A stretch of DNA of 63,834 bases, filler included, from Reticulomyxa filosa (taxonomy: Eukaryota; Protista; Foraminifera): NCBI GenBank assembly GCA_000512085.1. It is 14 parts of 14 records of this genome, joined end to end, with 100 filler letters (N's around TTAATTAATTAA, not from the genome) between each part and the next. Parts side by side here need not be neighbours in the genome. Positions count along the whole stretch, not along the records: positions 7,791 to 12,462 come from ASPP01025054.1; 13 more parts are not named here. One strand, written 5' to 3'. Position 1 is the first letter of the stretch. Every line of letters starts with the position of its first letter. Positions 1 to 63,834 of this stretch are shown here, piece by piece. Under the pieces are notes generated by a model that worked only from the letters and a program-made list of their open reading frames with translations, made no database searches and was not told where the DNA came from. The position numbers were made by a program, and so were the translations under genes.

Positions 1-400
1 CCTTTTTCAGATCCCATATTCGAACGGAGTGTTGTATGATCCAGATACGATATTGTACAATCTTTTAAATATCAATAAGAAACCCAATTTGAATATACTT
101 TCAATTCAGTTGTCTTTACTCGATATATCTAACATTTTGACTATATTATCAGATGAACCAGAAGTCAAATTTTTGCCATATAAACTGTAATCTATACAAT
201 AGATTGCATGAGAAAAATCATTTAAAATACCAATTTCTTTGCATGTGGTAACATCACATAATCGAATGGTCTTACCATTGGAACAATATACAATAGTCTC
301 TCTATCGTGAGAAAATGATATATCGTGTACTGTTCTTTAATGTCCGTTTAAAGTAGATAAATTCGTAATTTTTTTTCAGGCAATTCAAACTATGAAAAAA
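1..400 (-). pseudogene. WD40-repeat gene remnant
   Basis: Minus strand reads fragments such as 'SGSSDNIVK', 'TIRYVDV', 'VSGSYN' and 'SVRIWDLK', broken by frameshifts. Confidence 0.65.
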
Positions 401-1077
401 GTTGTTGTTATATTATTTCATTTGCTTGGCTTTGTTGCAATTGTGTAAAATAATACAACAACTTTTTTTACAATGCATTGACAATGCATTCTTGTTAGAA
501 GTACCATTTTGTATGTGGCCTTGATCAATCAGCAATCTTTTTTTTGGTTTGTTACTATTAATCGGCAACAATTCATTTTTGTTCGAAGTATCATTTTATT
601 CGTTGCCTTGACCAATAGGCTGTTTTTTAGTTTGTTACGATTAATCGTCGATAACTTATTCTTGACTAATGTACATTTTCTTTGTTCGTTATAATTAGCT
701 GACGACAATGCATTCGTGGGCAAATTATGTTCTTTTTGTTTGTTGTCTTCAATAGATAATAATTCATTCGCAGCAGAGGTAAGTTCGTAGATATTAGCAG
801 TTAACGACAGTTCACTATTAGACAAAAACAAGTGATATAAGTCCAAAATAATTTCTTTTTACTTGTAAAAAAGAAATCTTTAGTTCAATATGCTCGTAAT
901 GTTAAAAAGACTATTACCCATTAAATTTATTTTTTACACTTTTATTAAAAACTAAAATATTTTGAATTTTCCATGTAGATTGACTTATATTAAAATGTTA
1001 TACAAGTGTATAACATTGGCAATATAATATAATCATTTGAACATATATTATACAAAGTTTCGACATACAATTATATA

Positions 1078-1177
1078 NNNNNNNNNNNNNNNNNNNNNNN
1101 NNNNNNNNNNNNNNNNNNNNNTTAATTAATTAANNNNNNNNNNNNNNNNNNNNNNNNNNNNNNNNNNNNNNNNNNNN
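1078..1177. other. Artificial contig-joining linker (first of 13: 1078-1177, 2750-2849, 4584-4683, 7691-7790, 12463-12562, 14341-14440, 16523-16622, 42695-42794, 48559-48658, 51620-51719, 53130-53229, 57757-57856, 62037-62136)
   Basis: Identical N44-TTAATTAATTAA-N44 blocks. TTAATTAATTAA gives stop codons in all six frames, a standard concatenation spacer. Confidence 0.98.
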
Positions 1178-1505
1178 AATGATGATGTACCAATTTACTT
1201 GTTTGACTTGTGGGACGTCTGCTGATAAGAGACTACACTAAATTTAATACGAAAAGGTTTGTTATAGTTTGTGTCTGGCACAGTTAATGTGTTTAGCAAC
1301 ACTTGCTCAGCTATTAATAGCATTTTTTTTAGCATGAACTACTGAATATGCAAAAAAATTGAGAATTTTTGTTAATATAATTGCATAAAATTGAGTGGTA
1401 TATGATCAGTTTGTTCAAACATCAAATCACCAGAAATTTTTTGCAAAACAGACAAACAAAACAAAAAAAACAATGAAAGAGAATAAAGCAGATATAAAAT
1501 GCGTA

Positions 1506-2668
1506 TTAGCTTTTGAACATCCTATGCCAAAGTGTCTGTTTTTGTTGTTGTTGAATAATGTAAGTGACATTGGGCGGTTTACCGGGACGTTCGGCTGGTG
1601 TCTCATGCAAAACAGAGTCACTACGAGAAGGTCTTTGTAAAACGGAGTTGATTCGATCTCTTTCAACAATTGTATACCCTCGCGATCGGATATGGCTGGT
1701 GCATTTATCTTCAAGCGCCTTGATATAATCAGGAACACTGGCCAGCTCCTCTCGAGTAGGTTTTTTCCAGGAAGGATCACAAAATTCTGGATGACACTTA
1801 TGATTCAAAAACCAGTTCCACAAATATTCTTTTCCGATATCAGTCGGTCCATAAATGTATCCCTCCATGCTCACGATGCAAGGATCAGTAAGTATATATT
1901 TGCCTTTTCTTCGGACGCCCTTATATATTATAAGTATATGTATATACATGTACATATACGTACACATATATATATGCGTATATATATTTTAAAAAAAAAA
2001 ACTTGAGCATCACAAAAGAGGTATTTGCCATTGCTTTGATGATACGTCCAATGGCAAAAGGCTTGAATGGACGAATTATTTTTCATCGTATCAATCCAAC
2101 CGTTGTTACTATTCCATTTCACGTAATCGCCTTTGAGATAATCCTCGATGAGGACAGTTTCTCCCAACAAAATTTTGTCTTTCAAATTATTGACTCTATT
2201 TAGAGTGATTTCATCTTCTGGAGCCAGTACCGTTTCCAAAAGTTGTCCGAATAAGAGTCCCAAATCTCCTCCTTTTTTAGCAATTCTCGGCGTTATTATC
2301 TCATACTTTTCTCTCATTCGTCCCGTCGCATTCCATTTTTCCACCAATTTCGCCGCCAATTTCCCGCATTCCATATCACCCTTATAGACGTCGTCCGTGA
2401 AGTAATGGTTGTGCTTATATTTCTTCACCACACAGGGACGGCCCTTCTTTTTCTTGCACGTATAGCGACCCAAATACGCAAATCGAGTGCCACCCTCGGC
2501 AAATGGTTTGTTCCCCAATCCTTGCGCAAATTGGAAATCGGCTTCGGACTCTATCTCTCCTTCCACTCCCTCTTTTTCATCCACGTTTGCATCGATATAC
2601 AGCTCTACCTCTTCTCCTTCTTGTCTCATCTCTTTGTTTTCCAAGCTCTTTTCTTGAGGTGCTGCCAC
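1506..2668 (-). CDS. Alpha-kinase (eEF2K/MHCK family), 2 exons (2668-2003, 1919-1506)
   Basis: Motifs PFAEGGTRFAY, VVKKYK, LIEDYLKGDYVKWNSNNG, QAFCHWTY..S.G..LFCDAQ|GV...YILTDP, YGPTDIG and the Zn-binding H.C...C. A GT-AG intron at 2002-1920 joins the two ORFs in frame. Confidence 0.93.
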
Positions 2669-2849
2669 TCCAAACTTTGGAGTTTATATTTATATATATA
2701 TATAAGCTCCAAACTTCAAGCTCCAAATCTCTCCTCTCTCTCTCTCTCTNNNNNNNNNNNNNNNNNNNNNNNNNNNNNNNNNNNNNNNNNNNNTTAATTA
2801 ATTAANNNNNNNNNNNNNNNNNNNNNNNNNNNNNNNNNNNNNNNNNNNN

Positions 2850-3405
2850 TTTTCAAATTTTTCACAAAGTTATTGTTTGTTGTTAATTTTTTCACCTTTA
2901 TATAATTTACTTTAATTATCCACCAAATGCTCTAAATTGGATTCAGGTCTGGTGAATTAGGAGGAAAATTTATCATCATTTTCTTTAAACCAATCCATTA
3001 TTTTTTTAGTTTTGTGACATGATAAATCTTCTCTGACCTGCCAGATCCAGATTTTCTTTTTAAGATTCCATTACACTTATATGACGACAGCCAAATCGAA
3101 ACTATACTTACATTAAATTTCTTTGCTACAGATCAAATGATAGTTCCACCAACCAGCATACTAACAGCAACTTTTCTTAAAAGTAATCAAATGTCAATAT
3201 TTTAAATATCAAAATTTAGAAATGTCAATTAAAAATATCATCAATAAAGAAAAGTAGCAAAAAAAAAAATTTTAATATTTAAAAACTACAATATTAGTAG
3301 ATATTTTTAAAACAAATTAGGTTTAAATCTTTATTTTTCATGGAGAAAATCGATTTTCTTAATATAGTGCCATTTAGTTATTGCAGTTTTTTTTGCAATC
3401 TACTG
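2850..3405 (-). mobile_element. Tc1/mariner (IS630-Tc1-mariner) transposon remnant with decayed transposase and a terminal repeat
   Basis: Minus strand 3050-2910 reads WIWQVREDLSCHKTKKIMDWFKEND / FPPNSPDLNPI*SIWWIIK, the Tc1 motif PPNSPDLNPIE with the catalytic E codon as TAG. The end ...TTTTGCAATCTACTG|TA at 3405 is CAGTA..TGCAAAA flanked by TA. Confidence 0.85.
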
Positions 3406-3429
3406 TATAAGTTGATGTAAGTCTCTTCG

Positions 3430-3920
3430 ATAGCATAAGATTTTCTCCGGACAGTTCCAAAGTTGTAGTGTGCTCCACTGTCGGGTCGATTTTATTGTGG
3501 GATACATCGTCTGGACAAATTCAAACTTTAGACGGCCACTCGAACACTGCATCTGGAGTGATATTTTCATCGGATTGCTCCAAAATGATATCGTTTTCGA
3601 ATGACAAAACTATCATAATATGGGATATGTCTTCAGGACAAGTAGTTCAATCCTTGGAAGGACATACCGGATCTATAGGTAAAATAGAATTATCACCTGA
3701 CGGTTCCAAAATTGTGTCATGCTCAGATGATCGGACAATTCGATTATGGGGTATTGACAATAAAGCTGTTGATACTACGAAGACAAGCGTCATGAGATGT
3801 ATTTGGCAAGTAGGTGTTCAACGTTATAGCTTGTCAAGGAGCGGTAGTGTTTGGACGGATACGCAAGGCTTAACACAGCAACAAAAATTGCTTGTGGAGC
3901 AACGTGGTGGAAAGTTTTGA
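3430..3920 (+). CDS. WD40-repeat protein, C-terminal part (5' end lost beside the Tc1 insertion; possibly a pseudogene)
   Basis: Repeats 'LDGHSNTASGVIFSSD...DKTIIIWD' and 'LEGHTGSIGKIELSPDGSKIVSCSDDRTIRLWG'. Confidence 0.8.
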
Positions 3921-4308
3921 ATTTTGCTTATTTTTCGGAAATTCTGTTAAACTAAATCTCCCTTTGACAAGTTAAAATTTTTGGAAAATGTTGTACATGA
4001 CCAATTTTAAAGTTTGGATAAACTGTGCCAGTCGAATATTTTGTGAGAAAAAGGTTACATTACGGATCAGTCTGAGGTATATAATTCACAATCTAATCCG
4101 TAATTCTATGAATAGAATCTCAAATGTTTCTTCAAGATCCATGCTTAACTTTTGTTGCTCTTGATGTACTCAAAAATTAAACAGTTCACAGGAAATAGTT
4201 GATGTATTTGAACTGCACTTTTTGGTGTATTTAGCAATATTAGGCAATCTGATTAATTTGTTTCATAAGAGGAATAACTAAAAATCTTCGAAGTCTTGAT
4301 AAATAGTG

Positions 4309-4443
4309 ATGACAGCACCAGATCAAAGATTGGCTAATGCTGACGCCTTATTAAAAAAAGGGCAGAAACTGGCGAAAGGTGGCTTTTTTTCCAAAAAAAT
4401 CCGGACGAAGCAGAGAAGGCCTTTGAAGAAGCAAGAAAGCTGG
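4309..4443 (+). CDS. Possible SNAP (soluble NSF attachment protein)-like N-terminal exon, frameshifted in a homopolymer
   Basis: MTAPDQRLANADALLKKGQKLAKGGFFSKK/PDEAEKAFEEARKL resembles the alpha/gamma-SNAP N-terminus. The contig ends soon after. Confidence 0.35.
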
Positions 4444-4683
4444 TATGGGATGACGTTGAAGAGAGTGAGACAACTATAAATTTTTGCAATAAAAAAAGTC
4501 ATGCATATGTGGAAACCTTTTTTTTTTTGGATAAAATAAGTTTTGAAGTTTTTTATTTTATTTTGAATTTTTTTTTTTTTTTTNNNNNNNNNNNNNNNNN
4601 NNNNNNNNNNNNNNNNNNNNNNNNNNNTTAATTAATTAANNNNNNNNNNNNNNNNNNNNNNNNNNNNNNNNNNNNNNNNNNNN

Positions 4684-6656
4684 TGGAAAATGGAAAGACT
4701 ATTTAATCTTATTTGATTATAAACATCGAGCAATAATGTTATTTGATGAAAATAAACAAAAAATAAAATCATTACAAGTTGGAAATCCGAAAAAATTATC
4801 GTTGGAATTCAATGTACATATTCAATGGTGTAATGATTTTTCTCACGTCAATGACACACACGCCAAATGGGCTTGTCTCATTCTTAATCATACTTGGCAC
4901 TTCCGCACAATGAATATAGATGATCGAGATGATTTATCAAATTGTATATCAGTTAATGAAAGCAAAAACACAAATATCTTTATCAATTATCAGTATAAAT
5001 TATGAATTGTTGAATTTTCACATTTCAAAAACACAGGATTTCAACTCTTTTCATGTCATTTGGAAAGATTTAGAAAATAGAACACACAAAGAGCCATTGA
5101 ATCCATATTCAATCACATTCAAACAAGGAATAGAACACGTAAAACATAAATTACAAATGAGAGATCATTTTATATTCGGAAGGGATGAATTAATAATATT
5201 GGAATGTGAATTTGACAAATGGAAACCATCAATATCATCAAAAATATCAAATATGGGTGATAGGGTTATATTATTACATAATATTTACAAACATCTTCGT
5301 CATTATCCAATTATTCAAGTATATTGGGAAATAAAAGGATATTTCATGGTACCTTACGAACACACAGTTGATATAGAAAGAGACAATTTACCAAAAAGTG
5401 TTAAAACGATATTATTTTATCAGGTAAACAATCATTCAATCCATTATTATATGAATGTGATTTGCACAAACTCAAAATCATTAAAGATAAAATACATGCA
5501 AAGATAACAAGAAACAATTTATTGCAGAAACTGTTCCATGAAGTAATAAAGAATGACTTTTTATATGATTTAATCACATCTCAATGCACAAATAATGAAA
5601 AAGAGAAAAAACAACTTTATGAAAGGATTAAACGACAAATTAATTATAATGAAAAAAATCCAAATGAATTGATATTAAATGATAAAATATTAACAATATT
5701 AAATGAATTGAAGCTATTGTATCATGATAATGTACATAAACATATGGGATATCCACTTCAATTATATCATATTTGCGCAATTTTATTGTATTGTGGTAAA
5801 TCATGTAATAGTGAATTCAGCTATGACCAAATCAAATTTAGACATCATAAATGGCCTTATTTGGATAAGATTTTACAGGACGCTATCATGATACTTCATT
5901 CACATGAAAGAAGAGAAGAAACTGAAATGGAATTATATTGTGGATTGAAAGGAGTGAGATTGGAGAATATTAAAGAAATTAAATCAGGGTTTTTCATAAG
6001 TCATGTGAGTACTTCTGATGATTTTGAAATTGCACAAATATTTAGAAGTGACCAAGGATGTATTTTACATTTTCATCCTTCTATGAGAAGGGTATTTGGA
6101 ATTGAAAGCTGTGATGTATCATGGATATCTCCATTCAAACATGAACGTGAAATTTTATTTGCAAGGTCAATAATAGATTCTGTTGCTGATGAGAAAACAC
6201 ATCAACAATTGGATTCATGGAGTGCAAAAGTAGAGAGTGAAGATAAATATACATAAATGATATTATTGACATGGACACAATATGATCAATATATTCAACA
6301 AACTATGCAAATAAGTGAAATGCGGAATCATTCCATTGATTTAAATCTTATTTATGTTGCACTTCATTATTGTTGTAAAGGAGATATCAATGAAACATTT
6401 AAATTATTGTTTGAATTTGAACAATGGAAATGGAGAGATAACAATGAACAAAAGCACAAAAAAAAGAATAAAAGCGTTTAAAAAAAAACGTTGCTGCAAT
6501 CACAATATCAATTTATTTTGTATATTTCTTTCTGAAAAATATAAGGGACAAACTGCACGTGAGTATGCAATATTAATTACTGTTAACAATGGGTTGCCAT
6601 TTATTGATAAGGATAAAAAAACATGGATAAAAAACAAAAATATGTTAAATTTGTAA
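4684..6656 (+). pseudogene. ADP-ribosyltransferase (ART, R-S-E clade)-like domain protein, disrupted
   Basis: LYCGLKGV...FFISHVSTSDDFEIAQIF...DVSWISPFKHEREILF matches the ART pattern 'LYRG..STS..ExEVL'. There is a probable intron at ~4951-5036, frameshifts near 5400-5460 and 6470, and an in-frame TAA at 6254-6256. Confidence 0.75.
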
Positions 6657-7149
6657 AACGTTTCTGTTATTTATTTAATCATCAAACAACACAATTTGAT
6701 TTATACAGTAAGAAGATAGAATAAGTTTTTTTTGTTGTAAAGGGGCTGTGGATTTCAATGACTTCAATAGTTGTTAAGTAAAAATGAACTCTTGATTATC
6801 TATAGTAATAAATTTTTTTTGTTTAATATTATTGTTAATGCTGTGCTCTGCACAGTATTCTTCCGGATGGCGTTACTAATTTGGATACCAGCTTGATATT
6901 GTGATTTTTTTATTGAACGAAGATTTTTGTTTCATGACACTTTCGAAGTTGGCATTAAAAGAAAATCTAGTTTTGAATTTAGTACTGCTTTATGTTTTAA
7001 ACTGACATTGTAAAATAATATAAGAACGTTATAAAAAAAATTTGTATTTTTTTTGGGGCCTCACCTATGCTCTTTTCCATTGTTATCTCAACTTTGTTAT
7101 AGCATCTGGTCCAAATTTGTTTGACAAAAATCTTAAAATATGCAAGTAT

Positions 7150-7370
7150 TTTTTGTTAAAAAGAGAAAAATCAATAATAAACAGCTAAACAATTCAATAT
7201 ATTCAAAGGACATGACAATTATGTAAGGAATGCAAAATATGGACCAGAAGATAAACGTTTATTTGTGGATTTGATCTGACAAACAAATTCAAGTGCTCAA
7301 TGGACGTGTAATACTTTGCACGCTGTTAAATATTCACTAGTTGTAGCAAAAAATAGTAGTAGAATTTCTG
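7150..7370 (+). pseudogene. WD40 gene fragment
   Basis: Reads 'IFKGHDNYVRNAKYG...DKQIQVLNG...AVKYS' with frameshifts. Confidence 0.55.
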
Positions 7371-8939
7371 GGTGCAAAACAACAAACAACACAACTATAT
7401 GCAAACAATATTAATTTAGCAATAATTAATTCTAATTAAAAATAACAGCAACAACAATTGTATTATCATTAAAAATGCCATAATTGCTTTAAAAAAAGGA
7501 AAAAAAGTAAAAAAAATGAAAAACTTTTCCCTTTTTTTGATCCATGACAAAAATCTAGCAATACCAGTATAAAAAAGGTATTTAACATTCTTTTAAAATA
7601 TACAATGACAACATCACCTTTTTTTATAGATATTTTATCCTTAATTAAATTTGATTATTGAATTTTATTGACTCAATGATGTCGCAGCCTNNNNNNNNNN
7701 NNNNNNNNNNNNNNNNNNNNNNNNNNNNNNNNNNTTAATTAATTAANNNNNNNNNNNNNNNNNNNNNNNNNNNNNNNNNNNNNNNNNNNNATTATCAAAA
7801 TTCATAAAAAAGCATTAAAACAAACACATCAAAGCCAAAATTATGCATATATCATTCATTAAACTCGCTAAAATAAATTTTAAGTAAAAACAAAAACACA
7901 AAATATTCAACTAAACATCATATTATCTTATCAATTTTTAAGCACATTAAAATTTAAAATGTAATAAACGTAAAATCAATGGAAGCAAAATTGTTAAAAA
8001 ACATTTATGACTAAATTGAGGAATAATAAAAAAGTCTATATAGTTTGCAGACATAACAATATTAATCTTTTTTTAAGGTTCTTTTGCTATTCAGCATTTA
8101 ATCATAAATTACAATATGCTTAATTTAGCAACAACAATTTTAGAAACACTGAAAAATATTTTTCTGCAAAAAAATATTAATTCAAATAAAAATCAATTGT
8201 CTCTTTTTTTATTCATTCACTTATTTGCGTTATATTATTGATACAATTTCCTCATTGTGGTAATATATTTTTCAATAAAATTAGCAGATCTTTTCATGTT
8301 TCATACATGTATTATCATATATAGCATAGAATAAACTATTAATGAGTTATAATTGATTCTAAAGTTGCATCAACGTTTCTGGCGACATTACAATTATTTT
8401 CTATTTTAGCTTCTTTGGTTTTCCGGCACAGTACTTTCTACAATAGTACCTGTAATCTTTTTAAACTATCAGCTTCACAGTTATTAAAATTTTTTTAAAT
8501 TGTGTAGTTTTAAATAGTTTTGTGTTTGCAAAACTTAATTTTTTTTCGTTGCCTTTTTTTAATTTTAATTCCTCCAATTCTACAGTTTCCTTCTAATATA
8601 ACATTACTTGAATACCTAGATTAAGCATTCATGTATTTTTGAGTGTATGATAATAACAGTTTCTTTAATCTTCAACAAATGAAGGCTTGTGTTTGCATAG
8701 AACACATTTAGAGCCAAGTAAAGTGAGTAATTTCTCCAAACTTTGAAAGATAGTTGGTAATAATGTGTTATTTCGTTTTACAAGTGCATTGAAAAAATCG
8801 TTCAAATCGTAAAAAAAAATTAAAGAAACAGAGATGATGCGAAGATTTTTTGAATATCACATTGGCACTAATCTTTGGTGCAAAAAAAATTAAAAAATTA
8901 CAAGTTCACAAACAAAAAAATAATTCAAAATATATTGTC

Positions 8940-10520
8940 ACGGATTGGAGAGGGGTGTTTGAGGCCGGGGCAATATAAAACAATTCAACATCGTTTATAA
9001 TAATAATAAAAAAATAAAAAAAAAATTTCATTGAGAGAGGATGCGGGCCCGTTGGGCTCTCTGGAGATGATCATGGGACACTGGTGCCTATAAATAATAA
9101 TATTATTATTATAAAAAAAAAAAGAAATTACATAAAAACTTTTTTTTTATTTGCATGCGGGCTACTGGCTCGTTGTGAGCTCTGTGGGGTCTTAGATAGT
9201 GCATATATAAATAATAATAATTATAATTGTATTATTATTGTTACATACAATATTAATTATTACTTACTTTTTTTTCATTGCTGATAGGTTCAGAACTCGA
9301 TTGGTGCACTTAATTTAGATTTGTGTGTTATTGACCCGTTGTCACTTCGGAAGGGGTTTGTAGGCCTGAATTCTATGATGCAGTTCAACCTTTTTGTTAT
9401 AATTAAAACAAAATAAAATAAATCAAAACTTTCATATTTTTTTCACAAATGTGTGGACATTTGGTCTCGTGCACATATGGGTTAGCATGCAGGTGCTATA
9501 TAAAACAAATTATCTTTTTTATTATAACAAATAAAATAAAAAAAACATATCAAACTTTTTTTTTCAATTGCATGCTAGTTGCAAACCCGTTGTCGCGAGC
9601 TGGATACGGTCCTGGCCGTTAGTGCACTATAAGTTACAACAAACATATAATAATAATAAAAAACAAATCAAAACATAACAACAATTTTTTTTTTGATACA
9701 TGTTTGGAGATCGTAGTTGTTGTCTGGATTTGTTCTGATTTAGCTGACATATTACAAATTCAGACCACTTTAAAAAAAAGGTTTAAACTTTTTTTTCTTC
9801 ATGCAGGTTACAAATCCGTTTGTAGCGCTTGAACGCTGTCCGTGGTACTGTTGCACTATCAATAGCAACAATAACATTATTATTATTATTATTAACAAAA
9901 CAATATTCAACTAAACTTTTTTTTTGTTGGATCTAGCCGGGAACCAGTCTTGGCGAGCTGCTGAGTTTGTAGGCGGGGGCCTACAAACAATCAAATATTT
10001 TTATAATAATTAAAACAATAAAAAACATTAACTGAACTTTTTTTTTTTTTTGATGGCTGAGTACAAACCCGTTGAGCGTGCTGGTTGGTTTGGCCACTTT
10101 GGCCTTTCATCAACAATATTTTTTTTTTTTTGCAAATGGGCTGCTAGCCCTTTTGGTGCGCTGGAGTGTGTCTGGGCACTATGGCATATAAACATCATGT
10201 TATTATAATAAAAAAATAAAAAAGTACGAAACTTTTTTTTGGATGACAGGCTGTAAGCACGTGTTGCTCATCTGATCTAGTTTTTATTATCGGTGTTTTA
10301 TTAAAATAAAACCCCGATAAAAAACTTTTTTTTACAAGCTCGGACTTCTGTTTTTGTGTTTGTTGCGCTTGATGTGTCGTGATGTTGTGACATGGTAATA
10401 TGTTGCGTAGGCGAGATACTATAAACTTTTTTTTTGTCTTGGATTATGAACCCATTTATTTGAGCCGGTACGGAGTGTGAGGATGGAGTGCGATGCGGTA
10501 TGATGGCATCTGCCTGCATC
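8940..10520. repeat. Degenerate tandem array of ~14 units (T-tract, 45-90-nt GC-rich cassette, AT-rich spacer)
   Basis: AAACTTTTTTTT-type T-tracts recur at ~9137, 9266, 9427, 9552, 9684, 9785, 9913, 10035, 10118, 10229, 10322 and 10423. They are followed by (C)ATG(C)...AAACCCGTTG...GCTGG...GTGCACTATA-like motifs. Confidence 0.8.
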
Positions 10521-12562
10521 GCTGTTGATGTTGAGGCACGATATTCTGATCAGTGCCTGTGGCATAATGTGATAGAACAGGGGTTTCGGTCGGAGCATGC
10601 GTGTTTTGTGTAGTGACGCAACTTCACTGTGAACGATTTGACGTGATTGAGTAGAAGGTATCATCTATTTGTAGAATGACAAATTGGCAGTTTAATTTTT
10701 GCGTCTGCGTTTCTTTAATGGTCAAGTGTATGGAACTACTTGGAAAAAAAATTCAGCTCAACTGACAAACGCCAAAAACTTTCGAATTATTTGGGAGATT
10801 ACGTTTTAAAAATACGTTGACAACACAATTGGACGTAGTGCAAAGATCTGTGCAGAATTTTCCGTATTCAATTTTTTATCAATATTTCAAAGTTTTTGTA
10901 GAGATAGGACATGCTTGTTGGAAATATTTATGACACTTTATACCGTGCCAAAGAAGTAAAATTTAAATCAAAAATCTTATCAACAAAACTTGCATCTGTT
11001 GACTTCCTTTGCACTAGCACCACAAAAGTAAGAGGTGGTTTGCTTTCAGCGTCCGCGCAATATCTTCGTTTACCAGGGGAACGAAATGCTGTATGACAGA
11101 AGGCCGCGCTATTTTTGGTTTTCCGAAGGGGCAACAACACGTCCCAGTTTGTAATCTAAATTTCATGCCACAGACAAAAACGCTACATCTTGTTTCTATA
11201 AAAGAGAACTGATTTTTAAAACCGCGATTGTGTAGCAGTGGTTATTGACATTTTTTAAGTTATACTTACCTATTATCTGCTCCGGTACATATAGCATTTT
11301 GTTAATTATCAGGATATGGTAATGAGCTCGGATACCTCCACACATTTTGATTAAATATCGCTTTATTGTGATACGCACAACTTCTAAAGTCTCACCAGAC
11401 ATCTGTATTTTTTTCATTGATACTAAATACACAAGGCGCGTAAACTTGTCAACCGATGTTTTCTTTCGGGCCATGTCAATTCTGGTCTTTGGGTCAGGGA
11501 CTTCAACAAAGTCGAGTCTTGGCTGGGGAGAGCTTCCATTTGAATGCTCACACTCACTTCATCCAATACTTTTTCCCAAATATGTGCAATTTTTGTTGAA
11601 AACATATAAATAAAAGCATTGACAGGCAATAACATTCAAAGAGTATCGGTTCGTTCAACTGAATTTACAAAGAGTTTTCTGGACGAATAGTTGTTTTCCA
11701 GATACACTTGTAAAATTTGACTGTATGGACGACAAGATGGGGTGTGAAAAAGAATTTCTTTTGTTCTTTGAGACAATTCAAATGAAGTGATGAATATTGT
11801 GTTTAATATTTGAATAAAACAGACGTAGTCCAATACCAACCTGGAAAAAAAGAAAATTGTCAATGTTGACCGCAAGTGGGTCTCTTAAGCACTTTGAAAA
11901 ATAACTTTAGTGCCTTTGTATTAATAAAACAGTGTGAAGGCAGTAGACGAGCTACTTCATAGTTATTTTAACATTAATTCATAAAGCAATTTTTTTTGTT
12001 CCCAATCATTGTATTTTATCACAAAAACACAAGAAAAAACTGGTTTTTATCGGTCAATCTCCAAACGTTTTGTTTGATATTAGAACAAAGCGAAACTGAT
12101 CCAAAAAAAAAAAATACACAACAACAACAACAACAGAATAAGAACAAAGCCTAGGTGCGATAGTCTTTGTCGCAGGTATCACTGGCGTTTGCCCTGCAAA
12201 AGACGTGTTTAAACAAATTAAAAAGGATGCTATTATCACTATCATAAAAATTCTTGCCAGCAGTGGTGATGGAAGTGGCCTTACAGCAAAGAGTGGTTTG
12301 AGGATGGGAAAGACTATCGTCATACCATTTTGTTTTCTTTGTCTGAGCGTCGTAGACCTGACAGCATCGTGGATGTGTATTATCCCACGTGACATAAAAT
12401 TCGACGACAGAGCAGACTTTAACAAAGGGATTTTTCTGAGTCTGCGTTTTAGAAGAAGAAGANNNNNNNNNNNNNNNNNNNNNNNNNNNNNNNNNNNNNN
12501 NNNNNNTTAATTAATTAANNNNNNNNNNNNNNNNNNNNNNNNNNNNNNNNNNNNNNNNNNNN

Positions 12563-13330
12563 ATCGAATATCCCAAAATCGAATTGTATTATCCAATGAT
12601 CCAGAACATATCATATTTGAATTACCAATATTATTATCTATTACAAATGGTGAATATTCAACAGCGCGAACACAATTTGTATGTCCATTGAACACTTGAA
12701 TTTATTTACTAGATCGAATATCCCACATACAAACACTGTTATTATCTGATCCAGATAATATTGTATTCACTAATTTATTTTATCAATATTTTACACTATT
12801 GATCCATTGTGAATGTCATTGGAATACTTTCAATTGTTAAACTTTTTACCTGGTTTTGTCGTTTCGTTAATATAAAAAAAAATCATTAAATATTTTGCAA
12901 AATTAATGGTATTTTATTTTCTAATAAAATTGGTAATTTATTCTAAATTGAATCTTTGGTGATGCAAATTAAGTCAATTCAACAAATTTTCCAGACAACA
13001 CTGCTTTGTTTTCATAGATGATCATTTAATCGATCAAAAGATTGATATGATTTTTTTTCTTCAATCCAATTGGTCTAAAATTCTAATAAACACTATATTG
13101 TTTTTGGAGCATGTATAATTTATTATTCGTCTGATTGAACTGTCAAAGAATTTTGAAAATCTTGATCGATCTTGAACGATCTAATTGTACCATAAGCTGA
13201 TACAGAACAAATAAATTTAAAATCACATAATGTTGAATAATCAATAATATATACAATATGAATATATCCAGTAAATGTACTGATTAATTTGGATGATGAA
13301 CAAAATTCATTAAATATAAAATACATAGTT
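12563..13330 (-). pseudogene. WD40-repeat gene remnant (G-beta-like expanded family)
   Basis: Reads 'SSKLISTFTGYIHIVYIIDYST...ICSVSAYGTIR' and 'FNGHTNCVRAVEYSPFVI...ICSGSLDNTIRFWDIR', with the intervening sequence decayed. Confidence 0.8.
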
Positions 13331-13590
13331 GCCTATAAAAAAAAATATTTTTATTTTTATTTGAATTAAAAAAAGAAAAAATAAATAAAACGTAACATAA
13401 TTGAAAACTAGTTTGCAAAATCATAAATCCATACAAATTTGAAATATCAGAATCAATGTCGAACATGACTTGAATTTTTTCTTATTAACATATTATTATA
13501 TACATTTTTTGATTTTTTTGATTGTGAAATAACAAAATGTGAAATTTAATCTTTACAAAAAAATCCTTTGAACGTGATTGATTAAGTTAA

Positions 13591-14340
13591 CTCTGTAAAA
13601 CTAGTTTTACTATCTTTGGTATAATTAATAAAATTTTAGTTAAATAAAATATAAAATAATCTTCTGACAGTATTTTTTTCATGATATACATATATATAAC
13701 CAAAAATAAGTTGAAAAAGTATTTTGAAATACATGATCCTCAAAATAATATAAAAATAGGATTCGCCCGAGTAAAGTAAAAACCAGGATTCAGACAATCA
13801 TTATAACAGGAAAAAATGGTTGAATTATGGACCAATGATTTTTATGAAGCCAAGTGTATTTCTAATATGCTATCAAATCGATCATAGTTGTGTTTACGTA
13901 CTAGTTGACACATTATATAATCGTAGTTCTTTTTTACATGTAGTTTGGGGACTAGGTCTCGTGATAAAGAAGATCATCGATCATGTAGCTTACACTATCA
14001 ACTTATTAAAAAAAATAAGTATTTTTTCACTAAATTTTTTAAGTCATTTGCGTCATATGAAACTCGACGTCATATGTTTTATTTCACAAAAAGATCATTG
14101 GTCCATAATTCAACCATTTTTCCTGTTATAATGATTGTCTGAATCCTGGTTTTTACTTTACTCGGGCGAATCCTATTTTTATATTATTTTGAGGATCATG
14201 TATTTCAAAATACTTTTTCAACTTATTTTTGGTTATATATATGTATATCACTGAAAAAAATACTGTCAGAAGATTATTTTATATTTTATTTAACTAAAAT
14301 TTTATTAATTATACCAAAGATAGTAAAACTAGTTTTACAG
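13591..14340. mobile_element. Non-autonomous foldback/MITE-like element with ~247-bp terminal inverted repeats
   Basis: 13593-13839 is the near-perfect reverse complement of 14094-14340, apart from a few small differences. The ~255-bp spacer is non-coding. TTAA precedes the left end (13587-13590), and the contig ends inside the right TIR. Confidence 0.85.
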
Positions 14341-14450
14341 NNNNNNNNNNNNNNNNNNNNNNNNNNNNNNNNNNNNNNNNNNNNTTAATTAATTAANNNN
14401 NNNNNNNNNNNNNNNNNNNNNNNNNNNNNNNNNNNNNNNNGCACTCGCGT

Positions 14451-14768
14451 TCACATGTCATTACACTTACAACTTGCTTTTTTAAGTTTGCTTTGCAATT
14501 TCCGATTCTCGCGACGCAAATATTGAATTTCTTCCTCCAAGCAGTCAAATGTTTTTATGGTCTCCTCCATCTCTGGGTCCGCTTCCGTGCTGTCGTCCTC
14601 TTTTTTTTCTGCTGTCACTTTGTTCATTTCTTCTCCTTCCTCCTCCTCTTCTATCGGCTCTTCCGGGCGCTTCTCGTCAAACATTGCTTGCGATGATTGT
14701 GGAAGCTGGGGCTCGTTGGTGCAAGTCCCGTTCCATGCAGATTTCACTGCAGACTTTAACAATTGCAT
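14451..14768 (-). CDS. Hypothetical acidic/coiled-coil protein
   Basis: 105-aa ORF with raised GC, an E-rich segment and heptad-like 'LEEEIQYLRRENRKLQSKLK'. Confidence 0.5.
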   Translation of the reverse strand: MQLLKSAVKSAWNGTCTNEPQLPQSSQAMFDEKRPEEPIEEEEEGEEMNKVTAEKKEDDSTEADPEMEETIKTFDCLEEEIQYLRRENRKLQSKLKKASCKCNDM

Positions 14769-15779
14769 GAGGGTGAAAATGCTTCACGCAAAGTCCAATA
14801 TTCTGATGACAAACAGTTCAAAAGCTAAAAATAGGGGGGAAACAAATTTTGAAAAGATTTACCACTTTTCACTGTGTTTTTTTGTTTATCACGTATATTG
14901 CATTCTAATTTGGAGTGAGTTTATGGCATAACTAAATTGCAGCTCAATCCATAACAGAAAAAAGCTGTTTATATTAATGCAATTTATTATGAAAAAATTA
15001 TGCTGAAACTGTGCAAATAGGCGAAATTTGGTGATTGGCTTTTCTATTTTTGCTTGTTCGAAAGAATAAATTTAATACGATGAGAACACAATAGCCTTTA
15101 AAAATGTAGTCATGAAATTTTGTATCAGTATACAAATTAAAACAATATCATCACCTCATAGCAGCTCGGTAGTAAAGATTTGATAGTTTACATAAATTTG
15201 TAGTAATTTTTCGTCTTCGAGACAACCACTCTTCATATTTTTTTCAAAAGAAAAAAGGCTACTGGAAAATATTATGTTTTACAGTAGGAAAGAATAAGAT
15301 AAGCAAGGTCATGTCAAAGGGAAAATGCAAAGTCCCAAGTTACAATTTTACAATGTTCTTAGAAAACGACTTTTTTTCAGTTAAAAAAAAAAGAGTTGTT
15401 CTAAGTTTTTTGTTTGAGAAAATGATTACCATTGACTGAATAATTCCAAATCGGAAGTTAAATATTTCGTAACAAGTATAAGTATGGCATCTTTGACAAT
15501 TCCATATTGTGATCTTTCAAAATTGCAAGAATAATAACAAGCAAAAACATGAGAATTGAGTTCTTTGATTTAGTGGAAAGGTGAACCACATTGGTTTCCC
15601 CTTTTTTTTTTTTGAACAGTTCCTATCTGTACAGCACACTAACTCTATATATTTAAAGTATTACTAAGAGTTGAGTGTAACAATAAAAAGACTCTGAAAG
15701 CTCTTGGACAGGTCATTGTCGAAAGGACTTGAATAAAACAAAAGTACTGAAAAGTGAAACGGGAGGAGGGGGGTAAAGA

Positions 15780-16382
15780 ATGTCGCCAGGATGGTGCAAT
15801 TACAGGAGCGAAGACAAAGCGCACGGGATAATTCCACAAGCGATATGTGGTTGTGCATGGGGTATGATATTTGTGTTGTGGGTGATAGCACTTCCAATGA
15901 CGGTGTATAACACACATCGTTTTTATTCGCAACGACAATTGCGACCAATTGAGCAGCGTCGGCCGGTGATCGTGTTGATAATTCTGTGCATCCTATTGTT
16001 GTACACGACGATTACAGCAACAGTGGACTATCTAATGGGTAGTATGGGCTGTGGTCCTCAGTGAATGAGAATGAGGGCGACAACGACATCTACAACAAAT
16101 TGCGAATATTATACACAGTGCACATTTTGGCAGTGTTTACATGCATAGTATGGCGAGTATACGTGATTTATTTCGACCTCAGCTGCACACAAGAGATTGC
16201 CATGCATGCATGGAAGAACCTGTTGTTGGAAGGAATCAACAGTCGAAAGAGCGTGGTCAGTCATCGCAAGACAATTATGCCGACGCAGTTGCAAGACCAG
16301 CTTATTGAGTTTCAAGAGACTAACAAGCATGAATTTCCAAATTTGGATAACCCAAGTTTCCGAGTATTGCCAGGCATTGAAG

Positions 16383-16416
<34 letters not shown>

Positions 16417-16522
16417 TAATAATAATAATAATAATAATAACAATAATAACAATAATAACAATAATAATAATAACAATAATAATAATAACAATAATAATAA
16501 TGACAATAACAATAACAATAAC
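15780..16522 (+). CDS. Multi-pass membrane protein (7TM-RGS-like N-terminal region), partial; 1-nt frameshift near 16060
   Basis: Hydrophobic helices with an 'IEQRRPVIVLIILC' loop and 'WRVYVIYFD', continuing into poly-Asn at the contig end. Confidence 0.55.
16384..16522 (+). repeat. (AAT/AAC)n microsatellite encoding poly-Asn
   Basis: About 46 AAT/AAC triplets in frame with the upstream ORF. Confidence 0.95.
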
Positions 16523-17199
16523 NNNNNNNNNNNNNNNNNNNNNNNNNNNNNNNNNNNNNNNNNNNNTTAATTAATTAANNNNNNNNNNNNNNNNNNNNNN
16601 NNNNNNNNNNNNNNNNNNNNNNTATAAAAAAGTTCTCATCATACAAATACTCTGGAAATACTGCTCGGATATCGTTGTACACGCCGTTCAAAGCGCCTTG
16701 AGAAGCGTTTGGACATACGACTTTTAGTTTCCTTTTGGTCACCTCATCTTTTTTATTCGTGAAAGTTGCTATTACCTTTGAAATTGACGTCATTAACAAG
16801 AAAAAAGTGTGTTTATGGTCTACAAAAACTTAACTTAAAAGGTCTTCACACGAAAAATATAGAGCCAAAATGATTTAGTCGGTATGGAAAGATTGTCACT
16901 TGCACTAAATGTAATACGAATAGTTATTCATCAAATAGAAAGACAGTTGATCACAAAGAAAAATAAAAGCATACAGAAAAGTTGAAAACAAGTTTTAGAT
17001 GTTCCAAAGTCACTTGGATCTTGTTCACAATCAGTAAGGCATTGTTTTACAATCTTTACAAGAGATTTATAAAAAGTAAACGAATAACAATGTGTTATTG
17101 TTTTTGTTTGTAAATTCATTACAAACAAAAAAGCAAAAAGCGATTGCAACGAATTGAATCAAAATGTTTCATAGAACTGACTTGAATTTCATTTCATTG

Positions 17200-20100
17200 C
17201 TCTAAATTAAACGTCAAACGTGTGACTTAGAAGCAAATTTAGCTCTGTCAACATATCTTTAATCGCTTCATCCAACAATAAATCTCATTCTTTCAATACA
17301 TTACAACATGCCTTGTATTCATTGGATTATTTTGCATCTTTCAATTGCAAAAATGGGCTTTTATTATTCCAAATGAAGTCAATAAGTTTGGTGATGTGTC
17401 ATGCCTCAATATAGCTGCAGGTAAATAGCAGCTTCCATAAAAATCTTTGTTGAAAAATACATCGATTTCATCAATTAAAAGTATCTTTGAACAAATGATC
17501 CGCTCAACTTCATTAGATTTTTTTTCTTCGTCATTATCTGGAAGGATTAAAGTTTGCGCACATTACCTCCTTCATTGATAATCCTTTCACAAGTCTTGTT
17601 GAATGTGCCATAATGAATATGAACAATTACGCCTAAGATATTAAATAATTGCTCAAAGCTTTTGAAGTCTCTGCTGCTCAAGTATTCACTGTATGAAGCA
17701 CAGCTCACATCAAAGCCGAATAATGCTAAAACACAATAAGTGACTGCCAAGGTCACTGACTTCCCTTCTCCTGTTCCGATTTGAATTAAGTGATTTGTCA
17801 ATCCAGTTTTTTCTCTTCAATACCCAACATACGGAATATGGAAATCACTTGAGTTGGGTGTGGTTGTACTAAATAAGAATTTTGATCTCCAACACTTGTG
17901 CATCGTGATAGTATTGTACGTGTTGTTCACATCTCCGTTTCTTGCTTGACACTACGAGCACACATTCTTGCATTATTTGCAAATACACTGAGCTGTTTCG
18001 GGTCATTTTTGACTTTGGTCAAGTTGCTTTGCACAAGTTGGCGATATTTTGTATTAAATTTATCGTACATTTCTTTCAATTTCGATGTATCTATTGGATC
18101 ACCTTTTGCTCTTATCTTTTCTAAAACATAGTCAATTCCATGTGCTTTAGTTTTATAATTAAACAACGCAACAGAGAATCCTTTGAACACACTATGTTCC
18201 GCGACAATGGTTCCACCCATCCCGGTAGGATCTTCTTCTAATTGTGTTGCCAATATTGCAATACTAACACCTCTATTACTCTTTTCCTGTCATTAATAGC
18301 TCATCGATACGTTTGTTGATGGTATCTTTAAAGTCGAAAAGATGCATGGAATGGTCTTTATTTCCACTAAGCGAGGTATTAGGATTTTTGGCTGTAAGTC
18401 ATCAATTGCCTCTTTTTCCAATTGCTTAACTTGTTTGTTCACTGTGGAATCAATAGCTCCAATTTGGGACTTTGCAGTGGTTGAAAAGACGGAATGTTTT
18501 TGCATGGAAAAAAAACACTTATAGTAATGATTAGACGATTACAATTGGAAGCAGACCATTTTTCATTACGTTCCATTCTCTTAACAGCTTCCTGTATTTT
18601 GCTTTCCAATTGTTTTGAACACTGTTTAAGTTTATCAACGCTTGTGACATGAGTTTTGCATTGAGACATTTGCTGCATAAATTCGAGTTTGTCTTTCAAG
18701 TTTTGGAAAAATCGATCTCTTTCCGCATCACTTGCCTTGATTGTCTTTTCATTAATAATCCCTTCCTTGATTGTCTCTTGTACCATCTTTTCCAATTGGC
18801 TGTCAAGAGTACGTTTGGCTTCCGAATATGTCCGTAGATTTGAGGAAGCGTTGGAGTCTTCAGGAATACCACAAGATACCTTTTTTTGCCTAAATAGTTT
18901 CAATTTTTGCAAGAAAAGGCTATCATCACCAATGGTTTTCATGGTGTCCAAAATCTTTTGTAAATCTAGTGAATTTCTTCGATCAAAATGGTCTTGAATT
19001 TATTTTGCAATGATATAAAACAATTGGAAGATTTCCTATCCGATTTCTTGATTTTCTCTTCAAAACCACTTGACATTAATTCACTTGCTTTATCTTTCAA
19101 ATCCGCCTTCAGATCCATGCATCGACTTGCAAAATGTAATGCCTTTTCTGTCAACTCCATGGTATTGGGATTACTTCCAATCTCACAACGACCCAATGCA
19201 GTCAAGCTCGCTATTGTTTGTTGTTGGCACTTTTCGAAATGATTTGTGCAGATCTGAAATGATTCTCGAGATCGAGTATTTCAAGTTTATTTTCAAATTT
19301 TCTGATGCCCCAGTGATGTCTCCGTCGACCCACTTTTGGTCCATGCCTAAAGTAATGTCTCGAGCCATTGTGGTAACTTTTGTTCAACCATCTTTTTTTG
19401 ATTGGTTGTGCACTGATCCAAAAATTGATTAATATCACTCACATTTTTAGTATTGAGTACTTCAGCAACTGCGCCTGCGGCATTGCCCATTTCATTCAAG
19501 ACATCTTTTTCGCCCTGCTTGATCTCTTCGTCAAGCACGTTTTTCATATGGTCAGGTAAGACCATCAATACTACTCTGCAAAGTCGGATACAAGAAGTAA
19601 TTTTCCATGGCCGCGAATTGCCCACTTTTTTCTGGGCTTCAAGTAATTGATCCCTAATTTTTTTGATTATATCATTTTCAATTTCTCTCCATGTACCTTC
19701 GTGGATTGCATCCGTGCTCATCACTGTGCTAAGTTTGGTATAAATTTCTCTAAGTGGGAACAAAAAATAGGGATTAAATATACATCCAGTCAATTGGATA
19801 TTTTTGTATTCATTAACAATTTTTTTCAATGGTTTTCCTGAGTTTATCTGCTCGACCCATGATTGTTCCTGCTTTTTCTTTTCCATTTCTTTCTTGTCCT
19901 TTCTTATTTCTGTCATTATCATCCAAAGGAATAGGTTCACCATAGCCGTCCAAGATGTCCACCACCCTTCGAATCAACGTAATTTTCTTTTCCCCCTCCG
20001 AAAAATTCAATGCATCAAATGTGTTCAATGCCACTTCTATCCATCTTCTGATATGAATTGAATAACAAATTGTTGTGCAGTTTTTATAGTTCTAAGTTAT

Positions 20101-20700
20101 CCACAAATTCGATAACTTTGTTTATGTCGACGTCATTCTCTCCAAGAAACAGCACTTTTCTTAATGTGCCTTTGACCAAGTTATTCAAAAGTCGTGATAA
20201 AGAGGTGATAATATTATTGAATGCTCTTTTCACATTTGGATCTTCAATATTTTGTTGAATACGACTCATATCCGAAGCAACCGCAGCACATTGATTCCTT
20301 TCGATTGCTTCCAATACTGGCTTGATGTCAATCACATTGTCGTAGATTTTTATTTGATACTTTAAAAACAGCTCACGAATTTACAATTGGGTTGAGCAAA
20401 GTCATCTAATGCACTCAATGCTCTGGCGATTGTGATTTTTCTTTTCAATGGCTTAGTGCTTGTCTCCACGGCTGCTAATTTCATCATTTCATCGTGAAGA
20501 TTCAAATAAGTCTGTTTTAATCGTTTGTCAAATTGTTCAATTATATCTTGTGGAAAGTATGTAAATATTGTCGGATAATCTTTTTGTAATTTTTTTACTT
20601 CAGTAAATCGATTGAAAATACTTTAGACTTTTTCAATCATGTCTATGCCGTCGTCTTTTTCTTTCGTTGTTGTCACTTAACTGTGTTTGATAGATCCCCA
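17200..20700 (-). pseudogene. Large helical protein with SecA/DEAD-like SF2 ATPase domain, heavily disrupted
   Basis: Walker A-like 'LIQIGTGEGKSVTLA', 'SYSEYLSSRDF', 'IHYGTF' and Walker B 'KILLIDEIDVFF' (~17490-17450). Upstream ORF fragments are separated by many stops and frameshifts. Confidence 0.8.
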
Positions 20701-21001
20701 CGAAATCCAACTTCGCACAATCACAAAATTGAACATGAAAGAAGCCCACAAAAGACAATATAGAAATTGAGGCCATATTAAAAAAATCCACAGTCTTTTT
20801 AAAACTTGAACTTTTGCAAGGTATATTTTTTGTTTGCAAACGTAAATTGAGAACGAGAGCCTAAATTTGTCAGTTGTTGATTTAAATATTATATTGTGCA
20901 AATACAGACCAGATGTATTTTTATTGTAGTTTAATAAAACTTAGCAGCACGACTTTTGAAAACAGTTTTTTTCAAAAATTCCCATCTGAAAAATATTAAC
21001 A

Positions 21002-24000
21002 ATGGGCACTACAGATTCGCAACCAAGCACGCCCCAAACAGTATCAGAGAGTCCTTCAACAGTATTTTCGTCAAGTACATCAGGTTTCCCATTGATAAAC
21101 CTGTCAAAAAGCAGTAGCAATCCAACAGCGCAGACGAAGCAGAAACGGAAAGAAGACGCAAGCAATACTAAACAAAAGAAGATGAGTGGAAAGACATCAA
21201 TGGAATGGAGAACACAAACAAAGAAATCCTTTGCATTACAAGTGAAAGTAGACGAAGATATAATTCGTCAGGGAATGTTGAAGAAGCAAGGAAAGCATAA
21301 AAAGACGATGCGAAAATACTACTGTGTATTATTAGCAACAGGGACGTTAGTATTTCGTCATCCGAAAACATTTGAAGAATTGCGACGCGCGAAATTGTAC
21401 AACTGTGTTAGTGTTAAATTGACACCTAGCAACCAACCCTCCACGACCAAAGGGAATTCTGGTTACACCAAATTTCAAGTGATAACAACAAAAAGGACAT
21501 GGGAATTCGAAGCTGAGACCGAAAATGACGCCAATCAATGGATTCTCGCGATTTCGGTTGGCGGCCTTTTTTTTTTTCTTTCGTACACATTTGTGATTCG
21601 TTCGTAATATGGAGTGACCACAATTTATGAAATCAAAAAAAATAAAAATATTTTTTTTAAGAGATGTGATCACTTTTTTGATTGGTTGCAAATTGATAAA
21701 TGGGGTTGTTTCTTTTTAATAGACGTTCAAACAAACCGGAAGTGTATCTCCTCGCAACCCAAAACTCACGGAACAGTCTTCAATCAATAATAACAAAGCT
21801 CTGGTCAGTGATGGGGTTGTGTCAAAGGGTCCTCCCGATATAGTTCGTAACACCGACAACGAGAAGAGCTTAGCAATGGCGTCAGACAAAAAGCAGTCAT
21901 CGTCACGTCAACGCACCGAGGGCAATGATTCTGCAGATATTGTAGTGAATAAACCCTGGGGAGTGGTTGTGAGCACGAGGGTTTGGAATGAAAGCAGTCT
22001 TGCCAATGAACGGAAGGCGCGACACGAACATGACAATAGTAATGAGAACGACAATGACGACACAAATGAACAACACTTTTGGACTGCAAACAGCCATTTG
22101 AAAAACGAGAGCCAAGGCCAAAAGCCAATGTTGTCACCGAGACAACGCATGAAACATCGCATTCGAAAACGCACCACCAACGATGGCGGCAAGTCTTCCA
22201 AACTTTCCACCATCACCGCCGAATATTCGGAAATGATGGCAGAAGCTGACACGGACGATTCTTTAATCAGACAAAACAGTCGCGATGTTTCCACTTCGAG
22301 TAAGCTGCTTCGTGAAAAGCGTAGCAGTCGACACATCATTTCATCGTCTGTGCAAGGAGGAGACGATCACTTTTCTCAAATGAGTGATCGAAAGAGATAT
22401 ACCAAAGTATATTTTATAAACTTATACATATATATATATTTTTTTTTTTTGCAAAGGTAATAAACAAATAGATTAAATGTACATTTACACTGTGCACTAC
22501 AAATAAAAGGGCTCATTGTCACGCGGAAGTAGAGGCTCCGCTCGTCATACGACCGATTGGAATGAGCCAATTTCATTTTCATCCTGGAAGCAGTCAATGA
22601 AAGTACTGTTGGACGAACAGAATGCCGAAGGACCCTTGAACGACAAAGAAAAAAATTATTGACGAATTGTTCAATGACGAACAGAAATTGAAAACGGTGT
22701 TTTTGAAATTAACGGATGGAAACAAATTTATGACGATGCAACAACTTGTGTCTTTGATTTCATTGATTCGACGGCGACGAGTTTTGTCATTGCACACATG
22801 CATTCCCATTATATCTTCTTTTTTTTTTTGTCTATCCCTTTTCAATTGGATCTGTGGATTATCCAATGTCAACATATCCATCACATAAATACAGTACGTG
22901 CATAATATATACGCATCTCCCGCAAAGCTTGCATGTGAGACTGCCTAAAATATATGTATATGTACATATATATGTATATATAGAAGGATATCCCTAACAT
23001 GACGATGAAATTGCTGTCTCAGACTGGCACATTGGTAGTACCAAGCAGCCGTGATCCCTCTCCATTGCCACAGCTGCACGTGCAAATAATGGACAATTAC
23101 TCGGCAGGTCACGTTGTGTCAGATAGTATGGTGTCGACGGGGACAGTGATAGAAAAGATAAGCACCGAGACTCCGACGGGAGACAACTCGCCACTGGCCA
23201 CTCCAGACGACAATGCAGAATTTAATGCGGATCAGATGAAACTGCTGGCCGAAGAGCATGAAAAGGTGTTTGTGACGAAGCAGGCGCCTTTGAAAAAAGC
23301 GCATGCGACCACAAGTACCGCCAGCTCTAATGTAATCAGTGCGATACATGGGACTGTTTCCAGTACCACTCCTGGCGCCGGAGTGGCAGGCGGCAACTAT
23401 CGTCGTCGCATCAGCGAAGCAAGTGACCGTTCGTCCGAATCAGTGTCTCGAACGGTGACATTGGAATTGTTCCCGACCTCTTCGAACACTGGGACATCCA
23501 GGGGAAACAGTGTGGCGTCCCTGTTGAGATCGATGCCGCCAAAGGGTCGCCATCCAACAAAAAAAAAGAGACCCAAGTCCAAGACTCCAAGAATCGATGC
23601 GGGCATTGGAATGGGCATGGGCATTGGAGGCAAAAGTGGAAGCAACAAAAGCATGCTCATGGGCAGTGGCAGAGAAAATCTGACCAATGTCGCCATTCAT
23701 TTGAAAAAGATGGAAAGTACCGGTAGCAATTCGTATATGGACGAAGAGGACGAAAGTCGCACTGTGATTGTTACGGGCGAAACGAGTGCGTATGACTCCT
23801 TAAAAGAAGTGCCGATGCTTCGAATGGACGATAATCTCACGAGTGACGAATTTGGGACTTTTGAGCAGATTCGCGAACATAGTGAATATGAATACGAATA
23901 CGAATATCAGGACAGAACGGCTCCTCTTTCGACTACCAGCAAAGCGGACGAAGGACCCAAATTGCTGTCGCATGGTGCCGACACCCATGTTGTTGCTGAA

Positions 24001-25716
24001 CCTTCGTCTTATGACTACTCGCAAAAGAAACCTGGTCTTGTCAGTGAATGGAGTCAGTCCAGACAAAAGGACAAGCACGACTACGTTACCAATGGTGACA
24101 AAGGCGCAGATGACACCGAAGACGATTTGAACTATGACGAGTTTCAAGACCAAATGAAGCAAATACAGACTGCAGTTTTTGCAATCCCTCTTTTTTTTTT
24201 TTTTTTTTTTTATATTAAAAAATGCTATATATGTATACATATATACTCCTCTCTCTTTCTCTTCGATCTTCTCTGCTCCCACTTCTTCATCCAAATTTCA
24301 CAATAGAATACAGTGTCCAAGTCCGCCAAAATTCGAATCGAAATCCCAGAAAATGCGGCTGGAGAACTCTTGGGAAATTTTATCGCTTCGCAAATTGGCA
24401 TCTGCGTTCCATCTGCCGATGTGATTACATCCAAAGACTCGGATCGCGCGTTCCATTTGTTAAGCGAATACGGGTACGGCGATGAGTACAAAAACGCGGG
24501 AACTCCTCCCACCATACTTGTGTTTGAAGAGTTGGAAGGAATGGGCATCAACACATTGCAAGTGGCAGCCGAAACCATCCAACGCGAAAGGTATTTGATT
24601 CGAAATGTCGTTCGCAAAATCATGGGCAAAAAATTCCCACAAAAACTGGGCAAACATTGCAAAGCTCTTTTAAGGGACGCCGGATTCATCTTTGCTTTGG
24701 ATGTTGCGTTGTGCAATCCGACTCGATTTCCTGTTGACGAACCATTTGAAGGCGTTGATGCGCCTGGTTAATTATTTTGATGCAAATGCAATATTTTTTT
24801 TTTTTTTACAATAAAACAATAAAACAATAATATGCGCTGGTATGTGTACATTTCATATGATGAAAAAAGAACTGTTGTGGGTCGGCAAAGATGAAGAAGG
24901 CGATTACTCGTTGTATTCAATAGAGAATCCATTATTTGGTCCGGACAAACTTTCCTTCATTAATAAATCAGGCCACTATGCTCATTTAGAACGCTTGTCA
25001 ACTTTTTTTAGAGCCGTCAACTCTTATTATCGCTTCGTTCATCAAGCTCAATTCCAAAAAGACGTCCCTGCAAGTGTCACCATCGTCAACAACAGCTTAA
25101 TGCAAGAGACGATCAACAAGTCCATTAAAATAGTTGCCGAATTGTTGTATAATAATATGTGCTCGATTTACGAATTGGAACAAAAAAACTCCACGAACAA
25201 AACAATTCACAAAGAAAAAGCCATTTCGTTATTCATGCCATTCATCGTTGAAGGTATATTTATGTTGAGATATAAACATATGTATATATACTTATTTCTA
25301 TATTTAGATTAATTTGCGTTTGTAGTGGATGTCGGTATGCAAAAACATACACACAAATAGGGTTTTTAATTGGTTTGCTCGAATTAAGTGACTTGAATAT
25401 GGATGATTTAATAAATGTCAGTGATGACATCAAATCTTTGGATAATCGAATGAGTGGGATTGAATATTTGGACATGGAATATTTAAAAACTTTTTTACAA
25501 ATTTGTCGCAAATTTGTTCCCGAAATCAAGCTTGTCGAAGAAAAAGAGGAAGCTGAAGAAACAGAAAGTAACAGCAACAGTGAGAATGACAGTGCAGACG
25601 AAGAACAAGATTTTGAAGAGGAATCAAGCAAAAGCGCTTCTCCAAGTATGAGTGAAGACGAAGAAGCGTTGTTAATGATGAAACTACAATGCATGTTTCC
25701 AGAGGCAGAAAATTGA
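21002..25716 (+). CDS. Multi-exon protein: N-terminal PH domain, long low-complexity linker, C-terminal actin-fragmin-kinase-like domain
   Basis: PH: 'IIRQGMLKKQGKHKKTMRKYYCVL...FQVITTKRTWEFEAETENDANQWILAI'. AFK-like: 'GELLGNFIASQIGICVP..V', 'LVFEELEG', 'FALDVALCNPTRFP' and 'YSIEN'. GT-AG introns link the co-oriented ORFs. Confidence 0.7.
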
Positions 25717-26201
25717 TCTTTGTGTCATTTATATATTTGTTTTTGTTTTTTAAGATTTGACGCCTGCTGTCTTTTGTGGTTGGTATTGGCAATGTGATTT
25801 TTGTTTTTCATAACTTTTTTTTACATATTTGGAATAACCACCGTAACTTCATCAATAAACATCTCATAGATATCACAAAAATTACGCTGATTCGCAAACT
25901 TTTGCATGAAGCGTAGTTCCGTAAAAGAAAATCTTTAGCAAATTTTTTCATTGGATGTTGGATTTGTTTAGGTTGTTTCTAAAATTTGGAGATGAAGATT
26001 GAAACGACATTTTCGCGACTGAAACAACAAGATACCACAAACTACAAAAAAAATTGGGGGAAAATTGTAAGATTAAATACAGAGATATGATTTCACCACT
26101 AGACTCTGACGGTGAATAAGACATTACCCTATGTGCAAAAAAAAAGCGAGAATTGGAGAGGGGAGAGCAATAGATAAAAATGTAAGATTAATGTTTGACA
26201 C

Positions 26202-28603
26202 GTGTTGAGAACAGACGAAGTGGACCAGTTTGGCAAAAAGTCATTTGGAATTGCAACGATGGATGTAGTCGAAAGTCTTCGCGACAATAATAACATAAAC
26301 AATGGGAACAACGACGTCATTCCTCCACTGAAGCGAAAAAAGAAAAAGCGTAAAAGTGTAAAAAATGTGGGAGTGAACGAGGTAAACGATCAGCAAATGT
26401 CATTGTTAGTAGACGATCATTTGGACTCAAAAGTGAACGCAGAAGACAAAGTATTAAAAAAAAAGAAACGGAAGACACCAAAAAACAAGAAGCGCAGCAG
26501 TTACCAAAGGAGTCCTCTTTGATGTCGTTGCTATCCCACCCACAGCTATTTTCGGATTGGCAAAGTCATGAGCCCCGACTGAAATGGTGTTACTTGTTTG
26601 CCTTTGTGGCCTCGATTGACATAATGGTGAACATTCCAACACTGTACGATGCCTGCACTCACGCATCTCCCAACAATGAGTATCTGTACGCCGAGATATT
26701 TGCATGCTATGTCACCTTCCAAGTCATTGGATCGTTGCTGTTGGGCACATGGATGGACCGACGTCCGATCACAGATATCTTGTTGTTGTGTTCATTCATT
26801 TTGACCATTGGCAATTTTTGCTACACCCATGGCGCCGCAAAACATAATGGGGTGCTTTTGCTCGTCGGCCGTGGACTATGCGGTTGGAGCGCTAGTGTTT
26901 TAGTCATTGGCTATGCTCACGTCACCCGATCTAGCACAAAACGCACTCGAGAAGAGCGAATTATTTGGTTCAAGTTCATTTCCAGTGTTGGTGCTATTGT
27001 TGGACCTTGTATGTATGTACGTATTACTTTTTTTTTTTTTTTTTAAAATTGAGTGGCATATCATGTCGCACACGTGCGCGCGTGACATGTGTGCATGTAC
27101 AAATTAATTCGTATATATTTTGTACACGTTACACTTGCACTTTCTGTGTGGTCACTAACGAGACATGTACATATATATATATATACTTTTTTACACATAA
27201 TATATAAATAATATGTAAAGTAATCGGGGTTTTATTGTCATCGATCGATGCGCAAAATACTATTGGGTGGGAGATATCGGATGACAATTCAGGATCTTTT
27301 GCAGTGGTATGAACCTGCGTATATCTTGTTCTTTTTTTTATTGTTGTTGTCAGTAATAAAATGCGACACGATGCACACATTACAACATACAAGATGTGCA
27401 TAAGTGGGATATACTTCCTCTCTTTATCCACGTGGATGGTGCTGGACCATATGAAGAAAAGAAAACACGTACCCCGGGATATCGGGGATTTGTATGGCTC
27501 TCAAGAGTCCAAATGTTTCGTTATCGCTTTTCTGTTGTTCTTGTGAATTTTACCACTCTTGTACGTTTTACTTTTTTTTTTTTTTTTTTTTTTGGAAAAT
27601 GGCTGGAAACATGACATACTCCAAAGCTGTCCAATTCGACATTGAAGATGATATTGAGTCAGAGCATTCGTTTCGATGGGCTAGCGATCGGTTTTGTTCC
27701 AAACAAGCTCTATTGCTATGGTTTTGGTACACTACCATTGTTTTTTCATGTTAAATTAACCAAGCATTATTGTGCATTCTATACTGTGTGATGTTTATGC
27801 GCTTCCAACATATGCCAAGTAACGACACTTTGATTTGCTTGTGTGTGTGTGTGTTGTGTGAACACAATTTTGATCAGTTTGGTCATTCGAAGCTGCCATT
27901 CTTCCAATTGGAGGGTCCAAAGGGTCGGACTGGAGCAAACGGGAATTGTATGGAATATTCACGTTCATTGGAGTAATTTATGTGCTATCTTTTTCATTCA
28001 ACAAATGGTTAATGAATAAACTCCACATCACCAAAGAAAAACGAATCATTGGCTCGTTGCTTTTAATGACCGTTGGTTGCTTGTGGCTAACGCCATTTAC
28101 CAATTCAATTGACATTTCTCCTTGGCAAGTCATCATTGCTTCTCCTTTTTTGACAAGCGGCTTTTGCGTTGCAACAATCCAAATCTCGTCCATGTATTGC
28201 AAGTTGGTTGGTCACACCGTTGGAGATTTAGGAGTTCGAATGTCCTGGTTTTTTGCCTTTGCTTCCTTCGGATTTTTGAGTGGTCCTGTTTATGGCTATT
28301 TGCTCATTCGTCATTTTGGCACTGTCAACTTTGTTTCTCACACGTAATTTATTTATTTATTTTTGGATGATTTGTGCTCTTTTGATTATCCAATGTAAAT
28401 GATTCACAGAGAGAGAATGTAAAACATAATATAGAAATGCCATGCTTTTGATGTTCGCGTCTCTAACGGCTCTTGCGTCAGTATCAACAAGTTTCGATGC
28501 CTCCAGCGCCTCTTCGTCAATTGCTAATCCAAATTCTGTCAATTTCGAAACTGTGACCAATCTGCAAACCATTAAAGGAAATGCGCTATCTGATCGCTTG
28601 TAA
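26202..28603 (+). CDS. Major facilitator superfamily transporter (MFSD8/CLN7-like), multi-exon
   Basis: MFS motif A 'GSLLLGTWMDRRP', 'LLVGRGLCG', 'GAIVGP' and a second-half 'GFLSGPVYG'. Many TM helices. A homopolymer frameshift lies near 26460. Confidence 0.85.
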
Positions 28604-28935
28604 ACTTATTTGCATCAGTCAAATAAAGTTGAACATGTGGTTGGGCTTGCTTTTTGAAATTGTTTGATCAATCACTAATAATGTTAACGAAAAAAGAGTT
28701 AATTCGATCATATTTCTTTTTATCTCTTTCTGTTTTAGTGCAATGTTCTTTTTTTTGTTATTGTTTTATTTTCGGCCTAAGACATGTGTGGTTTTTTTAT
28801 CAACAATATTGTTTTTCTGATCCAACCGAGAGTATTCAGCACACTGTTCTAATTCATTGTTCTCACTCTGTCATCTAAGAACTTAACTCATTACTTAGCA
28901 TAATTTTTTTTACAAACTATGCTATATTTTAGCAA

Positions 28936-31900
28936 ATGTTCTTTCGCTCAGAACACGTTGCTGATTCACACTTAATTGTGGGTTTATTGGCAGGTTTATT
29001 TGTACCTGCAGATCTTGAAAAATGCAGCACTTCACAAAGGTTTCAACTGTGATAACAATTTAGAAACGAAGAGTACTGGGGGTATGGTTGTAAGGAAAGT
29101 GCATTTGTAGCATGAATGCAAACTACCCTGTGAAATTTTATTGATTTGATAGTATCGGTTATGAATGACCATGTATACCGAAAAAATAACAGTGTATGAG
29201 TTACTTCGAGGGATTTGGCAGGTGCCACCTGATTTGCTGCAGCAAAGTGTTCCGGTCCCTACGCCATCAGTCCAATCACATTCGGGCTGTGAGGCTTCCG
29301 CGTTTTCATTTGTCTCATGGCTACAGCAAATGTAAATTGACCACGTAGAAAACAAACAAAAAAGGACAGAGAGGAAATACCTCTGCTGTGTGCACATGCG
29401 ATGTAATGAAAGAGTACACAACAAAATAAGCAATATGGCATAACAACATAGAGAGGATAATGAAGACGAAGAGACAACAAATACATTTAAATTAAAAGAC
29501 TTGGATGACATTTTGAACGAAGTGCTTGATTCCAAAAATGACCAACTTTTGATGTGAGCTATAAATATGCTTCATTTATATATATGTATATATATATTTT
29601 TAAAATAAAGAAAACGATTTTTTTTAATTATATGATCAATAGTTAATTATTATCATATTTCCTTCCTTCTTTTCTTCAAACTATATCTTTTTAAAAAGGG
29701 TTATCCAAATGAAATGTTGTGATAGGGAATGGAGAGACGAGACAGTGAATGACCCAAATGTGTCAAATGAATTGTTGGAGCACATCCATGTATGGACCTC
29801 TACTTAAGAAATTTTTTTCGTATATTTGCTCCTCTTGGAAGGCTGACACACTTCTTGGGTCAAACTTTAAACAAATACATGACAGAAGCAAAGTGATCGC
29901 AATAAAGACAAAACTGACAAAAAAGAGAATACATCTCAACAAAATGCCAACTGTTCTGTGGCAATTGAGAAAGCTATTGTTGACATCAGTGAGAGTGCGA
30001 TCGATGATAATAAAAACAAAAAGAAGATCGTTGCAACAATTGAGAGCAAGGAGAAAGGAACAAAAGTCATCAAAATTGATGGGAGTTCGAGTGAAGAACT
30101 AGAACCACAGAAGACGACAATTCGCAGAAATGAACCACAACCAACACTTTCTAAAAAAAGAAAATTGGGTTTGCCTTTTTTTGTTTTTGTTTTTTTTTTA
30201 ATCCAATAATAAAGATAAAAAAAACCTTAAATTTAACAAAATATTTTTGTGACGTCACCTATCACCCTCGGGACTTACACTGAATGTTCCGTTCCGGCTC
30301 GGTTCCGGACGTGTTCCGGACGTGTTCCCGTTTGCATGGATGAACAAAAAAAAAAAAAAGAAGATATCGCTGGCAGAGAAGAACGTGGTAGATGAAGCTG
30401 GACCCCCTAAAAAAAGACGAAGACATTTGAGGATTAGAACGAAAGAGGAAGACACAGCTGTGAAAGCAAATGAGTGCATAGTGAAAGAGATGAAAGAAGA
30501 AGAAGAAAAAGTCGAGCAAGAGAAACAAAGCAAGATAACAGACAAACACACCGTCGTGGATCTCTCAGAGCCAGAGACGAATGTAGAGACAGCGATAAAG
30601 AGAGACAAGGACGAAACAGATAAAAAAAATGTAGAAGTAATAGAGATAGAATTGGAAGTAGAGACAAAACCGAAATCAAAAGCAAAAAAACAAGAAAAAG
30701 AAAAGAAGGAAGAAGAAACGAAAAAAGAAAAAAAAGACAAAATGAAAACGGAAAAGAAAGAAGAAATGATGAAAGTAGAGGAGACGTATTCAAGTGGGAA
30801 AATGCTGGACAATTTGTTAGGAAAAGAGGAGCTATTGAAATATGGAAATGACTTGTTGCAATTCTTTAATGACAAGTTTCAGATGGATGTGAGCAAAATT
30901 CCATTGGAATTGGATCCCATGTCTCATCATCCGTCCAAGTCCAAAGAGGACAATGAGACATGGGAGATGGATCATCACTTGAATTGGAGCACAATGCAAA
31001 AGTTGATTGAGACGATTATTCAAACAAACGCCATTACAACAGCAACAGCAACAACGACAACAACAGCAACGTCAACAAGCAATACAAAAAACGACAACAA
31101 AAGTGAACATAATAACACAAACATTGGCCGCATTGATAACGACAAGCCACGATTGGGCAAACATTTGGAGATAAGTGAATTGGAGAGATTGTTTGGCATT
31201 GTGGACGAAGTGTTGGAGAAAGAATGGAGTGAGACGATGTGTGGCTACAATAACAGCATCAGCGACGAAGAGACACTGCCGACACTCACGTCGCAACTGC
31301 AACAGCATGCACTCCAATTGAGCAAAATCATGCATGCTGCAATAATCGCATTACTGGTCATGAACTGCCAAGACGCTCCCAGAAAACTCATCCAAGAAAA
31401 CATGCTTCGCAACATTAGCAAGTTCACACACTTTGTTATCAACCATTTGCTTTCGCCGTGGAAAGATGCAAATCTGCGAGCGGAAAGTTGCTTCACTCCA
31501 AAGTTTGAATCCGACTCAGGTTTTTATGTTTTTATGTTTTATGCACTTTTATCTTTCTTTGTATTAGATATATGTGGTGATATCCTCTACTCTCTTTTGT
31601 TCGTCCTTGGTAATGGCCTTGTTAGCGTGCGATGCAAAGACTCAACGGAAAAAAAACGAGTTGCGACAAACAACAACGGCAATCCCAAAAAGAAAACGAA
31701 AAAAACAGACGAGTCAATGGCAAATGTGGATGACTTTTGGGAAGGAGGGATTGGCGAGCATTTGGCAATGCTGTATTCTCCGATGACCACGTATGTGCTA
31801 CCTCTGCTATCTCAACTAATCGAAAAAGAGTCGAACTTGAACGACGGGGACGTCCATCAACTGCTGACGTTGTGCTTCAATTCATTTCGTGTGAGCAACT

Positions 31901-34900
31901 TCCAACCAGTTCAAGAGAAATGCGAGGCTGTGATTGAGAGCATTTGGAATCATCCGAAATACCAGCAGTCTCCCGAAATGAGGCAAGATATACTGACAAG
32001 AATGCTGGACATGTTCGACGATGCCAAATGCGTCACCATTTTTTATACGCTGAAGAATGGAAATTCCATCTTGCTATGCAGCGCCATGGCTTTGCGCATT
32101 TTCCAGTCCATGTCTGTGTCGTCGCAAGTCCAGCACGTATGGACTGATAAACAGAGAATGGACGAACTGACCACCATTGAGCAGAACTCGCTATTTAAGC
32201 AGATCATCATCCATCCTTTCCTTACCATTCAAACCACTCTCAACCAATTTATTGGAGTTTTGTTTGTTTATTTGTTTGTTATTTTCTCTCTTTCATTTAT
32301 CATGGTTCTGAAATAACATCAATTTTGTGTTGGGTGCAAAAAAAAAAAAAAAAAAAGCAATTACTAAGACATTGCGTGTTCACGCGTGAAAACAAAGATA
32401 TTTTAAGTGCAATCGTCAGGGACTTGTTGTCCGTGTATCAGTTCCCAGAGTGGCCCATTGCAGAAACCTGCTTGTGGATCATCGGCAAATACCTCACGCA
32501 GATTTTGAAAAAAGGACAGACTGCAGTAGCGACGGGTGAAGAAGGGGACGACGAAAATGCCAATAATAATAACAATAATGACAATAATAATGACATAATC
32601 GAAAACGACAAAGAAAACAAGTCTCTCAATAAAATGAGAGTGTACATCATCGATGCATTGACGCAAATTTGTGCATGCGTCAAGCAATGCATTGCCCCTT
32701 TTGCAAAGAAGAAAAACTCTGTCGATGCGTCGAGCAAAGAAAAGAGCGAGAGTGACAGCAAGTCTGACGAACCACGCATTACAATTTCCTGCATTTGTGG
32801 CGAAACCAACTACTCCAAAGAGGAGCCTTTGTTGGTCTGTGTCGACTGCCATACGGCGTCTCACAGGGATTGCGTCGCCGTCTCTCAAAAACTCGAACAC
32901 GGCAAGTTCTTTGATGAACAGGATTGGTGTTGCACGTTTTGCAATGCTCGTCGAGCGGTCATGATCGCATCACGTGAAACAAAACATTTGCAACTCGACA
33001 AGTTTTTATCTGTTTATTCGTTTGCAAAAAAAAAAAACAAACTTACATTTATGACGTGTGTATATTGTGCGAACAGTTTGGATATGGATATGATAAGCAA
33101 TATTTTATTAATCAATTATTTGTCTATGCAGTTAAATTGAAACTCAAATGATTTCTTAAATTCTTTTGGATAAATTGTGATCAAAACAAATAACAACCAG
33201 AATAAACGGAGACGTGTCGCCAATTGAAGCCTCTGCACGTCAGTACCATGTAATGCATTGGCTGACTTCATTGCATCAAACTTACTTGGCAAAGCTCGCT
33301 GGCCCGGACACAAAGGCTGAGGACGTCATTCTTGACATTGAGTCCAAACAAGCCGTCGTCAAAAGTGACAGTGACGATGAAAGTCGTGAGCATAAACGCG
33401 ATCGTGGACGAGGACGAGGAAGAGGTCGAGGTCGCAGACGTGGTCGTGGTCGTGGTCGTGGTCGTGGGCGTCGTCAGAGCGATGATGATGACGACGACGA
33501 CAATGATGATGACAATAACGATGATAGTGATGACAACGACGAAGACTACGAGGAGGCAGCATCGGCTAAACAGAAACGAGGACGAGGACGAGGACGTGGC
33601 CGTGGTCGTGGTCGTAGACGTGGTCGTGGTCGTGGTCAAACAAGGGAAACCAATGGTATATGATCTGTGCCTGTATTATTATCTTTCTTTTAGACAGCAA
33701 AGACATGTTGAACGTGGCATATAGAAAGTGAAGAAGAGACTACCACGAAAGCGACAAAGGGTCGATCGAAGAGAAAGCAAGGCGATCAAAGTGATAGCAA
33801 TGACGACGACGAGAAGGAAAACCCAAATTCGCAGACGGAAAAAAGGGAAGTGGGAAGAACATCTGATATCAAAATTGACAAAAAGGCACAGCCAGTTAAT
33901 CCGTTGGCATGGAGCCTATTTTGCAACTTTTGGCCATTTGAGCAATTTCGCAAGTTTGGAAAGTTGGACTTGCCACATTTCCTGAAAGAGCAGACCATTC
34001 GCATCAATGTGCAGTTGTCGATGAAACGACGACTCGTCGCAGCCAGTTGCAATGAATATGTCAGTGTGATATTGCACGAGTTGCAACACGCAGTCTCCAA
34101 AAATAGAGCCAAGGCTTTGAAATCGCTGTTGACGATTGTCAATGTCGATCCAAAGATCTTGCAGTCGAACATGATCAAGCAAATTATTCGAGGCAAGTTG
34201 TCCGACAAAGCAATCACCGTTCGCGAGGCTGCCGTCGATTTGGTAGGCAAGTATGTGCTCCTCTCGTCATCGTCACCGTCGGACTCGACAGACAACGAAT
34301 CCGAATATTTGCAAATGCTACTCAAAAGAATTAAAGACGCCGGAGTATCGGTTCGAAAAAAGGTCATTCAAATTTTGCAAGACTTGTGTTGTCTCTCCTT
34401 GACACCAACCAGCGGTAAAGGAAAAAACAACAACAGTGAGATAGGGACAAAACAAAAACAAAAAAAATCAATGACTTGTTTGCAATTGGAGTGTCCCACA
34501 TGAATAAACATGATTAAAAAAAACACATACACACAAAGGTTCGGTGAGATATCATCCAAAATACAATGAAATTTGCTCGGCGTTATTGTCTCGAATGACT
34601 GACACAAATGAACGCATAGTGAAGTTGGTGACGCAAACGTTTGAACAGATGTGGTTCGGTGGACGCACGTCCGGAAACACTACTGCGAATAACGGCGATG
34701 AAGTCAGTGAAAGGGACTTTGTAAGCAGCCGGCAAATTTTAAGCAATCGACTGGTGAAGTTTGATCAATACAATATCAAAGTATATTCCGCCGAGTTTGA
34801 GTGCTTGGTGGAACAAATTTGCAACAGCATTTGTGGAATTGATGACAACAGTCGCAATCGATTGACTGAAGTCATATCCAATATGGTCCAATCCAAAGGG

Positions 34901-37900
34901 TCCACTTCAAAGTCCATCAAAGCAGAGCAGCAGAGAGTGTACAGTATTTGCGATGATATGTGCAACGTCACTGTATCCAAGCTTGTCAAGTTTTGTCTTC
35001 CCTTTTTTTTTTTTTTAACAAATTCAAGGCGAATAATTGTGGAAATATATGTGTACATATACGTATAATCCATACATTAAAAAAAAAACAACAGCAAAGA
35101 GAGCTCCAGTTCACCTATAAATTTGTGGGTGTCCACTTTGCATGTGTTTTGCGGTGTCGATGCGTCGCTGCTGGCCAATCACTTTGAAGAAATCTGTTTA
35201 TGTTTACAAGATCCAACATCGTCATTGCCATCCAGCACCAATGACAACGCTAGCGTGGTGAAAATGGCCCAGATCATCAGCAAAATTGCACCCTATGTAA
35301 AGGCGCCCACAAGGTCGTCCATGAACTATTTGCACACTACATTGCGACATATTGTGTGGAGTTTTTCACTGAAAAATTTGAGGAGTGACACTTGCGACGG
35401 CACCGTGATGTTGGAGGCGTGCGTCGAATGCTTTTGCAATGTCGTCAAATATATGTCCAAAGATTACTCGCTATTCGGAAACAATTTGTGCAATTTATTT
35501 GAAGTGCTATACTGTCGCTTGCACAATGAAATGTGGGCCAATTGCAAAAGCGTCCCTACCGATATGTTGGCTTTGAGGTCGTTGATTTCCTTGAGTTTGT
35601 TCGTCAAAAATTTCAACGTCATCGAAATCATCCCTCGCTTTGAGTTCAAAAGGAATCTGATTGGATTATCGGACATTGCCGATCAAGATCTTGAAAATTC
35701 ACACAACCGAGATCTTATCGAGCCCTCCCCGAAAAAGCCTAATCCAAATGATACATCGAAAAATAATGCAGAGATGCTCTTTCATTTATCGTCCACCGCC
35801 AAGTTTTTTTGTGTTTCTATTGAGTGTATGGCCATCCTTTTTTTTTAAAAAAAATGTTGTTATATATACATATATATTATTTTTTTTGGGGCAAATTAGA
35901 GTGTTCTTGCATAATGTGTTCGAAATGCTTCTGAGATTTGTCTATGCAAAAGACGGATCTATTCCATGCGCCGCGATAATAGGACTGTGTCATTTTTACT
36001 CACGTTATTACGTTTTGTTTATTAATCACCCACGTTCAGTTGAAGCCTTTCGATATTGCTTATCGCAATCCAAAAATGTCACCTTACAATTTTTCGCTTT
36101 ACATGCGTTGCACGGGTTCTTGGTCGCCCATCATCAAACGGAATTATCTGTCCAAAACGTAGCAGTTCACACTGCCAATGACAGTTTGAAATTTTTCTAT
36201 TTTTTTTTTTTGTTTTGCAAGTTGGCCAAGTAATATTTTTTGTTTGTTATTTGGAAACGTGTGGGAATTAAAAAGAGCAAAAGCCGAAAAAGAAAAAAAT
36301 AACGAAGAAGAAGAAGAAGAAAAAAAATCCAAAGCGAAAGCAAAAGAATGATGACGGGGGCAGTGCGAATGAGGACAGTGATTGGTCTGATTTCTCTTCT
36401 TCGAATTCGCTAATTCGCGGTGCGAATAATGACGATGACGACAATGATGATAACAACAATAATGACGATGAACGTGAAAATGAGGACGTCCGTGGTGACA
36501 AGGCGTGGAACAATGCATCAATGAACAAACACAATCCTTTAGGTGGGGAAACGACCTTTGGCCATGATACTTGCGCTGCGGAGTTGATTACGGCAATGAA
36601 TAATATGTCCCCGCTAATTACAGACTTGACATTTTCCAAACATGGCGATGTCCGCAATGAGAGCACACGTGTCCTTTACGATCTTGTTATGCAGTCTTTG
36701 GTGTCTCCAATAGACTTGGTCCCCAGTATTTTCGCTCTTATGTTTGATTTGCAACACGCCAATATTCGAGAACAATGTCACTTTTTATTAAGCAAATTGG
36801 TGCACAAATATCCATCCGTATTTCGCACTTGCGTCATGGACGGCGTTGTCAAGGCGTTTTTGTTGATCACTACCGTGTTTCAAATTTCTTTTGTAGAAAA
36901 AGCGTTGGCATTTGAACAAGATGAGAAACAGCAAGGTTTGTTTTTAAGTTTTATTTTACGCCATGTTTTGCTTTATATCTGTATCTATCTATATATATAT
37001 GTAAATATATATGCATGTGTATGTATACAACTCTTTTTTTTTTACTAGTTTCACTTTTCAGTTCACTTGTGCGCATACGTATAATGTGTGATGTATGATG
37101 AACACGGAAAAGACCAAATGAATAATAAGAAGGTTGTCGGAGTGTTTCAAGATGGGATGAATCGATTGTTTAAGTTGTTTAAACTTTTCCTCGCCACAAG
37201 AACATGATATCGCAATTCATTAGCGAATTAACTCAATACTTTGACTTGGAAAGATTGGTTGATACATTTGCACCCAACACAAAACCGAATTCGTTATCGT
37301 TGTCATTGTCGTCTCCGACAAAAAAAGAAGAAAACAATGATCATGAACATGCTCAAAAGCTTTTGGTGGCCAAACTACAAAGTGTCGAGTTTGCCACATA
37401 TTTATGTCACATATTGTCTGTCTTAGATTTTCAAAGTGGTTTGGGTGATCAACCTTATCTTATTTGTTCGACCGTCGATTCATTTATTAAAAACAATATC
37501 GGGATTACTACCAATGAATTGATATCGCTCTACAAACGTGCGCGTAATCAAACTGAAGATTTTGCTGCTCTTTTTAATCGCTGCTGTGATTGTTTGATAT
37601 TGATCGTCGCGATTCAATTTCGTGACTTTTATCTGGTCTTTTTTTTTTGGTTTAATGACGCATGATAATCATGCATGTGTACAAATTAAAAAAATGGTTT
37701 GATTTGTTATATGTTTGTGAAAGGACTTATACGGAATGAATGAGGATTCGCTCCAAAAGTTTAAAGAGCAGGGAGGAAACAAAATGAAAAAAAGACGCCG
37801 TGGTAATATTAATAACAGTGCTCCTATTTCACAAATTCGTAGTGTTTTAAGAAAGAAAAAAACCGGGAAAGAGTTGATATCAGAACCGATTTTCATATTG

Positions 37901-38254
37901 ACACTAAAAGTGGATCAAGCCACTGATGAAATTGCCACTGTTCCAAAAAGACACAATAGGCCAAAGACAAAAGAAAAGAAAAATGAAAAGCAACAGTTCA
38001 CTACAATTATTACCCAAATGAAGTCTATTTTGGAAAATAATGAATTTGATAAGTTACAAACAATCGCAAATACGTTGGTCGAAGCAGTTCAACTTCATTA
38101 TAAAGACACAGAGAGAATATACCCATCAGATGACAATCAGTCCGCTTCAGAGGAGAGCAACCATGCCAACGTTAGTTCTGAAGAAGAAAATAACAGCGAT
38201 TCCGATCCAAGCAAAGAAAAGCAAGAAGTAAATGAGGAAAGTGAACGCGAATGA
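28936..38254 (+). CDS. NIPBL: Cohesin loader Scc2/NIPBL (Nipped-B) with PHD finger, multi-exon; start uncertain
   Basis: 'DLLSVYQFPEWPIAETCL' and 'RAKALKSLLTIVNVDPKIL...KLSDKAITVREAAVDLVGKYV...LLKRIKDAGVSVRKKVIQILQDLC' are hallmark Scc2 cohesin-HEAT motifs. 'QSLVSPIDLVPSIFALMFD' fits the Nipped-B C domain. The 5' exon 'PDLLQQSVPVPTP' (~29230) resembles the Scc2 N-terminus. Confidence 0.92.
33397..33640 (+). repeat. Duplicated (CGTGGT/CGAGGA)n RG-repeat blocks flanking a poly-Asp tract inside NIPBL
   Basis: RGRGRGRGRRRGRGRG occurs twice (33397-33475, 33577-33637) around DDDDDDDNDDDNNDD. Confidence 0.9.
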
Positions 38255-38786
38255 TGTTTTAGAAATAACTTTTTAGCAAACATACGTTTTTTACTGATTA
38301 GTAAAAAAAGAAATTGCACAAGGTCCATCAAAGATGATTACGCAACAAAGCGTCCTTCTCTTCCAAATACGTCTTTTGAGCATTGTTGTGTAGTGATCAT
38401 CGTATTTTCCTTTCTTTGTATCTTTTTTTTCTTTTATTTACTTATTGGTCTGTTTATCTGGGACTTCAATTGACAATATTACGTTTTCTTTTTCACACCA
38501 GCTCAATTATTTCATTCATTACGCTTTAAATATAAATAATTCGATCCAAGAAAACTGCGGTCATTAGAAAGAGTAACCCTTGTTGTCACATTAACCACAT
38601 TTGGATAAAAACAATTTTGAAAAGTTAGAAAATATTATCTTTGTAATGTGACATTACAAAACAAAATTAAAAATTGATGTTATATGCTTTTTTGATAAAG
38701 TTAGTAGGTTTGCTGTGAAAAAAAATGTCATAATGAAAAGAAAGACCAAAGCCGTCACAATAGCACATTGAAAAAAAAATTACATT

Positions 38787-39834
38787 TTATTTTTTACAAA
38801 CACAAAGGGAATCAAAAATTGGCTTAGCAAAAGGAAAGCACAGCAGCATGGTTGTAGCATTGGCACAAAGATCAATAGCGGCCATTGACCAAGTTATTGG
38901 GGTCAAAGCAGGAATCAGAGCACAAGCATATACCATTACGGTAAACAATTCAGAAATCAGAAACAGCTGCAGCAATTTTTTGAGGTAAGATTTTAGCTGT
39001 TGTTCGATCGAGTTCCCTGCGACCTCCTTACTTACCTAACAACAAAAAAAATTTGTCGATTGAGTTATGCCTCCAAAAAAATGTCATAACTCTTACACTC
39101 ACTTTTGTTTTGACACTCCAAAAAAGAGGAAAGGTCAGTTTTTTATTTGTCGACAAAACTTTGTGAATATAATAAATCAAAAACGCGAAAGAAGTGACAT
39201 TCCAAAATAAATGACAAATCACTGTAATTACAAGCATAATCTCTTCAATCTGGTCGGTATTAGAGCACTTACCAGTTTGTACACGTATATTATGCATAAT
39301 GATAGCAGCGCCAAATGTAGCCGCAGGAGCAATTCCAAAAAAAAATTGTTTACATTTTGACAGTTCAAGCACACTACCACGAAGCAAAATGATTGCCCGA
39401 ACTAGATAAAAGGAAAAAAAAACCCCATCCGTAAATACTCTTATATACGATACGTATAATGCGCGCCCACATGCTTTACCAGGCAGGATGCCAAGCCCAA
39501 ACATAAACCTTTCAACACAACTTCCGAAACAGACGATGCAACTGCCAACAATGTATAAAGTTACAATCCATTTTAATTTTCTATCAACATCGTATCTTGG
39601 TAATTTTTCTTCTATAGCTATGCTTACACTAACTTCTTTTTCATCCGTTGGTGAGGATGTTGGAATACTCTTACTCACGTCTGTCTGCAGCCTCAATTTT
39701 TGCCAGTTCCATAAATATTTCCACGTTGTGTACAACAAAAATAGGCAGTACAAAGCAGATACAGTGTTCACAACAATAGTCGTTGTAAACCAACGTATTG
39801 ACGCTAAGCCTGTCCTCCTTGTGTCAAAATACAT
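38787..39834 (-). CDS. Orphan 7TM/GPCR-like membrane protein, 2 exons
   Basis: About seven hydrophobic segments across ORFs 39834-39028 and 38975-38787, with 'FYLVRA' after TM3 and 'AIDLCAN...CFPFAKPIFDSLC' in TM7. Confidence 0.7.
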
Positions 39835-40322
39835 TTTGAATTACACCAAAGAAATTAAGAAAAAACAGCCTGACTAAGTTCGTTCGGACAAAGACCAAAA
39901 AAAGTTTGTTTTTCAAATGATACTGACCAAAATTGTTGCATCAGTTTTTAAACAAATGCATCATACGATGGATAAAACTGATTGCAAAACCAAAAAACTA
40001 TAAATTCACGTAAACATAGCCATCGAGAAATTGTACGTCAGGCACTTGTCCATTTCCAATTCACCCCTTTCATAAATTAATTTGAACTATTTCACCTGGT
40101 GCAAATTTATAAAAAATTGAAAATAGAATGATGTGCGAAAGACAAAATATATGCGAAAGAGAAGGGTGCATAACAACAGCGCAAACTTTTCAAAAGGTAA
40201 CGAAAGTTGACCATTGAAAAAATATAAAAATGAAGGTGATTGTCCACTCAGCACCAAGACACAATCAATTGCTTCATCTTTTTCTCATAAAAAGTGAGTA
40301 TAATAGATCATTAACCAACATT

Positions 40323-42653
40323 TCAGGGATGTTCTTGTCCTTGCTCTTCTTCCAATTGTCGTGCTGACCTCTTAACTTCTCCCAACAATAAGAATTTTTC
40401 GCAGGCCTATTCAAATGTGGAAAAGCAATTATTGTACAAGTTTTGAATTAAAAAAAAAAAAAGGCATACCTCCTGGCGTTCCAAAGCGTCTTTTGTCTCA
40501 ATTGTGACATCAGGAATGAAAAAGCGAACCATGAATTGGAAGAGCAATAACAAGAAGGTGATAACAAAGAAATATATGACCTTGTTTGTGTCAGCAGATG
40601 AAGTGGCATGCCATTTTGCCAAATCAGTTCTCCAAGTTATTATTGCTAAGTTTGAAAACACTGCCACTGTGCTAAATGCACCCAACACTTGTTTCCACAC
40701 ACCAAGTCCTAATATGTTGTGTGATTATTATTAATATATTGCCATGTTGTAAGGAATCACCAAAAAGAGATTTGTATCATTTGTTCCATCGCAATGATTG
40801 TCTTACAATAAAAAAAAAACAAATACCTGAGGCAGCATAAGGGACGCTTCTTCGTGACTGAGTCAATGCATAAAAGTCTAACCGAAATTCGACAAAGTTA
40901 TTGACGACAGCCATGGCGAACATCAATGGGAATACCAATACAAACAGCATGATATATCCATATTGGATAACAATTTCGGCAGTATTATCTAACACTGCAG
41001 GAGCGTCAAGTAAAAGAAGTTGTGTCCACACATCGTCCCACATGGTCTCATTCACTGAAAGTCGTCGATTCAACTCGTGACTGTCTGCAGCTTTGCATTC
41101 GGCGTCTAATCGAGCAATTTCTTCTGTAGACAATTCGGTGTCATGTTTGGACTCATTTTCCATTTCAATTTGTTTTTTATTGTCTGACTCTTGTGTCTGC
41201 GCTACTTCATCTATTTTCACTATCTTTTCAGATAATTTTGCTCCGGATGATTGCATTACTTTTTTTTTTTTTTTTTTTTGTTTGGTTTTATTCATTTTTA
41301 TTTATTTATTTATCTCAATACAATTTCAAAAAATTCAGACAAATAAATAAACAACTTACATAGCTGTTCAGTGTCAGATTTTTTGCTTCGTCGAAGCCAT
41401 GTGAATACAAATCTATTTAACACATGTCATACATAAAAAATAAATAAATAAATAAGATAAAAATGAACAGCAATAAAATAATAACAACAATTATAACGAT
41501 GACAATCATAAGAGATACGAAACATCATAATTTTGGGGACAAACACTTCCATGGCGTTTTGAATAAAAATCATTGATAAAAATAGCGTAACCAATTGAAT
41601 CCTCACAGCGTTTAAGCACTCGTGGTTACTTGAAAAGTCTTGGATAAAGGCCAAGTAAAATAAAGAGTTGAACGAGTTGACAACAAAGAAAAACACACGT
41701 TTGACCACCAAATGGTTATACCATTCTTCTTGCAACCGATGACCTTCTTTTTCATTTAGCCAAAATGCTAAATACACGTATATGTAATTGAATATCTAAT
41801 ATTTATTTTTTTTTTTCATCACAACACGACAACAGCCATTAGCAATAATAAGAATATTAAAAAAAAAAAAAGAGCAGCTAATGATGATAACAATAAATAA
41901 ATAAATAAATGAATAAACAAACAACAAACTGTAATTTGTACGGCATTAAGTATGCCGATAAGAATAGATACTTCATTGTTGCTAGTTTGTTTTTTCAAAG
42001 TCCAGATTCCAACGACCGCGGCAATGACACAAGCGAGACAACACACGATACCGGACATTGACGCCATAATTTTGACTACGTACCAAACGTGAGAAGACAT
42101 GACTTCGATTATTTCTCCGGTTATTTTGGAGATTTCCAAGGTTCCTTCGAAATTTGGTCTGGGTACCTCCGTTTCGGCATATCTCATCATGCCCCATTGA
42201 AAACGCAGCGCGTTTTCGCGTCGGTACCACATTTCGATCGTGGCAGTGGACCAAAATAATGCGGCGATTACCAAGACTGTCAATGATTGTATACCAATGT
42301 TTTTTTTTTTTTTTTCTTTATTTAAAAAAAAAAAAAAAAATTGTACCTAACGATCCTGGAACATCAATTTGTCCAACAGAGACTTGAACAATGAAAAAAA
42401 TGATTCCAAATGGGACCGCATAAAACAAGCATCTTTGGTAATGAAGTAAAAAGGCAAAATAGAAAGCCGTCATCTCTCCGTAATAGTCACGAATTTCTTG
42501 CACAGTCCGTTCTTCTGATTCTGGTGTTGGTTTAAGTACATCCACCATTTGCAATTTTGGGCGAGCGTTGATAGGATCATTCAACGCAAATAAACCTATT
42601 AATGGATGAGACGTGTCGGCCAACATTGCATCAATATTGAATCCACATCCACC

Positions 42654-42657
<4 letters not shown>
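40323..42657 (-). CDS. Anoctamin/TMEM16 family (scramblase-like), multi-exon, 5' truncated
   Basis: Motifs 'IRDYYGEMTAFYFAFL', 'WSTATIEMWYRRE', 'EKEGHR..EEWYNHLVVKR.FFF.VNSFNSLFYLAF' and 'AEIVIQYGYIMLF...FPL..AVVNNFVEFRLD'. Confidence 0.93.
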
Positions 42658-42694
<37 letters not shown>

Positions 42695-42939
42695 NNNNNN
42701 NNNNNNNNNNNNNNNNNNNNNNNNNNNNNNNNNNNNNNTTAATTAATTAANNNNNNNNNNNNNNNNNNNNNNNNNNNNNNNNNNNNNNNNNNNNTTTTTA
42801 ATACTAGCAAGAATCTTTAACTGTCCTAAGAATTTTCAAAAAATGAAAAAAAATATTAACGATTTTTGTATGATTTACTACATTTTTATTAAAAATCAAA
42901 GGTACTTTTAGATTCTCCACGACGTCGAGATATCATTTT

Positions 42940-43042
42940 TTAAAAAAATTTTGAAAAAACGTTAATTTTTCGTTAAAAAAATTGTAAATATTTATAATGG
43001 TGTATTTTAGGGGGGGTCTTTTTTTTTGCAGTCGATTGTGTA
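42940..43042. mobile_element. Probable Tc1-like terminal inverted repeat remnant
   Basis: Ends in ...TTTTTTGCAGTCGATTGTG|TA, similar to the Tc1 end at 3380-3407. Confidence 0.45.
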
Positions 43043-43489
43043 AAGCGCTTTATAAAAATCAATAAACTGTAACAATGAAAAATGATCTGTAATACAGAAA
43101 AATACATCATCGAATTAATCAAAAAATTGTTCTTTGTCCTAATTTATAAAATGCGATACTGCAAAAGATAAATAATAAATTATATAGCGATTGTGAAATG
43201 AAAGTATCATAAACAACTGCGACAATAGTGCATAAAAGAAATAGTTCAACTGAAGTAACTAAGAAGAAAAAGACATATTTGGAATATAACCATATCAACG
43301 ATATTCTAGAATTTATATTGTGATAATTTGAAAAAAGTAATATTTCTGATTAAACAAAGATTATCTTGAGTTGATATTGTTAAATTAAATACATTTGAAA
43401 AAAACTAAATCAATACTTAGTATATATTGTATAATCAAAGTGTCAATGTACTATTGAAAAATTTGAAAAACATATTAAAATATTGATAT

Positions 43490-43732
43490 TCAGTTACGTC
43501 AAGCACTAGAGCCAATAGCAAGAAGAACCGAAGTAATAATTAATGCCAGATGAAGACTGACAAAATGAAAAAAATACAAAAAATTTTAAAGTAAAATTCA
43601 ATTTTTCAAAAAAATTCAATCAATTTAAATGAATTTTTTAAAAACTACAAGATTTGTAGATTTAAAAAAAATTAGGTTTAAATATTTATTCATTGAGGAA
43701 ATTAGATTGCCAGTTTTTTTGTAATCTATGTA
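43490..43732 (+). mobile_element. Tc1/mariner remnant: transposase C-terminus plus 3' TIR
   Basis: 'QLRQALEPIARRTEVIINAR*RLTK' resembles the Tc1 C-terminus 'SMPRR..AVI.AKGG.TKY'. 43640-43732 aligns with 3280-3407 (AAAACTACAA..TAGGTTTAAAT..TTGC(C)AGTTTTTTTG(C/T)AATCTA(C)TG|TA). Confidence 0.65.
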
Positions 43733-44256
43733 CAATTTCAAAACAAAAAGTTTGTAACAATATTTTTTGTACCCAAACGAGTGATTACATTTTGTAGGAC
43801 TTAAATACAATTTCAAGACATAGCTTATTCTTTTTGATGCTACATAATTAATAAATAAGTTACTACACACAAGCACGTTGTCACCAATAAGAAAGATATA
43901 TGTGTTCAAACCGACATTGCTATTATCTCGAATTATTAGTAAAGTACACCTCTTGTTTGAGAGATTGAAAATAGATATCACGTGCGAGCAATAGGACCAA
44001 AAAAGTTGGTATTATACAGATTAAGAAAAGTGGACCCTGGAGAGTATGCAAAGAGATCATAGGAATAGCTTCTAAATTAGCAAAAATTGATTTGTATGGC
44101 AAAAAGAACAAATAATTGTGCTGTCAAAGCTGGCATAGGCCAGAATTACCATAGTAGAACTTGACAAGTTATAAATTGTCCCTCTATTTTCGTGATTGGA
44201 AAAAGCACAGCCGCCCACTCCTAAATACGTTAAGTTGCAGAAGGGAAGAGAAAGAT

Positions 44257-45281
44257 TTATTTTTTGGACTCGGAAGTGCCAGCTTTATCACCCTCTGCTG
44301 GTGAGTCTTTATTAACAAAAGCACTTAAATCTATCTCTTGTCCAGCAGAATCAGTGGACTTCAAAGTTTCTTGGACTTGTTGAAACACTTGCATAGGAAC
44401 CACCAAAGTAGTTTGATTTTTCTCTTTGGCAATTCTCTCTAAAGTCTGCAATCTTCTGAGTTCCACAGCGACGGGATTGTTTCTCAATATCTTGGCAGCT
44501 TCTGCTAATTTCACCGCGGCCTGATATTCTCCGTCAGCACGAATCATGGCTGCCATCTTTTCTCGCGTGGCCTCTGCCTCTTTTGCCATTGCGCGGACCA
44601 TATTTTCATTTGTCAAATCGATATTTTTCAGCTGAAAACAAAGCAAAAGGGGCCAGCCACATTTCCTAAGTCATTCGCAACACAACACACGAGCAGTAAA
44701 AAAAACCTGAATATGTTCAACAATGACGCCCCAATCGGCGCATCTGGATTCGACTTTTTGAGTAATAATCTTGGAATACTCGTCTCGATTTTCCAAAATG
44801 TCATTAAACTCTTTCTGACACAGCAAGTCTCGCAGCTCAGTTTGTGCCAATTGGTGGATACCTTTTTCAAATCAGACACGCACTCACGTATTAGTCACAA
44901 ATGTGCGATGCATAAACAAAGAACACAGAACAAGTGGACACCTTGATCGACATCTGTCACTCGCAATACTGCCTTTTCGGCGTTTTCAATGTGATAGTAA
45001 ATCACAGCGGTAACTGACGACGACACATTGTCTTTCGTTATTATATGCTGCGGAAGCAATTCGTGCACTCTTGTTCGCAGATCCACTTTGTACATTGACT
45101 GGATAATTGGGAAATACAAACGAAAGCCCGGCTCTTTCACGCTCGTCAGTTTTCCAAACGTTAGTGTCACTGCCCGTTGGTATTGCTGCACGAACGTGTA
45201 AAAACTTCGTTTCCCGCTCAATGAAACCGCCAGGCCTACTTTCGAAGAAGGCAAACGAGAAATACGTGAAGAGAAAGACAT
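44257..45281 (-). CDS. Stomatin/SPFH (band 7) domain protein, 3 exons
   Basis: 'VQQYQRAV..TFGKL..VKEPG...FPII...KVDLRT...ITKDNVS..V.AVIYY' and 'RAMAKEAEA.REK.A..I.ADGEYQAA..L.EAA.IL..NP.A.ELR.LQTL..IA'. Confidence 0.93.
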
Positions 45282-45554
45282 TTTATTATCACTGGAGAAT
45301 GGGATTTAATATTTATAACAAATTTTTCAAAAAAAAAAAGAACTTTTTTGTTCTTCAGTGTTTCTTTCTACTGTATTTCTGAATAGACTTGCAATATATT
45401 AAGATCAACCTGATATTTAGTAAAAGATCTTAAAATGAAGACAAAGTATTGAGTTTACACAATTTAAAAATGCATCCTTACAATCACAAAAAAAATGAAA
45501 ATGTCCAAATAAGTGCAAAGAGCATCGAAAAGGTAAAAAAACAGAAAAACCAAA

Positions 45555-46511
45555 CTAGGCATATCTGCCAAGTGACCGTATACACACTTTGCACAAGTGC
45601 TGATAAACCGAGTCCCCAAAGGAAAAGACACACAGCATACACATGCTACTGACAAAACCATCGACAGACATGAGAATGACACCATTGGAAAAGGACAGCA
45701 CGGCGACCAAAAAGGTGACAAAGGTGCTGACAACGGCACACAAGGCGACAATGAAAGATCTTTGAAAGGGAAGCCACTGTTCGAACGTGATCTTCTTCTT
45801 GGCAGTCTTTGCGGAGCTATTGTTTTCATTGGGAGAAGCGGCGGTGTTAGCGAATTGCTGTTGCAGACTGTAATGTGCATGTTTGCCGATAATTTGATAC
45901 ATGCGATAGATGTACTGTGATGACAACAACACAAGAAAGGTGGGCATGACAATCGCGCCCAGAATGATCATGGCGTTGACCATATTTCGGTTGAATCGAC
46001 CACACAGAAAATAAGAGGAATGCGAGTCGTTGGTGGACTTGGTCCACACAAAGTCAATGCTCTTCAGAGGCAGCGAACACACTTTGTGCGGTGAACTGTC
46101 GCCATTGATCGCTCCTGCCAAAATGAACGCGCCCTCGCACACAATCAGAAAGAGCTGGAATCCCATAAATAAGTATTGATACAACGGCCTTATGGCCAAC
46201 ACTGTGTTATTGAACACGTGACACAAGCGAAAAAACCAGAATAAGTTAATGCTAGTATAAAATATGACTGGACAAAATAACAACAACGCACTCCAATAAC
46301 ACATCCAGTCGTTTTTTGCGACCGTGTCTTTGCGTGTCACCAAATATATCAATGTTATAAACAATGAAAGCACAAAGCCAAAGTAAAATACATGAAAAGA
46401 GACAAACGGAAGTCGGACATTTGAGATTGACAGAAAAGGAGTCGATGTTCTTCGTGATTTCAAATAGACTCCAAGCAAATACAACAATGTTATTGACTCA
46501 AGTGCTAACAT
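45555..46511 (-). CDS. Orphan 7TM/GPCR-like membrane protein
   Basis: 318-aa ORF with ~7 hydrophobic helices, 'FWFFRL..VF' after TM3 and 'SVDGFVSS...FSFGDSVYQHLC' in TM7. Confidence 0.75.
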   Translation of the reverse strand: MLALESITLLYLLGVYLKSRRTSTPFLSISNVRLPFVSFHVFYFGFVLSLFITLIYLVTRKDTVAKNDWMCYWSALLLFCPVIFYTSINLFWFFRLCHVFNNTVLAIRPLYQYLFMGFQLFLIVCEGAFILAGAINGDSSPHKVCSLPLKSIDFVWTKSTNDSHSSYFLCGRFNRNMVNAMIILGAIVMPTFLVLLSSQYIYRMYQIIGKHAHYSLQQQFANTAASPNENNSSAKTAKKKITFEQWLPFQRSFIVALCAVVSTFVTFLVAVLSFSNGVILMSVDGFVSSMCMLCVFSFGDSVYQHLCKVCIRSLGRYA

Positions 46512-47276
46512 TATCCCAATTACTATTGTCTATTTTTACACACAAATTTACGCTGTGTTTTACATTACGCTTTTAAAAAAAGCACTCCTTTCACGAAATT
46601 CAATGTTTTCTCATCTCCTCTCAAAACCTTCTTTTATTTTTGTAAGGCTAGACTTTCGTTGGAAAGTAAGTTCGTTCCATTTCCTTTCACTTAGAAACAA
46701 TACAAATAAAAGTGCACGCTCTAACCCCGGTGCCCATCAGCGTTGGATAGCCATCAATTGAAAATCCTTGGCAAATTTCCATCATATTCAATCTTAGTCA
46801 ATCGCTGGGCACAACACAAAAAAAATCTGTCACCATCGAGCAATGTTTTTTAAATATGTGTTTAGTTTGATTATTTTTTTCTCTGACCGACAAAATGGCA
46901 TCAAATATTTAGTAATCTGTTATTTAATTTCGCTTGTAAAAAAAAAATCAGTTTTGCATGGAACAGTACACTAGACGTGAACATTCAACACAATTGCAAT
47001 TGAATTTTGAATTACACAACAACTTAACTGATACATAAACAAAAACCTTTTTTTGTTATCTACAAGAATATGATGATGTTTGCGAAGTATTGATTTCTCC
47101 CTTCTGACAGTCACAAAAAAATAAGTGCTAAAAAAAAACAACTTAAATTCAAATTAAGATATTTGGATATTTTGATAATGCATTGCTGCCCTGCGTAAAA
47201 TAAGAAACAAAAAAGAAAAAAAGAGTTCCAAAGACAATTTCGAATTAATAATTATTTTTCTCTTGACAAAAATGAA

Positions 47277-48472
47277 TTAATCTTCGTGAGGAAAATCATG
47301 ATCATTGTCGGAGAACGATAAACTTTGACTCTTGCTTCTGGTACTAGCATGATCATCATCCGATTTTTCAGAGACTTTCCTCGAGTTCAAGCGATTATAT
47401 TTTTTCCTTTTTGACTTTTGTTTCAATTGGAGTGATAGACAATCGAGAATGTGTTCGGTGTCACAGTATTTTTTAAGTAAAGCCATTCGATTTTCGACAA
47501 ACAACGGTTTGTTTTTTGAATGTCGTCCTTGATTTTGTCGGTGATGTCCTTTAAATAGAACTCGGTTAAATTGTGAGAGGTGATTATACCGGCGACCTCG
47601 TTGAAGTCATTTAGCACACATAAATGTCGCAGTCCCATTTGTCGAAAGAGCTGATAGCAGCGTAGCACGGGCGTGTTTTCTTTGACGGTGAAGGGAGACA
47701 AATGAATATATGGACTAAAGTCCATGTAGAAAGGGTTTTTGAAAGATTCATATTTCAGTCCAGTGGTGCGATCGATTAATAATTGGTCCTTCCTTTGGAT
47801 ATTGCGTAGAGCCTCATCTTTGTTGATAATGTCCTGCAAATCAATGGTTTTGAAGTGTTCGTCATTCAAATATCTTTGTTTGAGCAATCGCAAGCGACTG
47901 AGTTCGTGTATTTTCCCGTATTTTTTCATGGCCAACATTACGTAAATGTGTTGTCTCGTGATCAGACCAATGAACTTCCCGCCTTGATTCTCCTCCTTGC
48001 CAGGTACGCCAATACCGGCAAAGTCATTTGCGATGGTGGATCCAAACTTGGACTTTTTGTCCGTCTCCATTTCGATTATCTCTTGTTTGACCTCGTCTTT
48101 TCGACTGGCCTCCCTTTCCATCTCCGTGAAACGACCGAAGGCGAACACAGAGGGGTTGTTAGTGGTGACGACCCTCGGACTGATGGGACTCAGTCGCAAA
48201 GCCTTGCCTTTTGTCGCGTTGGTCCGCGGAGACATGGTCACCGGAACAGGACTCATTCCCTGAATCGTGTCGCGCTTGTGTTCGACATTTGTCCCCGTGG
48301 ACAGAGTCATGTCGCAAGTCACAATGGGAAATGCGTTGTGAAAGTGATTGGGATCGCTCAATATGTGTAGCACATCCCTAACTGAGGCGACAATTGGTAG
48401 CGTTGTCACCGGTGACGTCATTATGTCTTTGCAAACAATGAATGAAGGAAACCACTTTGTTTGCAATTCCAA
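47277..48472 (-). CDS. CLC chloride channel/antiporter C-terminal region (two CBS domains), 5' truncated; frameshift near 47490
   Basis: CBS1 'CKDIMTSPVTTL...HNAFPIV...FIGLITRQH' and CBS2 'MDFSPYIHLSPFTV.ENTP..RCYQLFRQMGLRHLCV...EVAGIIT', typical of CLC-6/7-type proteins. Confidence 0.85.
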
Positions 48473-48759
48473 ACATTACACAACCCAATTTCTTTTTTTG
48501 TTTCATGTCATCCTTTTTACATTTAATTTGTGTGTGCTGTGTGTGCTGTGTGTGTGTGNNNNNNNNNNNNNNNNNNNNNNNNNNNNNNNNNNNNNNNNNN
48601 NNTTAATTAATTAANNNNNNNNNNNNNNNNNNNNNNNNNNNNNNNNNNNNNNNNNNNNAGGAAAATAGTCAACGATTGTGTGCGTGCGCATATGCGCAAC
48701 TTCAAATTTTGAATAATGTGTATGCTAATAGTGTGGGCTCGCGAGAGGAACAAAAAGAG

Positions 48760-50250
48760 TTTGTTTGATAAACGCAACTCTTGCAGCAACAAACCATCTT
48801 TGCTGAAATGTCTCCAGGATCGCCTATGGACTAACAGACGACTTATTGGGTTAGAGCAATGAAAGGCGAGTGCTTTGAATTGGAAATCGAATATTGAAGT
48901 TCGTCGTATTCAACAAGCAAGTTGAACCATCCAACGCAAGAAAGAATAATAATAACGGACACATCCGATAATGAAGAAAAAAATAAAAATGGCATCCTCA
49001 CTACTTGGACATACAGTCCAAAAGTTATCGAACGCATTGGATAATGGTTATTGAAAATTCTCAGCATTCATTAACATGAGTATAAAGTGTGGTCCCTTCA
49101 TTACAATAGCGGCAACAGCAACAATAGTGGATAAACTTCGGCTTTTGAAGATGATGGCATTGGAACAATCGAACAAAATTATCACTGCCAAATCGCGGGA
49201 CAACCTGTATCTTGTTGGCGCTGCCGACTACGAAAACAAGATTGCCAAGACAAAAAAAAAAAAGATGTCGTATATCGTTTCAATTTTGCACGATATTATC
49301 ACATTCTACGGTATCACAAAGGCAGCAACAAGACCCTGGATTGATTGAAGAAGTGGAAAAAAAACAAAGAAAAGGGCTTGGGTGTTGTATATAAAATACT
49401 CGCACATGGTGGTCAAGTGAAGTCACTATATCATTGAACTAGTCTTTCGATGACGTAGTTTAATTTGGCAGAGGAGTTGTGTGAATAACAAATCAAGATC
49501 GCCAGCAAACAAGGAGAATAGGATGACACAATGAATGGAAGAAAGAGTATTCGGATGCCATACTGCGTTGGATTTTTTTTTTTTAAAAAAAGACAATCGA
49601 CCGAGTTGACTGAATTTTGGTTATCTGGAGCCATTCGCGAATGGTGGCTTTGCGCATTCTTCGACATGGACGAAATTCACATAGTGCGCCTCCTGCCACC
49701 CTCCTCCAATGAAGCTACTGGTGATAGTATTGACAATACCAAGCGCATTACCAATGGAAGCAATGATGACACGCGGTCCATGTCTTTTTATTTTATTATG
49801 CAACTGTCTCAAGACGTTGGACTGATGTTGTGTGCTCGCTGCTTTATTCCAGAGACTTTGATTTGGTACTGAGACGCTTTTATGAACAACAGTATCGTGA
49901 CAGCCGATAATTGGATCGATGATTCAAACGTCTTGCAATTATTTGGCTAATCAATGCAAAAGCTTAGATATTGGCAATGTGTGTTGGCGGCAATGGGCCC
50001 CTGTTAGGTGGGTACGTGCACAATATTTTGTGTCGCAGATCGAGCCCCTTCTCTCTCTCTCAAAAACGTCGCCGTGGTCACGAAACTGTTCGGTTACCAA
50101 AAGCCGAATCATTTGTATTCGAAAAGTGGAAGGGTCTGTCATTGACAAGACATCCACTCAAAAAATGGTAGCTCTAGAGGATAAGAGCATTTCAATGATA
50201 TCAGCTTCCTCCAAGTCCGTTCAGTCGCTCAAAATAATGGATACTTGATG
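48760..50250 (+). pseudogene. Decayed coding-like sequence of unknown family
   Basis: Raised GC and co-oriented ORF fragments interrupted by many stops. No family recognised. Confidence 0.3.
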
Positions 50251-51351
50251 GAGGCATTGTCGTTGAAATCAAAGTGCGCATTTGGACACAAGAATCAAAG
50301 AGTCGCTGTTATTCTGTTGTCATTTGTGCGCATATCCTCTTTCCTGCTACCTCATGCTATAGTCATACTTTGATCCATTGCTTGAAAAGGTTTTTTATGT
50401 ACATATCCGACATAATATCTTTATACGTACATTTGACTATTTGTTTATGTGTATGTGATATGTGTTCTTGAAATTTATGAATAGTTATTAAAGGTATACA
50501 AATGGAGTGTACTACGTGAAGTTGGATTGCAGATGAACAAATTGTTGTTGCTTGCATTGTCATTGATGCTGCAGTGATCGCCAGCAAAATAGCAGTAGTG
50601 ATAGCGCAATGGCAATAATAGCAGCAGTATCGACTGATGTTGTCGCCATTTTTATTATTTTCATGTACTGCAACAACATAGTCGAATTGTTGCTGACGGA
50701 ATCCAATATGTTGAATGAAGAAGCTCATTATTGGTTGAAAGAAAATCAATCGATTTGAAAGTGGTGGGCTGATTTTATCGTGTTAAATGCGCAACCTATG
50801 TTCCAAGTTATAATTTTTTTTTTTTTTTATAATGTGATTGAAACATGTAATGTATAATCAACACACACACGTATATAACATAGATCTTCCAAGAATCAAA
50901 TATCTGTCTGATCGAGTAATTGGAAAGTGTTGGTTGTGCGGTGCCAGCGAGCAAGGGTGAATTGAAGACAAACAATGTCAAATTTGTTGCATTGCAAGTA
51001 TTTGATGCTTGCCTCAAATTTTTTTTGTTTTTTGCTCAATTGTTGCTTCTTTTGATTTTTTAAAAATAATTTAGTCCTTCTCCAGATTATCTGACATCCT
51101 CCTCATCAAAGTATATTCATAGCAAAATATTTCTGAATTGTAATATTTTGAAAATCCAAGCCAAAAATATGTAAATATGTCAATTTGGTTCACTTGTGTC
51201 TTTGAAAAAAATTGATAACTGCATGTTGCAATATGCAATCAACTGATTTATAGCCGGCGCTAAAAAAAAATAATAATAACATTATATAATTCATTCATAT
51301 GGCGATTTAAAATTAATCGTTTTTATTTATTAAAAAAAGCGATATGAAGTT

Positions 51352-51615
51352 TCAATAAAAATTCAATTGCCCACTTCCTACAATTAATATCAAGTGAAAA
51401 TATAGTTCGTTTGGACGAAAGTGCGACTGGATCGGTAGTTTCAATAGCTTTTTTGGCGATACTAGCAAAGGAGGATCTTGAATTTGTCGCCATAAAGAAA
51501 TATTGATCTTTGCTGAACTGTAATTGTGGAGTCCCAATGTGCAGTCATAAATCCGTTCGCCAAATTTGAACAAGCAAATCAAGGACAGCGAGGATACCAC
51601 CGCATCAAATCCCAA
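51352..51615 (-). CDS. 3' end of an orphan 7TM protein
   Basis: 'GFDAVVSSLSLICLFKFGERIYDC' closely parallels the last helix of the 45555-46511 protein. Confidence 0.55.
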   Translation of the reverse strand: MGFDAVVSSLSLICLFKFGERIYDCTLGLHNYSSAKINISLWRQIQDPPLLVSPKKLLKLPIQSHFRPNELYFHLILIVGSGQLNFY

Positions 51616-52122
51616 AAAANNNNNNNNNNNNNNNNNNNNNNNNNNNNNNNNNNNNNNNNNNNNTTAATTAATTAANNNNNNNNNNNNNNNNNNNNNNNNN
51701 NNNNNNNNNNNNNNNNNNNAAAAAAACAAACATGGGCATATACAAAAAAGATCCTTTGCATGGCGGCAGGGGTGATTGCTGGACAAAAGAAAATCTTATG
51801 CAATTCGGACGGTTCTTTTTCCTGTTTAGTTACCTTTTTGTGTTGTGCCTTTTGAGAGGTTCAGAACCGACCAAATTGGCAAGTGGAGAAAAGGAAGGAA
51901 GGAAGGGAGGGGGAAAAACAAGCATAGTTCAAAAAATTGCAGGTGGGAGATATACGTAGTGCTTTGATTTTTTCCCTCCCCCCCCCCCCTCCCCCCTTTG
52001 AGCATTGTCAATTATTTGAAAAAAGGGCAAAAAAAAAAAAAATATTTGTATACATGTTATACATATGCATAAATATATGTTATATGTTATATGTGTATGT
52101 ATATGTATATGTAAATGAGTAA

Positions 52123-53084
52123 AGTCATGAACCCACGTTACGGTAAAAATCCATCATGCACAATATTTGGGATGATATTCTACGGGTCAGTGGCGGCGTA
52201 CTTGTCGTACACGTCATTGCTGTCGTTTGTGATATGGCGTCAGTTCTACGACCCGATGAAGCCATTGTGGAACATTGAGAAGCGCTACTGGCACTTGGGA
52301 GTGAACATGATCGTCGTGATATCGGTAATCATCGCAGGGTCGACGAGCAGCATCAGCGGCGTGCATCCGATGAGTGTGTGTCTGCCAGGCACAGTGACGA
52401 AGCCGTCGGTGTTGGGGTTTATGGTGATTCCATTTACCGTCGGGACAACGGTGGTGGTGTTGTTTCTAATATCGTCGATGTATCTCATCCGCAAGCGCTT
52501 GTTGCATCAACGCGAGACAGTCAACCTGGAGCATCAGTCGAAGATGGAAGACCTGGCCTTTCGTTTGTTGTGGTACACACTAGGCGTGCTCCTTACCATG
52601 TTGATCTTGCTGTTCATTGCCGCCTGGGTGTACACCGACTTTGACCGCGTTCGAGAGGCCTTTTCCCTCAGTGCACAATGTCAGGCGCGCAACTACTACT
52701 TGCAATCCTACGGTCTTCAACAACAAACATGCACGCGCACTGTCACGTCGCCCGCTGCTCTGTACATTTTGTGGCCATTGGCGTGTGTCTCGGCCGTGTT
52801 CGCGCAGGTCATTCTCACGTGCAACTCGGAACGTCGCACGCGCTTAAAACGCTCCATGACCAGGACTGGCAGTAAGGTCAAGCAGATGGAACAGAGCATG
52901 GTCTTCCAAATCAAGCGCGTTCGCAGTCGACCCACCGATGATGGAAAACAAACAGATGCGAAAACACCCGATGGCGTTCGCAAAATCGCCAGCTCGAGCG
53001 ATGAAGGAGAGCCTCAGAATCCTGCCACACAGGCTGATGATGTCATCTTGCCTACCACTTATCAACAGACCTCGCCTGTTCGAG
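52123..53084 (+). CDS. Frizzled/Smoothened-type (class F) GPCR transmembrane region, partial
   Basis: 'NPSCTIFGMIFY', 'RYWHLG', 'ISGVHPMSVCLPG', 'LGFMVIP' and 'KMEDLAFRLLWY' align with class F TM3-TM7, including the Cys-containing third extracellular loop. Confidence 0.8.
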
Positions 53085-53089
53085 GTTTG

Positions 53090-53129
<40 letters not shown>

Positions 53130-53545
53130 NNNNNNNNNNNNNNNNNNNNNNNNNNNNNNNNNNNNNNNNNNNNTTAATTAATTAANNNNNNNNNNNNNNN
53201 NNNNNNNNNNNNNNNNNNNNNNNNNNNNNGTAAGATAAAAGATTATCATGCACAGCATGAAGGGGGAGTGAGGGAGAAAAGTTCGTAAAGCAAAAACGTG
53301 TGTATGTATGAAAACATAAATTCGTAATACTTAAAGTTAAAACAATTTTAAAAAATAAATAAATAAAATGTTTGGTAATTTTGAGAAATAAAAATTGGAA
53401 AGTCATTTTTTTTTTTGGAGCTGATAATGACGGTGAGTTAAACAAACACAGTAGAACAGGCCGTGAGAATAAAAAAAAGAGGGTTTGTTGTACTCAATGA
53501 TCTTTTAAAGTGTAGGCAGCTATTGAATAACCAACAAAAAAAAAA

Positions 53546-55680
53546 ATGATGAACAAGAGCATGTCATTGTTGTGGGTGTTATGGTGTAGTACTTTGGTTG
53601 TACGGACGATATTGGTAACGGCTGACGACATGAGCGCATGTCCGTCAGACGACCCTTGCATTGAGTGCAACCAAGTAAAACTGTTCAACAGAAGACTGGA
53701 TGTATGTGTGGCATTGCCAACAAACCGACACAACGTGGACATACACGACGAAGGGTTGTTCGTGAAAAACAAACTGAAAGAATTACAAACACGGCCACAC
53801 TTATATATCGCGTAGTGTTCCACAACAACACACTGGCTTATCGTTGCAACATCAACACATTGTATCGAACACAATAAAGTTGTTTGAATTTTGGCGAGCT
53901 TCATTTCGGTCACGCATATATCATGCGTTTTTTGAGTGGCATAAGTACTTCCTCAATTCTCAAGTATACGTAGACCAAAGTGATACAATCGCCGTCTATG
54001 GATACAAATGGACGAATAATCGCTTGTCACCGTGGAAGACCTATTGACAAATACCCTTCATCATCTTTATCAAGACGTAGATGCAGTAGATCTTCGAAGT
54101 CAATCAGAGCACATATTGCATATAAGAGGACACATGCCTGGACAATCTATTCAGTTCCTACGTCACAGCTGGTTACCGTCTCTTACAGGCGCTTTGCTCC
54201 TTGTTTACACTTTTTTTTTTTTTTTTGGAATTAGTTGTGACCTTATTTGTGTGATTTATAATTTTTTGTATCGTGCACTTTTTACGTTTTTGTGAACGTT
54301 GGTTGAAATATGTTGACTTGTTGAGTCGCATTTGCTCATTCTTTTTTTTCCCCCAATGTCTTTATACTAGAGAATGGCTCATGTCTTGTTGTCTTTCACT
54401 TTTGTTATTTTCAAAAAAGAAAAGAAACATTAATTCATCACAAAAGTTTGATTAGATAGAAAAACTTATGCATAGACACTCTTCAAGGAGGAAACACTTG
54501 AAGATGAAGATGTTTGCAACTGCAAAAATGGAAAAAAATGCAAGAATGATTGATTCAATCTTATTTGAGTTACTTTTTTCCAAGTCAACTGGCTCAGATA
54601 TTGGAATAATTAAAAAGAATAATTAAAAAGATATATCAAAAAATGTAACTATATTAAAAGACGACAACACACTTGCATTACAGTGATAATAAATTACACA
54701 ATGAGACTTAATTACATTTAAAAAAAAAAACACACAAAATAAAGACAAGTCAATACGTTGATTTGTTATATCATCGATTGAACAGATAATATTGCCAGAA
54801 ATATATATATGTGGCAATGTTGTTTTCAATTTTGTCTTTGTGTGCACTCCGAGATCGTGATAGGTCTTGCTTTACTTTTGCTGGCGCAGCAATAACACGC
54901 TTTGCAATAAAAATTGTCCTCAATGATAACGATGGCAATGCAATCGGATGTGTCTTTGGCAGCAACCAATGCATTTATCGAAGAAGATAGAGAAAGTACG
55001 CTGATAAAACTGTGGTCCCAAGATTAGATATCATTGTATCGACGTCATCTCAAGTGCCCAATGATGACAATAGCGACGAAATGGAGCCAAGTGAAATGGT
55101 AATCAATTGAAAGGCAGTATTTGTGGTCTTATTTTTATTCACATTTAATACAATGACTTGGTCATTATATAATGTGTCGTCGCTTTGTTCCGGGCGTGAA
55201 TGGAAGCATAGGGGAGTGGTATTGCTTCGACGCTGAATGATGAGTCGTGTTTTCATTTACGATGGCAGGACTATTCATATATTGGCGAGACGGAGAGATC
55301 CTTGAGAACGCACATATTACTATAAGGGCGAGATGTTATATTTAGAGTTTGTGCATTATGAGAAGGATGACCATTATTTTCTTGACTCGGACATCGCCTT
55401 GAAAAAGTTCCACCAGTTTGTATTTGATTGGAGATTGTACTCCCGATATTGTAAGTGGACCGATATTGTTTCACTGTCAAATATCTTCATCTCTCGCATT
55501 GACATTATTCGCTGTTGTTAATACTGGTTATTATGTGAAGGTTGCTATATTATTACCTTCTGCATATCGTTGTACGTCAAATTTTTTTTTCCGTTTTAAT
55601 CAAAAAAAACAGTATTTGCTTCTGTATCCCCTTCTTCTTCTTCATTTGCGGCTCTACCACCTATACCACCAGTGGATTTA
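53546..55680 (+). pseudogene. Secreted or type II glycosyltransferase-like (nucleotide-diphospho-sugar transferase) gene, disrupted
   Basis: N-terminal signal or TM segment 'MSLLWVLWCSTLVV', a DxD motif 'YFLDSDIAL' and 'VVNTGYYVK'. Multiple stops and frameshifts. Confidence 0.4.
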
Positions 55681-58217
55681 GTATGTCCTAGTTGTTGTAA
55701 AGACAAACACAACAAACAACAAATTAATGCAAACTGCTTTGAAAGAAAGATAAAAAATAATCAATGTTTTTTTTAACCTCAATCCTCTTCCAAAAGCATT
55801 CTAATCATAGAATGAAATAATCTATTCAATCATTTCCTGACAATATTCTTTGATGATAATAGCCATGGTTCTTTTGCAATTAAATTGCAATATATCACAA
55901 GTTTATTGTCTTCCACAAAATCAACACGAACATCATACCATTGCATCTTGGAAATGTTGCTATGTATCTTTGGTGTGTCGACATTGAGTGCCAAATATAA
56001 CATAATCATAAATATATTTGAAAGGCAACGATTGATACTTGATCGATTATGTATATTAATGGCTTGAATTAAAGTTATTGTGTGATTGTAGGCATATAAC
56101 AATTCATTGCTATTTGCGCTTCGTTTTTATAAGCATCATCCACAACAACTCATAGTCTTAATGAAATACACGCCAAAGCCTTTTGGTGATTAATTTTATC
56201 GACCTTCTTTATTTACACTGTATATTTTCTTCTTTCGGTAAGTTCGTACTTCTTGCCATGGTTCTTGAAATAATTCATATATTTCCAATACTGTTGATCG
56301 GTACTTTTTCTCCTTTTTTTCCACTCCTTTAATCCATTTTTCTTCTTCTTCATCTTTCTTTTTGTTTCACTCCAAATATACTACACAATGAAAAGGTCCA
56401 TATTCACATTGTTTTAATTGCGACATATTACAATAGCTGAAAACATGAAAAAAAATAAAATATATACCTTGAAATAGAGCCCATCGTTTCTGCCATCATC
56501 GATGGTGGCCCGTGATACGAGTTACATGTTAAGACCCTGCAATGTAATTGTAAATTGCTTGTCAGATCTCAATTGATGAATTTGTGGAGCCGACACCAAA
56601 ATTGCTGAACTTGATCCAACTTAACACGACAGCAGACAAATAAATTGGATGTCATGTTCAATACTGACTTAAAAACAGCTCCAATACCACTTGCTTCCGA
56701 TTCAACTAAAATATAGCAATGTAATATGTATAATATGCTAACTATACTTTGAGCAAGTTATTAATAAGCTCTGGCGCTTTCACCCATTTTTGGTTATATC
56801 AAATCTATATATATGCATACAGGAATATCACACCAATTATAAATTATTAAAGAAAGAGAACCGTAACTACTTGTTTTACATTAATTCAACTGATTGGTCT
56901 TTTTCTCTTTTGATGAGCAAATATGGTCCAATTGGTAATCAATTTGAAAATACTCGGCAATGCTTGGAAGCGCAAGCTGTTCGATACACGAATATCATCT
57001 TGAATTTTTGGTTAATGGAATTGGATGATGCGATTGTTGTCAATGCTTAGTTTATTTGATTTTTAGAGTTGGTGTTTGTGTCAAGGAAAGCCTTTGTGCT
57101 GTTATAGTGTTCGAGATGCTGTCAGCAGTGTATTGTTTATATGTGGATATTAAACCAGATGGAGTGCATGTGTGTTCACATGATCGAATTCGTGCTTATT
57201 CATATACACTGATACGTCACAGATGTTGGCGTTGGCTCAAAAGTGGAGCAATTGAATAGGAGTTTGATTGTACACATAGAATGTTGTTGATCATTATATA
57301 AATTGCAATATTCACTTCTTACCAATAATTCACTTAGATATCTTTACCACCTTGAACCCATACCAAAAACGAATTCTAAATTGAAGTGCTTGATCGTCGA
57401 CATCAATTTCTTCGCCAAAGAGTGATTATTATTGTCGTCGCGTGCTATGTCACACGATACGAAGTTCGATTTCTATGATATAATAAGTATGTTTTAATTT
57501 GTTTTTTAAAACAAATAAACATAAAAAATATATAACCTAACTGATGTTGTTATCCTTGTACAGAATAACAATTATTTTTTTTCAATATAAAAAAAAAAAA
57601 AATATTTCAATTATAATTTCTTTCTTTCTTATTCTTTTTTTTCACTTCATTTATTATTTTTTTTTTTCTTATAAAACTATTCATTTTTTTACTAATCATT
57701 CTTTCTTTTTTTTTCTCTTTTTTATTACTACATTATTTTCCCCTTTTTTTCTTATTNNNNNNNNNNNNNNNNNNNNNNNNNNNNNNNNNNNNNNNNNNNN
57801 TTAATTAATTAANNNNNNNNNNNNNNNNNNNNNNNNNNNNNNNNNNNNNNNNNNNNTCTCAGAGATGTCCTCGCTGCAATATTTCCAAATAGTTAAAATA
57901 ATTTCGCTTTTGATCTTAGGAAAAGATTGTCGAAGTTGTTCCATTTGTCTATTAGCTATTATTGCTTTTTACTACTTTTTCAACTAACTTTAAAAACAGA
58001 GCGTTTTGTCCCTGTTGTACTGTTGTTGAACAAGTGTCCAAAAATTGTTGTAGATGCGTAAACTCATTTCTCGTGTTTTCATTATGCAGTGGATTGACGA
58101 GTTTTTTTTGGCAAAAGGTTTTTGTTTTTTAAAAAAAGGAGAAAGTGCTTTGTTTTTTTTAAGTTTAAATATAATTTTCTCAAATAGTGAAATACAGCTT
58201 TGACTTTATTCTCTTGA

Positions 58218-59616
58218 ATGTATTCGGATGGTATCGTAGCAAAAGAGACCGCAAAAATAAGTGTAATGACTCAAAGTGGAAGATCGGCCAACTTGCCTGT
58301 TCCACTTTCTCAAAGCCAATGTATAATGCACAATGATGAAATCCTTATTTGTGGAGGCTATGAAAATAATGTGTGTTATTCTTACAACATTGTCAAGAAT
58401 CAGTACAAACGTATTTGCTCTTATTCTAAGAAGATTGAATTGAACGGACATTGTGTGGTGAAACTTGTAAGCAAAGATAAGGATGCAAATGACACGTTAT
58501 TATCTTTTGGTGGAATGAAAAAACACACATTGATGATGGAATATTCCAGTGTTTGGGAGGGTAAAAAGAATAACAAAAAGAAAAGAAATTATAATAAATG
58601 GGTTCCATTCGCCGATAACGACAATAATCCAATCTGTATTGGCAAAGAAGAAGATAATTATTGTGGATTGCGTGCAGTGATTAGTGGAAGTAAACACCAT
58701 TTGTTATTCATTACTTATTCTCCAAATAATATGAATGTGTTCAATTTGGATACATTTCAAATGGTCACATCTTTGATGCTGCCACATTGTACTAATTTGT
58801 CTTTTCATTGTTTTGCATTAGCCAAGGAGAATGAAATGTTATTATTTTGTAAAGAAGTAGGACTGTCTATTAAATATAATGAAGCAAGTTACAATTTTGA
58901 GCTTTGCACGTTACAAGTTTGTGAAACAATGAGACAACTCAAATCCTATGGGTATATTCGCATTTGTAATTCCATTTTGTTTTTTGGTGGATGGAATGAC
59001 AATAATAAGCTTATTGTAAAGCATTTCCACAGATATTCCATTACAAACAAAACATGGACGATTTTTGAAAATATTCTGCCTGTTCCACTTCATAGCTGTG
59101 CTGGAATACTAAGTGATGACAATTCTGCATATATCATTGGAGGAAATAGTGAAGACAAAACAACGACCGCAAATATATGTGTGAAGAGTAAGTGGATGGA
59201 AGAAGCAAAAGCAAAAGAAAAGCAACAGCGTATAGAAAGAGAAGAGAGGAGTATAATTGAAAGGAATAGATTTGAAATAGAAAACATGGACGAAAATTTT
59301 GATATTAAAAAGTTGAAAGTTGCGTTACATATTTTTTTCCTCCTCTAAAAGTATAAGCTATTCATCTGCAAATATATATATATACATATACATATATATA
59401 TATATGTATATATGTATATATATATTACATATCTATATATATATGTATATGTATATGCATATATAGCAAAAAAAAGAGATGGAATTGATACTTGGACATT
59501 GGCTTCGTAGATTTGTCACTAAGAAAGGATGGATTCCCGAGTTTGACATGCTAATCTCTCGATATCTTATGGTTGATTTTATTTGTTTGAATTCTCTTTT
59601 TTCAATAAATTATAAC

Positions 59617-59653
<37 letters not shown>

Positions 59654-60541
59654 TACATATTATAGATGAAATATTTCAAACCATTGAAGATATTCGAAAA
59701 TCAGTGTGACATTGTCTATAGCGTAAAATTTTCATCTGATGGCACGAAAATTGCTGCGGCTTACGATGAAACAATTCGAATATGGGACATAAAATCCAGA
59801 AAGAGAATTCAAGTTTTGAAGACAAGATCAAATGATATACAGTTTTCACCTGATGATCGTTGGATTGTATCGTGTGGAAATGACAGTGTTATTCGAATCT
59901 GGGATGCAAATCTGGGAACGGAAATACAAACGTTGGAAGGACATTTTGGAAGTGTAGTAACAATTCAATTTTCTCCCGATGGAAAAACGATTGCGTCTGG
60001 TTCATGTGATGCAACAATTCGATTATGGGACGTGGCATCTGGAAAAGAGATAAACAAAATGGGAAATTTTTTGGGCACGATAAATAGTGTGAAATTTTCG
60101 CACGATGGCCGACAAATTGTTGCTGCGTTGGATACTTGTGTTGAAATATGGGATGTAAGTTCGGGTGAAAAAAGTAATACACTGAGCGGGTATTTCGGCT
60201 GTGTACTAAATGCACAATTTTCTCATAATGATCACTTTATTGTCTGTGGTTCAACCGATAGAACAGTTCGACTATGGAATGCAAAAACAGGGGAGATGTT
60301 GAAAATTTTGAAAAGTCATTTTAGTGATGTAAAAGGTGCAGCATTCTTACCAGATGATCAAATTCTTGTGTCGTGTTCATTGGATAAGACTGTCCGATTG
60401 TGGGATATGAAATTTGGAATGGAAATACAGAGCCTGAAAGGTCATATAAGGGGGATTGTAAGAATGGATATTTCACCTGACGGAAATATGATTGCATCAA
60501 CATCTATTGATGGAGCAGTACAATTGTGGGGTGCATTGTGA
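58218..60541 (+). CDS. Kelch-type propeller plus WD40 propeller protein, 3 exons (~58218-59319, 59467-59571, 59666-60541)
   Basis: Kelch GG motifs 'ILICGG..CYSY', 'LLSFGG', 'ILFFGG..YS..W' and 'YIIGG', then seven WD40 repeats (GH...FSPDG...IRLWD). GT-AG introns. Confidence 0.9.
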
Positions 60542-61036
60542 GATTACATTACAATATTCATTATCGAAAATACAATTGAAATAAAATGACAAGTTTCTTT
60601 TCAAAAAAAGACTACTTTTGCCAATTGTATTGTTTTCTTTTAGTGCATATTTTCTTTTAGATCATTATTAACATATATTTTGATTTTTTTTTTTTAACAT
60701 GCTTTGTTATTTTGAAACATTTCTTGTGAACTTAATATGAAATTGACTTACTGCAATCAGATATTCATGACCATTCTTAAACAAAACTTCCATTTTGTTT
60801 TAATAAAAATACTTTAAAGTCTGTTCCTTAAATAAGTATCACTTCCGGAATCGCTTGGCGTTTTGAAGGAGAGAGTTCTGATAATGACACTATGAAACTT
60901 GTATACGTTTAACAAAGCGACAACTAAAACAAAACGTAACAAAAAAAAGAAAAAAAGGCTTTCGGTCCCCTTTCCTGTTTTTTTTTTTTGAAGTCGCCGT
61001 GGATATTGGAGACATCGTAAGCTACCCCAGTGACAA

Positions 61037-62007
61037 ATGCAAGATAAAAAACGAGCTGCATTTGAAAATCAGTCTTTATCCGAAATTCTGCAAAAAGTTT
61101 CTCCAGAGAAGGCGGATGGTTTTGTGCAACAACTAAACAAGCTATTGGAAGAGCAGGCAAGTCAGAGAATTTTGTGTGTGATTGGAACCCCTTTCTTTCT
61201 CAATCTTCAAACTCTGAAAATTTTCAATCTTCAAAAAAAAAAAAAAAAACAACAACAACAACAACAAAACGTGTGCCTCACCTCCCCGTCTCTTCTCTCC
61301 TACCTCCTCTGTCCCTATTAGGATAGCGAAAGTCGCATAGACAAACTAACAGCAGACTCAGCACGTCGCCAATTTTTTAAGGCAATATACGACCGAGACG
61401 TAGACTTAGTAAACCTATTGCTGACAGGATCAAGACGCAAATATGTCCATCCAAACCTGGGTATTTCTTTTTTTTTTTTTATTTTTTTTATAAAAAAAAA
61501 AAAGGGAAGGGGGTAGGTAATGTAAAAAAAAACAAACAAAAAAAAAAAGTTTGTCCAGAAGATCGATGGACGGCGTTGCATGCGTGTTTGTACAAGTACA
61601 ACCAATACCCTCCCGAAGATACGTTGCGAATTGTGCAACTGCTGCTGGACCACAATGCGGACGTGAACCAGGCATGTCCGGAAGGGGCAGTGGCGATCAA
61701 CGTATTGGACAAGAAGCCGCTGCCGAACGGACAACAGAACGGGCCGGAGAACCCGAACCGCGAGAAGAAGACGGTGAGCTTTCAGAATAAGATGGTGTTG
61801 GACGTGGCCATTGACTTTTTGCAGGCGTATAAATGGGCCGGCTGTCGTCCGTCGGTCTTGCAGAATTGGAAGCCGTTGATCGAACTCTTGGATGGCACGT
61901 CCGTGACTCAAAAGGCCAAAATGTCCAATGACTTTGATGCACATTTCACTGTTCCTCGTCCCAAAGTACAAGAGGTGGATGGAGGCTATTGTGCCAAGTT
62001 TCAAAGA
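61037..62007 (+). CDS. Ankyrin-repeat-like protein, multi-exon, 3' truncated
   Basis: 'FFKAIYDRDVDLVNLLL' and 'ALHACL....LRIVQLLLDHNADVN'. Confidence 0.6.
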
Positions 62008-62136
62008 GTTTAATTTTTTTTTTTTTTTTTTTTTTTNNNNNNNNNNNNNNNNNNNNNNNNNNNNNNNNNNNNNNNNNNNNTTAATTAATTAANNNNNNNN
62101 NNNNNNNNNNNNNNNNNNNNNNNNNNNNNNNNNNNN

Positions 62137-62197
62137 AGAAAATCGATTTTTTTCATATAGTGCCATTTAGGTATGGCGGGTTTTTTTCAATATACTG
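62137..62197. mobile_element. Tc1-like terminal repeat (same family as 3344-3405)
   Basis: AGAAAATCGATTTT..ATATAGTGCCATTTAG..TTTTTT..CAAT.TACTG|TA is shared with 3344-3407. Confidence 0.75.
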
Positions 62198-63149
62198 TAT
62201 TACTCAATGACACAGTTTGTCTTGTGTCAATATATTCAACGAATGTACTGATAATGTGATACATAATCGAAATGTTATATCGGCAAATGTATAAAAGCTT
62301 AATTTATTATGATTTGACGAAACTAGTTATATGATACGCTAGTTTATCTGATAGTTCATGAGATAGAACTACATTTTTAGCATTTTCTAAATGATTAAGT
62401 TCATTCATACATCAAATTCATCACTTTTTTGTCTGCTTTAGCTTATAACACAAACTCGAGGCTGGCCTATATCAATGTTAAACTTTTTAAGCAAATCAGT
62501 GACCATTTTCCAATAAAAAATTGTTATTTATAACCAAAGAAAAAAGATAGAAACTTTGCCAACAAACTAAAAATCATTTTCAATAAATGATGTCCCTACG
62601 AGCAGTCATCTTCGACTAATTTTCAAAAATAAAAAATTAAATGGAAGAAAGGAAATAAAAAAAACTAGAGATTAAAAAGCTAAGTCTGGAAAAAGATTCC
62701 TCAGTTCTGACAGGATCTGCCTTTACGATCTTGCCTACACGTTTGTTTCTTTATTGCTTTTGAAAAATTTTGTTAACGTGGAAAGATAGATTTTTTCCTA
62801 TATATCTCTAAAAGAAAAAGAATGAGCCTTAGAAAAAAGAAATTTCACATGAAGAGGTACCACAAAACGAAAGGACAAACACAAAATTTTAGATTCTAGT
62901 TTGCATAACCCATAGGATATATTAACAAAAAAAAACATTTCAAAACATTTGAGTGAGAGAAAGTAAAAGAATATATGTTTGCTCAAGAGAAAAAGAAAAG
63001 AATTCAAATATCGCTGTGTTGTAAAAAAAAAAAAAAAGGTTGTGACGAATTGATGTGGTTTGGCTCTTCCACTTTTAATGAATAATCAGAATAGACAAAA
63101 AAACGTATTCAACAGCATGTTGTTCATCCTTTCTTGTTATATTTTGAAA

Positions 63150-63750
63150 TTAACGAGTGAGAATTTCTCCGTCGTCGTCCGATTGCATTCCAACCAAGCT
63201 CATGGTCTCAGGGACGTCCTGCGATTGGAGTTCTCCAGCGGTGACAGTATTTGTGGCCTGTCCAAATGTGGCGAAAGCAGCGCCGGTATTGAAATCAGCA
63301 TTGGCCTGAGAGTCAGCGTTAGCATTAACACTTCCACTGGGATTGAAGTCAGAAAAGGCATTGGGTTGTGAAACAGCAGTTGCATTGCGTATGCCACGTG
63401 CGTCCGAGTTGAAGATTTCATCAATGTTTGAAGCATCCGACAGCATTCCGGTTCTGTCAATCTTGACTCTGCTGTATCGAGATTTCCTTGTTAAATAGAA
63501 AATGATTCCGGCTCCAAATAAGATCAGAACGACCAATATGATGGTGATACTAAGAACGCCAATGGTAGCTTTGCTCATTCCCGAAGATGATTTATCGTCG
63601 CTCGTGATTACCGACGTTCCGCAAGTCACGGCATATTTCGTGTAATAAGCATAATAGTAATCGTATCCAGCGTATAGGTCTGTGCATCCGTCCTTTATCA
63701 AATATGAGTATGGAGTGCCATCACAAGAATTTGAGTAATCCCAGAATCTG
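63150..63750 (-). CDS. Single-pass type I membrane protein, last exon
   Basis: Cys/Tyr-rich ectodomain end, S-rich stalk, TM 'IGVLSITIILVVLILFGAGIIFYL', basic stop-transfer 'TRKSR' and a cytoplasmic tail. Confidence 0.7.
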
Positions 63751-63834
63751 TAAAGAGGAAAAAAAGAAGAAAAGGCAAGTTTTTTTTTTTTTTTTTTTTT
63801 TTTTGGTTGGGAAAAAAAAAAAAAAAAAAAAAAA

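Follow-up and report, generated by a model that had tools for sequence, protein, structure and literature searches.

A diverged tandem array in the foraminiferan Reticulomyxa filosa with exon- and intron-like alternation and no conserved reading frame or RNA fold

Is a row of GC-richer segments, separated by AT-rich spacers with GT...TAG ends, a set of exons, a cluster of RNA genes, or a repeat in decay? This question is raised by a locus of Reticulomyxa filosa within a stretch of 63,834 nucleotides (hereafter the window, i.e. the whole stretch of DNA analysed, assembly GCA_000512085.1), namely the piece at 7791-12462 (ASPP01025054.1), in which the array occupies 8940-10500 and is read on the minus strand. 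A sequence-only reading had described ~14 units here, with persistent borders and variable cores, and had put forward (a) a bank of micro-exon cassettes or a precursor of multiple peptides, (b) a cluster of small RNAs, structured or guide-like, or (c) a decayed minisatellite.

Across 8940-10500, ~13 units follow one another head to tail on the minus strand, each running from a C/A-rich core through a run of A7-14, usually to GTT, and then into a T-rich spacer that usually terminates in TAG. The GC-richer segments measure 36-85 nt (45-85 nt for a typical core) with a GC content of 33-60% (cores staying at 43-62%, near 50%), the ten spacers measured are 43-64 nt long with a GC content of 8-24%, and the neighbourhood stands at 20-29% GC as against the GC-richer cores. 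Strand asymmetry alternates accordingly along the minus strand, with 54% T and 3% C in spacers and 62% A+C in cores. Unit recurrence, put at ~80-160 bp by the sequence-only reading, came out at 80-168 nt when measured from A-run to A-run (12 runs of A7-14, minus strand). The word AAAAAAAAGTT (A8 followed by GTT) occurs eight times where shuffles predict 0.15, each time on the minus strand and within 9137-10434, and all 13 matches to the unit profile lie on the minus strand as well, consistent with a head-to-tail array of one orientation. GT begins 8-9 of 11 spacers and TAG ends eight of 10; most spacers read GT...TAG, as had been described for several, including the example given then (9916-9856). 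Spacers are missing from three junctions: at 10419-10426 there are just the 8 nt GTTTATAG, at 10108-10118 there are 11 nt, and at 9268-9390 two units are fused. Units (U) and spacers (S) are given below in minus-strand order; z-scores between pairs of cores were taken against shuffles, and leave-one-out denotes a profile built without the tested unit.

10427-10500, minus strand: U1, first unit; C-rich core and A9, then directly GTTTATAG, with no spacer; missed by the leave-one-out profile
10326-10418, minus strand: U2; core and A8, then GTT; pairwise z 4.8 to U7
10277-10325, minus strand: spacer S2; 49 nt, GT...TAG; folds whole as one hairpin, z -5.5
10233-10276, minus strand: U3; short core and A8, then GTT; leave-one-out E 0.008
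10179-10232, minus strand: spacer S3; 54 nt, GT...TAG
10119-10186, minus strand: U4; core and A13; 11 nt from U5; leave-one-out E 5e-7
10038-10110, minus strand: U5; exact CAACGGGTTTG in the core, and A14, then GTT; recovered by leave-one-out
9981-10037, minus strand: spacer S5; 57 nt, GT...TAG
9917-9980, minus strand: U6; core and A9, then GTT; pairwise z 5.5 to U9; palindrome with the end of S5
9856-9916, minus strand: spacer S6; 61 nt, GT...TAG, with an (ATT)6 run
9789-9855, minus strand: U7; core and A8, then GTT; leave-one-out E 1e-5; z 9.4 to U9
9685-9775, minus strand: U8; AT-richer and degenerate, and A10; GT not directly after the run; leave-one-out marginal
9627-9684, minus strand: spacer S8; 58 nt, TAG end
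9556-9626, minus strand: U9; core nearest the consensus of the family, and A9, then GTT; NGF frame interrupted by a TAA
9497-9555, minus strand: spacer S9; 59 nt, GT...TAG
9437-9496, minus strand: U10; degenerate, with an interrupted A7 run; missed by the leave-one-out profile
9268-9390, minus strand: U11; two units fused directly, lacking an intervening A-run or spacer; A8, then GTAAGT
9204-9267, minus strand: spacer S11; 64 nt, GTAAGT start, without terminal AG
9140-9203, minus strand: U12; core and A9, then GTT; leave-one-out E 1e-5
9088-9139, minus strand: spacer S12; 52 nt, GT...TAG
9030-9087, minus strand: U13; core, then a T10 run in place of the A-run; z 4.6 to U4
8940-8976, minus strand: U14, terminal fragment; resembles only the 5' part of U6 and U11 (z 3.4 and 2.6)

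The array and its strand are real, but homology among the units is weaker than the earlier description implied. A MAFFT alignment of 14 units has a mean column identity of 37%, cores agree with their consensus at ~63% of positions, and the leave-one-out profile recovered six of the 14 units at E<0.01 (U3, U4, U5, U7, U9, and U12), with U8 and U11 marginal and the other unrecovered units missed. Roughly three further units display pairwise core similarity at z>4.5, and three or four have no demonstrable homology, with U1, U10, and U14 placed by border and position only. The network of core similarities is centred on U9 (U7 z 9.4, U5 7.5, U6 5.5, U12 4.6) and includes links of U4 to U7, U13, U5, and U2; divergence among units is star-like, with U9 nearest to the consensus. 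The 11-mer CAACGGGTTTG, proposed as part of the typical unit, is exact in two units only and within two mismatches in one more, which taken alone is not above chance.

Borders are indeed kept better than cores, but the earlier picture of persistent borders around variable cores holds only in part: by eye, the 5' parts of cores group into two or three subtypes and are not hypervariable, and the spacers are homologous too. Similarity between spacers exceeds what composition alone provides (mean z 1.66 vs -0.10 in AT-rich flank controls), and the repeat unit is hence a core, an A-run, and a spacer of together ~125-130 bp, not a cassette set between fixed borders. Tandem Repeats Finder reported only microsatellites and did not detect the array, because the copies are too diverged, falling under the ~70% identity that this tool needs.

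In most full units, a T-run of similar length lies 9-16 nt past the A-run (9540-9565, 9772-9797, 9120-9150, 10215-10241), so that an A/T inverted repeat coincides with each such border; a repeat finder listed these border repeats as inverted pairs linking different units. A 230-nt C-rich stretch lies upstream of U1, spanning 10427-10660 on the minus strand, with 45% GC and a plus-strand GC skew of +0.3; no spacers, A-runs, unit similarity, or tested protein families were found in it.

Coding potential was evaluated relative to a frame anchor, defined in each unit as the triplet that aligns with AAC in the NGF motif. The CCAGC-type word precedes this anchor by 6 nt in six units but by 7 nt in three, and the frame between two conserved DNA motifs is therefore not fixed, a result obtained without crossing any homopolymer. 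Putative exon lengths of 93, 44, 61, 64, 67, and 71 nt leave 0, 2, 1, 1, 1, and 2 modulo 3 and do not share a phase, the distance from border AG to anchor is 1 or 2 modulo 3 in no order, and U9 contains a TAA in the anchor frame. Agreement with the consensus at codon positions 1 to 3 was 0.56, 0.70, and 0.67 across the eight best units, and since the third position is not the most variable one, no coding signature is present. The peptides quoted in the sequence-only reading do occur, as does an in-frame TAA, in the unit at 9556-9626; frames are kept neither between conserved motifs nor across junctions.

U1 and U2 can be read through in a single frame of 82 codons from stop to stop, or 72 residues from the first ATG. 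The 72-residue frame had no relative in a word search, the 82-residue frame had none in an exhaustive search among 1.84 billion representatives, and the longest open frames had no Pfam match, these similarity searches having used open frames singly and unspliced. By eye, a signal peptide was not apparent, the upstream ATG frames at 10664 and 10519 both beginning with polar residues. A frame can also be threaded by hand through U2-U8 via alternative AG sites until it breaks at U8/U9, which is expected by chance given the three to four acceptors per junction. Possible assembly errors in homopolymer length would weaken the cross-junction frame test, but not the 6/7-nt gap or the periodicity test. 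Given the motif gap, the exon lengths, the stop codon, and the absent periodicity, both continuous and cassette coding were rejected. Option (a) is accordingly not supported, with no kept frame, no codon periodicity, no relative of an open frame, and no hydrophobic N-terminus to be seen.

Searches for RNA features led to a similar result. Rfam models at E up to 10 gave five chance matches, none of them recurring, ARAGORN found no tRNAs, the folds of individual units on either strand had z-scores scattered around 0 and were no better than shuffles, and RNAalifold assigned 0 consensus pairs to the eight best units on both strands. On these grounds (no Rfam or tRNA match, shuffle-like folds, and no shared pairs), neither a structured small RNA family nor the guide-like RNAs of option (b) are supported. 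Spacer S2 (10277-10325), between U2 and U3, folds over its full length into a nearly perfect hairpin (-15.1 kcal/mol, z -5.5); no other spacer has a stem containing GC, and S2 has a weak chance match to an Rfam microRNA model. From the end of S5 into the start of U6 (9962-9987, z -6.4) runs a perfect 10-bp palindrome whose loop measures 4 nt; one half of it is found again in U11 and U14, where the matching arm is absent. Both of these strong hairpins are private to one unit and therefore look like local mutational palindromes. Inspection by eye gave no consistent match to Paramecium-type eliminated sequences, C/D boxes, H/ACA boxes, tRNA A/B boxes, or branch-point words. In metagenome contigs, a pattern scan returned 106 single matches, which we read as chance; searched with the unit profile, they contained no array.

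The same piece contains a relative of a known gene. A minus-strand frame at 11199-11558 matches residues ~13-103 of eukaryotic uL16 (RPL10) with E 4e-13, and also yielded a weak Pfam match and an atlas lead. This copy is far more diverged than usual for the protein and carries a deletion. By eye, the match continues in another frame (NAICTGADN) after a change near 11295, is interrupted by a candidate 114-nt intron (11269-11156, GTAAGT...TTTAG), and extends past it as LQTG...FGKP, a continuation without statistical support, with a premature stop near 11017. The uL16 copy, at 10931-11590 on the minus strand, is probably an unprocessed, decayed pseudogene, and having such a diverged copy as a neighbour indicates that the region holds decaying duplicates. 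Its candidate intron has the canonical donor GTAAGT, as opposed to the donor-like GTTT of the array. Farther out, a 103-codon Cys-rich open frame runs on the minus strand from the piece edge to a TAG (12154-12462), with a T12 run and a (TGT)6 microsatellite beyond it. Neither a Pfam match nor an atlas lead was obtained for this frame, and the opposite strand is likewise open over 12154-12462, such that a gene on one strand, if on either, is a candidate only.

Taken together, we read the array as an old non-coding tandem duplication of an exon-plus-intron-like or retrocopy-plus-flank module that is now decaying, and assign this reading a probability of about 0.5. These data lend no support to a micro-exon bank, a precursor of peptides, or a cluster of small RNAs, and among the three options put forward earlier the decayed minisatellite (c) fits best, although neutral decay does not fully explain the conservation of the borders. 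The founding module would have joined 60-70 nt of C/A-rich sequence, closed by an A-run, to a T-rich segment of ~55 nt between GT and TAG; it may have been a single exon and its intron, or else a short retrocopy, polyadenylated and accompanied by its AT-rich target DNA. Unequal exchange or replication slippage would then have duplicated this ~125-130 bp module head to tail ~13 times, before substitutions brought the cores down to ~63% agreement with the consensus and one-base indels arose between conserved motifs. Three spacers would have been deleted, and the 8-nt remnant GTTTATAG is what would be expected from a deletion between TTTAT words at two spacer ends. Microsatellite-type slippage would have acted within spacers, and local palindromes would have formed, with the A-runs persisting because homopolymers re-expand by slippage. 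Spacer-less junctions, fused units, unit-private palindromes, and spacer microsatellites are all signs of decay. The analysis demonstrates the repeat itself, the homology among cores and among spacers, and the lack of a kept frame or shared fold; we infer both the origin of the module and the absence of present selection.

Some properties fit plain decay less well. A8 plus GTT is exact in 8 of ~13 units while cores stand at ~63%, which is better than even decay predicts, and slippage can renew the A-run part of this border but not the GTT. Departures of cores from the consensus are symmetric (strong-to-weak 0.29 and weak-to-strong 0.26 per site, from small numbers and related sequences), and nearly all weak-to-strong gains in cores are C on the minus strand. 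Symmetric changes, along with GC-rich cores in a setting of 20-29% GC, are unlike AT-biased neutral decay. The borders, the core GC, and the alternation of A+C and T match the exons and U-rich introns of a minus-strand transcript, from which they may stem, or they may alternatively have been inherited from the founding module.

Such a transcript, if live, would have the cores as mini-exons and the 43-64 nt U-rich spacers as GT-AG introns, and would produce either a non-coding RNA or else a repeat protein that is Lys-rich, disordered, and fast-evolving, with miscalled or slippery A-runs causing the apparent breaks of frame. We consider this unlikely, though it is the likeliest of the rivals. 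GT at the start of 8-9 of 11 spacers and TAG at the end of 8 of 10 are what it predicts, spacer lengths are tightly distributed and close to the 87-nt mean intron reported for Reticulomyxa filosa (PMC13746701), U-rich spacers alternate with A/C-rich cores that hold ~50% GC, borders are kept better than cores, and U1 and U2 share one frame over 82 codons. However, it fails both tests in which no A-run is crossed (the 6 vs 7 nt gap between motifs and the missing periodicity), an in-frame TAA lies in U9, junctions of 8 and 11 nt cannot be introns, and the last units are without a donor. GTTT is also a poor match to a U1-type donor, where the neighbouring candidate intron has GTAAGT, and no relatives of the open frames were found. 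Decidedly more doubtful is a fully specified version, in which a spliced minus-strand locus comprises around a dozen homologous mini-exons ending in slippery A8-14, introns of 43-64 nt that are U-rich, and an unusual GTTT donor, and in which slippage of the polymerase or ribosome on the A-tracts could generate mixed Lys-rich peptides, unless the product is a long non-coding RNA.

It is also improbable, to a greater degree, that the units are small RNA genes, with the TATAG border as a TATA-like element, the variable part as a free promoter gap of 14-24 nt, a transcribed conserved 3' block reaching to the A-run, and the spacer T-run as terminator. The conservation gradient would suit this, proceeding from TATA through a variable stretch to a conserved 3' block, and a T-run of at least 5 occurs within 12 nt after the A-run in 6 of 12 units; in half of the units, however, just T3 follows the A-run, TATA-like words and T-runs are common in DNA so AT-rich, no known RNA family was matched, no stable or shared fold emerged, and by eye there were no C/D or H/ACA boxes. 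Serial insertion of SINE-like retroposed copies into A/T-rich targets, each with an RNA-derived body and a poly(A) tail, would account for bodies that all end in A7-14 (an A-run follows 12 units), for star-like divergence with U9 nearest the consensus, and for units that abut head to tail. We nonetheless regard it as very improbable: the spacers are homologous and so belong to the repeated unit, the units lack similarity to tRNA, 5S, or 7SL, no target-site duplications were seen by eye, and thirteen copies on the same strand at regular spacing fit tandem duplication better. Least of all do we expect an assembly artefact, either in the array itself or in its homopolymer lengths; the piece is short and has many long homopolymers, but units differing at about one-third of positions make a collapsed or chimeric young repeat unlikely.

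The array was also compared with known systems. With degenerate minisatellites or old tandem repeats it shares a head-to-tail arrangement in one orientation, homology of the whole unit, lengths that vary by internal deletion and slippage, and the lack of a reading frame or RNA fold, whereas its unit is sharply two-part (core ~50% GC vs spacer ~15% GC) and its borders are splice-site-like, with the A-run and GTT kept better than the rest. Tandem exon duplication includes Dscam-type clusters of mutually exclusive exons, and these likewise present homologous GC-richer segments of similar length with short GT...AG spacers on one strand; the array differs from them in its inconstant phase and length class, its one stop, its lack of protein-level conservation, and its intron-less junctions. 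Schistosome micro-exon genes carry symmetric exons, in multiples of 3, after a signal-peptide exon. The array resembles them as a row of many very short exon-like segments in an AT-rich genome, but shows no multiple-of-3 symmetry and no apparent signal peptide. Introner-type repeated introns, which PMC13746701 mentions, are likewise a family of similar short sequences bounded by GT...AG, as the spacers are; the spacers here, however, sit in one tandem array alongside homologous cores instead of being scattered through unrelated genes.

Should the array prove to be what it looks like, it amounts to ordinary repeat DNA in a protist genome rich in repeats. Its value then lies chiefly in a warning: one duplicated module, without any coding function, can hand down exon- and intron-like alternation, GT...AG borders, and recurring peptides alike. 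If, instead, splicing at the boundary of A-run and GT were true, the locus would represent an unusual type of donor and a gene assembled from slippery mini-exons with poly(A) ends, and this in a group in which little is known of gene structure.
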